Source: Meyerozyma guilliermondii
Taxonomy: Eukaryota
NCBI GenBank assembly: GCA_051546255.1
Contig: CP128816.1
Location: 1,302,001-1,366,000, forward strand
Direction of reading: 5' to 3'
DNA length: 64,000 nt
Each line of letters begins with the position of its first letter. Position 1 is the first letter of the stretch. Made by a program: the position numbers and the translations under genes. A model generated the notes under the pieces. That model searched no databases. It was given only the letters and a program-made list of their open reading frames with translations, and was not told the origin of the DNA. Shown in pieces: positions 1 to 64,000 of the stretch.

Positions 1-1765
1 AAAATCAGAAGAATCAGCAAGAAGAAGAGCACTTCCATTAATTGAAAAATTGACATCTACCAGTGCCAATGATAGAGCCATGGCTCTCGCTGCTATTACC
101 GTGCTTTGTGAAGACGAGAACACTCGAAAGGTTCTTTTAAAGGAAAGAATCATAACCATTATTATGGAGCAATGCCTTACAGATTCAGATGATGAGATCG
201 TAGTGGAAGCTTTTGGGGTGTTGCGCAATATAGCAGTGGAGGAAGGTTACGATGTTATTCAACATATATGGAGACAAAATATCTGGACAGCTATCGAGGG
301 AGCACTTGTCAAGATCCAAAAGTCATTTGAATACTTGGGTTCGGGGAAAACATCAACCATTGGAAATAAAAAAGCTGATGAGAAAGCCCGTCTACAATTA
401 CTATACGATTATACTGAGAATGTTATAATGCTTGTGGTGGTGATTGCCAGTGGTTCTTCAAAACTATTCGAGTCTGTGTTTGCCAAGATCGATCCAATTT
501 TGTCGTTGGTAATTAGCATAATCAACTGGAATACCCCAGTGGTGCAAACCTCACTCAAATTGCACCATGCATTGCTTGATTTTGTGTATGAATTTGCTTC
601 CGAATCACAGGAGTTTATTGGAAAACTTGCCAATTTTGACTTGGAAATTCAAAATGAAAAGAGTCTGATATTGACTCAGATATATGCAAATGCCATCAAG
701 TTTCATATTATTGAGGATGGGATATCCATCCAAGACATTGACAATATTCTCAACCGCATGTTCAGCACACTAGTTACCATCAATTTGGATGAGGTCAAGC
801 TGAACCTAACCGTGACCGACAATGCACAGCATCCTATCCAGAAAAAACCAGAAACAATGCAAGATATTGACCAGCCTTTGGGTGGTGAGCTGGTAGAAAC
901 ATGGCAAGCAAAATGTAACGTTCAAGCCATGGAAATAGCCATTGACGTCACCACGTCAATTTGGGAACTCCTAGCTACCGGACCCTTCAATGCCTCGGAT
1001 ATAATGCCCACTGTGTTTCAGGTGGTTTATCCTAGTTTAATGGAGCTTCTCAAATTTGAATCGTCGAGTAATTTGGGATTTGCTGAGCGGTTATTGCAAT
1101 GTCTCAATAATTTGTGCTGGCTAATGCTAATGGTGGATCCTATTCCTACTCTGTGGCACCAATGTTGTTTACAAATGTGGGACGCGTGTTCTATTTTCGG
1201 CACCACCAATGACATTGCCATCAAAACGCATTGTCTAAATGCATGTTGGGCTATCTGCAAAGCAATTGGCCCTGAAATAACATCGAAAATAAATCCTGCA
1301 GCGATTAACGGTACAGTGGAAACAAGCAGAAGCGCATTATACCAGTTACAGGCTGGAACAGGAGACCCAGACCTCCTTACTGAGTGGTTGGTTACTGCGG
1401 CTGGATTTCTTGCCTCGGCCGTGGTACCAGCAGCACATGATTCAGACTATGTTCCCGCGGTGAAGGAGGTTGGTTCGTTATTGGTGGACTGCATTCTGTG
1501 GCTGGTAAACGGTGGTAGTGGTGGTGTCATGGTGGAATGTCTTAATTCGTTGTATGATATTTTTGGCGACGCCGATTATGTTTACGATGAACCCGTGTTT
1601 GTGCAAGAGCAATATTTACTTGTTCTACAGGAGTTGGAGCCGAAAGTGAAAGATGCGTCCAAACGCATCGACAAACATCTTCATGCGGAGACAAGGGCTA
1701 GGGCTGAAGAGGCTTGCAATAATTTGACGCGATTTTTGCAATACAAAGTTTCCGAAAAACAATAA
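1..1765 (+). CDS. SYO1: Synchronized import protein 1 (ARM/HEAT import adaptor for Rpl5/Rpl11), 5' end truncated by window
   Basis: Frame is open from base 2 (KSEESARRRALPLIEKLTSTSANDRAMALAAITVLCED). Motifs EAFGVLRNIAVEEGYD and LNSLYDIFGDADYVYDEPVF...NLTRFLQYK are typical of Syo1. Confidence 0.8.
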   Translation, partial: KSEESARRRALPLIEKLTSTSANDRAMALAAITVLCEDENTRKVLLKERIITIIMEQCLTDSDDEIVVEAFGVLRNIAVEEGYDVIQHIWRQNIWTAIEGALVKIQKSFEYLGSGKTSTIGNKKADEKARLQLLYDYTENVIMLVVVIASGSSKLFESVFAKIDPILSLVISIINWNTPVVQTSLKLHHALLDFVYEFASESQEFIGKLANFDLEIQNEKSLILTQIYANAIKFHIIEDGISIQDIDNILNRMFSTLVTINLDEVKLNLTVTDNAQHPIQKKPETMQDIDQPLGGELVETWQAKCNVQAMEIAIDVTTSIWELLATGPFNASDIMPTVFQVVYPSLMELLKFESSSNLGFAERLLQCLNNLCWLMLMVDPIPTLWHQCCLQMWDACSIFGTTNDIAIKTHCLNACWAICKAIGPEITSKINPAAINGTVETSRSALYQLQAGTGDPDLLTEWLVTAAGFLASAVVPAAHDSDYVPAVKEVGSLLVDCILWLVNGGSGGVMVECLNSLYDIFGDADYVYDEPVFVQEQYLLVLQELEPKVKDASKRIDKHLHAETRARAEEACNNLTRFLQYKVSEKQ

Positions 1766-2297
1766 TTGTGCGGCTTGACCTCGTGCGGGTGGGCGAAACA
1801 GCCGGGTCGCATTAACGACGTGCATGGAACGCATTTCTTGGTGTAATTACAGGATATGACTTGGTATGAGTTTTGGTGGTATTTTAATCTGAAAAGTCGC
1901 TACAGGTGAGTTGTGGCTTCCATTTACTTAGGTGGTGATATAGAAAATAATGGAAAATGGTAACCGTTCGAATTTGGTTGGTGTGCACGGCGGCTACTTG
2001 CAATTGGGATTCGATGCATCGTGACGCATGGGGAAAGTGTGCCGCAAAAAAAATATGCCGTATACAGGCAACCAGGGTCCAGCAGTTTCACATCTTCTAT
2101 TTTTAGATTTCACACCACGGTGCAGAATGTACGATGGGTTATTGGCTGCTAGAACAAGGAAATGTTGGTAATTTTTTAGCCCTCAATGCGCGGCGTACCG
2201 GCTTAGTATCGCGTTCTCACATGATTATTCACCATATAAATACGCACTCGCACCTCTTTTCTCATTACAAATTTATTTGCACACTAATTCACTCGCT

Positions 2298-2864
2298 ATG
2301 AAATACTCCACCACTGCTTTTGCCCTTACCGCTCTCGTTGCTACCGTATCTGCTGACTCGGCTCCTGTTGCCCCAACCGTCAACGGTAAGCCATTCTTTG
2401 CTGGTCCTGACTTTGTTGGTTCCGACTCCACCACCCAGCCAATTCCTACTACCGTCAACGGTAGACCATTTTTCGCTGGACCTGACTTTGTTGGTTCTGA
2501 CTCTGTCAACTACAATGCTACCACCCACACTGGTATTACCGTTACTGGATACACCACCTACTGTCCAGCGGCTACTACTGTGACCATTACCACCTGTAAG
2601 GAACACAAGTGTGCCCCAACTCACATTACCGTTGCTGGTCCAACCACCATTACCGTTACTGAAGAATGTGTGGTGCCATCTACTGCTCCTCCAAAGACTG
2701 TTGCTCCAGCTACTACTGCTCCTCCTGCCAAGAGTAGTCCTACCACTGTTGCTGCTCAATCTTCCAAGCCACCAAAGGTCTCCACCTTGACTGGTGGAGC
2801 TCCTCAAAATGCTGTTGCTGGAGGTTTGATTGCCGCCGTTGCTGCTGCCGTTGCCATGGTTTAA
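2298..2864 (+). CDS. GPI-anchored cell wall protein (Pga59/Pga62/Ccw12-like TTYCP domain) with two N-terminal ~23-aa PFFAGPDFVGS repeats
   Basis: ATG 2298 downstream of TATAAA (~2235), signal peptide, YTTYCP..TVTITTC..HKC...TEECVVP, S/T-rich stalk, hydrophobic GPI tail (GGAPQNAVAGGLIAAVAAAVAMV). Confidence 0.85.
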   Translation: MKYSTTAFALTALVATVSADSAPVAPTVNGKPFFAGPDFVGSDSTTQPIPTTVNGRPFFAGPDFVGSDSVNYNATTHTGITVTGYTTYCPAATTVTITTCKEHKCAPTHITVAGPTTITVTEECVVPSTAPPKTVAPATTAPPAKSSPTTVAAQSSKPPKVSTLTGGAPQNAVAGGLIAAVAAAVAMV

Positions 2865-3233
2865 ACCAGAATTGTATACTTATACATCTGTTTAAGGTTG
2901 TGTTTTCTTTCTTTTTAGCTGTTACTTCGTCCTAATACTTCAAAAAGGTTTACTGTAGACAAGACGCTGACTCATTCGCACAACTAACTCTCCTCACAAC
3001 TAGCTTATCTTCAATCAACTAAGTTTCCCACTTCTGCTTCCTTTATTTCCATTCTCTTTTTCATTTTCTCTTTCCTTTTCTCTTCCCACCTCCTTCCCAA
3101 TGGGGAACTGAAACAGAAGGATATTTATAGATTAGAGTTGGCCGAACGGGCTGCCGAACGGGCTCTTCTCGGTTGCCCGCTCGGCTATATAAACAGCAGT
3201 ATGCTCGGCATCTATGATTCCATTCCACTCGCT

Positions 3234-3783
3234 ATGAAATATTCCACCATCGCCTTTACTGCTCTCTTTGCTTCCGTCTTTGCTGACGAGCTGGCTCCCG
3301 TTGCACCCACTGTTAATGGTGCACCTTTTTTCGCAGGACCCAGTTTTGTGCCCTCCGAGACCACCACCCAGCCAATTCCTTCTACCGTTAATGGTGCACC
3401 ATTCTTTGCTGGACCTGACTTTGTTGGCTCCGAAACCACCACTAAACCAATTCCTCCAACTATCAACAGTATTCCATTTTTTGCCGGTCCAAGCTTTGTC
3501 GGTTCCGACTCGGTTAATTACTGGTATCACCGTTACTGGATACACCACTTATTGTCCAGAAGCCACTACTGTGACCATTACCACTTGTAGTGAACACAAG
3601 TGTGCTCCTACCGAAATCACCGTAACTGGTCCAAGTACCGTTACCGTATCTGAAGAATGTGTGGTTCCTTCTACCGTTGCGGCTGAGTCCACCCAACCAG
3701 CTGTGAGCACCTTAGTTGGCGCGGCTCCAAGAAATGTTGCCGGAGGTTTGTTAGCAGCCGTTGCCGTTGCCGTTGTACTTTAG
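3234..3783 (+). pseudogene. Frameshifted paralog of the 2298..2864 GPI cell wall gene (three PFFAGP repeats)
   Basis: N-terminal half (ATG 3234) and C-terminal TTYCP/GPI half lie in different frames. Alignment to the upstream paralog shows 17 nt (AATGCTACCACCCACAC) missing at ~3521/3522. Confidence 0.75.
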
Positions 3784-4357
3784 ATTAGATAATTGATTTC
3801 TTTCTTACTTGTCTATCTTTCTACTGGTTTGTCTTTCTGCTTTATTGTCCCTTCTGTCTTTCTGTCTTTTTTCTTCTTTATTCGCCGGTACCTGGCGTAT
3901 ATGCGGTACCTTACCGTATATGCGGATGACGTAGTACCTGAGCCGTAGTGCCGTGCGGTATTAACATTGGTTTCCACACGTGGTTGCATTCTGTCAATTT
4001 AGGCTCTGTGGGGTAGTACCCCTGCATACTGACGTCATGGCCATCGACATCGGGTGAGGAGATACGGCTGCAAAGAGGGTAATCTACTACCATAAAGTTG
4101 GCGCCAAGAACCACACATGAATACTATATTGCAAAGTGCTGTAAAGTGTTGCAAACGGCTCTTCCTTTTGGTTTTTTTTAGTCTTTTTAGTCTTCTCTTC
4201 CGTGCATTGACATCGAACGATCTGCTCGCCGCACGATATAAATAGATCTGCTTGTCACATTTGTTTGTCATTATGCGGCACTAAAATTAACTACTGAACT
4301 CACTATAAAACGGCCCTCCTGCTGCATTTTTCAGTATCCACTTTCAATCGCTTCGCT

Positions 4358-5206
4358 ATGAAATTTACTCTCGCTATCTTGTCAACCCTCGCTACCGTTC
4401 TCGCTGCTGACTACGACCTTCACCTCTCGTCGGACAATTCCGACTTGAACAACCAAGGTTTAGGAGGCATGCACGAGGGTGCTGGTATCAATTACATTGC
4501 CGTTCGTGGAAGTCCTCTTCGTGTTTCTTGGGACAGGTACAACAGAACTTTTACTAGTCACAACCAAGGCGATTTGACAACTACCTTGTCTGTCAACGAA
4601 GGTAACTTTTTGCAAGACAGTGTCACGGAACCAGGAGCATTTGATCTTATCAACTATAACGTTATCTATGATGGATCAGACACCTTCTACGCTTGTAAGA
4701 ACGTCAATGACCCATACAACTATTCCAAGGAAACTTATCTCATCTTGAGCTCCAACAGTGTTGGAGACTGTGAGGCAGTCAAGATTGTTGCCGAGGCTGT
4801 TGAATCGTCTTCGTCTTCTGCTCCTTCGTCTGCTCCTTCGGCTTCAGCTTCATCAGCTCCTTCGTCCTTTTCTTCAGGTCCTTGGTCGAACACAACCACC
4901 ACCGACATCACTGTTACAGACTACACCACATACTGTCCTAACCCGACCACCATTACCATTACCACTTGTACCCAGGACAGATGTGCTCCTCATCCTATCA
5001 CCATTACTGAGCCAACTACTGTAACTGTTACTGGTGAGTGTGTGGTCCCATCGACCCAAGCACCACCACCTCAGGAAACCACTCCATCCACCACTGTTGC
5101 TGGTGAATCTTCTGTTCCTAGTGTTACTTCAGCTGAGAACGGTGTGGGCAAAAACATTGCCAACTATGGTGCTGCTGCCGTTGCCATTGCTGCCGTGTTG
5201 ATCTAA
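4358..5206 (+). CDS. GPI-anchored cell wall protein: Pga29/30/31 (Rhd3)-like N-domain plus TTYCP domain
   Basis: Signal peptide, HEGAGINY and FYACKNVNDPYNYSK motifs (Pga29/30/31 family), then TDYTTYCP..TITITTC...ECVVP and GPI tail ENGVGKNIANYGAAAVAIAAVLI. Confidence 0.85.
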   Translation: MKFTLAILSTLATVLAADYDLHLSSDNSDLNNQGLGGMHEGAGINYIAVRGSPLRVSWDRYNRTFTSHNQGDLTTTLSVNEGNFLQDSVTEPGAFDLINYNVIYDGSDTFYACKNVNDPYNYSKETYLILSSNSVGDCEAVKIVAEAVESSSSSAPSSAPSASASSAPSSFSSGPWSNTTTTDITVTDYTTYCPNPTTITITTCTQDRCAPHPITITEPTTVTVTGECVVPSTQAPPPQETTPSTTVAGESSVPSVTSAENGVGKNIANYGAAAVAIAAVLI

Positions 5207-5506
5207 ACATTTTTTCTTTTCGCACCCATTTTTTCGTTATATGTATTGAATGAACAGTATGAGTTCTAAATAGTAAAGCGTAATGAAATCATTGAGAGGT
5301 TTTTACCAATTTAAAATGTGTTGAATCTCCATAGTTTGTTGGTGACTCAAGCTGTATGTATCATAAATTGAGGAATGAGGTGATGGTGATCTTTAACTGT
5401 ATTGAGCCCTAGCTCCGTTAAAGTCCTTCTCGTAAGTTTTGTTGAGTGGGTTCACTCATCGTCCTTGTTCTTTGTTCATATTGTCATAATTTTCACTCTC
5501 TCCATA

Positions 5507-7795
5507 TTAGTCCACGTCAAATGGCGTAGACACCTCATCCTCACTCTCACTGTCACTATCCATTTCGCCCTCAGTATTGTGCTCGCTCTCGTACCGGTAC
5601 ACATCCTTCTCCGGCACTCCAACAACTCCCCATTTTATACTAGTGACTTCCTCCAACCGCAGCAAAATCTCGTTCATAGGTGTAAAAAGTCCAAATTGCT
5701 TATACTCTCCGTCATAAGAATGTAACATGCCAACAACCCCAAGTCCCTTGTTCTCGGAGACTGTTTCACAATCTTCAAGCTTCGTCAAAATCCACGCACC
5801 ACTGTCACCGCCAGCGGCAAAAGCAGTATTGTTCTCGGTGGAGTTTATGACAAATTCAGAAGAATGAATGGCCCCATCTAACCAGTAGACTAGCTTAATT
5901 CCATTGAGAGTTCCTTTTGTAAACTTGGTAGTAGATCCATATTTGAACACTTGAAGGCCATCCGTCGAAGCCTCAGACACAGAATCAACCTCATCAATAT
6001 TCAAGTTCATTGGCTTGGCCGCACGTTGAAGATTCACCACGGCTCTTACGTACATGTTATCAAACATCAAAGCTGGATCAAACTCATTGAACGCTATATC
6101 ATCGCCGAGATAGTTTTGTTCACAGTTGAGATGCTTATTCACTTTGATAATGGCAAGATCAGAAAGTCTCTTTTGGCTACTTTCCTTCACCTTGATCAAG
6201 TTTCTCTCACCCCATATGATCTGACCGAATCTATGCACTGGCAAATTGCGATACTCGTATTCTGGTTGTTTCTGCTTGGGATTGGTGACAAAGCTTTTTA
6301 CCCTTTTGGGAGGAAAAATTACATCCAATTGCTTGAGCACAGCACCATATGCCACTTTTGCCTCAGCCATACTGGAGTCGTTGGTCGCCAGCGATGCCTT
6401 GACATATTGTCCATACAATGCTTGCTTGTACAACGAAATGAGAACCGAAGAAGGTGATGAAACATAGGGATAATCCATATTGTTTTCAAAGTTATTCAAG
6501 CAAACATGCCCACATGAAAGAGCAAATTTGGCTCTAGTATAAGACTCCAAATGTGGCTGCTTCTTCACATCAATAATCGGGTATATAAATCCACCCATAG
6601 TTCCTGAAGTGCGAGGGGAATTCTCCACTGAAAGTGAGAGCGACATTGGTTGGATGTTTTTTTCGTTAGGTACGCGGAATGGTAACTTGAATTTTTGCAA
6701 TACCTGAGGGTTGAGAGGAGGAGAGCTTGGTCCTGCTGGTATGGGAGCGGCACGATGCAGACTCACCGACGCCACATCTATACGATTTTTCACTACCATC
6801 ACATGGATATCATCGTATAAATCCCTAATACTTTGAGTGAGTTTAAAATGATGATCTGTGGGACTTGGGTAACCAAAGTACAAGCAAAGAATACTGAACT
6901 CTTTGGAAAGCCCTCGCGTGATAGGAGCAATGAAGGAGCCGTTCTGCTCTTTGAGCAGCATTGCTGAGTTGGCAATACGATCAATAATGTTAGAAAGTAC
7001 CAGAGCATTTGGTAACGTTTGACCTTCATAAGCATCCACGGAAAAGTTCTGTGGTTTAAGTAAAGTTGTCAGGTCAGAGCCGGATCCAGATTTGAGGACG
7101 GCAGCAAATTCATTGATGCGTTTCGTGAGCAAAAGTCGCAATTTGATATAGACATCGTCATTGAGCAAGTTGTCATAAAAGTCAAGAAACACTCGAAGAA
7201 TTTTGCGAACATCATCATTATTGAACGTGTTGTAATTGTAGTAGCCATGACCCGCCAGACGATACTCGTTGGCAAACACCAAGAACGATTTGAACCGATC
7301 GATACAATTCATGACTGCGGCCGTAAGTGTAACCTGAGAATTTGAATATTGATTGGCAGCATAAACGATGTCATGAGCCAAGTCGGTCAACCTTTCCTCG
7401 AACGAAACCACATTTTTCGCGGTGTTATCTTCCCCGATAAAGGATATCTGCAACGGCTGACCATATTCAACGCTATAAGATCCCTTCAGTTGCAGTGATT
7501 GCACAGATGACTGCTTTGTTGAAAAACTCGCTTTGCTTCTAGAAAACACAGACTTCGATCTGGCCTCGGATTCGATCGAGGGAACCAGCTTGGTGTTGGA
7601 TATGGACGGATTTAGGTCCAAGGTGGTATCATGGTTGGATTCAAAAAAAACTGGAAGCTCGCGGATGGAATCGAGAGATTCGCCAGCTTCACTCGTTGCC
7701 GACTTTATTGTGCTAAGAGAAGTCCTCTCTACTTCCGGAGACTCCCTCAGGTCACGCAGGTCGCCGCTTCCACGGCGGGAAAGAAAACGCTTCAT
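5507..7795 (-). CDS. SSY5: SPS-sensor serine protease (peptidase S64)
   Basis: Catalytic triad motifs LSCGHV, LSDLAIIK, FAAGGDSGAWIL, plus VFKYGSTTKFTKG and GMLHSYDGE. First ATG at 7795 (MKRFLSRR); 7828 is GTG. Confidence 0.92.
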   Translation of the reverse strand: MKRFLSRRGSGDLRDLRESPEVERTSLSTIKSATSEAGESLDSIRELPVFFESNHDTTLDLNPSISNTKLVPSIESEARSKSVFSRSKASFSTKQSSVQSLQLKGSYSVEYGQPLQISFIGEDNTAKNVVSFEERLTDLAHDIVYAANQYSNSQVTLTAAVMNCIDRFKSFLVFANEYRLAGHGYYNYNTFNNDDVRKILRVFLDFYDNLLNDDVYIKLRLLLTKRINEFAAVLKSGSGSDLTTLLKPQNFSVDAYEGQTLPNALVLSNIIDRIANSAMLLKEQNGSFIAPITRGLSKEFSILCLYFGYPSPTDHHFKLTQSIRDLYDDIHVMVVKNRIDVASVSLHRAAPIPAGPSSPPLNPQVLQKFKLPFRVPNEKNIQPMSLSLSVENSPRTSGTMGGFIYPIIDVKKQPHLESYTRAKFALSCGHVCLNNFENNMDYPYVSSPSSVLISLYKQALYGQYVKASLATNDSSMAEAKVAYGAVLKQLDVIFPPKRVKSFVTNPKQKQPEYEYRNLPVHRFGQIIWGERNLIKVKESSQKRLSDLAIIKVNKHLNCEQNYLGDDIAFNEFDPALMFDNMYVRAVVNLQRAAKPMNLNIDEVDSVSEASTDGLQVFKYGSTTKFTKGTLNGIKLVYWLDGAIHSSEFVINSTENNTAFAAGGDSGAWILTKLEDCETVSENKGLGVVGMLHSYDGEYKQFGLFTPMNEILLRLEEVTSIKWGVVGVPEKDVYRYESEHNTEGEMDSDSESEDEVSTPFDVD

Positions 7796-8251
7796 ATTGA
7801 GAGAAAGCGACAGTGAAGACTCACGCACAATTTTGTCATTTTGATGAGAGGCTTACTCCGCACAAAGCTGGTGTTTGGGTGCAGTTGTCATCGGCACGCT
7901 ACCATTAGCAAAGTAGGGTCATAAACTCGATGATGTACCGCCAAGTTTCAATTGGTACAATTGAAGTCTCAAACGGTCCTTGCCCGTTTTTCGTGACCGG
8001 GAATGTACGTTAACACTTCCGAATAATCCTCCATGATTGCCCCACACTGTGCTTACCTGCAGGCTGGACCCCGATATTCTTTTCACACCACAAAAGTGAA
8101 CGACGCTTGTTGGCATTATTGATTTTGACGGCAAAGCTACCAAAATCATTTTGGCGACTTTTCGCAGGATCTTTAAGCTACATAAGCAGTAGCCACTAAC
8201 AAGTTTAAGGCTCTTTTCAATCAGAAATAACCACAAACTAAATCCGAAGTC

Positions 8252-9619
8252 ATGCCGGTGTATTCGATTTCACACGTTGAAAATGTCCGTATTTGTGTGG
8301 TGATGGTGGGCCTTCCGGCCAGAGGCAAATCATTGATAGCCCAGAAAATTGTCAGGTACCTTTCTTGGCTATCGATCAAAGCCAAATGTTTCAATGTTGG
8401 TTCTTATCGCCGGAATCTTGCTGGTGACCGACCTGTAGATGCTTCATTTTTTGACCCTAAGAACAAGGATGGCCTTGAGGTGCGCCAGGAAGCGGTCAAT
8501 AGTGCTATTCGAGACATGATGTCTTGGTTTATGGACGAAAATGGAGTGGTTGGAATTTTTGATGCGACCAATTCAACACGGCAAAGAAGAGAACAAATCT
8601 TGCGATTGTGTCGAGAGAACGGCATAGAGCCCATGTTCTTGGAAAGCTGGTGTGACGACCAGGAACTTATTCTTCAAAACATAGCCGATGTGAAAACTAC
8701 GTCGCCAGATTATACCAACCGCAATTCCGAGCTTGCTACCGACGATTTTTTGAAACGAATTGCATTCTACGAACAAGGTTACGAGACCATGGATAAAGAC
8801 GTGGACAACTCGTTGACATTTATCAAGCTTGTCAACGTCAACTCACAGATAATCTTAAACCGTATAGAGAGCTACTTGGAAAGTAGAATTGTCTATTACG
8901 TGATGAATCTTCATATCAAACCAAGAAGTATCTGGCTCTCAAGGCACGGAGAGTCGCAGTATAACCTCACGGGCCAGATTGGAGGCGATGCAGACCTTTC
9001 GGAACGGGGAATGAGGTATGCGAAACGGCTTCCTGAACTCGTACTCAAATCATTGGGAGAAGAAAATAAGCACACCAATCTTACGGTTTGGACTTCAACT
9101 ATGAAACGAACCCAGCAAACCGCCTCGTTTTTACCATATAAGAAGAAGCTTCAGTGGAAAGCTTTGGATGAGTTGGATGCTGGTGAATGTGATGGGATGA
9201 CATATGAAGAAATTGAACAAAAATTTCCCGAAGACTTCAAAGCTCGTGATGATAACAAGTACGAGTATCGATACCGTGGAGGAGAATCGTATCGTGACAT
9301 TGTCATAAGGCTTGAACCTATTATCATGGAGTTGGAGAGACAAGAAAATATCTTAATTATAACCCATCAAGCCGTGTTGCGATGCTTGTATGCGTATTTC
9401 ATGAATGTTCCCCAAGAAGAATCGCCTTGGATGTCGATACCATTGCACACACTCATCAAGTTGGAACCAAGAGCCTACCTGACGTTAGTGACGAGTATAA
9501 AAGCCGATATTCCTGCCGTTAGTACCTATAAGGAAAAGGGCACATCGCAGCTTGGAGAAACCGAAACCATGACCAGTAAGAGCCGTGATATCATTCGCAA
9601 CTCCAAGGACCTGGCTTAG
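8252..9619 (+). CDS. FBP26: Fructose-2,6-bisphosphatase / 6-phosphofructo-2-kinase family
   Basis: MVGLPARGKS P-loop domain and IWLSRHGES histidine-phosphatase motif, YRYRGGESYRD. Confidence 0.92.
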   Translation: MPVYSISHVENVRICVVMVGLPARGKSLIAQKIVRYLSWLSIKAKCFNVGSYRRNLAGDRPVDASFFDPKNKDGLEVRQEAVNSAIRDMMSWFMDENGVVGIFDATNSTRQRREQILRLCRENGIEPMFLESWCDDQELILQNIADVKTTSPDYTNRNSELATDDFLKRIAFYEQGYETMDKDVDNSLTFIKLVNVNSQIILNRIESYLESRIVYYVMNLHIKPRSIWLSRHGESQYNLTGQIGGDADLSERGMRYAKRLPELVLKSLGEENKHTNLTVWTSTMKRTQQTASFLPYKKKLQWKALDELDAGECDGMTYEEIEQKFPEDFKARDDNKYEYRYRGGESYRDIVIRLEPIIMELERQENILIITHQAVLRCLYAYFMNVPQEESPWMSIPLHTLIKLEPRAYLTLVTSIKADIPAVSTYKEKGTSQLGETETMTSKSRDIIRNSKDLA

Positions 9620-9721
9620 ATTGACACCGCAAATCAAGGTTGTCTTCCTAGGTTGCTTCCTAGGTTGCTTCCTAGATTGTCTTGATCGTATACCTTTATT
9701 ATTATTATCTATTCTACAAGA

Positions 9722-10195
9722 TTACCCAGTGGCATATCTCTTTGCCTGCTCGCGCACCTTCTTCTCGTAAGTCACTCTATCCTTACTGTATGCCTTCCAC
9801 GCTGGCTCCTGAGCCGGGGAGTCGGGATTGGGAGAGTCCAAGAGTTCTTGAACTCCCATGACTATTTGCTTGAGAGTGATGGCAGGTCGCCAATCTTGCT
9901 CCTCGTTCAAGATCGAAAGACATACGGTTCCACTGGGATAAACGTTAGGATGATAGAAACCACTTGGAAATTTCACCTTGGGAGGTTTGGAAGGATATTC
10001 TTCGGGAAATGTGATGGTTATGGGAAAACTGGCATCAGCCCAAAGAGTTCCAGGTCGTCCAGGTATGCCAGCAGTCCACTGAGTTAAGTCAAGAGACCCA
10101 TCTGGGGCCTTATTAGGCTTTGCGTAGAATCCAAACGGATGGTCTTTTCTCCACTGCTTTCTCTCCTCCTGCAACCTAGTCTTACAAAGCGACAT
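9722..10195 (-). CDS. UBC9: SUMO-conjugating enzyme E2
   Basis: [17 protein letters not shown] and [15 protein letters not shown]. Confidence 0.97.
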
Positions 10196-11125
10196 TGTCG
10201 ATGCTACGATAAAGCTCGTTTTTCTTTTCGCGCGGAATATTCTACAAATTCACTTTCAGGATTAAGCAAATAATATTTGATGCAGTCTCCAGCATAAAAC
10301 TGGCTTACTGAAATGAGTGGAGATGAGAAGCTATTTGAGGATAGTTGAGACTGTGAAACTGGATGAAACTGGATGAAACTATCTGACCTTTCATCTTGAT
10401 TTCTGATGTCTCAGCAGGGTGTTATCATCGAGAATTGAAGCGATACAATTACAAATCGCAGCACTGCTCTGAGCCCTTTCATACGTGATAGTTGGCAACA
10501 AAAGGTTAAACACAGCTTCATGATATGGTTATCAATTCGGTAAAATTCATACCATAATTCTGATGGCTTATCTATATTCAAAGTGGAAACCTTGGTGCAA
10601 GTTTGCATGATTAGTGGAAATAGATTTAGACTTCAAAACGGGAGTTACTTTTGTTGTTATGGTCATCACAATCAAGGAATTTCAGGAAAGATAAAGATAA
10701 CAATTTTGCTGTATGACAATCATTATGTGGAAACTTGGCTGACTTGCAATGGCAGTTTACGTCAAACAGTAAAACGAAACAAGATTTTCCGTTATTCTAA
10801 TCTACTTTCAACAGTTAGAAGCATTAGGATATGTTAAGTCTTACTTCCCGAAGGCAGTTTATGAACTACAATTGCAGATATCTAAACACTTTAGAAGTGT
10901 GAAAGTTTTTTGCCATTTTGCAGTGGCTTATCAGTTTGTTACAATTGACCTAAAAGACTTCCAAACACTTATCGTAGACCATGCTCTATATCTGAACTAC
11001 TCTCTATGGCATCGCACCGTATGGCCCTCGGGCTGCAATTTGCGAGGTGGGGAAGCCCTGCATACACACTTTCTCCACATGATCGTCCTTCCATAAGAAA
11101 ATCCAAAGTGATTGTGGAAAATAAA

Positions 11126-12007
11126 ATGTCCGAATTGGAAAAGAAACCACCCACGGAAGATGATCTTGATGACTTGGATGACTTGTTGGACGATTTTGCC
11201 AACGATGTCTTGAGTAAACCTCCTGGTGGTACTACGGCGTCAGTAGCCAATACCACCAGTGGAGATGGTTCAGGTGAGCCCGACCAGCCATTGAAGAATG
11301 AAATTGACCAAGGAATTGAAGAATTGATCAAGGATTTGAAGATTGAAGATCCTGAGACCAAAGCACAATTTGAAACTCTTGTAAAGCAATTTGAAGAGGA
11401 TCGTAAAGATGAACTGAAAGACCCCAAGAAATTCGAAAATGTCATGGAGGAAGCTATGCAGAGATTAAGGGACTCTGGTAAGAATATTGATGAACAGATC
11501 AAGAACGACCAGTCGTCATCAAATCCTGAAGATGTTCTCACTCAGATGCTTGCTGGACTCGGTGGAGGTGATGGAGATATGGATATGTCCAAGATGCTTG
11601 TAGACATGTTAGAGCAACTATCATCCAAGGAAGTACTTTATGAACCCATCAAGGACTTAAATACCAAGTTTCCTGATTATCTCAAGGAAAAGAAGGGAGT
11701 TATAACCGATGCAGAATATGATAATTATTCAAAGCAGTATGAAATCACCACCTCCATAGTGACCATATTCGAAAACGCCAATTATTCGGACGAAGACAAG
11801 GTGAAGCGAGACGAAGTCAATTCTTTGCTTGAAAAATTGCAAGAGTTGGGTCAACCTCCAACAGAACTTGTAGGAGATGCTAGTACATTTCCAGGGTTCG
11901 GTGGTGGACTAGGCGGTGATGGAGTTCCTGGAGGATTGGACTTTAATGATAAAGACTTGCCTCCCGACTTGGAAAAGCAGCTTGAGGAAGGATGCAAGCA
12001 GACATAG
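11126..12007 (+). CDS. PEX19: Peroxisomal membrane protein import receptor
   Basis: DDLDDLDDLLDDF N-terminus, EQLSSKEVLYEPIKDL, LQELGQPP, C-terminal CaaX CKQT. ATG 11126 has an AAAATG context. Confidence 0.93.
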   Translation: MSELEKKPPTEDDLDDLDDLLDDFANDVLSKPPGGTTASVANTTSGDGSGEPDQPLKNEIDQGIEELIKDLKIEDPETKAQFETLVKQFEEDRKDELKDPKKFENVMEEAMQRLRDSGKNIDEQIKNDQSSSNPEDVLTQMLAGLGGGDGDMDMSKMLVDMLEQLSSKEVLYEPIKDLNTKFPDYLKEKKGVITDAEYDNYSKQYEITTSIVTIFENANYSDEDKVKRDEVNSLLEKLQELGQPPTELVGDASTFPGFGGGLGGDGVPGGLDFNDKDLPPDLEKQLEEGCKQT

Positions 12008-12101
12008 TACATATTACTGTCATTAGAGTATACATTATGATACATTCGTTAGAGTACAATCTTTGTCAACCACAAGTCTTATAGCTTTTTCTTCTGATTT
12101 T

Positions 12102-14408
12102 TCATATATTGAGACCGCCTCTGGCTGCAAACTCTCTATAATAATCGAGCATGTCTTCTGTTATACCACGAGAAACACCCTTCAATGCATGGTCGAAATG
12201 ACGCTTTTCTACTCGGGTAGCTCTCTTATTTTCCATGACAGCTGCAAGCCCTGCTTCCTGACTGACAAGTGCCACTTCGGCTCCAGAACAGCCTTCGGTA
12301 AGCTCAGCAATTTCTGCCAATGATACCGACTCTGGAAGATTAAATTTGGCAGTTCTTGTTTGCAAGATCTGTAATCTCGCTTCGAAATCGGGAGGAGCAA
12401 CGTAGATATGGCGATCTAATCTTCCTGGACGAAGTAAGGCAGGGTCAATTTCGGTGGGCCGATTAGTAGCAGCGACAATGACAACTCCATTTAATTCTTC
12501 CACACCGTCAATTTCGTTTAACAAAGTTGTTAATACTTGCAGAGCTGCTGAGGTACTTGCTGAATCCCGGTCCCCAGATATGGCATCGATTTCGTCGAAA
12601 AATATAATCGAAGGAGAAGCAGCTCTCGCTTTGCGAAAGATTTCTCGAATTGTACGCTCTGATTCACCCACATACTTGTTGAATATTTCTGGTCCTTTCA
12701 CTGCCAAGAAGTTGAGACCCAGCTCTGTTGCAAGTGCCTTCGCCGTGAGCGTTTTGGAGCATCCTGGAGGTCCATATAAGAGCACTCCTCTGGGAGCCAG
12801 AACTCCCAAGTTTGCAAATGTGGAGGTAGCTTCCAACGGCAATTGCACAACTTCAACTAGTTTCCTCTTGAGCTCTTCTTGTCCGCCTATATCTGACCAG
12901 TAAACTTTGGGCATCTCAAGGAAGATTTCTCGCATTGCTGATGGTCTGATCTCTAGTAACGCTTCTTCAACATCGTCAATGTAAAGCTTGATGTCGCCTT
13001 GAGGTGTATCAGTCTTCTTTCCTCTATTGATTGCTTTCATCACAGACTCACGACAAAGCGCAGTGAGATCTGCACCGACATATCCATGGGTTTTTAAAGC
13101 CACAGCACTGATATCTTTTGCTTCTAAGCAGCATTTTTCCTTTGACATTTTTCCAAATTGCTTGGAAAGAATATCCAATCTTGCATTAACATCTGGAATC
13201 CCAATTTCCACTTCTTGGTCAAACCTTCCAGGTCTTCTTAAAGCTGGGTCCAAGGAATTGGGTCTGTTTGTAGCACCAATCACGACCACTCTTCCTGACT
13301 CGCCCATTCCGTCCATCATAGTCAACAAGGTAGCTACAACTCTCGACTCTGTTTCACCACTATCATCAGAATTTCGGTTTGGAGCTAGCGAGTCAATTTC
13401 GTCCATGAAGATAATGGACGGCTGGTACTGGCGAGCTTCCAGAAATATTTCTCGTAATGCGTTCTCGGTTTCTCCAAGGTATTTTGATACAATCGAAGGT
13501 CCATTCACCGCCAACACATGAGCGTCAACTTCGTTAGCCACGGACCTCAATAGCATGGTTTTTCCAGTTCCAGGAGGTCCATGAAGAAGGACACCTCTGG
13601 GAGGAGCTATGCCAAACTCTGCAAACAAACCGGGGTTGTTTAACGGCACTTCGATTATGGACCGAAGCAAAGAGATTTCTTTATCAAGACCTCCTATATT
13701 CAGAAACCCCGTTGGCTGCGGCAAGTAAGGGTACTTTGCTTTGGAAAAAGTGGCAGTGGAAGCTTGAATAATGTCTGTTTTACCCTTGGCATAGATGAAT
13801 GGAGGAGACACAGTTAACGAGTTGGAAGTTTTTGAGTCGAGAGAAAGACCCTCTAGTCTCTCTTGAACGTCGGTGGATATGTCAGTAATAGAAAATTGGG
13901 TGGTGGTACCATCTAAGGTCGCCAGAAAGGCCATACCTGGGCAAATGAGGCCTATGTCATCGAGAGTCTTCTGGATTGGTTTTCTCCATATTTCAAGGTC
14001 AATTTCTGTACTTTGCTCAATTGCCGCAATATGAACGTCCAGAGCATAGCTTGGCTGTTTTCCAAATGGACCAAACACAACTCTGTCGCCTAGAAGAAAC
14101 GCACCAAGCTTGCGTAAATTAGAGCTCATTAATAACTCTGTTTTGTCACATTCCTTCGACTCAAACACTCGAGCAACAACTCCAGGACTACTGGATTCAG
14201 CATTGCGGATCAAAACCACCGAACCACTCGTTATTTCCATTCCGATGAGAATATCATTATTTACCCACACTTTTGATATACTTTTATTCAGACTATTTTC
14301 GGGGTCATTGGGTCTCAAAATGTACGATTTAGGGAGCTTAACCTTCTTGGACGTCGAGTCGGCGTCCCCTGCCTTCGCTTTGGACGCAGAACTTTTCTTT
14401 TTCTCCAT
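12102..14408 (-). CDS. AFG2: AAA ATPase for 60S maturation (Drg1)
   Basis: Two AAA domains (GPPGTGKT; GPPGCSKT diagnostic of Afg2) and IRPSAMREIFLEMPKVYWSDIGG. Confidence 0.93.
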   Translation of the reverse strand: MEKKKSSASKAKAGDADSTSKKVKLPKSYILRPNDPENSLNKSISKVWVNNDILIGMEITSGSVVLIRNAESSSPGVVARVFESKECDKTELLMSSNLRKLGAFLLGDRVVFGPFGKQPSYALDVHIAAIEQSTEIDLEIWRKPIQKTLDDIGLICPGMAFLATLDGTTTQFSITDISTDVQERLEGLSLDSKTSNSLTVSPPFIYAKGKTDIIQASTATFSKAKYPYLPQPTGFLNIGGLDKEISLLRSIIEVPLNNPGLFAEFGIAPPRGVLLHGPPGTGKTMLLRSVANEVDAHVLAVNGPSIVSKYLGETENALREIFLEARQYQPSIIFMDEIDSLAPNRNSDDSGETESRVVATLLTMMDGMGESGRVVVIGATNRPNSLDPALRRPGRFDQEVEIGIPDVNARLDILSKQFGKMSKEKCCLEAKDISAVALKTHGYVGADLTALCRESVMKAINRGKKTDTPQGDIKLYIDDVEEALLEIRPSAMREIFLEMPKVYWSDIGGQEELKRKLVEVVQLPLEATSTFANLGVLAPRGVLLYGPPGCSKTLTAKALATELGLNFLAVKGPEIFNKYVGESERTIREIFRKARAASPSIIFFDEIDAISGDRDSASTSAALQVLTTLLNEIDGVEELNGVVIVAATNRPTEIDPALLRPGRLDRHIYVAPPDFEARLQILQTRTAKFNLPESVSLAEIAELTEGCSGAEVALVSQEAGLAAVMENKRATRVEKRHFDHALKGVSRGITEDMLDYYREFAARGGLNI

Positions 14409-14547
14409 CAACTATAAGTAAATAATTTGGGGTTCATCTCTTCGCATTATGTAATGAAATGAGACAAAAAACGCTTCGGTTCCTACAAGCGATTACTTGT
14501 TGCATATATATGACTGGCAAGAAACCACATTTGAGATAACATCGACC

Positions 14548-15459
14548 ATGTTTCAGCATATAGCGAGACCCTCCTTCCGACTATCTTGTCGAACGTTCGT
14601 CAGGACCTATATAAAGTTATCGGGAATCGACCCATCTTTGATTCTGCCGAGCGATTTGGACCATGGCATTAAACCTTTCGAACCAAGTGATAAAGTCGGC
14701 CCTATACCCACTAACTTTGTAACTGCTCTGAGTTATTTCGATCATTTTGAGCGACTTTACAGTGAAGAAAAATTGGAAAGTAACCATAGACTGGTTTCCT
14801 CAATGCCGTTAATCAAGAAACTAGAACTCGATCCTTGGTACAAACTGTTTCTAGAACCACGCATGCAAAAGATACGCCGGTTTGTATCGCTGAATTTCAC
14901 TCTACTGAATAGAGAATGTCTAGCCATCATGTGTGGACATTCTCCGGTAGATGTACAATTAGACACTCATAATCCACAAGCATTAAATCAAGAACAAGCG
15001 GCAGGAATCAATTCCAAATCAAACACAACCTCCACAACTTACTCGTCCGAAAAATTACATGCACTAGGCATCGCCGTCATGGAAAGTTATTTGACTTTGA
15101 CCACCCTATTCACTGATGAGTCTTATCTTTCTCTTCTGTCAGATGACTTACAACCTATATACGACCTATTCTGTGACAGACAGATCATTCCAGAGTTCAT
15201 GAGCCGTCATAGTCTTTATGACTGTGTGGTTCCGTACAGAGGAGCCGCGAGAAGCGGCAGGATAGATACACTAGAGGGGTATCAGGCAGAAAAAACCAAG
15301 ATTATGAATGCAACTTCAGCTGCGAGTTTCTACACCCTAATTGGTCTCCTCTGCGTCAAATATGACCAGCGACAGGTTGCCCAGTCGTTCATACTACCCA
15401 TCGTCCTCTATGGTCCTCGAGGCCTCATCCAGCTTGCTACTGAAAAAGTTACAAAATAG
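14548..15459 (+). CDS. Uncharacterised probable mitochondrial protein with degenerate RNase III-like (mL57/Mrpl15-like) domain
   Basis: Arg/Ser-rich acid-free presequence (MFQHIARPSFRLSCRTFVRTY). Segments SEKLHALG, FMSRHSL and FYTLIGLLCVKYDQRQVAQSFI parallel Mrpl15 by eye. Confidence 0.55.
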   Translation: MFQHIARPSFRLSCRTFVRTYIKLSGIDPSLILPSDLDHGIKPFEPSDKVGPIPTNFVTALSYFDHFERLYSEEKLESNHRLVSSMPLIKKLELDPWYKLFLEPRMQKIRRFVSLNFTLLNRECLAIMCGHSPVDVQLDTHNPQALNQEQAAGINSKSNTTSTTYSSEKLHALGIAVMESYLTLTTLFTDESYLSLLSDDLQPIYDLFCDRQIIPEFMSRHSLYDCVVPYRGAARSGRIDTLEGYQAEKTKIMNATSAASFYTLIGLLCVKYDQRQVAQSFILPIVLYGPRGLIQLATEKVTK

Positions 15460-15477
15460 TAGAAATATGTACATAAA

Positions 15478-18400
15478 TCATAAGTATAACGAAGCACAGA
15501 ATACTATATCACGCTTGATTCTCTCCTGAGCCTCGGACATCTTGGAATGCAATGTCGAATCTCCAACAATCAAGGCAGCACTCTTCACTTGTCGACAAAT
15601 TTCGTCTAATCTTGTGATTACCCGTACAATGGTTCCCTCAGCTTCGGTACTCATTTGCATTATCTCATTAAAAGATAAGCCTCGTGCCCACTCATAAACC
15701 ACATTCATCAATGCAAATCTCTTGCGCTCCAAAAATTCGGTTTCTTCAGATGTAAGTGCAATTTGATTGTCAGAACAAACGTCCAAAACATGCTTACTGA
15801 TATCCATGATTTTCTGCTTTCCTCTTTCAAGTCTTGGAGTCAACGGAGGATCTTCCTCGTCGTTAGTTTTTCCCTCATAGACGAAACACGAGAGCAAGGC
15901 CACTATCTCTTCTGGTTCAAAGTCACCCAAAAAATTGTCTAAAATCAACTCTGTTATCGCCAATTCCCATCCAGAATTAATTTCACATCCTACTCTTCCC
16001 TTTAGTCCAACATTATGGTTAGCATCAATGAATCCCAAGGTTTCCAATACACGTAATCTCTGCTCGTAGTCAGGAAGTAATTCCAAATTTTCATCTGAAA
16101 TCAATCTTTGGAGAGAGCTAATTTGTGTTTTGAGTTCGTCTTGTTGGCTGAGTTGCTTATAATGAAGTGCAAAGTTAGGACACTCATAACTTCGGAGTAT
16201 GCTGATTTTCTCCACAATCTCACGTTTCCTGACAAGAAGTTCGTGTAGCGAGATTTGGACTGCCAGATCAAAGCTAAGTTCACGCCAGGCGGTTTGGAAC
16301 CTAAGAAGTGTCTTCACTTGAGCCGAGGCATGTGCAATCTCATTCTTATTTCCATGAATCAAGTCTTTCATATAGATCTTCACCATCTTCTGTCCAATGA
16401 AATTAACCTTGTCAATTGGAACTGCAACCACTTTGAACGAACCGTTGAACGTTATTTGTCCGAAATAATGCTGGAGGTAGTCTTTAGTAGCAATATAAGG
16501 CAATTTAGAGACATCATCTTGGTTATCTCCAGGATCAAAGGTCAAAAGTAGAACAGAATCATTATCCATGGAAACTCTGACCAAGAAACCAACTCGTTGT
16601 CTCGTCTCTTCATCGCGGAAACAGAAAAGTCGACCAGCACGAAGATAGTTATTCTTGAGAAGTGGCAGCTGTTGAACGTTTCTGAGAATCTCACCGTATA
16701 CATGTTCGTACTCTTTCATTAGATCGTAGGTTTCCTCTGTGAACTCAAGGTTACAAACAGAACATGGTTCAAGATGAACTGTCTGCAACTCCTTGCTGAG
16801 CTTCTCGACCGTCTTTTGGTGTTCAGGAAGGAGAGATTGAGTAGAGTTCTCACTGAACGAATGCTTAATCATTTCCTCAACTCTCAAAGCCTCAATTCGT
16901 AAGAGATTCAAAATCATATTGTAGGTCAATCTGAACTGAGACAGAAGCTTTGTAGGAACTCCTAGAGCCACCTCTTTAAAGTCCATCGGGGAGAGAGGTT
17001 CATTGTATGACATTACGATAACGGTACCGGTATCATCAAGACCTCTTCTACCAGCACGTCCGGACATTTGAGTGAATTCACCAGGCAACAAATTCCGGAA
17101 ACCTCGACCGTCGTGCTTGCGAAGTTGGTTGAAAACAACTGTTCTCGTAGGCAAGTTTAGTCCCATTGCAAACGTCTCAGTTGCAAATAAAACCTTCACA
17201 AGAGTTCTCGAGAACAAAATTTCAATACACTCTTTGACAATTGGCAACAATCCACCATGATGTACCGCTATTCCACGACTTAACAAGTCTCTAATTTTAA
17301 GGATCTGAGGAAGTTCTCTGTCCTCCTTCTTCAATCTGGATACAGCTCTATCCACAAACATATGAATTTCTGATTTTTCTTTCGCTGTGCAAAAATCGAC
17401 ACTGCTCAAAGTGTCCGCATATTCCTCACAACGCTTCTTTGAAAAGACGAACACAACTGCTGGTAGTAAATTGTGCTGTTTGAGATACTGAACAAGTTGC
17501 AACCAGGTATTCTTGTTGGGTCCATCTCTGCTGAATCCAGCTCGGCCCGATGGTCTAGTGCTTACTTGACCACCATTGGAGCCACCACGACCAGAACCAC
17601 CTCCACCTCTCCCTCCGCCTCTGTTGCCTCCTCTTGCCGTACCACCTCTCCCTCCACGGCTGCCTGGTCCTAAAACCACGTTAGGACGGCCCTTGTTCTT
17701 TCCACTTTCAAGGGCTTCTTTGTGCTTTCTGAACTCTAGGTCGCTGAAATTTCGTTGTGCATCCACAACCTTGTACAAATGCTGTTTTGCCCAAATCAGA
17801 ATTTCCAAAGGAACAGGTCTCTTTGGTGTCGATATGACATATATATCCTTCTGCTTGGTACGACCCACCCAGTTTGCAAACTCAAAAGTGTTTGGAACCG
17901 TGGCAGAAAGCAAAATGTACTTGACATGGTCGGGAAGCATGATGATCACTTCTTCCCAAACAACACCACGGTCGATATCGTTCACGTAATGAACCTCGTC
18001 GAAAATCACAAATTCGACATCTCTTATCAAGTCGGCTCCTCGATACAACATGGACCGAAGAATCTCGGTTGTCATAATCAAACAATTCGCATCGGGATTG
18101 ATCTGAACATCACCAGTAATGAGACCAACATCGATATCTTTGAACGTTTCTTTGAAGTCACGAAACTTCTGATTAGACAATGCTTTGATGGGAGAGGTGT
18201 AGATGGCTTTCGTCATGTTTCGGGTGGCCATCGCTATGGCGTACTCAGCTACCACAGTCTTACCGGCTGAAGTGTGGGCAGCAACAAATACTGAATCGCC
18301 CTGTTCAAGATGATAAACTGCTTCCTGCTGAAACGTGTCTAGTTCGAAAGGCCATTCTCGTGCCATATTGGGGACCACATCCTTGAAATTATCAACACGA

Positions 18401-19224
18401 TGACTGAGATCAACCACATGTGCCCAAGTCTTTTTTCGTTCACTCTCATTTTTCATCTTCTCTCTGATGGCAGAGTAGTTCATAGGAATGATATCATCTA
18501 TATCATCGAGATCTTCGTCTTCTCTGGGGATGACTTCCTCTACTTCTCCCTCTTCCTCTACTATCAATTTTGTTCCGCCCGCTGATGGTTCCTCGTCGTC
18601 TTTACCATGAATGTCTTCGTTCGACTTGTCATCCAATTCCTGTAATTGTGCGCTTACTTCCTTCTTGTCAGACTCGCCTGCTATGACCAAACCACGTTCA
18701 AATCCTTGAGGAATGTCAAACAATCCAAGATCGTTTCTATGCAAAAATGCAGACTCATCCTTTGCAGCCGTTTGAGTCATAAGCCCTCCTGGTTGGAAAG
18801 GAAGAAACGTGGTTTTGCCTTTCAAGGAGTCATTCTTGGAGGTGTACTTTCTTGTTATAGATAGAGAATTGCCTGAATTTGCATTGTCGATATCTGAACG
18901 TTTGGTTTCTTCTTTGTACCCGGTGATGGAACCACTAATTCCATGACGTTTGAACCTAAAACTGGTCCTTCCAGCACTTTTCGGTATGGTTACCAAGTTT
19001 TGGCTTAGTTTTGTCACGTCCACATCGGGTGTAACCTGCATCAAGTCGAGTAAATCCCATGATAGTTGCGATGATGGTGTAAGAAACTCAGTCTTAAGGC
19101 TCGTTTCTGCATCAATTTCATCTTCTGGAAGCTCAAGCTGGAAACTTGGATCAAGACCTGTCCCAGGAAGGGCTGTGTTGTTTTTAATGGAGACAGCAGT
19201 TTCCCCTGATGCCTCTGCAACCAT
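15478..19224 (-). CDS. SKI2: Ski complex DExH RNA helicase
   Basis: AHTSAGKT, IFDEVHY, SAT, QMSGRAGRRG, internal RGG insert, C-terminal IKRDIVFCASLYL. Confidence 0.95.
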   Translation of the reverse strand: MVAEASGETAVSIKNNTALPGTGLDPSFQLELPEDEIDAETSLKTEFLTPSSQLSWDLLDLMQVTPDVDVTKLSQNLVTIPKSAGRTSFRFKRHGISGSITGYKEETKRSDIDNANSGNSLSITRKYTSKNDSLKGKTTFLPFQPGGLMTQTAAKDESAFLHRNDLGLFDIPQGFERGLVIAGESDKKEVSAQLQELDDKSNEDIHGKDDEEPSAGGTKLIVEEEGEVEEVIPREDEDLDDIDDIIPMNYSAIREKMKNESERKKTWAHVVDLSHRVDNFKDVVPNMAREWPFELDTFQQEAVYHLEQGDSVFVAAHTSAGKTVVAEYAIAMATRNMTKAIYTSPIKALSNQKFRDFKETFKDIDVGLITGDVQINPDANCLIMTTEILRSMLYRGADLIRDVEFVIFDEVHYVNDIDRGVVWEEVIIMLPDHVKYILLSATVPNTFEFANWVGRTKQKDIYVISTPKRPVPLEILIWAKQHLYKVVDAQRNFSDLEFRKHKEALESGKNKGRPNVVLGPGSRGGRGGTARGGNRGGGRGGGGSGRGGSNGGQVSTRPSGRAGFSRDGPNKNTWLQLVQYLKQHNLLPAVVFVFSKKRCEEYADTLSSVDFCTAKEKSEIHMFVDRAVSRLKKEDRELPQILKIRDLLSRGIAVHHGGLLPIVKECIEILFSRTLVKVLFATETFAMGLNLPTRTVVFNQLRKHDGRGFRNLLPGEFTQMSGRAGRRGLDDTGTVIVMSYNEPLSPMDFKEVALGVPTKLLSQFRLTYNMILNLLRIEALRVEEMIKHSFSENSTQSLLPEHQKTVEKLSKELQTVHLEPCSVCNLEFTEETYDLMKEYEHVYGEILRNVQQLPLLKNNYLRAGRLFCFRDEETRQRVGFLVRVSMDNDSVLLLTFDPGDNQDDVSKLPYIATKDYLQHYFGQITFNGSFKVVAVPIDKVNFIGQKMVKIYMKDLIHGNKNEIAHASAQVKTLLRFQTAWRELSFDLAVQISLHELLVRKREIVEKISILRSYECPNFALHYKQLSQQDELKTQISSLQRLISDENLELLPDYEQRLRVLETLGFIDANHNVGLKGRVGCEINSGWELAITELILDNFLGDFEPEEIVALLSCFVYEGKTNDEEDPPLTPRLERGKQKIMDISKHVLDVCSDNQIALTSEETEFLERKRFALMNVVYEWARGLSFNEIMQMSTEAEGTIVRVITRLDEICRQVKSAALIVGDSTLHSKMSEAQERIKRDIVFCASLYL

Positions 19225-19332
19225 GAGTACAGATAGTATAGTCGGTGATCGCAGCGACAAGTTATACCGTTTAGGTGTTTGGATGTGGTATAGCGAACCA
19301 ATATAATCTACAATGCTTCAGGTAATTCTATT

Positions 19333-21120
19333 TTAAAGCTTAGGTTTAGAGGCATCTACGCCGCCAGCAGTGGCCTCCATGTTTGTCGCCAACTTTCCTT
19401 CTTCGTTGGGACCATTGGGTTGCGTGCCGAAGAAGACCACGGTGACAGTCAAATCATCTCTGTACCGACGAGAGATTGGATTTGGAATCGAAATCAACAT
19501 TGATAGCTGCTCCTTGAAGCCTCCATTTGAAAGGGCGTTCCGAATAAGATGCGTGGATACGTTTTTGTCTTCAAGCAAATATCCGTCGGTGATGCTAGTA
19601 TTCTTTGCCTTTCTGTTTGGCCGTTTCGAGCTCTTGTCGTTCGTGACATCTGCCACTTCAGGAAGCTTACTCTCCGACAGACCAAAGTAGTTCCAAAACG
19701 TTTTTTGAGGTTTAATCATCTTCTCCTTTTCCATCCATTTGACTACAAGACCCACGATTTCTTCGTTGGTCAACATCTCGTACAAGCCATCACTGGCCAT
19801 CACCAAGAAGTCGTTATTCTCGGGGCTCATTTTCGTTGTGGTGATGACAGGTTCTGCCGTAACGTATGGTGGAGAGGTCAAGTTGTTTGGAAGTCGTTTG
19901 CCAAAGAATTGTTTGTAAATTCTCTCCTGGATACTGGCGGGAAGCTTGTAACGACAGTCACCAAACGCTCTGGTTGGTTCTAACGTTCCAAGAACACGGC
20001 CATTACGAACCACATTTGGTTCATCTGGATGTTCCGAGATTATTCGGGCAACTTCTGTTGGACTGGACCCCGTTTGATCTATACTCAACTGGCGTACTGT
20101 CCACTTGTTGTCTCTGAAAGACCCCAAGATGGCCCTGGAGTCACCAGTGACGGCCACTTTAAGCAACTTTGAGTTGGTATCGTAGAAGGAAAGAAGTGCA
20201 CATGAGCCCGATAATGCGGGCATCAACAACTCTGCTGCCTTTGCCTTGCTGTTGTCGGTCAACAAGCGCTCTATGCTCTTGTGGACGATTTCATGGTCAA
20301 GCTTCAAAAAGCCGTTTTTGATTGCTTGGTCAATGCTGGCACTATTGGGCACGTAACGCAAGCTGGGGTCCTCATTGGTAGGACGGAAGATAGTGCCGAG
20401 TTCGTGGATCACATAAGAAATGAGCTGGTCGCGCAACTTGCTGCTGGTAGTCCAACCGCCATGGCCATCAAACACTCCAAAGAACATCCAGTCCGTGGAT
20501 GCCTTGACATTGTTATCTTGAAGAATGGGCACCTGAACAATCTCCTCGGCGCGATCATCCTCGATGGGCAGATTCGAGGGCAACTGACAGATATCATATC
20601 TAGTAACACCCTTGCCGCGCTCGACATGATAGCTTTCTTCAAACTGACGCAACTTGTTACTTACCTGTTCTTCATTGAGCAAGAATACTCCCTCTTTATG
20701 CTGCTGGTGACCAATGCCATCTTTGTTCTTTATCGACGATGTAGATGTAGAAAAAAGCCGCTGGCCTCCGTCGTCGGCTAAATTCGATGAGCCGGTAACC
20801 CCAGACAACATTCTATTGCGGAAACTAGCCGGCGAAGGAACACCGGATCCAATTCCTGAACCGGACCCAGACGATGGAACCGAGTCGAGACTAAAGTAGT
20901 TTGATTGGTTGAAACTGATATAAGATCCCACAATTATAACTCCAGAAACAAGGGCAACCGCATGTTTACGTGCTGGTTTTGGAGAGGTTCCATTTCGGAT
21001 CAAACGCCCTGGAGCTCCATTCTTCAAGAGTCTGGAAGCATGGTTCATAAACGGACGCTTTCGCGTGATCAGACGTGCGTTGACGTACACTAGCCGTGGA
21101 CGAACCGCTAGCACATACAT
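19333..21120 (-). CDS. PTC5: Mitochondrial PP2C pyruvate dehydrogenase phosphatase
   Basis: QLPSNxPIEDD, FGVFDGHGGW, VAVTGDSRA, LEPTRAFGD, SDGLYE, RRYRDD, with a basic N-terminus. Confidence 0.9.
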   Translation of the reverse strand: MYVLAVRPRLVYVNARLITRKRPFMNHASRLLKNGAPGRLIRNGTSPKPARKHAVALVSGVIIVGSYISFNQSNYFSLDSVPSSGSGSGIGSGVPSPASFRNRMLSGVTGSSNLADDGGQRLFSTSTSSIKNKDGIGHQQHKEGVFLLNEEQVSNKLRQFEESYHVERGKGVTRYDICQLPSNLPIEDDRAEEIVQVPILQDNNVKASTDWMFFGVFDGHGGWTTSSKLRDQLISYVIHELGTIFRPTNEDPSLRYVPNSASIDQAIKNGFLKLDHEIVHKSIERLLTDNSKAKAAELLMPALSGSCALLSFYDTNSKLLKVAVTGDSRAILGSFRDNKWTVRQLSIDQTGSSPTEVARIISEHPDEPNVVRNGRVLGTLEPTRAFGDCRYKLPASIQERIYKQFFGKRLPNNLTSPPYVTAEPVITTTKMSPENNDFLVMASDGLYEMLTNEEIVGLVVKWMEKEKMIKPQKTFWNYFGLSESKLPEVADVTNDKSSKRPNRKAKNTSITDGYLLEDKNVSTHLIRNALSNGGFKEQLSMLISIPNPISRRYRDDLTVTVVFFGTQPNGPNEEGKLATNMEATAGGVDASKPKL

Positions 21121-21441
21121 GAAATGAGGGATAATTTTGGAGCAAGATCAGTATCAGGCCCAGACACCAACGAATGCAGGAAGAAAGAAGTTCAGAGACC
21201 TTCAATCAGATAAAGTAAAGATTTAGTCGTCTTGTGTTCTCGTCCTTTATCCTTCGTCCCTCTTTTGGTTTTCTCTTATCCTTTCCTTTTCCTTTTCTTT
21301 CTTCTTCTACACTTTCTATTCACATCTTTTATTACTACTGACCCGCACCAAATCCTGATAGCTAACACCGCAACGTCTGTGCAATATTATATACACGGCA
21401 CGCCTAGAGCACTTGGATACGATACATGTCTTACGACCGGC

Positions 21442-21798
21442 TTAAGCAGCAATGGTGACTTCCACATCCACACCTGGTTCGATGGTGATTTGAGTGATTC
21501 TCTTGACAATAGAAGCAGGAGCTTGCAAGTCAATGACACGCTTGTGGATTCTCATCTCGTAGGTGTCCCAGGTCTTGGAACCCTCACCGTTTGGTGCCTT
21601 TCTGGTGGTGATCTTCAAAACCTTGGTTGGCATTCTAACGGGACCCTTCTTGACAATGTCACTTTGAGTAGCATTGGCAATGATGTTAGAAGAGACCTTC
21701 TCCAATTGCTTGACCTTGGTGGAGGTCAAGGTGATTCTGATCTTGTGGATCTCTTGTTCTTGTTCCTGAACCTTTTCCTTGTTGATTGGGGCAGACAT
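21442..21798 (-). CDS. RPS20: 40S ribosomal protein uS10
   Basis: [48 protein letters not shown] at 21798. Confidence 0.97.
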
Positions 21799-21819
21799 GT
21801 TGGATAGATGTTTGAGTAA

Positions 21820-21876
21820 TGAAAAATTTCTCAAAAGTGCGACTCGTGGGGGCCGAGCCCTGTATGTGATCACGTG
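21820..21876 (-). promoter_or_regulatory. RRPE (TGAAAAATTT, 21820-21829) and Cbf1-type site (TCACGTG, 21870-21876) upstream of RPS20
   Basis: Exact motif matches. Cbf1 co-regulates ribosomal protein genes in the CTG clade. Confidence 0.6.
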
Positions 21877-22039
21877 CGTTACGAGGTTGGAGAAGAAGAT
21901 GATGGCTCATAGCTGGTGGACTATGTTATTGGTGCCGTGGCACTCTCTACTCACTCTCTACTGTGGCTACTGTGACTCTAATGGAGCTTAGGATTTTTCT
22001 TTCGAAAAATTCCGATTCTTGATTCTACACTATTTTCAT

Positions 22040-22138
22040 CTGGGTTAGTATTCAGAAATCAATTATTAGTTTTCTCCATCTTGAAGTTTTGAATGGTGTC
22101 AGAGAGATTCCCAATTGAAGATTCATCATTGTACATAC
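22040..22138 (-). other. Spliceosomal intron hosting the snoRNA
   Basis: 5' splice site GTATGT (22138-22133), perfect branch point TACTAAC (22050-22044), then CCAG (alternative acceptor AATAG ending at 22030). Confidence 0.75.
22050..22133 (-). ncRNA. Box C/D snoRNA, SNORD79(U79)-like, predicted to guide 2'-O-methylation of the LSU rRNA A in GAG[A]UUCCCA
   Basis: Minus strand: box C ATGATGA (22129-22123), guide TGGGAATCTC (22113-22104), D' CTGA (22102-22099), C'-like ATGGAGA, box D CTGA (22055-22052). The guide is complementary to the conserved LSU sequence GAGAUUCCCA. Confidence 0.85.
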
Positions 22139-22297
22139 TTGTTGTTACTGATCTTACTTGAACTTCCTAAAAATGTAAAACGCTGCAAATTGATGCTGAT
22201 GGTGTTGGTGTGAACACGACCTCTTCATGCAGTACGCCGACATTTTGGAACCGAAAAGTGTTGATTGTTAATTGACACATGAAATTACTCTATTCCA

Positions 22298-22579
22298 CTA
22301 TATAGGACCGTCATAGTACTCTCCCTCGCAGTCTTTTAAAAGTGGCTCAACTCGGGCTGCCCAATTTTTGTTTGCGTAATTTTCGTCACATCCGTCACTC
22401 TGACATTTCCGAAGTTTACGGTGAAAATGACTCGAACATAAGCAGTTTCTGATGCCCTCAATCTCCTGACATCCTTTGGCGAAAAGGACTGCTTCGTTGC
22501 ATTCTTTGTCGCACCAAAATGCTGGCCATGTATCAGCCGCGAAAGCCGTGGCTGCGAAAAGTAGAATGGAAAACTTCAT
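22298..22579 (-). CDS. Small secreted 8-Cys protein with CFEM-like cysteine spacing, no GPI tail
   Basis: Signal peptide MKFSILLFAATAFA, spacing C-x3-C-x9-C-x8-CxC-x10-C-x4-C-x19-C, TATA-like element ~40 nt upstream. Confidence 0.7.
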   Translation of the reverse strand: MKFSILLFAATAFAADTWPAFWCDKECNEAVLFAKGCQEIEGIRNCLCSSHFHRKLRKCQSDGCDENYANKNWAARVEPLLKDCEGEYYDGPI

Positions 22580-22794
22580 AATTAATGGCTGAACAAAGGT
22601 AGGATACGCTAGTGCTCTTATAAGTTATTAATGATCCGTGGTTAAAACTTTCCACCTTCTTGATTTTATTTTTCTTTTTTTGCATATTCACGAAATTAAG
22701 TAAACTCTCACTTATTGGCAACTATAAAATGAGATTATACTTACCAGCCCAATACTTTTATTCATTTTACTTCCCGTCGCATCGTCTATTTACA

Positions 22795-23649
22795 CTATTG
22801 TGACAACAGGGCGTATTCCTTCTCCAATCCCTTTAAACATTTCCACATCAACTCCACTTCACTATCATTGGCACTGCCACTAGTTGCCCATCTAATGCGC
22901 CCCTGGTGGTCCACCAAGTAGATGTAGCCGGAACAGGTATTATCACAGAGCATTTTTTGCTTGATGTCGTACGGAAACAATGACTCAGATACAATATAAT
23001 AAAGATTGTGTCTCTCATTTGGTAGTTGTGCTCTGAGATTACTTTCAGCAAGCTTAACAAACAACCCTTTTACAAAACTCTGAGGAATATTGATATCAAT
23101 GATCTGAGAATGAGGATATCTCTGCACCATCTCAGCATAATCCTGTTTCAAGTAGTTTTTTCCATCTCTATCGAAATACGAGTCTGCACATTTCTCACCA
23201 GAAACCGTGGAGTAGATCCGCACAAAACTGATTTTGTTTTGGAGAAGCTCGTAAAACAGTTGTGATTTCTTTGTTAATGTAGACGAGGAAAAGTCAGGAA
23301 AATATTTGGACTTGTCACTTCTGAAAAATGATATTGGTGGAGTGAAAATCTTACCTTTGGTATTGTTGAAAGATTTGGACTCGTAGAAAGGACTGTGTGC
23401 TATATCATGATCCAATCGTTTTTGCCGACGCTCTTTGGCCTCAGAACTAAACAATTCGTGTGTCAAGCCTCCAAAACCACTGGATTTATGGTTCAAGACT
23501 GTTCCTCTTTCCACGCCAAATGGCTTCGAAACTTTTATAGATTCCGTCAATGGTGGCTTGCTCGCCTCCTTTATGGTCTCTGCAAACCTAAGACTCTTCA
23601 AATGCGCCACAGAAGTGGAAAAAGTCCGATATCGATACACGGCCATCAT
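22795..23649 (-). CDS. ATP10: Mitochondrial F0 ATP synthase assembly factor
   Basis: KGKIFTPPISFFRSDKSKYFPDF and NTCSGYIYLVDHQGRIRWATSG. Confidence 0.92.
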   Translation of the reverse strand: MMAVYRYRTFSTSVAHLKSLRFAETIKEASKPPLTESIKVSKPFGVERGTVLNHKSSGFGGLTHELFSSEAKERRQKRLDHDIAHSPFYESKSFNNTKGKIFTPPISFFRSDKSKYFPDFSSSTLTKKSQLFYELLQNKISFVRIYSTVSGEKCADSYFDRDGKNYLKQDYAEMVQRYPHSQIIDINIPQSFVKGLFVKLAESNLRAQLPNERHNLYYIVSESLFPYDIKQKMLCDNTCSGYIYLVDHQGRIRWATSGSANDSEVELMWKCLKGLEKEYALLSQ

Positions 23650-23767
23650 TTCACTAGCGGCTCCGATTCACTGAACTCATCCGCACCATAACCGCACCCG
23701 TGCACCCACAATTCGAGCGTTGTCACCAACAAGCGATTTCTGTAGTATATGCAAAAGCACCAATAAA

Positions 23768-26029
23768 ATGTCTTTACAGTTGAGTGACGGGTTGGCCAAC
23801 CAACCACTAGACTTGGTGCTAGAGGATTTATTAGTGAGGTTTCTTGCGAATGTTCCTGATGAGGATTTGTCATCTATCGAGCGAGTGTTGTTTCAAGTCG
23901 AAGAAGCTCAATGGTTTTACACCGACTTTTTACGACAAAAGAGCCCATATTTACCCCAATTGAAGATGAAGGGGTTTGCTGCTCAACTTTTAGAGAAGTG
24001 TCCGTTGATCTGGAAATGGGGTAACCCTTCTGATGCCCTTGGAAAATTCGGCCGTTACAAGTCGACAATTCCTGTTCGTGGAGTTGCATTATTCAATAAA
24101 GATCTCACCAAAATGGTTTTGGTCAAGGGAACCGAATCCAATTCTTGGTCGTTCCCTCGTGGAAAAATCTCAAAGGATGAAGCAGATACGGTATGTGCTG
24201 CTCGTGAATGTTACGAGGAAACCAGCTATGATGTAAAAGACGCCATTTCGGAAGATAATTGCATCGAAAGAACAATTAGAGGTAAAAACTACAAGATCTA
24301 TTTGGTCAAAAATGTACCTGAAGACTTTGATTTCCAACCAATAGTTCGTGGTGAAATCGCCAAGATTCAATGGCATGATATCAAAACCACCGGAAAAAAA
24401 GTGAAATCCAACCCTAATCAGTATTTCATCGTTTCTGCGATCTGGAAACCTTTGACCCGCTGGGTCAATAAGAATAGAGGTGTTTCAAACGAAGAGGAAC
24501 TCTTGGTGAAGGCTGAGTTCAGATTGAAGGAATACTTGGGAATTCTGCCCAAGGCTCAAGAAAATGTTGATGCTGGTAGAGAACTTTTGAATATTCTTCA
24601 AGGATCGTCCAAAGAAACCTCCAATAATTTACAGGCTGCTAGTCAAAATCAAGTCAGTCTGTACCAGCAATTTATCCACAGCAGCCTTCCACAGCATCTT
24701 CACAACCTGCTTCCATTTTTTCCTTATGCGCCAGCACCACCCATGCCCATGTATTATCCTTCGTTCATTCCTCCTCAGAGCTTATCACAACCTCCAGCAC
24801 CCCAACCTCAGTCTGTACCGTCAGTTGATGCTCAGCCCAATCCATCAACTCTACAGAAACCTGCCATGAGCTCTGTTGCACCTAACTCAAAAGAGTTTTT
24901 ATCTATTTTGTCCCAGCCTAAGAAGTCAACAGCACCAACACCAGAAGAATTGCCAAAGAAGTCAACCCTTGAAAGTAATAGATCAAAAGCTCAGCAACTT
25001 ATGAGTCTTTTCAAGAAGGCGGAACCTGCTAAGGAGCCTACTTCTGAACCTGTTAAGGAGCCTACTTCAACTGAACCTAAAGAATCCGCGCCAGCTTCAA
25101 TTGAAGCCGCAAAACCAGAGCCTTCTCCACGTGTATCTCAATTTGACATTGAGAATTCCCTGCCTAATCTTGGTGTTCTTGGTGTTCAACAAGCTTCCAA
25201 TGAACTTGAAGAGTCACTTCGCTCGTCGCATCCTGGAAGTGGAAATAATTCTCGTCCTTCAACTCCAGCGGGCAAACTCAAAATCTTGAAAAGACCCACT
25301 GCCTCTGGAGATAAGCAAAATGCATCAAGTGAACTTCTCAGCTTGCTTAAGCCAAAACAAACACCTAAAAGCACCGAAGAGAACCCCCAGCTGCCCAAAG
25401 TGCAAGAAAAAATTAATGGCAATTCCAAAGCGTCTTCTGATCTTTTGAGTTTATTGAAAAAACCCAGAAGTCCAGAGCAACCCACAGTGAACACACCTGA
25501 AGTAGTGTACGATTCGACCAAGTCCAAACAAGAAGAGTCTAATAGCGAAGAATTCCAGGACTTTGAGGATTTTGAAGATTTTGATGCATTAGACCAATCT
25601 TTTGGTGCACCACCAACCAACTTTCACCAGCATTTCGATATCGATAGCGACGATGAGCATGAAGAAGAAGAGCAAGTTGAACCTGTACCAGTGATGCCAC
25701 CCAAAATACAAGTCCTCAAGAGAAACCAGGAAAATCTGGATGAGGGAGCAGGAAAATCGTTATTGCATCTCCTCAATGGGAAAACAAAAGATGTGAGTCC
25801 AAAGACGGATTTCAGCAGCATTTACGGAACGGATTCCGCTCAGGGATCAGAAGAGCCCCAATTTGTACCACCCGTTACTTCGCCATCTCAGGCTGCATCG
25901 AGCTCCTTTTTGAGTATATTGACCAGACCCACGGAAAGTAATCCTCAGGTGTCATCTCCTCCAGCCCAAAAGAACGCAAATTCACCGGCGAAAAATATAC
26001 TTGATATTTTACATGGAAGAGCAAAATGA
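23768..26029 (+). CDS. DCP2: mRNA decapping enzyme catalytic subunit
   Basis: Box A (LEDLLVRF...VEEAQWFYTDF), Nudix FPRGKISKDE...ARECYEET, disordered tail with repeated LLxLL motifs. ATG 23768. Confidence 0.95.
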   Translation: MSLQLSDGLANQPLDLVLEDLLVRFLANVPDEDLSSIERVLFQVEEAQWFYTDFLRQKSPYLPQLKMKGFAAQLLEKCPLIWKWGNPSDALGKFGRYKSTIPVRGVALFNKDLTKMVLVKGTESNSWSFPRGKISKDEADTVCAARECYEETSYDVKDAISEDNCIERTIRGKNYKIYLVKNVPEDFDFQPIVRGEIAKIQWHDIKTTGKKVKSNPNQYFIVSAIWKPLTRWVNKNRGVSNEEELLVKAEFRLKEYLGILPKAQENVDAGRELLNILQGSSKETSNNLQAASQNQVSLYQQFIHSSLPQHLHNLLPFFPYAPAPPMPMYYPSFIPPQSLSQPPAPQPQSVPSVDAQPNPSTLQKPAMSSVAPNSKEFLSILSQPKKSTAPTPEELPKKSTLESNRSKAQQLMSLFKKAEPAKEPTSEPVKEPTSTEPKESAPASIEAAKPEPSPRVSQFDIENSLPNLGVLGVQQASNELEESLRSSHPGSGNNSRPSTPAGKLKILKRPTASGDKQNASSELLSLLKPKQTPKSTEENPQLPKVQEKINGNSKASSDLLSLLKKPRSPEQPTVNTPEVVYDSTKSKQEESNSEEFQDFEDFEDFDALDQSFGAPPTNFHQHFDIDSDDEHEEEEQVEPVPVMPPKIQVLKRNQENLDEGAGKSLLHLLNGKTKDVSPKTDFSSIYGTDSAQGSEEPQFVPPVTSPSQAASSSFLSILTRPTESNPQVSSPPAQKNANSPAKNILDILHGRAK

Positions 26030-26061
26030 TCGTTTAGTACGAGAGGACTATAATCAAAAAG

Positions 26062-27390
26062 CTATAAATCAAAGAAACTTTTCACATCAGACTTGATTCT
26101 GTTTCTTTGTATTTTCGGCACATGTCGAGACAGCGATGGACGAGCTAGTTGCGACAAAGGTTCAGACTTTACTCTCGTCCTATTATCTACCACATATGTG
26201 AAACATGGCTTTGAATTGTGATTTGCATTTTTACGCTTCGTCCAGCCACTAACCATGGCGTCAGTATTGAACTGACTATCCAACGCAACATCAACATACG
26301 AAAGGTCCAAAAGGATGAAATCCTTCGACCACAGTAGGTACACTGGGTTTGTAGTGATGTCCTTCGACGAAGATTCCGCGAGGATGTGAGGACCATAGTT
26401 CTTGAATAAATATTGTAACTTTAAGGTTAGAGGAAGCGAAGACATATGGTTGTCCGATGTGACAAACCAGTTGTCATGGACGTATGACGAATTGTCCTTG
26501 TTGAGTTCCAAGTCCAGTTCGATGCAACTTAGGGAAAACGAGGCCCTGTTCTTGATATTCATCAAACTTTTGATTCCATCAATGGTGACATTTTTACAAT
26601 TGACCAAACGAATGATAGTCAATTTTGAGAGCTTTCCTTCTCGAAGTATGCTTGAAGCAAGGCTGTATACAAAAGAATCATCTATGGCGCTGTAAGACAA
26701 ATCCAAGCATACCAAGTTTTGAAAATTAAGCACCAGTAACATATCGTCTTTTGATGCTTTGAAAGAAGTTAGGTCTAAGATAATCCACGAGCAAGTCTCT
26801 AGCTTAAAACTGTAGCTCACTGTGTCTCTTATTCGCACGTTCAGATAGACGATTTCTATGCGATGTTTTCTGGAATTAGGTAGTTTGTGGTACTCGATAG
26901 CCTCATGTCGTATTTTTGCAACTTCGTTATTCAGTTTGAGTTTTTGATTGTGACATTTAAAATCTTTTTGCTTATAAAACTTCTGAGCAAACATTGAAAA
27001 AACTCTTGGTGAATCAGTATTGAGCTTGAGACATTGTTTCCATACTTCACTAAGAGCACTCCAAGGTATTTCATGAATGCTCAGTGATGCGATGAACTCG
27101 ATATTTCTCGCTACTTTGTTTGCACAAATAGCCTTAAGAGACTTTAAAGAAACTAATTTCGGTTCAAGGACCCCGCAGGGGCCACGATAGTCATACAGTG
27201 TAGGTGCTAAACGTGGCCAATCGAAAGTTGCAATTTCACTTGAATCTTGAAATAATCCGTTAGAACCCTGAACGGCTGCCAAATTGGGAACAATTGGACT
27301 TTTGCGATCTATTCTCGATTTTGTTGGTCTGAAATTCTTCGGGATGCGTCGAAAACGCTTTCTCATGAATCCCCGTGGCCGTCCCCCCAT
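26062..27390 (-). CDS. Uncharacterised protein with BC-box-like motif and leucine-rich repeats
   Basis: Long ORF with a basic NLS-like N-terminus, SLKAICANKVA, and LRR-like segments NLVCLDLSYSAIDD and KLTIIRLVNCKNVTIDGI. Confidence 0.65.
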   Translation of the reverse strand: MGGRPRGFMRKRFRRIPKNFRPTKSRIDRKSPIVPNLAAVQGSNGLFQDSSEIATFDWPRLAPTLYDYRGPCGVLEPKLVSLKSLKAICANKVARNIEFIASLSIHEIPWSALSEVWKQCLKLNTDSPRVFSMFAQKFYKQKDFKCHNQKLKLNNEVAKIRHEAIEYHKLPNSRKHRIEIVYLNVRIRDTVSYSFKLETCSWIILDLTSFKASKDDMLLVLNFQNLVCLDLSYSAIDDSFVYSLASSILREGKLSKLTIIRLVNCKNVTIDGIKSLMNIKNRASFSLSCIELDLELNKDNSSYVHDNWFVTSDNHMSSLPLTLKLQYLFKNYGPHILAESSSKDITTNPVYLLWSKDFILLDLSYVDVALDSQFNTDAMVSGWTKRKNANHNSKPCFTYVVDNRTRVKSEPLSQLARPSLSRHVPKIQRNRIKSDVKSFFDL

Positions 27391-27450
27391 ACTTATCAAT
27401 ACACGGTTCCCCAGTCAATCCTACATGCGGTTCCTGCATGGGGGTGCGTC

Positions 27451-27458
27451 CTCATCGC
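27451..27458 (+). promoter_or_regulatory. PAC element upstream of RIO2
   Basis: CTCATCGC (reverse complement of GCGATGAG) ~40 nt upstream of a ribosome biogenesis gene. Confidence 0.65.
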
Positions 27459-27497
27459 AGATGTCAAGACGCATCCTGCAAACCTTTGGAACTCACC

Positions 27498-28781
27498 ATG
27501 AAGCTTGACACCTCCAAGATGCGGTACTTGACCGCCGACGACTTCCGGGTCCTCCAGGCGGTCGAGTTAGGTTCCAGGAACCACGAACTTGTGCCCACGC
27601 AAATGATCCATTCTATTAGCGGACTCAAGTCTCCTAGTGGGACAAACCGAGCTATAGGCGATCTTGCAAAGCTCAAGCTTGTTGCACGACTCAGGAATGC
27701 AAAATACGATGGATTTCGGTTGACGTATAACGGTTATGACTACCTTGCCATAAAGTCGATGTTGAAACGTGACACTCTCTATTCTGTTGGTAACACCATT
27801 GGAGTTGGAAAAGAGTCAGATATCTACGCTGTAGGTGATCCCAAGGGAGACCAAAAGGTTCTCAAGATCCATCGACTTGGCAGAACCTCGTTCAAGACGG
27901 TGAAGAATAACCGTGATTACTTGAAAAATAGACAATCATCCAATTGGATGTACTTGAGCAGATTAGCCGCTGAAAAAGAGTACCAATTCATGGTTATTTT
28001 TCATGAGAATGGATTGCCAGTACCTCGTCCATACGACCATTCGCGCCATTGTGTGTTGATGGAATGGATAGACGGCATACCCATGAAGCATTTACGGAAA
28101 CATGCTGACTATAAGAAACTTTACTCTGATCTCATGAAATTCATTGTCAATTTGGCCAATAATGGTATTATCCACTGTGACTTTAACGAGTTTAACATTA
28201 TAGTCAAAGACCCTTCCAAGACCAAACAGCCATCTTGTTTCCAGGACTCCGAGTTTGTGGTTATCGATTTTCCTCAATGTGTGTCTATTGACCATGTAGA
28301 TGCCGAAACATACTTCAATCGAGACGTTGCTGGAATACGAGCATTTTTCGAGAAAAAATTTCGTTATGTTCCAGAAAACGATCCTATTATGCTTGACACC
28401 GACGGATATGGTGAAGGCTACAAACATGCATACCCCAGCTTTACCAGAGACGTGAAAAGGATTAATAGTTTAGACCTTGAAGTCAAGGCATCAGGCTATG
28501 CCAAGGCGAATCTGAAGGAAAGCAAAGATTTGGAATTTGCTGTTGAGAGTATGAGAATGCTAGATGAGGATCGCTTTGAAGAAGATGAGTCTGAAGATGG
28601 ATATGGCAGTACTACTGAGAGCGAAGACGATTACGACGGTTATGAGTTGGAGAGTGACGATGCTGAGTTTGAACAAGAAGAAGAAAAGTTGAAGGAAGAA
28701 AACGAGAAAATCGTCGATGCATTATCACTGGGAGTCAAGGAACTTAAAATGGACAAGCTCGGAAACTATATACTTGACTAA
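27498..28781 (+). CDS. RIO2: Atypical RIO kinase for 40S maturation
   Basis: MKLDTSKMRYL, YDGFRLTYNGYDYLA, IGVGKESDIY, HRLGRTSF, IHCDFNEFN, IDFPQ. Confidence 0.96.
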   Translation: MKLDTSKMRYLTADDFRVLQAVELGSRNHELVPTQMIHSISGLKSPSGTNRAIGDLAKLKLVARLRNAKYDGFRLTYNGYDYLAIKSMLKRDTLYSVGNTIGVGKESDIYAVGDPKGDQKVLKIHRLGRTSFKTVKNNRDYLKNRQSSNWMYLSRLAAEKEYQFMVIFHENGLPVPRPYDHSRHCVLMEWIDGIPMKHLRKHADYKKLYSDLMKFIVNLANNGIIHCDFNEFNIIVKDPSKTKQPSCFQDSEFVVIDFPQCVSIDHVDAETYFNRDVAGIRAFFEKKFRYVPENDPIMLDTDGYGEGYKHAYPSFTRDVKRINSLDLEVKASGYAKANLKESKDLEFAVESMRMLDEDRFEEDESEDGYGSTTESEDDYDGYELESDDAEFEQEEEKLKEENEKIVDALSLGVKELKMDKLGNYILD

Positions 28782-28846
28782 CAGGTCGATCTACAATAAA
28801 TCTACGAAACGTATTTTATACAGAATTAATGTGACCTAACTATACC

Positions 28847-30688
28847 TTAACGGGTGGACATACCTCTGGTGACGGCACGCTTCAATGCCAACTCAGCCTT
28901 TCTGTAGTCATCAGCAGAAGAGTCTTCGATCTCCAAAGCTTGCATGGCATCAGACAAAGCAGCCTCGATCTTGTCCTTGGCAGACTTCTTCAACTTAGCA
29001 GACAAGACTGGGTCGGTGACAGTGGACTCAACCGAGGCAACGTAAGCCTCCAACTTTTGCTTGTGCTCGTGTCTCTTGGCGAAAGCATCGTCAGACGATT
29101 TGAACTTCTCGGCGTCCTCAATCATCTTCTCAATCTCATCGGAAGACAATCTACCAATGGAGTTAGAGATGGTGATGTTAGCGGAACGACCGGTGGACTT
29201 CTCAACAGCAGTCACCTTCAAGATACCGTTGGCATCGACTTCGAAAATAGACTCCAAAACTGGTTCACCAGCTTGCATAGGAGGAATGTTCTTCAAGTCG
29301 AACTCACCCAACAAGGTGTTTTCGGAACAGTTGACACGCTCACCTTGGTAAACTGGGAACTGCACGGTGGTTTGGTGGTCAGCAACAGTGGTGAAAGTTC
29401 TTCTCTTGATGGTAGGAACAGTGGTGTTTCTTGGCACAACAGGAGCGAAAACATTACCTTGCATAGCAACACCCAATGACAATGGAATAACATCCAACAA
29501 CAACAAGTCCTTGGTGTCTTCAGAGGTGGATTGACCGGTCAAGATAGCACCTTGGACGGCAGCACCGTAAGCAACAGCCTCATCAGGGTTGATGGACTTT
29601 TCCAATTGCTTACCATCGAAGAAGTCAGACAACAATTTTTGCACCTTTGGAATTCTGGTGGAACCACCAACCAACACAACCTCATCGACAGCGGACTTGC
29701 TGACCTTGGCATCCTTCAACACTTGTTCAACTGGCTCCAAAGTGGACTTGAACAAAGCAGAGTTGATGTCTTCGAATCTAGCTCTGGTGATGTTAGCGGA
29801 GAAGTCTTCACCCTCACTAAGAGAGTCGACCTCAACGGTGGTTTGAGTGACAGATGACAAAGTTCTCTTGGCACGCTCACAAGCAGTTCTCAATCTTCTG
29901 ATAGCTCTGGCATCGTTGGTGATGTCCAAACCGGTCTTCTTCTTGAAGTCAGCCTTGAAGTGATCCAACAAGTTGGTGTCGAAATCTTGACCACCCAAAT
30001 GAGTGTCACCAGCGGTAGCCTTGACGGTGAAAACACCACCAGTAATGTTCAAAAGAGAAACATCGAAAGTACCACCACCCAAGTCGAAAATCAAAACGTT
30101 TCTCTCCTTCTCGGACTTACCAGCACCCAAACCGTAGGCAATGGCAGCAGCAGTAGGCTCGTTAATGATACGCAAAACGTTCAATCCTGCAATGGCACCG
30201 GCATCCTTGGTAGCTTGACGTTGAGCATCGTTAAAGTAAGCTGGAACGGTGACAACAGCCTTTTCAACCTTCTTACCGATCTTGGCCTCGGCAATCTCCT
30301 TCATCTTGGTCAAAACCATAGAGGAGATTTCTTGAGGAGAGAAAGACTTGGTCTCACCCAAGTACTCAACCTCAATTTGAGGGTTACCACTAGAGTTGAC
30401 AACCTTGAATGGCCAACTCTTGATATCCTTTTGAACGGATTCGTCATCGAAAGCACGACCAATCAAACGCTTAGCATCGAACACAGTGTTTCTTGGGTTC
30501 AAAGCAGCCTGGTTCTTAGCAGCATCACCAATCAATCTCTCTTCTGGAGTGAAAGCGACGAAAGAAGGAGTAACTCTGTTACCCTGTTCGTTGGCAATGA
30601 TCTCCACAGCAGAGTCATAGGTTGCCACACACGAGTAGGTAGTACCCAAATCGATACCGATTGCACCTTGGAAAACACCGTCAGCCAT
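28847..30688 (-). CDS. SSB1: Ribosome-associated Hsp70
   Basis: [22 protein letters not shown] start, no EEVD, ends [13 protein letters not shown]. Strong codon bias. RRPE TGAAAAATTTT at 30725-30735. Confidence 0.97.
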
Positions 30689-30881
30689 TTTTAATTATTG
30701 GGTGAACTAGTCAGGAAGATGGTCTGAAAAATTTTCAGAAAAAAAATGCACCTGCAGGGCTGAAGTGTGGCCTGGGAGTTACGCAGGCCGGGAGGAGAAG
30801 TGCGCACCCCCAGTTAGTGCGCGCGAAAGGCTCACAGCCGTAAAATGAGCTGAAGAGCTGAATGTAGGAAATGTCAGAATT

Positions 30882-31814
30882 TTATAGGATCTGCTCCACC
30901 ATGAGCTTGACCGTATCGTAGAGAAATTCATACTGATGCAGCGTCTGGACCATCATCATTCGTTGCTGGCGCAATTTTGTAACGGTGTCGAGGATGGGAT
31001 CTCGGTCGTTTTCGGGGTTGATAACCGATTGGACATGGTGCAACAAGTGATCCACCGTGATATAGGTGCCGGTTCTGCCCACTCCAGCGGAGCAATGTAT
31101 GATGGGAATTGGTCGATTGGGGACCGTGGACTGTAAAAGGCGGATTCTACGCGAAAGCGTCACCAAGGGCCTTGCTGACGGTGGACTTCGAGAGTCTACC
31201 CATTTGGAGTAGTAGTAATGGTGCACCGTTTTTGACTTTTGTGGTGTCAGTAATGTAAATTTGGACACGAGGAAACCTCCTTCGTCGTCCCAGGACAGTG
31301 AATTGTATTCGAGAGTCAATTTTTCTGTGAATCCATCGCGGTGGAGATCGTTGGTCAAGTACATAATTGGTTCGTGTTCATCGGGCCAATATTTGCAACA
31401 TTTAGTCATACCATTTTCCACGAGCGGAGTCACCATAGCGACGATGATGGTGTCGTTGTGCTGTAGTTCTGACTGCTGGAAGCACATGGCCCAGAAATGG
31501 TGGATAGTTGCTGGCATTGGACCCTGGCTAGCAATGTAACGGCTGCTGGAATCGATCTCTATGTGAGAAGCATTGATGTAATCCGAGTAATTAGGGAGAA
31601 CCTTGAGATGAACACGATTGAAATTCCATGGAAACACGTTTATATATCTGTTTCTGCTAGCATTGCGTGGTGCTGAAGCGTCGCTAATAGACCAAGATGA
31701 CATATCAGGCACCGCCATGGCTTCCTCGATTCTTCCCAACTCTTGTACTTGCAACTGGGAAAAGAGCGACTTTCGAGCCGACGCCAGCTGTCGGAGGTAG
31801 GGTGGAAATTGCAT
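30882..31814 (-). CDS. PTP1: Protein tyrosine phosphatase
   Basis: RNRYINVFP, DYINAS, YIASQGP, HCSAGVGRTG, QRMMMVQT. Lies next to SSB as in S. cerevisiae. Confidence 0.85.
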   Translation of the reverse strand: MQFPPYLRQLASARKSLFSQLQVQELGRIEEAMAVPDMSSWSISDASAPRNASRNRYINVFPWNFNRVHLKVLPNYSDYINASHIEIDSSSRYIASQGPMPATIHHFWAMCFQQSELQHNDTIIVAMVTPLVENGMTKCCKYWPDEHEPIMYLTNDLHRDGFTEKLTLEYNSLSWDDEGGFLVSKFTLLTPQKSKTVHHYYYSKWVDSRSPPSARPLVTLSRRIRLLQSTVPNRPIPIIHCSAGVGRTGTYITVDHLLHHVQSVINPENDRDPILDTVTKLRQQRMMMVQTLHQYEFLYDTVKLMVEQIL

Positions 31815-32081
31815 GTATGGTGATGAGAGGTGGTGATTCGCGATCAGAGTTGATAAAGAAGAGTGCGGCTGCGCATAAAAACTCGGAATGCAAAATGTGG
31901 GCGGAGGCACAACTGTTATAGGTCATAACAAATAGTCGTCCTTATACAGTTGTCCTTATACAGTGTCCTTGTACAATTGTACTTGGATAATCGTAATTAT
32001 ATAATCTATTTCTGTATATTCAGAATTTTCAGGTGAGACATCGAGTTCTTGAGCCCTTTGGGTTGCCCAAGGCCGCTCGCT

Positions 32082-32972
32082 TCACTTCGCGGCATAGTTC
32101 GCCTCGACCCCACTCCTCAACCTCAGATTTATCTCCTCGCTGCTGTCGGTAAGCACCCCAGCAGTCTGGAGCACCAGGGCTGTCTTTGTAACCACCCGGT
32201 CCCAGTCGAGCTTTTGAGAGCCCAAACCGCTGTTGAACCGAACCGTGGTGAGCCATTTGCGGGCGTCTTCCTCAGAATAGTCCAAATTGCTTCCAATATA
32301 AGTTACGGCTTCGTCGTGGTGGTTGTTAAAGTAGTCGATTCCACGAGCCACACTGGACACAAACAGACCCAATTGAGTGCTGTCGACGTCCCGGCGAGCC
32401 GTTATCACCCACAGCGGCCACGGAGTGTAAATCTCACCAATTTGTTTGAGCTCCTTGTTGTCGTAGTACTTTTTGGTGGTGAAGTATTCCCACATAAATG
32501 CATCACTAGTACCCTCATTGACAGACTGGCGAAGGTTTGCAAAGTTGGAAAGCACAGGGAAGTCACTGAAAAACGGTTTACTAGCATTGTGCTCAAGTCC
32601 CAACACAAAACTCATGATATACGACCCAGATCCGATTCTTGAAACGCCAATTTTTTTTCCAAGGACATCTTTTGTCGAAGTAATTTCGGTTCTGGAAGCT
32701 CCAGTGCTCACAGCCCAACACAATGGTGATTCCACATACGTTCCCACCACCTTGTAGGCGTCATTTCCCTTTGCCACATCAGCAATAAATCCTTCTGTCA
32801 AACCTATGGCAATATCCACTTCGCCATCAGAAAGCAAACGAACCAACCTACCGGTTCCTTCAATGACAGGAATAAACTTGACGTCGATGCCAGCATCAGC
32901 ATAGTAGTTTTGCTGCTGGGCAAAGAACAATGGTGTAGAAAAATGTTCTGGGACGTAGGCCACACGAAGCAT
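32082..32972 (-). CDS. Periplasmic-binding-protein fold protein (Ca3427-like, NMT1/THI5/SsuA superfamily)
   Basis: VPEHFSTP, EGTG, LTEGFI, GTYVESPLCWAVSTG, IGVSRIGSGS, DAFMWEYFTTK, IYTPWP. Confidence 0.8.
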   Translation of the reverse strand: MLRVAYVPEHFSTPLFFAQQQNYYADAGIDVKFIPVIEGTGRLVRLLSDGEVDIAIGLTEGFIADVAKGNDAYKVVGTYVESPLCWAVSTGASRTEITSTKDVLGKKIGVSRIGSGSYIMSFVLGLEHNASKPFFSDFPVLSNFANLRQSVNEGTSDAFMWEYFTTKKYYDNKELKQIGEIYTPWPLWVITARRDVDSTQLGLFVSSVARGIDYFNNHHDEAVTYIGSNLDYSEEDARKWLTTVRFNSGLGSQKLDWDRVVTKTALVLQTAGVLTDSSEEINLRLRSGVEANYAAK

Positions 32973-33265
32973 TAAAGAAGGTGCGAATAAAACCAGAGAG
33001 ACTACAAGGTGCGAAAACGAGACTTAAATTGCGAGAGACTTCTACAAATTGCGAAAGGAGACTTCAAAGAGCAGAGACACTAGTAAAATCATGGTTATTA
33101 GTTTGGAATGAGATTGCTAAGGTAGTTGACCGTAACTTATTGTATCCATTGAGTACTCTAGTGTACTACATCCGCATCTTAGCGGCTACCACAGCAGACA
33201 TCGCATCAGAGCAGACGCTCTCCGTTGCTCTCTTCTCTCTTCTCTCTTCTCTCTTCAACTTCTCC

Positions 33266-33904
33266 CTAGCACGCACATCCGTCCGCTGCGGGTGCCGTTC
33301 CCGTACTGAGATCAATGCGTCCGTCCGTAGCCTGCGGCTGTTGTGGTTTCAGCAGCGGAGCCTCAGGGATCTTTGACCCTATACCCACAAAGACTTCATT
33401 GACATTGTACGCCGTTTTGGCACTGGTCTCGAAGAAAAGAAGACCCTCCTCGTCCGCAAGCTTTTGACCCTCTTCGATGCTGACTTTGCGAAGCGAACTG
33501 TCGTCGCCGTCATTATCGTCTTCCACCAAATCGTGCTTGTTTCCCACTAACGCTATGGTGATATCCTTCGAAGCCTGTTCGTGCAACTCCTTGACCCAAT
33601 GACGAGCCTTGATAAACGACGCTGGCTTGGTAATATCATAAACCACCAACGCCGCCTGGGCATTCCGGTAGTACATTGGAGCCAACGAGGCAAACCTCTC
33701 CTGGCCAGCGGTGTCCCATATTTCGTACTTGATGGTGCGCTCGCCAATGGTGCACTTTTGTGTCAAAAACGCTGCTCCAATGGTTGGTTCTTTGTTTTCT
33801 TGAAAATCATTGCTAACGAACCGAAGCACCAAAGATGATTTTCCCACTGCTGCTTCACCAAGAAGCACAAGTTTCACAGATGTGGTAGGTGGTGCGAAAC
33901 TCAT
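33266..33904 (-). CDS. VPS21: Rab5-family endosomal GTPase
   Basis: [53 protein letters not shown]-terminal CAC. ATG 33904. Confidence 0.9.
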
Positions 33905-34268
33905 TCGATATTTGTCGTATGATTTGAGTTCTTTGATGCAATACGGTGTAAGACCACTAGTCGGATAATCCGTGATTTGTGCGTACCCATTTTCGCTTAT
34001 CGGTGATGGCGGTGGCGGCACGACGGGCTGTGCGCAGGGAAGAAAGGGACATGGGAAAGGAGAAAGAAAAAGATAGAGAGAAAAAAGATAGAGAGAACAG
34101 AATGATGTAATGAATTGGCTCTGTTCAGTTCAGAGCTGTGTATCAACTTCTATTCAATTTTCAATGTCCATTCATTTATCAATGTCTACTCGTTTCTCAA
34201 TCTTTTATAATTCCTCACTAGTTCTTTTATGGCAGTTGCTTCTTCTGTCTGTTCCTATTCTTTCTGTC

Positions 34269-35480
34269 CTATTCTGTCTTTTCCTCCACCCTCGCAACCC
34301 AGTACTCACACTCATACACATAGCCTCCCATTGCTCTGGGGTCCCCACTATATGTAGTCTTGATGCCGCTCTCATGCTTGTCAAGAGTAAATCCCATATT
34401 TTTCATAAGTTGCAAGAGATCTTCGAGTGAGAGTTCCATTCCCTTTCGAGTCGTAGCAACTTTTCGAGGCTCGTCACCTTCCTTGAGAACCAAAGATTTA
34501 TACTCCACATTAGCATCATCTTCAAAGTGCCACAATAAGGGTCCAAAGTTGATCCATATTCCACTGGTTTTCTTCAAACAATGACGAATAGTCTTCAAGT
34601 AGTCCACGATGTTAGAGGCAGTATCGAGGAAGAAACAAGTACACAAAATATCAAAAGTTCCTTGTACCAGTTGGCGAAATTGTATGGCATCGTCCAGCTG
34701 TACTTCTTCCACAGGCTGTATTTCCTCAGGTCCATAGAGTTCAGTAAACGAGCCCGCTGCCATCGACATGAGTTCACTTATGTCGACGTTTGGAAGGTGT
34801 GCTTGTAAATCGTGAATGTCTCGAGCACTCACATCGGGGACAGTAACCGGCCGCAATTGCAAGCTCCGTTTTTGAACATGCGATGCTTTGTAGATATAGG
34901 GCAAGATGGAGTGTTCATTGGCAAATTGACAGTTGTTCAAAATGTAATTTGATGTCAAAAGCATATGGTAACTAAACTCATTTCCTTGACACTTGAATCC
35001 ATGGTGAACAAATTCATACACCAATCTTCCAAGACCACATCCAGGAACAAGAACATTGACCTCGGGCCTATGGGTGACTTCAGGGTACCGCTCAAGAGCC
35101 TCGTTGAGAATTCTTCCAAAAGATACTTCTCTTTCCTTGACTCCGTCACTGCTCCATTCACGACAAAGTTGGAGCAACGTTGACCTTACTTTATCAAAAT
35201 CCAGTCCACTGGGTTCTGCCCAGACGGTCGGGTCAGCCCCTACACCCCACTGGCTAGCCGCTACACCAGCAAGACCACTGCAAAAATGGGAATTGAGTTG
35301 TACCGCTTCGGCCAAATCGGAAGTGTGTTTACTGTACCAAGACAAAAGGTTTTTTTCCAGTTCTTTCATGGATGCTTCTCTAATGCGACGAGGTTTCACC
35401 ACCTCCTCGTACAGCCACCGGTGGAAGTTGTGGAATGCTGCTAGGGTGCCCAGAAGGGCGTTCCATTCTTCATCAGCCAT
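34269..35480 (-). CDS. Carnosine N-methyltransferase family (N2227 / YNL092W-like) SAM methyltransferase
   Basis: KVRSTLLQLCREWS, VLVPGCGLGRL, QGNEFSYHML, TCFFLDTA, WINFGPLLWHF. Confidence 0.88.
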   Translation of the reverse strand: MADEEWNALLGTLAAFHNFHRWLYEEVVKPRRIREASMKELEKNLLSWYSKHTSDLAEAVQLNSHFCSGLAGVAASQWGVGADPTVWAEPSGLDFDKVRSTLLQLCREWSSDGVKEREVSFGRILNEALERYPEVTHRPEVNVLVPGCGLGRLVYEFVHHGFKCQGNEFSYHMLLTSNYILNNCQFANEHSILPYIYKASHVQKRSLQLRPVTVPDVSARDIHDLQAHLPNVDISELMSMAAGSFTELYGPEEIQPVEEVQLDDAIQFRQLVQGTFDILCTCFFLDTASNIVDYLKTIRHCLKKTSGIWINFGPLLWHFEDDANVEYKSLVLKEGDEPRKVATTRKGMELSLEDLLQLMKNMGFTLDKHESGIKTTYSGDPRAMGGYVYECEYWVARVEEKTE

Positions 35481-35613
35481 CGCAACGATAAGGTTTGAAG
35501 CTGCGAAGAGTGCAGGAGCGAGTGAGCGAGCGGAGCCAGTGCGAGCGGAGCCAGTGCGAAGCCGATTCCACTAGGTTAGAGCAAGTCGGTCGTGTCATAT
35601 ATGTAATAAATAG

Positions 35614-37884
35614 TTACTGTAAAAATGGGTCAAAGTCAGCATCAAGTAAACAGTTCGGTTTCAATGTAAGAAAGTCAACTTCATCATAAGTGTGCTCCGG
35701 TTGCAATTGTTCCGCTGACCTGCGCGGGTAGTGGTGGGGCTTGAGAAGGGTAGTTGTAAACGAAGTTACCGGAACTTCCAGCAAGCTTAGAGCCGCGGCA
35801 AAGTCGCTCCTCACACGGGATATATCTGTTATCAGCGCTCGCCACTTACGAACGTCTGTGATGGGGAACAATTTTTTAGAGTCTTCTTGCACTGCCATAC
35901 GGTAGATGATCATTATACGTTTTTGAAGAAACGTCACCAACCGAATTAGGTAGCCAGAAAGGCTTTTGAGTTCGTGTTTGTGCACGTCGTACAAGTCAGG
36001 ATTGCAGCAAAGATTCAGTGGCTGGTCGATTTCTGACTTGAAAATTTCGAAATCGCTACGAGTGATAACCACATCCAACATGAGTGGACTATCAAAATCT
36101 CTCAAAAAAAAGTATTTGACCTGTGGGAATATCGAGTAGAGTGCTTTCTTGAACACTTTGTAGAATAACGCCAAAATTTTCTCGAGCGGGTCCGATGAAG
36201 CATTGACCACCAGGAACCTAATGGGGTAACTTATTGCCCATTTTTGCATAAGTTTGAATAAAATCTTTTGCTGGTGCTCCACATTGTCGTATGAGCCAGA
36301 AATTTCCTCTATAATGTTGTCTATCACAAGATTGAGAAAGCTGTAGAGCTCGTTATACTTTGAGGTGAGCATTTGGGTGAGCGAAGTGTTGGAATTGACA
36401 CTTCGTAAAATCTCTCCAAACCGAATATATTTTTCACGGAACTCGTTTAAAAACGTCGGATCGTAGCTCGGATGGTACACAGACCGCTCGATATTGATCA
36501 TGAGTTGCATATGTGCTGGAATTAACGTCGGTGCTTTGGCGCCGTTTTTAGCAGCAAGATTCAAGTTGTATGAAAGTACACTGAAAAGACCATCCCGAAA
36601 ACAATTTATCGAGTTGAGAGTCGCTTCTGGATCGTAGATCGACATCAAACTGAGAATATACGACACAGTGGAACAAGTTTCAGGATCTTCATTTTTGTTC
36701 AAAAAGTCTCGCAAGTCCTTGATTACCTTGGCATAGTGCTTAATAGACACAATGATGAGAGCATTATTCTGCTTTGTTCGGTCCACAAGCTCAGTAAAGC
36801 CCGCGACTGTGCGCTGGTTGGGGTTGAGACAGTTGGAAATAAGGTAGTTTGTCGTCAAGTTGAGAAGACAGCTGAACATCATTTCGGATCTGATCAGCAT
36901 CGATATAAAGTAATTGAGCCATAAGTGGAACAAGTGTCGTATATCGGGGAGCGGACAGGTGCCATTAGCTATGGAAGCACCGACACTGAATAAAAATGTG
37001 TAAAGTCCCTTTTCGTAGTCTACCCTTGTGCGAGGTTTCTTCTCAAACGAGACTGGATGAATCATTGCATTGGGAAGTTTATCATAGGTATCGAGCTCCA
37101 TAGTATCGTATCCTGAATCGTTTACAAAGGAAGAAGACTCGTACCCGAGAGCTGATAGATTGAAAATGTCTCTTGTGGGACGAAACGAGCTATTCGCGGG
37201 AGTCGATGACAGATCTCGTGAGATTCCGGCGCTGTTGTGGATCGAGTAAACCGGGTATATGATGGGCTGGCCTTCGAAATTCTCGGCACTCATGATATTG
37301 TCAAAGTCCTGGGTAACATGCTGGGCCTGGAAATTGAATACATCGTTCACGCCCGAGTCGAGAGTGTAATTTTTTGCCGACAAAAAATGAGTTTGGTCAA
37401 AATCTTGGTCCAAATCCATAACGGAGCCGTTACCAATCTCTTCAACAGGATGGTCTTGAGGAGGGCTTGGTTCTTGGTCCGGTTCATTGGCGGCCGGATT
37501 GGAGTCGAAAGAATCGCCAGAGCCGGAATTAGCAGGTGAATCTACCTTGATTGCTGGAGGCGACACCTTAGACAGCGCATAAGACCCTCGGGACTCATGG
37601 CGAGACAAAGTAAGTTGTTTGAGGTCGATTTCGGCCAATTCCGATTTGGAGCCTGTGGAGGTGGAAGTGGCCGAAGCCACTAAGCTGGCCTTGGCAGCAC
37701 GAAGTTCGTCTAGTTGTTCCTCTGTGTAGTCTAGGTAGCCACAGCGAGTCTTATGCTTGATACAATTAAGACACGACGGAAGATCTTCGGAACATTTGAC
37801 TCGTCTTTTTTTGCAATTGGGGCACCCGAATTTGGAGTTTTTATGTCTGCGTCTTTTGGTGGCTTTTTCTTGAGCCTTCAGCAT
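35614..37884 (-). CDS. Zn(II)2Cys6 transcription factor (Upc2-type DNA-binding domain), paralog A
   Basis: RRRHKNSKFGCPNCKKRRVKCSEDLPSCLNCIKHKTRCGY. First ATG at 37884. Confidence 0.9.
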   Translation of the reverse strand: MLKAQEKATKRRRHKNSKFGCPNCKKRRVKCSEDLPSCLNCIKHKTRCGYLDYTEEQLDELRAAKASLVASATSTSTGSKSELAEIDLKQLTLSRHESRGSYALSKVSPPAIKVDSPANSGSGDSFDSNPAANEPDQEPSPPQDHPVEEIGNGSVMDLDQDFDQTHFLSAKNYTLDSGVNDVFNFQAQHVTQDFDNIMSAENFEGQPIIYPVYSIHNSAGISRDLSSTPANSSFRPTRDIFNLSALGYESSSFVNDSGYDTMELDTYDKLPNAMIHPVSFEKKPRTRVDYEKGLYTFLFSVGASIANGTCPLPDIRHLFHLWLNYFISMLIRSEMMFSCLLNLTTNYLISNCLNPNQRTVAGFTELVDRTKQNNALIIVSIKHYAKVIKDLRDFLNKNEDPETCSTVSYILSLMSIYDPEATLNSINCFRDGLFSVLSYNLNLAAKNGAKAPTLIPAHMQLMINIERSVYHPSYDPTFLNEFREKYIRFGEILRSVNSNTSLTQMLTSKYNELYSFLNLVIDNIIEEISGSYDNVEHQQKILFKLMQKWAISYPIRFLVVNASSDPLEKILALFYKVFKKALYSIFPQVKYFFLRDFDSPLMLDVVITRSDFEIFKSEIDQPLNLCCNPDLYDVHKHELKSLSGYLIRLVTFLQKRIMIIYRMAVQEDSKKLFPITDVRKWRALITDISRVRSDFAAALSLLEVPVTSFTTTLLKPHHYPRRSAEQLQPEHTYDEVDFLTLKPNCLLDADFDPFLQ

Positions 37885-38662
37885 TTCCAATGCGTTCACA
37901 ACAAAGAATTATGCGGAAAAGGGCTCGAAGATTCAGAATATTGCGTGGGTCTGCCGCGTGGGAACCGTGGCCAATTCTATGGTGTAGATGTGGTTCACAA
38001 CTAAGGAGCGATGATGGTTAAGATCGATGCTTGTAATGCTACGATTCACATACCACGTTTTGATGTTGATGCCACGATTTTGCAAAGAAGGCACTTTAGA
38101 TTGAAGAAATGGTGAATGACTATTTTTATGATTTATGAGTTAATTCTATTATTTCGGGGACAAAAGGCTGATACTTGGCGTGCATACAGATCGGTAACTG
38201 CATACACAATCTGTAAACCGGCGAAAGGGTAAAGGTTGTTTTTTGTTTCGCGAAACGGTTTTGGTGGGGAAAATCGCCTGATTTGGCGGTTTCCGGCTGC
38301 AAGTTAGTTGGTGCTCACCGAAAACTAGGAAATTGGTCGTTGAAGGCCAATTGAGTTTTCATGGTACGGCCGTGGCCTTGCATGATTTCAGTCCCAATTA
38401 GGAAGGTCTTCTCGGTCCCAGATGCGCGCTGCAGGTCGATGGCATACACCGTGCAGAGAAAAATGCGTCATAAAGTCATCAATTTGCGTGCGCCTCTGTC
38501 ATGATTTTATGCATAAACGATAAATGGTGGAAATGAGGTGAAAGGTGCATATGATTCACCCCTGTTTCTGCATGGCAGTGTATATATGCGCCAAGTATGG
38601 TATGCGGCCGGAGGAGGCCGATGTCAGAAAAGGAAACCTTTCCGTTCGTAATACATTCAATC

Positions 38663-40642
38663 CTATACATAATTCTGCTCCGCTCTATAGAATTTGTCAC
38701 TCATAACATTGTAGAATTGACTGTCCTTTTCGTCATCGTCTGCGGCTCTGGTAAGCATGTTTTTCCTCATCTCCATCGTTTGCGGCACAACTTGAAATAC
38801 CGATTCCGGCCACTGGATGGGCGAGCTAACTCCGACCAAAATCGACTGCAAGGCTGCTTCGGAAATTAACGAAAACGGTTCGGAATCGTCCATGTAAAGA
38901 CCGGTACGCCAGTCGAGTTTCGTGGTGTCTCGTGGAACCGGGAAACCTTTTTTGAATAGTTCGGAATATTCTTTGTTTAAACGTACCAAATAATGTTCAA
39001 CTTCGTCTTCTGAAAGCCATAATTTGTAGTCGAGTGGTTGGGAATCGTCATCTTGTAATTTGTAGTCGGTGGTGTTACTCAAATGGAAACGGAGAAGAGG
39101 ATCGCTCGTCTGGAACCCTTTGGTGCTGTCAGTCATATACGCTTTTAACAATTCGAAATGCTCACGATTATATGGGTAGGGATTACCCATTCTCTGTAAG
39201 TTGTGAAGCATGTCTGGGGTGGCAGTTGGTTTTGATTTCAGTGGTAAGTGGATGAAATTGTAAAGGCGAATCAGTGAATTGGCGAAATCACGAATCATTA
39301 TCTCGTTAATATCTGACCTCACGTCCATCGGAGTTATACCCTTCCCGCCAATCAGGGGCCCGAATATCATCGCTAGTTGATTGTTTCTTATTTTGAAAAA
39401 CGAGTTAACACGGAAGCAGTACCTTTCAATACTCTGCAATATGTTACAAGTCAAGTCTGTTTCTTTGGGAATGGTGTGATGAGTGTCGTACCACAATGTG
39501 AGACCGCCATTGAAGCCCAGCAAGTACATGAACATGGCACTTGGGAACACATTGTTAAGAATTGACGTGAGGGTTTTGTACATTAACATCAATACCCGTT
39601 CCATGGGATGGCCGAGAGATGTTAATATGTGCATCTTGGGAGGCATCATAAGAAGCCATCGACGCAACAACTTGTAGATGAGTTGGGAATCTTTTTTGAG
39701 TAATTCGATATCCTTATTGGCAGTTATTTGTATGACATCTTTGACGTAGTACCATATCTGATTGAAATGCTGGACAATCCAATCGCTGGATATTTCTTGC
39801 ACGGTGACAAACTGTGAGTAGCGTTTGAGATAGCTCTGAAATTCCACAAGCACTTGGGGTGTGTAGCATGGGAAATGGATCAGTTGCGACACCAAATTCA
39901 TGTAGCTAAACATGTGACGAACCTGGTGGTCAAGGTGTTCATATCTGCCCAAAGCATCGCAAAAGATGGAAAGCATACCCTGGCCGAAAGTGATGGAATG
40001 GAGAGAATTCTCAAACTCATAAATGGAGCATTTGTTGAGTAACGCCAGTGCTTTTAATGCCACTATAACGTCGTAATCTGACAGCACCGAGATATGCATT
40101 CGAAGGGCGGTGATGGCTTTGCTATAATGGCGGTTTGCAAACGCACAAAACTTCCTTCGAAGCGCCGATTCTCGCATCTTGTTCATGTTGGCAAACGACT
40201 TTAGCGCATTATTTCCAAGATACGATGCAAAAAGCAGGATCAACACCTCGTACACCAACGGCAGTCTGATATTCAACACGTCATTGCCTACACTTTGGTG
40301 ATGAAGCCACTCATTCAGGGCGTACGATGGAGCGTTCATGAAATGGACCGGTTCACGGTGCAACGGAAAAGACACATATTTGGTATAAGCTCCTGGCAAA
40401 GCTCTCCCCGAATCACCGGGAGAAGTAAAGCCAGTCAGAAGCGTTTCTTCCATTTCCAGAAGTTGACCTTCACTGGAAAGCAAGTCATCATTAATTGGCA
40501 AACCGCATTGAAGACACATGGAAAATTCGTTGTTGGAGGTTCTTTCTAGAGATCCACAAGCACACATACGAGGGGATTCTGGTTGATGGCCCCGAACTAG
40601 ACGCCAGGGGTCATTCAAATTTAGCGCACTACTAACACTCAT
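38663..40642 (-). CDS. Paralog B of the flanking Zn-cluster factors, lacking the Zn2Cys6 domain
   Basis: Shares C-terminal blocks with both neighbours (e.g. HPMERVLMLMYKTLTSILNNVFP vs DPLEKILALFYKVFKKALYSIFP; RVNSFFKIR vs RINSFFTYR). The N-terminus has only CxC...CxxC. Start is uncertain. Confidence 0.75.
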   Translation of the reverse strand: MSVSSALNLNDPWRLVRGHQPESPRMCACGSLERTSNNEFSMCLQCGLPINDDLLSSEGQLLEMEETLLTGFTSPGDSGRALPGAYTKYVSFPLHREPVHFMNAPSYALNEWLHHQSVGNDVLNIRLPLVYEVLILLFASYLGNNALKSFANMNKMRESALRRKFCAFANRHYSKAITALRMHISVLSDYDVIVALKALALLNKCSIYEFENSLHSITFGQGMLSIFCDALGRYEHLDHQVRHMFSYMNLVSQLIHFPCYTPQVLVEFQSYLKRYSQFVTVQEISSDWIVQHFNQIWYYVKDVIQITANKDIELLKKDSQLIYKLLRRWLLMMPPKMHILTSLGHPMERVLMLMYKTLTSILNNVFPSAMFMYLLGFNGGLTLWYDTHHTIPKETDLTCNILQSIERYCFRVNSFFKIRNNQLAMIFGPLIGGKGITPMDVRSDINEIMIRDFANSLIRLYNFIHLPLKSKPTATPDMLHNLQRMGNPYPYNREHFELLKAYMTDSTKGFQTSDPLLRFHLSNTTDYKLQDDDSQPLDYKLWLSEDEVEHYLVRLNKEYSELFKKGFPVPRDTTKLDWRTGLYMDDSEPFSLISEAALQSILVGVSSPIQWPESVFQVVPQTMEMRKNMLTRAADDDEKDSQFYNVMSDKFYRAEQNYV

Positions 40643-40993
40643 GAATTCAAGTTTCAAAAAAGATCACGATTTTGGGGGTATGTTCACCTTACGTAAGGTT
40701 ATGCAAGTTGCGGGGGGTAGGCTCGTAATTACATTATTCGGTTGCGAATTTAAGCAGCATGACAGGAGGTAAGAATTGGCGGCAGACTTGAAAATTCCAA
40801 TTATTATACTAGTACATACTTTTGGCTGAATTCCAGCCTTTGTTTTGTTGTTTGTTCTTAAAATGGTGGTAGCTTTGGCATCCTGGCCCTTGCATTTCAT
40901 CTTTTTTATTTTTTCAAAATAGGGTATTAAACGTCCTGCATCGCGCATTTTTGCAGATACGATAAAGGTTAAAATGTTAATGGCCGCAAAATC

Positions 40994-43231
40994 TCAAGCA
41001 CCAGAAGTGGCTATTTCTCTTCGTGACATCTCAATGCAATACATGCGCTTGCGCCACTCCTCAATGGACGGTGTGGATAATCTCCAAACTTTTTCTTGGC
41101 GTAAAGCAAATCGTTGGATGAGGTCTCTTGGATCAAAATCGTACATTCCCAAACCCAGTGAAAAGTTTATTTGAGGAGGCTTGTGCATTGAATTTGTTTG
41201 GGTAAGTTGGCTTTGGTGGATCACTTGCTGGTATCCTTGGTCGTATGCGAAAAATGGAAGACGAGGATAATTATCATAGTTGATGATTGTGTCCACATCA
41301 AACAGGCTCACAAATTGTTCTTCTATATCCATCTTTGACGGAATAATTTCGAGTATCCCGGTAGGAACTGATGTGTTACTTAGAACAGGCTGGGTGAATT
41401 TTTGATCGAGAACAGTGGTGGTTGAAAGAAGATGCGAATAGAACATGGTGCGGTAGGTGAAAAAACTGTTGATTCGCATGAGTCTGGCCTGGATTCGAGT
41501 CAAGGCAATGATCTGGGATTCACCCATATTGGACGGGTACTTGAATGCATATAACGAGGGATCCATGTCGGAACGTGCACATATAATGTTGCACATATCG
41601 ATCATCCAGATGGACCGAATTGGAGAGAGAACATTTTGCAATGCTTTACCAGTAGCTGTGTAGAACAAGCAAAACATCTTTGTCATAAAACCACATTTTG
41701 CACTGAGTCCCATGACTTCGGAGGGAAAGATACGGAACCAGCGTACTATCAATTCACAAAGACTGTTGGTTTGGACGAAATGAATATTGTGCGTACCTTC
41801 ATTTCTGGTTTGGTTGATTTGCTGAATGTTGGGATAGCATTCGTTGATTAGTTTTTTCAAAAATCCATGTAACCCAATCAAGCGGTATGCAGTTACTCGG
41901 TCGCAAATAGGGTCTCTATCGTTTCCTGGTCCTTCAGATATTCCAAACTGGTCCATAAATTGTTCGAGGTCGTTGAAAATTTCATTCATCACGCTAAAGC
42001 GATAATCAGGAACCAAACAGAAGCTCAGATGAAGATTCACGAGATCCAAAACTACTCGTATAGTGGGGGTGATATCAGCGGTCGATTGTGCATCGTTGCA
42101 AATTTTGGAAAGTAACGAAGCAGTGCCGGTATAAATCAAGCTCACCGTTTCCATAGACGCATGAACATGAAGGAACGACGACCATCCTGCGAAAAGCGAG
42201 ATTTTGGCCAGATATTCTATATGGATCCGCGAAAGCGATTCACGCAAGTTTCTGATCAACTCTCCATAAATCATATACGACTTTTTCGTCAACACGGCCA
42301 AGTCTTCATAATTGTAACAGGCATCTGAATTCGATGCCACAGAAGACGTGGGAGAGTCATTGTATGGTGAAGTGGAAGTGGAGCTTGGAGAATCGCCCCC
42401 CATGCTCAAATAATCATTGCAAGATTTGAGAAGAATGTTGAGCGATCTGTCGACAAAAAATGAAAAATAGACATCAAGGATGACTGCCTGGTTATAAATA
42501 CTAGCCCAGAATGCAGCGGATTGCAGTGCGTTCCATACTGGAGCATAAGAAAACATGAATTTGTCGTTTATCATCCGCTTTAGGTCGCCTCCACACTTTT
42601 TGTAAAGAAGGGAAATGAAGGTGTTTTTGAGTCGTTCCTCCCGAGCCATCAACTTGAACAGCCGCTTTTGAATGTATGCCTCTGGCAATGGTTTCGGGTC
42701 TCCTGGCGTAATCAATGGGAACGAGAGATCATGCGAGTTTCGTCGGTCAAGAAAGTCTTCGCCGAAAAACCCAGCTTTCGAGCCCTCAAACTCGTCGGCT
42801 GTTGGTTGCTGGATAAACTGCCCCGAGTCGTCGTTGGAATTGACCACCCGCACAAAGGAATCTCGATATAATTGGTATCTTAAAGAATCTTTCTTTTTGA
42901 AAAAATGGTTTGTGCTAGCCAGTTCAGACTTATCCGAAGCATTATTCGTTTCTCGAGAATGCATTATATCGTGGGCCAGCATATCATCATGGAAAGCTCG
43001 GCCTTGTTTTTTTCTTTCGTTTTTGAGGCGAATTTGCTCCAATCGTTCTGGTGGGAAATCCAAGTAACCACAACGGTACTCTTTTTTGATACAATTTTGA
43101 CATGCTGGTAGGTCTTCCGAACACTTGATACGCTTTGCTTTGCAGTTGGGACAGCCATCTCTGGAGTTTTTATGAGTCCGTCTGCTTTTGCGTTCCTTTT
43201 TCAATACAGACTTTTTGTCAATAGAAGACAT
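40994..43231 (-). CDS. Zn(II)2Cys6 transcription factor (Upc2-type DNA-binding domain), paralog C
   Basis: RRTHKNSRDGCPNCKAKRIKCSEDLPACQNCIKKEYRCGY. ATG 43231. Confidence 0.9.
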   Translation of the reverse strand: MSSIDKKSVLKKERKSRRTHKNSRDGCPNCKAKRIKCSEDLPACQNCIKKEYRCGYLDFPPERLEQIRLKNERKKQGRAFHDDMLAHDIMHSRETNNASDKSELASTNHFFKKKDSLRYQLYRDSFVRVVNSNDDSGQFIQQPTADEFEGSKAGFFGEDFLDRRNSHDLSFPLITPGDPKPLPEAYIQKRLFKLMAREERLKNTFISLLYKKCGGDLKRMINDKFMFSYAPVWNALQSAAFWASIYNQAVILDVYFSFFVDRSLNILLKSCNDYLSMGGDSPSSTSTSPYNDSPTSSVASNSDACYNYEDLAVLTKKSYMIYGELIRNLRESLSRIHIEYLAKISLFAGWSSFLHVHASMETVSLIYTGTASLLSKICNDAQSTADITPTIRVVLDLVNLHLSFCLVPDYRFSVMNEIFNDLEQFMDQFGISEGPGNDRDPICDRVTAYRLIGLHGFLKKLINECYPNIQQINQTRNEGTHNIHFVQTNSLCELIVRWFRIFPSEVMGLSAKCGFMTKMFCLFYTATGKALQNVLSPIRSIWMIDMCNIICARSDMDPSLYAFKYPSNMGESQIIALTRIQARLMRINSFFTYRTMFYSHLLSTTTVLDQKFTQPVLSNTSVPTGILEIIPSKMDIEEQFVSLFDVDTIINYDNYPRLPFFAYDQGYQQVIHQSQLTQTNSMHKPPQINFSLGLGMYDFDPRDLIQRFALRQEKVWRLSTPSIEEWRKRMYCIEMSRREIATSGA

Positions 43232-43393
43232 TACCACCACTGGACATATGATCGAAATGAAGGTTAGTAGCTAATCTCAACCAAGTGAATGTAAGATTTA
43301 CACGTAGTGAACATGCAAATAAGGAGGAAAGGTGACAGTTGTGGTGACTATTAAAGTCAGTTGGTGGAAATTATGAATGTGTTTAAAGGAAAC

Positions 43394-43473
43394 AGTTCAC
43401 TTTTTCAACGTGTAGGACGGGTCGTCACTAGTTCACTTTTTCAACGTGTAGGACGGGTCGTCACTAGTTCACT
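43394..43473. repeat. Perfect 36-bp tandem duplication (~2.2 copies)
   Basis: GTTCACTTTTTCAACGTGTAGGACGGGTCGTCACTA at 43395-43430 and 43431-43466, followed by GTTCACT. Confidence 0.95.
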
Positions 43474-44083
43474 GAATGGGTAGCAACGCCTAGGAGTCAA
43501 ATGGCAGCCTGGAAGCAAATAAATGTGGAAGATAACCTAGTTTAAAATCGACAACACCGTCACAAGGTAGATAGACTTTTGTGTAACAATGGAAAAGCCT
43601 CACCGTTTCCGGCATGGAATTCGGCGAACAACAAAGTGGACCAAATTTGTGCATTTTAGTCTACAAATACAATAGCGATAGAGAAAATGCAGCGATCTAT
43701 AATATTTATCCAATACGATATGATTTGGTCGTTGGTTGCTATACCAAAAATAAAATATATTATTATTTGTGACGGCTTTAAAAATTTGGAACCCGCCCAC
43801 TTGGGACCCTGTAATGCAGGGCTGCGACCGACACCACCGATCGCAAATCGTGCCGGTTGAATTCCACGGCAAATTCCACGGCAAATTTCACAACCCGCCA
43901 TGCATGTGATGTTTTCACGTCATGTTCGGTGCATCGCACAACGTACCTAATGCAGCAGATACTGCAGCAGACGTGGGGCGGTGCGGCGCAGGAACGTGCC
44001 TTGGGTGCAAATTGTTTAAGCGAGGGTGTCAAGGGTCCAGCAAGAAGTCTATTTTGAAGACTTCTAATGTACTCTGACGGAGT

Positions 44084-46663
44084 TTAGTGCAAATGGTAGT
44101 CTTTGGTGAATGTATGCCACTCGTTGAGTTCGGTAAGATGTCGCATCGTGGGTCGCCCATGAGGACAGTTCCATGGTTTGTCCAAGTGGCTTAGATTATG
44201 AACAACTTTTTTCATTGTAGACGTAGAAAGTGGCTGCCCTATCATGATACTCGAACGACAAGATCTCAGAGCCAAAATCGTACGGATTTTGGAGCACTTG
44301 ACATGCTTATTATTGATTGAGCCTGCTTGATTGGTAAGGTGAATTAGCTCATGAAAATCTGATTCGTCAAAAACGGTGGTTCGCAGCACAGGTAAACTTG
44401 TTAGCTTCACGCGGTGCCCAGGAGCTTCATCTTCATCCACCTTTAGTCCAAATCCGTTGGTTTTGAAAACTTCAAGATTCGCAAGAACTGTCATTTCATC
44501 GAGCGCATTGAGCTCCATATTTCGTGGAACCACAAGCAGCTGCGAGTGGAACATAGTCGTGGAGTTGGCGAGCCTTTCAAAATTGTACTTTTCATCTGAA
44601 GCGTGCTGATCAACAATGAAAAGATTGTTTCCGCCATTCAATGTGACTAAAATAAACCCCAAATTGAACTGGCCAACAACTTGCATTTTCGTAAAATCTT
44701 TCTTGGAAATCAGGTACACCAATTTTTTTTCAGCTTCTTCTCTCGCCTCAATGTTGTCGATATGTATCTTCTTTCCAGCTTGCAGCGAGTTCTGGTGATC
44801 ATTGTTAAGAATGTTGGACCCAATACCGTTGATATCAAACGACAAAACTTTGCGCACATCATGAACATTATTCTTTTTCTTTGGTGACTGTTTCTTTGGG
44901 CTTTCCAAAAAGTTGCGATTTCCAATACTAATGGAAATATTATCGTCAAGCTCCTTTTCTGAATCTGAAGCAACAACTTCTGAAGTACCATCAGAATGTA
45001 CAAAATCAGATAGTTTGACGACTCGGACTTCCCTAGGATCCTCAGTAACTTGGTCAGCAGTAACTTGGTCAGCGACCTCTTGCTCAGCGGTAGCTTCTTG
45101 CTCAGCAGTAAAGTTGTCATCATCGTCCACAAAAAGCGTTGTAGGTTTGTCATCTGTAGCTCTCGTTATGTTTGGATGTGGACTATCGTGATCAGATATT
45201 TGTATCTCGTTCTCGTCAACATTATAAGTATCTTCAATCATTTCTTTTTCATTAATTGAATCCTCTTCATGACTCTCGTTATTCTCCATCTCGTCAACAT
45301 TATTAGTATTTTCAATCATTTCTCTGTCATTAACTGAATCTTCTTCATAGCTCTCGTCATGCTCCATCTGGTCTTCTTCCTGACTTTTGTGTTCTTCAAC
45401 ATTCTCACCAATATCATTCAATTCGTTTTCTGTATTCCTAGTATCATCAGCATCAAGCTCTTCGTCCTCAGCTAAATGGTATCTTTTCAAACTTGACGGT
45501 TGCTCATAGTCCTCTTTACGTTTTGCTCTGTCAATGCTTTGAGAAGGCAGTTCCCAGCTGTCACTATTTACAGGAATTTGGGTGTCTTCTGACTCGTAAA
45601 ACTTGGTGAGTTCGTGACGAAGAACATCGTTCAACACATCTTCATTGTGTATCATGACCGTGCGCTTATCTGGAGTCACGTTGATATCAAGAAAGTCTCC
45701 ATCAAGAACAATGTTAAGTACAACGACAGGAAATTGGACTGTGTTGAAAGATCTGTACACTTCATTGACAGTTTTGATGAACCGCCTGGACTCAACCGGG
45801 CGCTTATTGAGGTAGATGTACTGTCTGTCCCCAGCCGAACGACCCATGCCAAAGGAGCAATTGGAAATCATACCCTCAAATTTAATATCTAGTCTTTTCA
45901 AAACGGGCAAATCTCCAGCATTTAACTTGAATTTTACTTCTAGTTCCTTCGCTTCTAGAGAAACCAGTTCGAGTCCGTAGGTTCCATTGGACCCATATAC
46001 ATTGAGAAGACACAGCTTTATATCTGCTTTGGAACCACCTTGAGTTCCTAGCATCATTTGCTTCTTTTTCGCAGCTGTAATGTTGTATACGGTGAACCGT
46101 ATTTCCGGATGAATAAGGATGTAGCAGATCAAATTGTTAACTGCCTTTTGGAACTCCCTTTTGATATTCTTTTCCAAGGTTTTGCGTCGAACCGGCAACG
46201 CATTAAACAAAGAAGTTACAGTAACCACAGTGCCTCGAAGACCACCCACAGACTTTTCTGTTCCTGTCAAACGTCCCATATTGTCAAATGTCAATTGGGA
46301 TATACGAGGGTAATTTTGTTTCGTACAAGTGCTAATTGTTAGATTTGCAACAGAACAAATGGAGCTCATAGCTTCACCTCGAAATCCCAAAGTAGATACT
46401 TGTGCTAAACCTTCAAACAGAACCAACTTGGAAGTATGGTGGCGCAAGCACACATATTCAAAATCTTCCTCTTCAATTCCACTGCCATCGTCCTCAATTT
46501 TAATATAGTCTAGTCCACTATCGGAGAACGTGACATCGATTTTTGTGCTTCCTGAATCTATGGCATTTTCCACCAATTCTTTCACGACCGAGACGAGATC
46601 GACGATCACCTGGCCGGAGGTTATTCGCTGCACTTCGGTAGAATCAATGTTCTTTATTGGCAT
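44084..46663 (-). CDS. PMS1: MutL-alpha endonuclease subunit
   Basis: VKELVENAID, TLGFRGEA, endonuclease motif DQHASDEKYNFE, C-terminal PWNCPHGRPTMRHL. Confidence 0.96.
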   Translation of the reverse strand: MPIKNIDSTEVQRITSGQVIVDLVSVVKELVENAIDSGSTKIDVTFSDSGLDYIKIEDDGSGIEEEDFEYVCLRHHTSKLVLFEGLAQVSTLGFRGEAMSSICSVANLTISTCTKQNYPRISQLTFDNMGRLTGTEKSVGGLRGTVVTVTSLFNALPVRRKTLEKNIKREFQKAVNNLICYILIHPEIRFTVYNITAAKKKQMMLGTQGGSKADIKLCLLNVYGSNGTYGLELVSLEAKELEVKFKLNAGDLPVLKRLDIKFEGMISNCSFGMGRSAGDRQYIYLNKRPVESRRFIKTVNEVYRSFNTVQFPVVVLNIVLDGDFLDINVTPDKRTVMIHNEDVLNDVLRHELTKFYESEDTQIPVNSDSWELPSQSIDRAKRKEDYEQPSSLKRYHLAEDEELDADDTRNTENELNDIGENVEEHKSQEEDQMEHDESYEEDSVNDREMIENTNNVDEMENNESHEEDSINEKEMIEDTYNVDENEIQISDHDSPHPNITRATDDKPTTLFVDDDDNFTAEQEATAEQEVADQVTADQVTEDPREVRVVKLSDFVHSDGTSEVVASDSEKELDDNISISIGNRNFLESPKKQSPKKKNNVHDVRKVLSFDINGIGSNILNNDHQNSLQAGKKIHIDNIEAREEAEKKLVYLISKKDFTKMQVVGQFNLGFILVTLNGGNNLFIVDQHASDEKYNFERLANSTTMFHSQLLVVPRNMELNALDEMTVLANLEVFKTNGFGLKVDEDEAPGHRVKLTSLPVLRTTVFDESDFHELIHLTNQAGSINNKHVKCSKIRTILALRSCRSSIMIGQPLSTSTMKKVVHNLSHLDKPWNCPHGRPTMRHLTELNEWHTFTKDYHLH

Positions 46664-46932
46664 GAGAAAATAAAACAAGACTTATAGTAAGGTGATCAAC
46701 GGAGTCAAGAAGTAGATGAACAAAAGTGTATAGGCAGAAAAATGTTATTTGACTGAAAGTTTCAGCAATTAGATGGGTCAGCAGTATACTTCTTTCTTTT
46801 CTGAGGTGTCTTCTCTAAATTTTTTGTTCTAGTTTTTAGACTCTTGTAAGTCTTATCTCTAGTTCTCTCTTCTCGCGTTCGCGTTCGCGAACTGATTTCG
46901 CGAACTATTCCGCGAAGATCTCGCTTCACTTT

Positions 46933-47622
46933 ATGGATGATGTCCCATTTACCGTCCCCAACGTAATATTAACCCTCAAGGAGTTCCTCATCGTGTGGTT
47001 GAACCAAGTTCTCTACACAAGCAATATATACCCTACAGAATCATACACGAAACGAAAATCGTTCGATGTCATAGTTCACATAACTCGAAGTCCATCGCTA
47101 CAAAAATATTTGGAAGACTTTGTTGACGAATTCCTAAATGTTTTGGTTAGCGATGAGCCATCCAGCAAGTCAGGAAATGTCTGCCTGCTCATAATTGTTC
47201 TTTTCGAACAAGCAAACAACAAAGTTAAAGAGAAATATTGTGTTAAAATGGACCATTTTGTTAGTCTTGGAGATTTGAATGTTGATGTTTCCACCATCAA
47301 AACTCGTCTGTTTGAAGCTGAAACTCAAAAAATTAACATTGTGGGATTCGACTGGAATACGGTGTATTCTGACCTTCGTTCTTTGTTGTCTCAGCATGTT
47401 CAGGAATTACTGCGTAGACAATCAAATCGACTTCCATTCAACGACATTTTTTTCAAGGCTGTTATCGACACTTCAGAACATGTAAACTTGTCAGCATCGG
47501 AGAAATGGGTCAAGGTTGGAGACACAAGGCTGCCAGCAACTCAATTGCCCAAGGTGGTACCTATTGGCCAAGTAAGCACTGGGTTTTTACAGTTTGGGTG
47601 TGTGAACGAGTATGCGAAATAA
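46933..47622 (+). CDS. REV7: HORMA-domain protein, DNA polymerase zeta accessory subunit-like
   Basis: LKEFLIVWLNQVLYTSNIYPTESYTKRKSF...SPSLQKYL...KEKYCV matches the Rev7-type HORMA pattern. Confidence 0.72.
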   Translation: MDDVPFTVPNVILTLKEFLIVWLNQVLYTSNIYPTESYTKRKSFDVIVHITRSPSLQKYLEDFVDEFLNVLVSDEPSSKSGNVCLLIIVLFEQANNKVKEKYCVKMDHFVSLGDLNVDVSTIKTRLFEAETQKINIVGFDWNTVYSDLRSLLSQHVQELLRRQSNRLPFNDIFFKAVIDTSEHVNLSASEKWVKVGDTRLPATQLPKVVPIGQVSTGFLQFGCVNEYAK

Positions 47623-47668
47623 CTCAAATTTGAATGCTCTTCTTTATTGTCGCATATGCTATATACAT

Positions 47669-49303
47669 CTATTTCACTGTGTTGGTCAACCCCATGATTG
47701 TCTTTAGGTTTTCGTAGACAAAGTAACTAATCGACACCGCCGGTGCAACCTTTGCAAGATTGGGCACCAATCCCTTGAACAACCCAGGAACACCTTCTCG
47801 AGCCAATGTCTGTTTCAATACATCCGAAAAACCATTATAGGTATACGGATGAGCGTATGTTCCTTGTGCTTGTAAACGAGTTCTCAATAAGTTAATAGGG
47901 TACACCACCGTAGCACCAAAAGATCCAGAGAGAGCACCGAGGGTCAAGACTTCAATATTTGGAAGCTTCACTTCGTCTTCAGGTAATCCTGTTTTCTTGG
48001 CCTGCCTTTTAATTAATATGTGTTTGATAGTTGTGAAAGTTCCAAGATCCAAAGCAGCGTAGGGGAATATACCACTGACTCCTACAAACCAACCACGATA
48101 AAAGCCTGCAATACCATTTGATTGGAAAATTCTTCTTGCTGTGTCAAATAAAAGAGCATTTCCTTTCAAAGACGAGTCCAAATTGGAGCATTGAAGCCTA
48201 AATTTAAGGGTATCGATAGGATATACCGCCAATTGAGCAACTACACCTCCCATACCACCAGAGAGGTAGGTGGATACCTTGGAAAGTTTGGTTGGATCGC
48301 TAACACCTTCGACACGACAAAAGAATCTTTTGGCTGCTTCAAAAGAGCCGAATTTTATAGCAGATTCCGGCAACACTTTAATCACATTCAATCCGTTTCC
48401 AACGTAAAATGCTCTGAAACCACCTTGTTTCCACAAAGTTCTTGCGGCCTGTATAATGGGGGACCTAATTGTCTTTGGATGATCAGGGTGGGCCACAGCA
48501 TCGGCGGCAGCTTTTTCAGCCACGGCGAGACGTCTTCGAGCCTCATCTATTACATGCTGTGCTGCTCCATCGCTAATTTTCTTTGCAATATCCTTCTTGG
48601 AGTGAAGAACCGTTGACGAAAGGTCGGTTCTGGCAATTAAAAATACCTTGATTCTGTCGAATGGAGCGGTACATGTTCTGGAAATTACGCCAGCAATGCC
48701 ACCAGCAAAGAAGAATCCAAGCCCGTTCAAAAACTGGTTAATCAAAGTGACATCTCCATCACTGGAAAGATCCAATTCCTCAATGAGAAAGCCGTAGGCA
48801 GTCCTTATTCGAGATCCATGTAATCGAGGCATAAGGAGAAGAAATTGCCTAAACTCGTCATAAGTGATATAGCCATCGCTCTTATAATCTATCTGTTTGA
48901 ACAACATATCCACATCGTAGTCTCGGGGACTCAAATTGAGCGACTTTTTCAAGTATTTCACAAAGTCTGTTTTGTTTAATTTCCCATCATGGTCCTCGTC
49001 AATTTTGTTAAATCCTTGAAGAATCTGGTCGTCAGTCGATGTCAAGTATAATTTGAAGTCATTAAAGTCAATAACTTCATCGTTATTGGCATCAAATGAG
49101 TGGAATATTTTTTCGGTAAGTTCCGGGTTGTTCTTAATGGGATGATCAAGATCCACCAAAGCGCGTCTGAAATCCTCAAGAGTGATCTCTCCATTATGCT
49201 GGACATCAAGCTGTTTGAATAGGTGCTGATAATCATCAGGATGCAGAAGTTCTTTGAACTTTTTATCGTAGAAACTCAAATTCGGGTCGTCTTCTTTCGA
49301 CAT
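47669..49303 (-). CDS. SAL1: Ca2+-binding mitochondrial ATP-Mg/Pi carrier
   Basis: Four EF-hand-like loops followed by three carrier repeats (SRTCTAPFDRIK, YPIDTLKFR, YPINLLRTRLQ). Confidence 0.93.
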   Translation of the reverse strand: MSKEDDPNLSFYDKKFKELLHPDDYQHLFKQLDVQHNGEITLEDFRRALVDLDHPIKNNPELTEKIFHSFDANNDEVIDFNDFKLYLTSTDDQILQGFNKIDEDHDGKLNKTDFVKYLKKSLNLSPRDYDVDMLFKQIDYKSDGYITYDEFRQFLLLMPRLHGSRIRTAYGFLIEELDLSSDGDVTLINQFLNGLGFFFAGGIAGVISRTCTAPFDRIKVFLIARTDLSSTVLHSKKDIAKKISDGAAQHVIDEARRRLAVAEKAAADAVAHPDHPKTIRSPIIQAARTLWKQGGFRAFYVGNGLNVIKVLPESAIKFGSFEAAKRFFCRVEGVSDPTKLSKVSTYLSGGMGGVVAQLAVYPIDTLKFRLQCSNLDSSLKGNALLFDTARRIFQSNGIAGFYRGWFVGVSGIFPYAALDLGTFTTIKHILIKRQAKKTGLPEDEVKLPNIEVLTLGALSGSFGATVVYPINLLRTRLQAQGTYAHPYTYNGFSDVLKQTLAREGVPGLFKGLVPNLAKVAPAVSISYFVYENLKTIMGLTNTVK

Positions 49304-49698
49304 GGTTCAGTGAGTCAGTGAGTGTGTAGGTTATGTGTGGTCAGCTATGTGTGGTGGGTTGCGTGCACTATGCTAGAACGAATTCAGGTGTGTATGATTG
49401 AATTAAACTTTCCCACAAACTTGTCGTGTCATACGAGGTGTAGAGTAAGCGAATTTTGACAAAGTTTCATTGGTTGTCACGTGATACAAGTAGGAAGCAG
49501 CGACAAAAAAAAACTAGCTAAAAAACGTGAAGAGAAGCTACAAAGAGAATCAGGACCCAGAAGAAAGCTAATTGATCTCTATATGTCCTATATATACCCA
49601 ATTGAATTCTTCCCTTACTTTTTCTTCTTCACATTTCCTTCGATCGTGTCTCGCACGACCCTTCTTATTTCTGCGATTCTCCGGCAAACTTCACCATC

Positions 49699-51279
49699 AT
49701 GTCGGTACAGATTTTGGGAGACCAAGCCACTGAAGAGAGGGGCGAAAATGCCCGGATGTCGGCATTTGTAGGTGCCATTGCCGTAGGGGACCTTGTAAAG
49801 TCAACTTTGGGACCCAAAGGAATGGATAAACTTTTGCAAAGTTCATCGGACATGGACAAGTCTTTGATCACCAACGATGGAGCCACGATTTTAAAGTCGA
49901 TTCCGTTCGATAATCCGGCAGCAAAGGTTCTCGTGAACATTTCCAAGGTCCAGGATGATGTAGTGGGAGACGGAACCACTTCGGTGACTGTTTTGAGTGC
50001 TGAGCTTTTGAGAGAGGCAGAAAAATTAATTGAGAAAAAGATTCATCCACAAACTATCATCGAGGGTTACAGAATAGCGTGTGCTAAGGCTTTGGAGGCG
50101 TTGGACAAAGTTTCTGTGAACAACGCTGATGATAAAGAAAAGTTTCGTAGCGATTTGATCAACATCGCCAAGACTACTTTATCTTCCAAGATCTTGTCAC
50201 AGGACAAGGACCAGTTTGCCGAGTTGGCTGTTAGTGCTGTTCTTCGTCTCAAGGGCTCCACGAACTTGGACCATATTCAAATTATCAAGCGTGTGGGTGG
50301 AAAGTTGTCAGATTCATTTCTCGATGAAGGGTTCATTTTAGATAAGAGATTTGGAATCAGTCAACCCAGAAAACTTAAAGACGCCAAAATCTTGATTGCA
50401 AATACATCTATGGATACCGATAAAGTCAAGGTGTTTGGAGCAAAGTTCAAGGTGGACTCTACATCTAAATTAGCCGAATTGGAGAAGGCAGAAAAGGCTA
50501 AAATGAAGAACAAGGTTGAAAAAATCAAAAAGTTTGGAATTAATTGTTTTATCAACCGTCAATTAATCTATGACTATCCCGAGCTGTTGTTCACGGATAG
50601 CAAGATTAACAGTATCGAGCACGCTGATTTTGATGGTGTGGAAAGATTAGCATTGGTTACAGGTGCCGAAGTTGTATCTACATTCGACAATCCGGAAAAG
50701 GTCAAATTGGGACACTGTGAGTCGATCGAGGAAATCTTAATAGGAGAAGACGTTATGACGAAATTTTCAGGTGTGGCAGCAGGAGAAGCATGTACAATTG
50801 TGTTGAGAGGAGCCACCGAACAAGTGTTGGATGAAGCTGAAAGATCGATCCACGATGCATTATCGGTCCTCTCACAAACCACCAGAGAAACGAAAACCTG
50901 TCTTGGAGGAGGCTCTGCCGAAATGAACATGTCTAAAGCCGTGGACCAAGCGGCTGCAAATATCACTGGCAAAAAGTCTTTAGCTGTGGAATCATTTGCC
51001 CATGCATTGAGGCAATTACCGCTGATTTTGGCCGACAATGCTGGTTATGATTCATCGGAGCTCGTTTCCAAGCTCCGGTCTGCCATCTACAACGGAATGT
51101 CGACATCGGGCTTAGACTTGAATCGGGGCGTTGTAGCCGATATGCGTGAGTTAGGAATTGTTGAAAGTTACAAATTGAAACATGCTGTGGTGGCCTCAGC
51201 CACTGAGGCTGCGGAGGTATTGTTAAGAGTGGACAATATTTTGCGTGCTAAGCCCAGAACCGCCGACAGGAACCACTAA
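49699..51279 (+). CDS. CCT2: Chaperonin CCT subunit beta
   Basis: [52 protein letters not shown]. Confidence 0.97.
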
Positions 51280-51693
51280 TCCGACGTCGCTATTGTATAA
51301 TGACCGGCATGCGTGCATACAGCCCGGGTGCGCGTGCGTGTCGAAGCAGGGGACTGCGGCAACGTGCGTGGCGCCTATGGCGTCTATGGCGCGCGGTCAC
51401 CCGGGCACTACCCCACAAGTCAAATAGTTAGGTATGAGGTTGCAAACCAGGATGTAGAATCAACATAGGTAGAGCATGTGCCATGTGTAATTTGGGAGTC
51501 AATTGGTTTTTTATTGCCAATTTGGTTGGGGTTTAGTCCAACCGCAGCAAAGATGAAATGCGGGGCCCACAACGTGCATGAATCGCATTCTTCTCTTGCA
51601 GGCTGCAATTTCAGTTAGATCCACACCACATAGGGGGTAGCAAGAATTGGGAGTATAAAAGGGGACCAGGAAACTCAATTGAATTAGTGAAAA

Positions 51694-52323
51694 ATGGTAT
51701 TTGGATTTGGAAGTGACGACGACAAGAAACAACGCAGAGACGATGATCGTCAGGGACTGAGAGACGATAGCTATGGATCTGGAAGAGACAACTCCGACAG
51801 CTATGGTTCAGGAAGAGACAATTCCGACTCTTATGGTTCCAGTAAGACTGATTCTTATGGTTCAGGAAGAGAAAATTCTGACTCTTACGGCTCAAGCAAG
51901 TCCGACTCTTATGGATCTAGCAAGACTGACTCTTACGGTTCAAGCAACACCGACTCATATGGATCTGGAAGAGACAATTCCGACTCTTATGGTTCCAATA
52001 AAGGAGACCAATCTTATGGTTCTGGAAGAGGAAGTGACTCCTATGGTTCTTCTAGAGACGACTCCTATGGCTCTTCAGGAAGAGGCGACTCTTACGGTTC
52101 TTCTGACAAGTACGGTTCTTCTGGAAGAGACACTTCAGACTCTTATGGTTCCAGTAAGGGAGACCAATCCTATGGCTCTTCTGGAAGAGGCGGAGACAGC
52201 TACGGCTCCTCGAATAGGGATGATGATGACTCCTATGGTTCTTCCGGTAGAGGTGGAGACAGCTATGGTTCTTCCGGCAGAGGTGGAGACAACTATGGTT
52301 CATCGAGAAACGACGACTACTAA
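51694..52323 (+). CDS. DDR48: Stress protein with DSYGSS repeats
   Basis: MVFGFG start and ~20 D/Q-SYGS[SG] repeats. TATAAAA at 51654 and STRE-like AGGGG at 51348, 51632 and 51660. Confidence 0.88.
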   Translation: MVFGFGSDDDKKQRRDDDRQGLRDDSYGSGRDNSDSYGSGRDNSDSYGSSKTDSYGSGRENSDSYGSSKSDSYGSSKTDSYGSSNTDSYGSGRDNSDSYGSNKGDQSYGSGRGSDSYGSSRDDSYGSSGRGDSYGSSDKYGSSGRDTSDSYGSSKGDQSYGSSGRGGDSYGSSNRDDDDSYGSSGRGGDSYGSSGRGGDNYGSSRNDDY

Positions 52324-52965
52324 GTATGAAATTGAGAATTATCTTCTGCTAAGTTGTAATTGGACAGTGTCTCAACTAATAAGTTGTAATCGAACAATAT
52401 TTCTACTAAGTTGTACTTCAACATTAGTTCCACTCAGTGTACTTCAACATAATTTCTACTAAGTTGTAATTGAACATTCTCAACTACCAAATTGTAATAC
52501 AAGAGTTATCTTCTACGATTAAAATGTACTTCAACATTTTACCAAGTATGTAATTGAACATATTTTCAACTACCAAGTTGTAATTCAAGATTCATATCCC
52601 ACTATTAAGTATGTACTTCAACATCACTTTCTACTATTGAGTATGTACTTTAACTTTATCTTCTACGATCAAGTATGTCATTCAAGAACTATTCTCTACC
52701 AAGTGTACTTCAGCATTAAGTGTATGTCAACATTATCTTACCAAGTATGTAATTGAATCCTAATCTCAACTACTAAGTTGTAATACAAGAGTTATACTCT
52801 GTTATCAAGTATGTAATTTAAGAATTATCTTCTACTATTAAGTATGTACTCCGAAATATTTACTAAGTTGTAATTGAGCATTCTCTTCAACTATTAAGTA
52901 TGTACTAGTGTACTTCCTTATCTTCTACAAGTATCAACATTTGTATGTTCAACATTTTCTCATCT
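52317..52965. repeat. AT-rich degenerate tandem array, ~21-22 units of ~25-33 bp
   Basis: Recurrent core CTA[C/T][C/T]AAGT(A)TGTA[A/C]TT followed by a variable CAACA/CAAGA..TTATCTT tail. Confidence 0.9.
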
Positions 52966-52979
52966 ATTCATGCTTCTAG

Positions 52980-54083
52980 TTATTGCTGCAACGGTGCGTA
53001 CAACACCTGAGTAACATACTTACGTTTGTAACGTATAATGCTGGCGACCGCCAAAGTACCATGTTTTATGCTGGTGGTGGCTAAATGATTCAACACAACG
53101 TGGTTGGGTATAGGTAAGGCACCGGCGTTGTTATCTTTGTCCATGGCACTTTGACTGTTAAGATTAACATTCTCCAAATGTGGGGGAAGCTGTGGTGGAT
53201 GAAGCCATGCTTGTTGTTGACCTCCTTGATTCTTCGACTGCTTGTCAATTGCAATGTAATATTGTTCCATGACTTTTGGATCGGTGAAAATCGGTGGAAT
53301 CTCATTGATATATTCAAATTCTGGTGCATTGAAATTGCCATCTTCATCATGGTATCGTGAGTACCCATCTCCCATATCATCATCATCTCCTGTTAGTCTC
53401 CATGCCGAATTGCTGCGTCCCCTTGCTACAGATCTACGCCTTTGTGGTGCAGGATGAGATGGAACAGAATCTTTTGATTTTGTTTTCGTTTCCTCTTGAC
53501 TTTCCATATACTGTTGAACATGTTCCTGGGTAACTTCCACATAGTTGACAAAGTTTCCCATCTGGTCGGTTGCAGCTGGAAGATTATCGGAAAACCGGAG
53601 TTCGTTATCCACCACAAACCGGAACCGATGGGTGCCCATTGGAAGCCCAAGGGTAATGCTAAAGTTGTTATCTGGTTGTTTGACGAGCCCTATCATTTTT
53701 CTCCATTGGGTAAAAGATCCCGTCACATACACCTTTTCTCCTCCTTGAACCCACTTTATGTCCACAGGAACGGTCACATTGGGGTCCGGAACCGGTGTTT
53801 GTTCTGTGCTGGGCGCTACTGACTCCGGTTGGGGTGAGTTGTGGCCGGTGCTATGGCTATCCAACTCCATCTTATCAGCATTGTCCCTCTTCTCGTTGTC
53901 TTCATCGCGTAAAATTAACGTAGATTTACGTCTTCCAAGACCACCCGAACCCGCGTGTGGGTCGTTTGAACCGATTCTGGCATCGGCCGCAGTCATCTCC
54001 CGATCTTCATTGGCTTCCGAAACATCCACCATCGACACCTCTCTATTTTCTGGGCCCGGATTATGGTCCTCCGGGGTAGACAT
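52980..54083 (-). CDS. Snf1/AMPK beta subunit (Gal83/Sip2/Kis family)
   Basis: Glycogen-binding domain (WVQGGEKVYVTGSFTQW..HRFRFVVD) and ASC domain (PPQLPPHL..LPIPNHVVLNHL..RYKRKYVTQVLYAP). Confidence 0.93.
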   Translation of the reverse strand: MSTPEDHNPGPENREVSMVDVSEANEDREMTAADARIGSNDPHAGSGGLGRRKSTLILRDEDNEKRDNADKMELDSHSTGHNSPQPESVAPSTEQTPVPDPNVTVPVDIKWVQGGEKVYVTGSFTQWRKMIGLVKQPDNNFSITLGLPMGTHRFRFVVDNELRFSDNLPAATDQMGNFVNYVEVTQEHVQQYMESQEETKTKSKDSVPSHPAPQRRRSVARGRSNSAWRLTGDDDDMGDGYSRYHDEDGNFNAPEFEYINEIPPIFTDPKVMEQYYIAIDKQSKNQGGQQQAWLHPPQLPPHLENVNLNSQSAMDKDNNAGALPIPNHVVLNHLATTSIKHGTLAVASIIRYKRKYVTQVLYAPLQQ

Positions 54084-54373
54084 GGCCAAGTACTTGCTAC
54101 GTTGGGTTCAGACCACCGCGGAATTGGGAATTTAAGCGGACGTGGTCGGTGGTTGTGTCGTCGATTGTAAAAGGCGGGACTGCGAATTCGGGTGAGCGCG
54201 GGTCACGTGACAGTTCCAGGAACATAGGAGGTGGGGAATAATGGGCAGAAGGAAGTTGTGGGTGGACACTGTGGAGCGGTTATGTGTAGTTGGAAGGTTG
54301 GTGTGTGATATCCGATAAGCTTTGAATGTCCATTTTTCCTTTTGCGTTTCTATTACTTACCACCACCAATTTC

Positions 54374-54396
54374 CATTGCAGCGTCCCAATGCGGAA
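54374..54396 (+). promoter_or_regulatory. Putative a2-Mcm1 a-specific gene operator upstream of STE2
   Basis: CATTGCA-GCGT-CCCAATGCGGAA: an HMG-type CATTG half-site next to a CC-N6-GG Mcm1 box (54385-54394). TATAAA at ~54462. Confidence 0.55.
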
Positions 54397-54501
54397 TATT
54401 TCGATGCCGGAGGTACATGAAGTTGCATGAAGAGTTGCAGCATCGGTTTTGGGATACCATTTATAAATGAGCCAAACTTTGAAACTGTATCAATTTTAAC
54501 G

Positions 54502-55614
54502 ATGGACGTGAGTTTTATTGACGCGGACGTCAACCCTGATAACATTTTGTTGAATTTCACAATTCCAGGGTACCAAAATGGGTTTTCGGTTCCTATGGTG
54601 GTAATTAATGAGTTGCAAAAATCCCAAATGAAATATGCCATAGTTTATGGATGTGGTGTTGGGGCATCTTTGATCTTGTTGTTTGTGGTTTGGATCTTGT
54701 GTTCGAGAAAAACTCCACTTTTCATCATGAATAATATCCCTTTGGTGTTGTATGTGATAAGCTCAAGTTTGAATCTTGCTTATATTACTGGACCCTTGCT
54801 GTCGGTTTCAGTGTTTCTTACGGGAATTCTCACCTCCCATGATGCGATTAATGTGGTATATGCTTCGAATGCCTTGCAAATGTTACTTATTTTTCTGATA
54901 CAACTGACCATGGCTTACCATGTGTATGTCATGTTCAAGTCACCACAAATCAAGTATTTGCGGTATATGCTCGTTGGGTTTCTTGGATGCTTGCAAATCG
55001 TCACCACTTGCTTGTACATCAACTATAATGTGCTCTATTCTCGGAGAATGCACAAGTTGTATGAAACAGGTCAAACTTATCAAGACGGTACGGTTATGAC
55101 TTTCGTACCATTTATTCTTTTCCAATGCTCAGTCAACTTCTCCAGTATTTTCTTGGTGCTCAAGTTGATTATGGCGATCAGAACCCGTCGATACCTTGGT
55201 TTGAGACAGTTTGGTGGGTTCCATATTCTCATGATAGTGAGTCTTCAAACCATGCTTGTTCCCTCAATTTTGGTTTTGGTGAACTATGCTGCCCACAAGG
55301 CAGTTCCACTGAATCTTTTGTCGTCTGTCAGTATGATGATAATTGTCTTGTCACTTCCAGCATCATCAATGTGGGCAGCGGCTGCAAATGCTTCTTCGGC
55401 ACCATCTTCAGCTGCTTCCAGTCTTTTCAGATATACCACTTCTGACAGTGATAGGACTTTGGAGACGAAAAGTGATCACTTTATAATGAAGCACGAGAGC
55501 CATAACCTGTCTCCAAACTCACTGCCTTTGACTTTGGTGCAAAAAAGGATATCTGATGCAACACTCGAACTTCCAAAAGAACTCGAGGACTTGATTGATA
55601 GTACCAGTATTTGA
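54502..55614 (+). CDS. STE2: Alpha-factor pheromone receptor (class D GPCR)
   Basis: Seven hydrophobic segments, KTPLFIMN, KLIMAIRTRRYLGLRQF, LSLPASSMWA. Start 54502 preferred because a TATA box lies between it and ATG 54427. Confidence 0.95.
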   Translation: MDVSFIDADVNPDNILLNFTIPGYQNGFSVPMVVINELQKSQMKYAIVYGCGVGASLILLFVVWILCSRKTPLFIMNNIPLVLYVISSSLNLAYITGPLLSVSVFLTGILTSHDAINVVYASNALQMLLIFLIQLTMAYHVYVMFKSPQIKYLRYMLVGFLGCLQIVTTCLYINYNVLYSRRMHKLYETGQTYQDGTVMTFVPFILFQCSVNFSSIFLVLKLIMAIRTRRYLGLRQFGGFHILMIVSLQTMLVPSILVLVNYAAHKAVPLNLLSSVSMMIIVLSLPASSMWAAAANASSAPSSAASSLFRYTTSDSDRTLETKSDHFIMKHESHNLSPNSLPLTLVQKRISDATLELPKELEDLIDSTSI

Positions 55615-55811
55615 TAGTATCTACCAGCATCTACTAGTATCCAGCGGGCTAGAAAGAAGTTTGAGCGATATAAGGAAATAATATTTTAAATTGCAACCAC
55701 TAATTGTAGTGAATCTCAGAATAAAATCTCCATTTTCACATTGGCTGCAAGTCCGGCATAAATCTCACTGCGATTATCACTGCGATCATTTTATCTCCTC
55801 TAGTGGCAATC

Positions 55812-57041
55812 ATGGTGGCTGAACCCGTTCTGGCTACTGTGGAAATGCTAAATTTAGCCTACTCCAAGGTCTCGGACTTCATCTCGTCCCTGACTAATGC
55901 TACCTACAATACTAATATTTACGATAAAGTTTCGAAATTTAATCCATTTACTGAAGACCATCATTTTCAACCTACAAAAAGTTTGTGGGAAAAAGTTGAA
56001 GATCACATAGTGGAACACAGATTGGCCTACATATCAGTTCTTTCCGTTGGTATAGGGTTGGGTGGCTACTTTCAGTACAAATCTAAAGCATCAGAACCCA
56101 AAAATGGTCTTCGAAGAAGGGTCCGTAAACTTCCTAATGGAGCACGAAGAGATGCTGTGTTGTTGGTGGGTTCTCCAACTGAGCCATTGACTCGTCTTAT
56201 GGCGCTAGACTTGGAAAAACGTGGATTTATTGTGTACTTGACAATTCTCGATGAGAAAGACGAAAAGTACGTGGAGGCCAATTCTATCATGGAAGATCTC
56301 GACTACCTTAATTTGTCCGATTCTTACTCGTTTGACATGCACTTGTCGAAATTTAGGAAACTTTTACAAATGCCAGTGGTTCCTTTTGTGGGTGCTGAAC
56401 CACATACTCTCAATCTCTTGGGAATAGTTTTAGCTCCACTGCTATATTTCCCCATTGGACCCATTGAGAATATTACTGTTGCATCCTGGCTCAAAGTGAA
56501 TGAAAGGCTTAACGTTTACCTCAAATTATTGTCATCAGGATTGGTGTCAATGGCACGCGAACACAAGAGTAAACTTATTGTGGTTTACCCCAATGTTGTA
56601 CGCAATTTGACCATTCCATACCACGCTCCTGAAGCCGTGTTTCAGTCCAGTGTTCACAGCTTGTTCACCGCATTATCTCGAGAACTCTACACCCAAAACA
56701 TCCCTGTAACTCACATAAGGATGGGTAATTTGAATGTTTCCAGCCATGACAAAAGCTATGACAAATCGAAAATATCAAGCTTGGTTGCTTCAGAAATGAA
56801 GGGGTGGAACGAAGACGTCAAGTCCATCTACGCAGACCGATTTGCTAAAGCGGAATACAGAGCTAACCCAATACGATCTACTGGAAAGGGCACAAGCTTA
56901 CGAGATTTTTACCATACAATTTTTGATGTTTTGTACTCAAAAAACCCTCCAAAAGTCATCTACTGCGGTACAGGAGCTCGTACCTACGAATGGATCCTGA
57001 GATTCCTACCACAATCATTTCTTGACTTGGTTTTAAGGTGA
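55812..57041 (+). CDS. DUF1776 family (Ysc83-like) membrane-anchored SDR-like protein
   Basis: Single TM segment, then RRRVRKLPNGARRDAVLLVGSPTEPLTRLMALDLEKRGFIVY, and C-terminal YCGTGARTY. Confidence 0.78.
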   Translation: MVAEPVLATVEMLNLAYSKVSDFISSLTNATYNTNIYDKVSKFNPFTEDHHFQPTKSLWEKVEDHIVEHRLAYISVLSVGIGLGGYFQYKSKASEPKNGLRRRVRKLPNGARRDAVLLVGSPTEPLTRLMALDLEKRGFIVYLTILDEKDEKYVEANSIMEDLDYLNLSDSYSFDMHLSKFRKLLQMPVVPFVGAEPHTLNLLGIVLAPLLYFPIGPIENITVASWLKVNERLNVYLKLLSSGLVSMAREHKSKLIVVYPNVVRNLTIPYHAPEAVFQSSVHSLFTALSRELYTQNIPVTHIRMGNLNVSSHDKSYDKSKISSLVASEMKGWNEDVKSIYADRFAKAEYRANPIRSTGKGTSLRDFYHTIFDVLYSKNPPKVIYCGTGARTYEWILRFLPQSFLDLVLR

Positions 57042-57125
57042 TGGTTGTCGGTATACCGGCCTGTACATAGTGCTGGTTTTCGCACGCCGCCTATATATAA
57101 TGAAAATTTTCAGCTTTTCTTCTTT

Positions 57126-57508
57126 ACGTTCATGGCCAAAGATTTGTTTTCGAAGCTTACAAAAGGACTTTCGGGTCGTCAGTGCTTTGGGGAAAGTCTC
57201 CTGCCTAAACGCGGAAACGCAATGGTCCCATCAGACCATTTGAACCATTCAGAATTTTAGAGGCGGACAACCCTTTACAACATTTTGGCAAATACTAACG
57301 ATTTCGTTGTGTCTATTTTTAAAATAGCTCTGGTATTGGCCATTTTGTATGGTATTGGACTCTGTTGTTTGGTAAAGCTCTTTAATTTTGGCTGGTTCAC
57401 ATCCCATTTATGGTGTACATTCGGCAATGGGACGGTGAATCCTAAACGATAGTTATAACAAATGATCTACGATCAACCCAATGGAGCTCACTCTTGGACC
57501 ATGAACGT
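57126..57508 (+). ncRNA. NME1: RNase MRP RNA
   Basis: P1 helix ACGTTCATGG (57126) / CCATGAACGT (57508), P3 CGAAGCTTACAAAA, CR-I GAAAGTCTCC (57192-57201), P8 GCGGAAACGC, CR-IV ATAGTTA, CR-V AACCCAATGGAGCTCAC. TATATATAA at 57092 and an RRPE-like element at 57101. Confidence 0.93.
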
Positions 57509-57634
57509 CATTTCTCTTCGAGCCTAGTGCTGGAATTGGACAATAATTTTGTCCAATTTTGAGCCGCATAGTCAAATGTGCCGGGCTATATTTTTTTATG
57601 TCAGTCTTCAGGTGAGGACCATTATCATTTGTAG

Positions 57635-57720
57635 CTGTTAAATGATGAGATATTAAGCAAACATAGAGTCAAGCTCAGAGAATATTCAAAGACGAGAGTT
57701 GCAAAAATTTCTGAAAACAG
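57635..57720 (+). ncRNA. SNR66: Box C/D snoRNA snR66 (guide for the 25S U2417-equivalent 2'-O-methylation)
   Basis: Terminal stem CTGTT/AACAG, box C ATGATGA (57642), guide TAGAGTCAAGCT (57664-57675) complementary to LSU AGCUUGACUCUA, D' CAGA, box D CTGA (57711). Lies downstream of NME1 as in S. cerevisiae. Confidence 0.9.
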
Positions 57721-57763
57721 TAAATGGTGATGCCGACATTAAAATTAACGATTATATAGTACA

Positions 57764-59119
57764 CTACTCAACTTTCCAGTGACTGGTTAGAGCATTCCCT
57801 CCCGATGGTGATGTGTTCCCCAGAAGCTCGGCGGTGTAGAGCAACAATGTAGTAGCCATATTGATCCAGTTCCAGAACTGCCAAGGATGCACGATGACGG
57901 TGAAGTCTGACGACTCCCAAAACCCCCATAATTTGAGTTCAGTGCCCAATTGACCCGAATATTGCATCATCAAGTGGGTGTAGGCAAAGATGATGAAGCA
58001 AGGGGAATATGCGTAGATTAGCTTGAGGATGGTAGCTTTTGGTTGACGGGTGCGAATTTTTTTCTGTGGAGGTTTAGAGATTGTGCTTTCTTGAAATAAT
58101 GACGAAGACGAGCTTTGTCTCGACTTGGACGCTGGTGTTCGTGGAGGGGAGAACGTGGGGTACATGGATCCGTAGTAAAGGGAGGGAATGATTTTCGTTG
58201 CCGCGTAGAAAACCGAAAGACGATAAGCCAAGCTGAGGAGGAGTGGAATCGTTAGTTTCTGTAAGGAAATCACCAAAAAGTGCCAGATTGTTTTCATTGT
58301 CATTGGCAAATTAGAGGCTAAAAAGGGAACCGCATTCAGTACGGTATCGATAATTGTTGGAGGAAGTAGCGGGATTTGATTCTTTAATGTTGTAGTCGTT
58401 TGAGCAAACAACGATGCTAATGCCTCAGAAGCGTTCTCAGAAAGGTCTGGGAAGGTTTCGTAGATGCACCGAACGATATATGCAAGAAGCAATGAGGATT
58501 CGATCATACTTCCACGACCAGACACAATTCCAAAAGCTCCAATTCCAATGGTGAGGGTAAGCGACGACCCGAGTAAAGAAGCATTGACCATATCGATGGT
58601 AAAGTTCAAGGTGTAGATACGGTACAAGAAGTAGCAAGCAGTCGTTGTGGTCAATCCGCTACCCACCAATGACACAATTAACCAGTTATCCGAGCGGTGT
58701 ATGGTGAACCAGTTGAGGGTTTGGCCCACGGCTTGAATGAGAAGAAGAGAGCAAAACCCCTCCATGATGGTGATGATTGGAGTCGAATTTACCACGCAAA
58801 ACTTCCAAACGTCAACTGGATTGAGTCGAGGTGATGGTTGTTTAGTGGAGTAATACGACAAGAAAAATGTGAGCAAGCTCGGTATAACAAAATGCTGGGT
58901 ATAGTAAAGAAGCGACACCCACCTGAACCAACGAGACTTCTTTGTGATCATTCTGACTGTGGTAAGAACGAAATAAATACTGAAAAGCGTAAATGAGTAG
59001 CTTAACCCACAAGGTATTCCGCCCACATCAAAAGCTAAGGGTACAGTTAAAATCACGAGAGCCAAGTAGGCAAACGAAAAAAGTGCCTGGAGTGCACGCA
59101 GGGCACGCAGGGCCGTCAT
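57764..59119 (-). CDS. ICE2: ER membrane protein (inheritance of cortical ER)
   Basis: LTVPLAFDVGGIPCGLSYS, STPIITIMEGFCSLLLIQAVGQ, GSMIESSLLLAYIV, WNWINMATTLLLYTAEL. Confidence 0.92.
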   Translation of the reverse strand: MTALRALRALQALFSFAYLALVILTVPLAFDVGGIPCGLSYSFTLFSIYFVLTTVRMITKKSRWFRWVSLLYYTQHFVIPSLLTFFLSYYSTKQPSPRLNPVDVWKFCVVNSTPIITIMEGFCSLLLIQAVGQTLNWFTIHRSDNWLIVSLVGSGLTTTTACYFLYRIYTLNFTIDMVNASLLGSSLTLTIGIGAFGIVSGRGSMIESSLLLAYIVRCIYETFPDLSENASEALASLFAQTTTTLKNQIPLLPPTIIDTVLNAVPFLASNLPMTMKTIWHFLVISLQKLTIPLLLSLAYRLSVFYAATKIIPSLYYGSMYPTFSPPRTPASKSRQSSSSSLFQESTISKPPQKKIRTRQPKATILKLIYAYSPCFIIFAYTHLMMQYSGQLGTELKLWGFWESSDFTVIVHPWQFWNWINMATTLLLYTAELLGNTSPSGGNALTSHWKVE

Positions 59120-59415
59120 ATTGTATTGGTGATTGGAAATTTCGATTTGTTCTTTTGCTTAAAAAGGTTTAAAATCACCCAGAAAAAATTGGGCAGAAAC
59201 GCAAAGATTCAAAGAGTGCGCTTGGCGCTGTGAAGAAAAGCTGTGTGCGGAATCAGCACCTTCTATGATTGGTGGTAGAAGAATTAAATGAAGAATAAAT
59301 AATCACCGAAACTCCTTGACGAGGATGTTTTTGCACACGACAGATGCAGGAGAGTGGCGCGTGCAGGAAAAAACCAGCGATGCCATCGCGAAATGCAGGA
59401 TCTCATCTTGTCGTT

Positions 59416-61494
59416 ATGAAGCGGATCCAGCGTAATGGTGACGGCGCCATGAAACGGCAGAAGCACGGCCGAAGAGAGTTGCGTGAAGTGAAGCGTACGC
59501 TGAGGCGTCTGGCAAAATCAGAGGATTTTAGCGGTGCTGAGGATGAAAATAATGGTGAAAACGAAACAGAGGTGGCCGTAAATAATTCTGAAAGTGGAGA
59601 ACAAGAGGGCGTTGACGATACTGGAATGGCCTATAATGCATTATTGACGCTTTTGGGATCGGAGAAGCCCGAAAAACCAACTAAAAGACGTAAAAATGAC
59701 GAAGCTGGTGTTGAGGAAATCAACGAGGATGACTTGGAAATTCACTTAACAAAGTCAGATGACGAGTCAGATGAAGAAAATGAACCCGAAGTAGCCAGCG
59801 ATGACGAAGAGTCGGACGAAAAGTTCAATGCTTTCGATTTTCATTTCAATCAACCATCTGAAGACTACATGGAAAAGGCATCGCAGAGTGTAACCAGCAA
59901 ATGGAATAACACTACAAAAGAAACAATTGACGAGTATGTTGTATCTACAAGCACCCCACTGTGTATGAACAAGGAATCCGTGAAACTTGGCATTTCCCTG
60001 ATAAAAAAACGAGTTCGAGATGTCTATTCGGAGAAACACCCATCAAAGATTTCGGGCATTGATGCTTCACTTTTAGACTCAATGTTAAACTATAAGAGTG
60101 TTCTCTACCCCTACAAGCATTACAACAATACTTTCTACCGTGAGCTCTACTCTATGCATGCTATTAACCATGTTTTCAAGACAAGAGACAACATTTTGAA
60201 GAACACTGAAAAGATTAAACATGCCCAAGAAATGGCTCTTGAAGGTAAATCCCACGAAGACAAAGAATATAGAGACCAGGGGTTTACACGTCCAAAGGTT
60301 TTGATACTTTTACCAACGAGAAATGCTGCCTATGAAGTGGTTGAGAACATTTTAAAGTACTCTGGAAGCGAGCAACAAGAGAACAAAAAGAAGTTCAAAG
60401 CACAATTTAACAGTAATGATGTACCTCCAGAAACGAAACCTCAGGACTTTAGAGATGCTTTCAAAGGGAACAATAATGATTTCTTCTGTCTTGGAATGAA
60501 ATTCACCAGAAAATCTGCAAAGTTGTACTCTTCGTTTTATTCATCTGACATTATAATTGCATCACCTCTTGGTCTTTCTATGATCTTGGAGAATCCTGAC
60601 AAGAAAAAACGACAATACGACTTTCTTTCTTCGATTGAGGTATTTATCGTCGACAGAGCAACTCAAATCGAAGCACAAAATTGGGCTCATGTCAATCTTG
60701 TTCTCAAATATTTGAACAAAGTGCCCAAGGAATTCCATGATGCCGACTTCTCCAGAATCCGTATGTGGTACATTAATGACCAGGCACCATTGGTTCGGCA
60801 AACTTTGGTGTTCTGCGAGTATACCACTCCACCAATTACCAGTTTGGTGAGCTCCAAGAGTGTCAATATTGGAGGAAGAGTGCGGTACAAACCGATCTAC
60901 ACCTCGAAAAACTGTATTATGAACTCAATTGGTCTCCGTCTTAAACAAATATTTCAACGATTCAGCAGCTCATCACCAATGGAAGACTCCGAAAATCGGT
61001 TTAAATTCTTCATCAATTCGATGCTTCCATCACTCCTCAGTTCTACATCTTACAGTGATGGAATCCTAGTATACATCCCGTCATACTTTGATTATGTCCG
61101 CATAAAAAATTACATGAGAAATTCGACCAAATTCACGTTTGAAGGTATCGACGAATATTCTACCCAATCCAAACTCACCCGATACCGCCAGCAATTTATT
61201 AGCGGCAAGGTCAAGATTCTCTTGTATACCGAGAGACTCCACTATTTCCGAAGATTTGAAATTAATGGTGTAAAGACACTATTGATGTATGGAGTTCCTT
61301 CTAACCCACTATTTTACAAGGAGCTTGTAAGATGCATTGGAAAATCCGTTTTCAAGGAGGTGGCCGACATTGACCTTTCTTTCGTCAAGGTAATGTACTC
61401 TCAGTGGGATGCCATTGCTTTGGAAAGAATCGTAGGAGGAGACCGGGCACCGGTGTTGTGTAGCGGCACCAATGAGATGTATGAGTTTAGATAG
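59416..61494 (+). CDS. UTP25: U3 snoRNA-associated protein 25 (SSU processome)
   Basis: YRDQGFTRPKVLILLPTR, FYSSDIIIASPLGL, YIPSYFDYVR, LLYTERLHYFRR, LERIVG. Start uncertain (59344/59380/59416). Confidence 0.93.
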   Translation: MKRIQRNGDGAMKRQKHGRRELREVKRTLRRLAKSEDFSGAEDENNGENETEVAVNNSESGEQEGVDDTGMAYNALLTLLGSEKPEKPTKRRKNDEAGVEEINEDDLEIHLTKSDDESDEENEPEVASDDEESDEKFNAFDFHFNQPSEDYMEKASQSVTSKWNNTTKETIDEYVVSTSTPLCMNKESVKLGISLIKKRVRDVYSEKHPSKISGIDASLLDSMLNYKSVLYPYKHYNNTFYRELYSMHAINHVFKTRDNILKNTEKIKHAQEMALEGKSHEDKEYRDQGFTRPKVLILLPTRNAAYEVVENILKYSGSEQQENKKKFKAQFNSNDVPPETKPQDFRDAFKGNNNDFFCLGMKFTRKSAKLYSSFYSSDIIIASPLGLSMILENPDKKKRQYDFLSSIEVFIVDRATQIEAQNWAHVNLVLKYLNKVPKEFHDADFSRIRMWYINDQAPLVRQTLVFCEYTTPPITSLVSSKSVNIGGRVRYKPIYTSKNCIMNSIGLRLKQIFQRFSSSSPMEDSENRFKFFINSMLPSLLSSTSYSDGILVYIPSYFDYVRIKNYMRNSTKFTFEGIDEYSTQSKLTRYRQQFISGKVKILLYTERLHYFRRFEINGVKTLLMYGVPSNPLFYKELVRCIGKSVFKEVADIDLSFVKVMYSQWDAIALERIVGGDRAPVLCSGTNEMYEFR

Positions 61495-61609
61495 ACAACA
61501 AGGAATAGCACAGTAAATGGCAATAAAAGTATCGTTTAAGAATCATCTTGAATGGCTCTGCCTGTTTGAACTTTTCCCCATTTGTAGGCATTTTTCTTGT
61601 CTTTTCTGT

Positions 61610-61889
61610 TCAAGCTCGAAGATTATTGATCGCCATAATAAAGCATCCAATCGACATATAAGGGCTCAATCTTTCACCAATACGAGCAAACTTCCAAAAA
61701 ACGCCGAGAGCTCCCGATTTATTGCGGTCGAGAAGCGAAGGATAAGTAGCATGGATATAGGTGCAAGTGCAAATGAGTAACAAAATGACTTGTAAAAGTG
61801 ACTGAAAGTTGAAGAGTGCGGACTGGGTTAGATCTGAACAAGAAAAAAGGTTTCTTAAGGAGCTGCGTGGGCTGAAAAGTACTTACCAT
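61610..61889 (-). CDS. KSH1: Kish/TMEM167 small Golgi membrane protein; join(61887..61889, 61610..61822), intron 61823..61886
   Basis: ATG|GTAAGT...ATCTAAC-CCAG splices to give [71 protein letters not shown] (71 aa). Not in the ORF track. Confidence 0.95.
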
Positions 61890-62001
61890 TATTAGTGTTG
61901 GTGGTATATAGTTGTCAGGATTCGCACTCATTTTGAGTTGTGGTGCACGGGTGTGATTCCGGGAATTTTGGAGGCTTGTTGTGAGTTTCTGGTCGAGGAG
62001 T

Positions 62002-62892
62002 ATGGCAGATTATGACGACGAACCGTTCCAAATGGACGAAGAAGTGGATCTAGGAAGTCCGGAGCGGGAATTGAGTCTCACTGAAGAGTATTTTTCCCGA
62101 GATGGAACGTATATGGAAGAAAATGATATTCGACTAGCTTCGAAACCGGAACCTAAAGGCGCCAATTCCGGGCTGTATAAAGTGAGTGAAAGTGTGAATG
62201 ATAATCCAGAGGAGTTGGCTCGTTTGCTTGCAGAGCGGCTTGGAAAAAATCCAGAAAAAAATGGTGAGGAAAGCACCGAATATGATGAAGATGCGGATGA
62301 TAAACTCGATATTCAGAAACAAAAAGCTCTTGAAAATGAGTTTCGTGAAAAGAATATAGATTTACGGGCGCAAGAGGTGACTCCGCCAGAGAATTTTGCC
62401 CCGGTTATCAACAATATTTACCGATCTTCGTTTCCTCAGATTCACAGTTTTTCATTTCTTCGAACGTTAAAATTGAAGTCAATTCTTTGTTTGATCCCTG
62501 AAGAATACCCACAAATGCACAAAGATTTTTTTGAAGAGGAAGGAATCAAGCTTTTTCAAATGGGAATGTCAGGAAACAAAGAACCGTTTGTAAAAATTCC
62601 ACCAGATTTGGTGACGGAAGCCGTCAAGGTGGTGCTTGATCCACGCAACCAACCCATACTAATTCACTGCAATCGAGGGAAGCATAGAACCGGGTGTTTG
62701 GTGGGGGTTATACGACGATTGCAACGGTGGCTGTTGACGATTATTTTTGACGAATATCGTAAATTTGCAGCTCCTAAGGAACGACCAATGGACCAACAGT
62801 TTATTGAATTGTACAATGAAACCGAGATTGAGAGATACGCACATGAACACGGGTTGCTTCCGCTTCAGTGGGATGATGAGGCTGGGCTCTAA
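62002..62892 (+). CDS. SIW14: Inositol pyrophosphate phosphatase (PFA-DSP)
   Basis: TPPENFAPV, IYRSSFP, MSGNKEPFV, HCNRGKHRTG, IFDEYRKFA, DQQFIELY. Confidence 0.93.
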   Translation: MADYDDEPFQMDEEVDLGSPERELSLTEEYFSRDGTYMEENDIRLASKPEPKGANSGLYKVSESVNDNPEELARLLAERLGKNPEKNGEESTEYDEDADDKLDIQKQKALENEFREKNIDLRAQEVTPPENFAPVINNIYRSSFPQIHSFSFLRTLKLKSILCLIPEEYPQMHKDFFEEEGIKLFQMGMSGNKEPFVKIPPDLVTEAVKVVLDPRNQPILIHCNRGKHRTGCLVGVIRRLQRWLLTIIFDEYRKFAAPKERPMDQQFIELYNETEIERYAHEHGLLPLQWDDEAGL

Positions 62893-63272
62893 TCGGTATT
62901 GGGAGACTAATCGATAGACTGATCGGCTGGATATTGCATTCTACATGAACACTAATCTACTTCTAAACATTCTCCATATTTTTGACCTACGACTGTTTGG
63001 TCATATTTATATACTAGAAACTAAGCATCATGAATATTACTTATTCAATACTCCACTAAAATTTTGTCTCCTTTCTTGAACACCAGTCTTTATCTGTCCG
63101 TCGAATAGTAATCACTACCTTATATCAGCAAGTTATTTTAATAGTCTATTCAGCACTTTGATCTACGTCTTTTGCCCCAATGGCTCAATTTTAGACCAGT
63201 TCTCTACTTTTTCTACTCATAAACCATTTCCATTTAATTCTTTTTCTTTTCATTTTTTTTCTTTCCATTGTT

Positions 63273-63692
63273 TTATGGCCAGAAAAACTTGCGCCCATAG
63301 ATCCCAGCATTTCCGGTCGCAAGCACCGCCAACGCTAATGGCGAAAAATGGCCTCGGAATACACTTTTGAGCGACGACCGGCCGTTGACAAGAACGTACA
63401 ATGTCGACCATGCAAATGAAAAACCAGCACCATTGGTGATGTCTCCGTCGTAGGTTATGTAACCACCAAGCAAGTGAGCAGCCCCAAATGTCAAACATGT
63501 GGCTCTAGAAGGCTTTTCGAGCGCCATAGCTACGCTGGTTTTGTAAGAACCTCCAGATCCGAGGTTCAGAGGAAGTGGCTTAGAGCCACCAATGCTCTTT
63601 GCAAGTAATGCACCGGAAAGCAACCATGCTGGAAACGGCGACTCGCCCTGGCGGTTAATGGTGTCGGCGTTGGGAATTGGAAGGGAAATCAT
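63273..63692 (-). CDS. AIM19: Altered inheritance of mitochondria protein 19
   Basis: SPFPAW, GGYITYDGDITNGAGFSFAWSTLY, GNAGIYGRKF. Confidence 0.82.
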   Translation of the reverse strand: MISLPIPNADTINRQGESPFPAWLLSGALLAKSIGGSKPLPLNLGSGGSYKTSVAMALEKPSRATCLTFGAAHLLGGYITYDGDITNGAGFSFAWSTLYVLVNGRSSLKSVFRGHFSPLALAVLATGNAGIYGRKFFWP

Positions 63693-63813
63693 TTGTTGCT
63701 GGAGGTGGTGCAATTTGGTGAAATTTGTTATGAAGTGGAGTGCACACAAGCCCTACGAAAGTTGCTGTTCTTAAATCAATTTACTAATATACACCTAATA
63801 CCACATATAATCT

Positions 63814-64000
<187 letters not shown>

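Follow-up and report, generated by a model that had tools for sequence, protein, structure and literature searches.

A predicted intron-encoded box C/D snoRNA with a U79-type guide upstream of RPS20 in Meyerozyma guilliermondii

Introduction

Guides for one particular A of the large-subunit (LSU) rRNA, known as the U79 site, have been described in distant eukaryotic groups. Human SNORD79/U79 (RF00152), plant snoR44/J54/Z268 (RF00357) and fly Me28S-Am2634 (RF00537) are recorded as directed to this same nucleotide. Among fungi, the closest described case is CD14 of Neurospora crassa, presented by Liu et al. 2009 (PMC2780460) as an intron-encoded RNA of 75 nt whose D' guide matches its target 10/0 and specifies 26S-Am2288. 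In the account of that paper, CD14 is the homologue of U79 of Arabidopsis and human, and no counterpart is given for S. pombe or S. cerevisiae. The Rfam clan that holds U79 and snoR44 (CL00069) also includes S. cerevisiae snR64 and human U74, which are directed to a C located 11 nt downstream of the U79-site A.

The way in which such RNAs are produced has also been described in yeasts. In the Candida clade, intronic snoRNAs are reported one per short intron, with GTATGT and TACTAAC as donor and branch-point sequences, and their hosts, as listed for snR79, snR58 and LSU-C2809, are non-protein-coding transcripts or introns located in UTRs (PMC5033589).

Here, a locus of Meyerozyma guilliermondii is analysed within a window of 64,000 nt, the whole stretch of DNA under study, in which a preliminary description had pointed to a SNORD79-like snoRNA filling an intron. 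The features collected below indicate that it probably encodes a functional intron-borne box C/D snoRNA of about 85 nt, predicted to guide 2'-O-methylation of the U79-site A of the LSU rRNA, and made from a short Pol II transcript between ATP10 and its downstream neighbour ORF93 on one side and RPS20 on the other, the intron being spliced, debranched and trimmed. By description, the RNA resembles N. crassa CD14 in being fungal, intronic, short and provided with a single D' guide for the same LSU A; it differs in coming from a budding yeast, in lying beside RPS20 and in having a far tighter intron. Its guide core GGGAAUCUCUCUGA also occurs in the snoR44_J54 consensus, and GGAAUCUC in Me28S-Am2634. 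In plant snoR44, the U79-type guide precedes box D and a U74-type guide is also present, whereas in the window RNA the guide precedes box D' and the second position has no evident target. With the Candida-clade introns, it has in common a single snoRNA per short intron and the same two splice signals.

Organisation of the Locus and of the Putative Intron

The candidate lies on the minus strand, between a 93-aa open reading frame of secreted type (ORF93) and RPS20. Its neighbourhood, in the direction of transcription, is as follows:

22795-23649, minus strand: ATP10 (PF05176), upstream of ORF93
22298..22579, minus strand: ORF93, upstream neighbour, with a signal peptide and eight invariant Cys
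22139..22297, minus strand: putative exon 1 or ORF93 3' UTR, 159 nt from the ORF93 stop to the donor
22040..22138, minus strand: predicted intron, 99 nt if it ends at the AG at 22041-22040 or 109 nt if it ends at the AG at 22031-22030
21940..22039, minus strand: putative exon 2, containing GTAG four times (22028, 21970, 21961 and 21950) and ending before the RPS20 promoter
21442..21798, minus strand: RPS20 (Ribosomal_S10, PF00338), downstream neighbour
19333-21120, minus strand: a 595-aa protein beyond RPS20, PP2C-like by eye

Inside or across the predicted intron, the following elements are found:

22138-22133, minus strand: donor GTATGT, located by motif search
22132-22130, minus strand: ACA between donor and box C
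22048..22134, minus strand: predicted mature box C/D snoRNA, about 85 nt
22129-22123, minus strand: box C, ATGATGA, of which TGATGA is invariant in five aligned sequences (four lineages)
22113-22104, minus strand: D' guide TGGGAATCTC, followed by the unpaired T22103, invariant in all lineages
22102-22099, minus strand: box D', CTGA, invariant in the alignment
22079-22073, minus strand: degenerate C'-like box ATGGAGA, with ATGGAGAAAAC invariant
22064-22059, minus strand: invariant AATTGA, 3 nt before box D and fully complementary to another invariant block, TCAATT (22118-22113)
22055-22052, minus strand: box D, CTGA, invariant in the alignment
22051, minus strand: A, the single nucleotide separating box D from the branch-point box
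22050-22044, minus strand: branch-point box TACTAAC, with the branch A at 22045

Read on the minus strand from 22138 to 22040, the stretch runs GTATGT-ACA-ATGATGA, 20 nt ending in TGGGAATCTCT, CTGA, 19 nt, ATGGAGA, 17 nt, and CTGA-A-TACTAAC-CCAG. Every motif that had been reported for this strand was found in its place, and the distances also agreed: 3 nt separate the donor hexamer from box C and 1 nt separates box D from the branch-point box. The statement that the excised intron would be essentially the snoRNA holds as well, inasmuch as the snoRNA nearly fills the putative intron. A RUGAUGA box C is located near the 5' end and a CUGA box D near the 3' end, and a consensus 5' splice site, a branch point and a 3' AG surround this one snoRNA, as they also do in five related loci.

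Box C/D snoRNAs usually begin 4-5 nt upstream of box C and end 2-5 nt downstream of box D, and the predicted ends at 22134 and 22048 are derived from these distances. The covariance model built from the related sequences (R1, see below) matches 22047-22137 with 80.7 bits. Downstream of the branch A, AGs follow at 5 nt (22041-22040), 15 nt (22031-22030), 20 nt (22026-22025) and 27 nt (22019-22018). The position of the nearest one, just 5 nt past the branch A, was counted against the reading as an intron-encoded snoRNA.

The boxes are all short and none of the Rfam models attains its threshold here, so that a functionless assembly of motifs by chance has to be weighed. Against it, the composite pattern GTATGT-(0-10)-RTGATGA-(55-110)-CTGA-(0-10)-TACTAAC occurs once in the 64-kb window and was reproduced by none of 300 first-order Markov shuffles. 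The 14-mer formed by the guide and box D' is likewise found once in the window, versus 0.06 occurrences expected, with at least one match in 6 of 100 shuffles. The evidence from related genomes, given below, leaves this reading hardly any credence.

Two other minus-strand patterns of the window, at 9925 and 45123, which show GTATGT...TACTAAC and C/D-like elements, were dropped as apparently protein-coding; the one at 9925 reads by eye as a UBC9-type protein.

The Guide and Its Predicted Target in the LSU rRNA

The guide TGGGAATCTC and the LSU sequence GAGAUUCCCA form 10 of 10 Watson-Crick pairs, the latter being taken from the Rfam LSU_rRNA_eukarya consensus and not from the rRNA of the species itself. 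T22107, the fifth nucleotide before box D', stands opposite the A at position 2332 of the Rfam LSU model, and T22103 faces a C. The target stretch, AACgAGAUUCCcACUGUCCC in the consensus, starts at model position 2326 (2326-2345), and was placed through the alignment of L083, a eukaryotic LSU fragment that scores 681.7 bits against RF02543. This fragment was one of six loci given by a scan of viral_contigs with a 17-nt motif. The five others (L081, L082, L084-L086) had no Rfam match and were rejected, L081 and L086 looking protein-coding; the motif is on the plus strand in four of these five.

The length of the guide duplex, just 10 bp, was counted against the snoRNA reading.

Counting from the target A, the CCC of ACUGUCCC begins 11 nt downstream. 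The same spacing separates Am2288 (CD14) from Cm2299 (CD36) in N. crassa, as tabulated in PMC2780460, and, according to the tables of PMC3511168, Am2316 from Cm2327 in Arabidopsis, both guided by snoR44, and Am3809 (U79) from Cm3820 (U74) in human. Judged from this sequence context, the predicted target A corresponds to N. crassa 26S-A2288, Arabidopsis 25S-A2316 and human 28S-A3809, that is, to the U79 site. We take the S. cerevisiae equivalent to be about A2326, if the snR64 site is C2337. The tables of PMC2780460 and PMC3511168 give no S. cerevisiae guide for the U79-site A, in line with the earlier statement that no snoRNA of that yeast is known to guide it. Compared with snR64/U74, the window RNA has another guide and another target nucleotide, and carries no complement to the snR64 site.

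Conservation Upstream of RPS20

Searching metagenome contigs with the RPS20 protein gave 80 loci, 13 of which have 66-90% identity over the best segment. L003, L005 and L006 are near-identical and were counted as one lineage. The exact 14-mer of guide and box D' is present in 5 of the 80 RPS20 loci (L001, L003, L004, L005 and L006), always on the RPS20 strand and 474-583 nt upstream of the ATG. In an alignment of five sequences representing four lineages, TGATGA, TTCAATTGGGAATCTCTCTGAC, ATGGAGAAAAC, TAATTGA and TCTGA are constant and the 17-nt guide region is unchanged, and the spacers between these invariant blocks vary in length and sequence. A lack of conservation of boxes and guide in related CTG yeasts had been named beforehand as an outcome that would speak against a snoRNA; both are invariant in the five loci, which make four lineages together with the window.

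The sequence-only covariance model R1, constructed from five sequences, was run over 81 sources. It scores 78-94 bits on six copies (the window and the five loci) and 26 bits on the syntenic locus L007. Six further weak matches were obtained, the best five of which (E 0.003-0.03) fall within RPS20 coding matches, and for this reason the weak matches were treated as chance. The copy in L007 has diverged: where box C is expected it reads ATAATGA, its guide region carries two A-to-G changes, and consensus splice signals are lacking. Upstream of RPS20, no copy was detected in L002/L013, where 582 and 816 nt are available, in L008 or in L009-L011. Taking into account these absences, together with the divergence in L007, the snoRNA is dispensable in some relatives.

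The order ATP10-snoRNA-RPS20 is kept in all five snoRNA-bearing loci. ATP10 is also upstream in L007 and L008, and the PP2C gene is downstream in L001, L002, L005 and L008. A tRNA scan directed to a CAG-anticodon tRNA, in connection with the assignment to the CTG clade, returned 0 tRNAs.

The splice signals follow the same conservation. In all five related loci, a single GTATGT precedes the snoRNA and a single TACTAAC follows it, at 14-44 nt from the donor to box C and 21-73 nt from box D to the branch box, versus 3 and 1 nt in the window. Thus, the intronic arrangement is conserved, and its extreme compaction belongs to the lineage of the window only.

On the comparative evidence, the element is a genuine, conserved box C/D snoRNA. 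The reading as a chance assembly is effectively refuted by this conservation, that is, by syntenic matches of 78-94 bits from three other lineages in which the boxes are constant, the spacers differ and the stems compensate.

Relation to Known snoRNA Families

The preliminary description proposed an Rfam search and called the RNA SNORD79-like. No C/D family reached its gathering score, there being 0 matches at the locus at gathering thresholds. With E<=10, the best match is snoR44_J54 with 21.4 bits (gathering 48), followed by Me28S-Am2634 with 20.1 bits (gathering 50); both sub-threshold alignments rest on the common guide core, and that of Me28S-Am2634 pairs GUA with UAC. SNORD79 (RF00152) is absent among the E<=10 matches, one lower-scoring match of a clan-mate having been masked by the clan filter. 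As for the likeness to SNORD79, guide and target do agree, whereas no match to the SNORD79 model was listed and the best score, that of snoR44_J54, stays at 21.4 of the 48 bits needed. Since no member of the Rfam clan reaches gathering, the relation to U79 is to be understood as functional (the same guide for the same site) and not as established membership of the family.

Terminal Stem, Internal Complementarity and Use of the Splice Signals

In the window, the boxes are closed by a terminal stem of 3-4 bp, formed either by GUA (22134-22132) with UAC (22050-22048) or by GUAU (22138-22135) with AUAC (22051-22048). The stems of the relatives, as read from their sequences, are AGAC/GUCU in L001, UUCAA/UUGAA in L004 and an external CUGUUUC/GAAACAG in L003, L005 and L006. 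Thus, stem sequences vary between lineages and complementarity is kept. The window stem is weak, and folding of the intron RNA as a whole does not surpass that of its shuffles (z +1.31). Poor overall folding is usual for box C/D snoRNAs. The RNAalifold consensus fold of the aligned copies contained 0 compensatory pairs and was uninformative.

The complementary blocks AATTGA and TCAATT may form an internal helix, for which no covariation can be read as both sides are invariant. A second guide before box D was weighed and dismissed: invariance there extends over 7 nt only (TAATTGA) and the three nucleotides adjoining box D vary, which makes a second rRNA guide unlikely.

The overlap of the window stem with the splice signals allows another interpretation, in which these signals would be little used or not used at all, GUAUGUA and UACUAAC serving mainly as terminal stem, and the snoRNA would be freed from a transcript that was not spliced, through exonucleases or following cuts by an endonuclease. 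GUA and UAC directly flank the boxes, so that a folded snoRNP would hide both splice signals, and the first AG is found only 5 nt from the branch A. A precedent, for which Donovan et al. 2016 (PMC5033589) cite Mitrovich et al. 2010, is that snoRNAs which are intronic in Candida have become exonic in Saccharomyces. However, perfect GTATGT and TACTAAC sequences are kept in all four lineages, even though the relatives have separate stems and spacers of 14-73 nt, which argues for selection on splicing itself; moreover, the locus without consensus splice signals, L007, also has a non-consensus box C. We consider this interpretation quite improbable.

As the window stem is built from donor and branch-point sequences, kink-turn folding and recognition of the splice sites by the spliceosome should be mutually exclusive. 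A related idea, which we put forward as a speculation that is itself doubtful, is that the intron has shrunk in this species until its splice signals GUAUGUA and UACUAAC came to form the terminal stem of the snoRNA. Assembly of the snoRNP would then need to come after splicing, perhaps taking place on the lariat, whose 2'-5' bond would hold both halves of the stem together. If this were true, the locus would be a natural minimal case of an intron equal to its snoRNA precursor, usable to test the proximity of a C/D snoRNP to the branch point.

Tight crowding of boxes and splice signals is reported to disturb splicing or snoRNP assembly in other systems. The crowding present in the window was a point counted against the reading as a functional intronic snoRNA.

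The Host Transcript

The snoRNA would be hosted either by a short, separate non-coding transcript or by the ORF93 mRNA, in its 3' UTR. In the spliced flanks, the longest open reading frames have 37 codons, with the start 17 nt after the ORF93 stop, and 29 codons. The assertion that exon 1 holds only a 29-codon frame has to be corrected accordingly, given that the 37-codon frame also lies between the ORF93 stop and the donor. Upstream of the donor, no sequence conservation was detected among the window, L001 and L004. At least four GTAG per 100 nt, as in putative exon 2, occur in 0.18% of the 100-nt windows of these 64 kb. The cluster following the intron resembles what we take to be terminator motifs of Nrd1 type, and it would fit a short dedicated host transcript.

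The preliminary description proposed TATATA as the promoter element of such a transcript. The sequence, a putative host promoter, is indeed present at 22299-22304; read on the minus strand (22304-22299), it overlaps the last codons and the stop of ORF93 (CCT ATA TAG, Pro-Ile-stop), and is part of a conserved protein end. ORF93 has three other protein clusters 64-67% identical to it, with variable signal peptides and the eight Cys invariant, and the four homologues all end in ...YDG(P/V)I. No Pfam family was found for it. From these comparisons, ORF93 is a real conserved gene.

Taking into account that ORF93 is such a gene, that the supposed TATA box is its Pro-Ile-stop end and that its stop codon is only 159 nt from the donor, the same snoRNA could be carried by an intron in the 3' UTR of the ORF93 mRNA (gene at 22579-22298), with no separate promoter. 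It is in favour of this possibility that 22139-22900 contains no Tbf1 (TTAGGG/CCCTAA) or CACGTG site, and that snR58 and LSU-C2809 are described in 3'-UTR introns of one Candida gene (PMC5033589). Nevertheless, none of the five related loci has ORF93 beside the snoRNA; in fact, it was matched in 0 of the 80 RPS20 loci, which points to an ancestral host without ORF93. In addition, L003, L005 and L006 have a single CCCTAA and a TATA-like box upstream of the snoRNA, and snoRNA promoters with one Tbf1 site, which this CCCTAA would fit, are described for C. albicans and D. hansenii in PMC4138321. Furthermore, TATATA is known as the best poly(A) efficiency element of yeast, and in that role it would end the ORF93 mRNA before the intron. 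On balance, we regard the ORF93 3' UTR as a somewhat unlikely host.

A third location would be a long 5' UTR of RPS20, similar to the snoRNA introns of other ribosomal-protein genes. The snoRNA is on the same strand, 242 nt upstream of the ATG, and linkage to RPS20 is seen in five lineages. However, the interval that separates the intron from the RPS20 ATG includes CACGTG (21876) and an AAATTTT stretch, and the corresponding interval contains the palindromic TTAGGG...CCCTAA in L003-L006, as the near-palindrome TTAGGG...CCCTG in L004, and CACGTG with TTAGGG in L001. The elements of the relatives match the ribosomal-protein promoters that PMC4138321 describes in C. albicans and D. hansenii, and the position of such elements downstream of the intron would leave it outside the RPS20 5' UTR. 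The distance to the ATG, from 314 to 583 nt, shows no sequence conservation, and the GTAG cluster follows the intron. This location is therefore very improbable, and the choice of host goes back to the dedicated unit or the ORF93 3' UTR.

Proposed Course of Production and Action

For the intron-encoded snoRNA preferred here, the following steps can be proposed. Pol II would transcribe a short unit between ATP10/ORF93 and the RPS20 promoter. The intron of 99-109 nt would be spliced out and its lariat then debranched. Trimming would remove about 4 nt from the 5' end and as many as about 10 nt from the 3' end, giving rise to the mature snoRNP. In this particle, fibrillarin/Nop1 would 2'-O-methylate the LSU A opposite the fifth guide nucleotide, paired through GAGAUUCCCA.

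Conclusions

Intronic C/D snoRNAs in non-coding or UTR hosts of the Candida clade, and a U79-type guide in N. crassa, were already known from the papers cited above. A search of the available literature found no budding-yeast U79 guide and no Candida RiboMeth-seq map; an earlier description is possible. What the locus would contribute is a U79-type guide in a budding yeast, and the unusual compactness of its intron is the one trait that sets it apart. The snoRNA would be an unannotated non-coding gene upstream of RPS20, of a kind that Rfam-based annotation pipelines would miss.

The tight packing of splice signals and boxes offers a natural test case for splicing versus snoRNP assembly. The RPS20-linked guide has a patchy distribution, in which four lineages have an intact copy, one has a diverged copy and at least three have none, and represents a case of turnover in rRNA modification. 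In sum, the ancient U79/snoR44/CD14 guide family would gain a member from a budding yeast, and the locus predicts a ribose methylation in LSU domain IV that S. cerevisiae lacks.

Neighbourhood of the snoRNA intron

Upstream of the intron that holds the predicted snoRNA lies a reading frame, a possible alternative host, and directly 3' of the intron there is a cluster of short motifs:

22298-22579, minus strand: 93-aa secreted-type protein
22028-21950, minus strand: four GTAG motifs

In the 93-aa protein and its relatives the signal peptide is variable, and eight cysteines and a SDGCDENYANKNW block are invariant. Proteins with 64-67% identity to it occur in three other clusters; a Pfam search with it returned no family, and it was found next to RPS20 in none of the 80 metagenome loci that carry RPS20. 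As for the motif cluster, at least four GTAG per 100-nt window are present in only 0.18% of such windows across the 64 kb, and the cluster may be the terminator of the host transcript, as GTAG resembles Nrd1-type terminator motifs.

Tbf1-type elements were located 5' of RPS20 in related yeasts:

L003, 1460-1480, and L005, 2815-2835: palindromic, TTAGGG...CCCTAA, a form shared with L006 (one lineage)
L004, 2826-2842: near-palindrome, TTAGGG...CCCTG
L001, 2890-2925: TTAGGG plus CACGTG sites

The corresponding region of the window has just CACGTG (21876) and a degenerate GGGCTCGGCCC.

Other features of the window

57129-57504, plus strand: RNase MRP RNA gene, by a full-length match to Rfam RF00030 that scores 97.8 bits
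9925 and 45123, both minus strand: one GTATGT...TACTAAC pair and one C/D-like box pattern

The last two patterns, apparently within protein-coding sequence, were judged to be due to chance; the gene containing that at 9925 reads by eye like one for a UBC9-type protein.

Conservation within the snoRNA

Two invariant, mutually complementary hexamers are kept inside the snoRNA in all four lineages with intact copies:

22118-22113, minus strand: TCAATT
22064-22059, minus strand: AATTGA

A diverged copy occupies the syntenic place in a further metagenome locus:

L007, 2516-2612, plus strand: diverged snoRNA copy, 26 bits

In it ATAATGA stands where box C is expected, the guide region differs by two A-to-G changes, and neither a consensus GTATGT nor TACTAAC was found at it. 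This copy may be decaying or re-wired.
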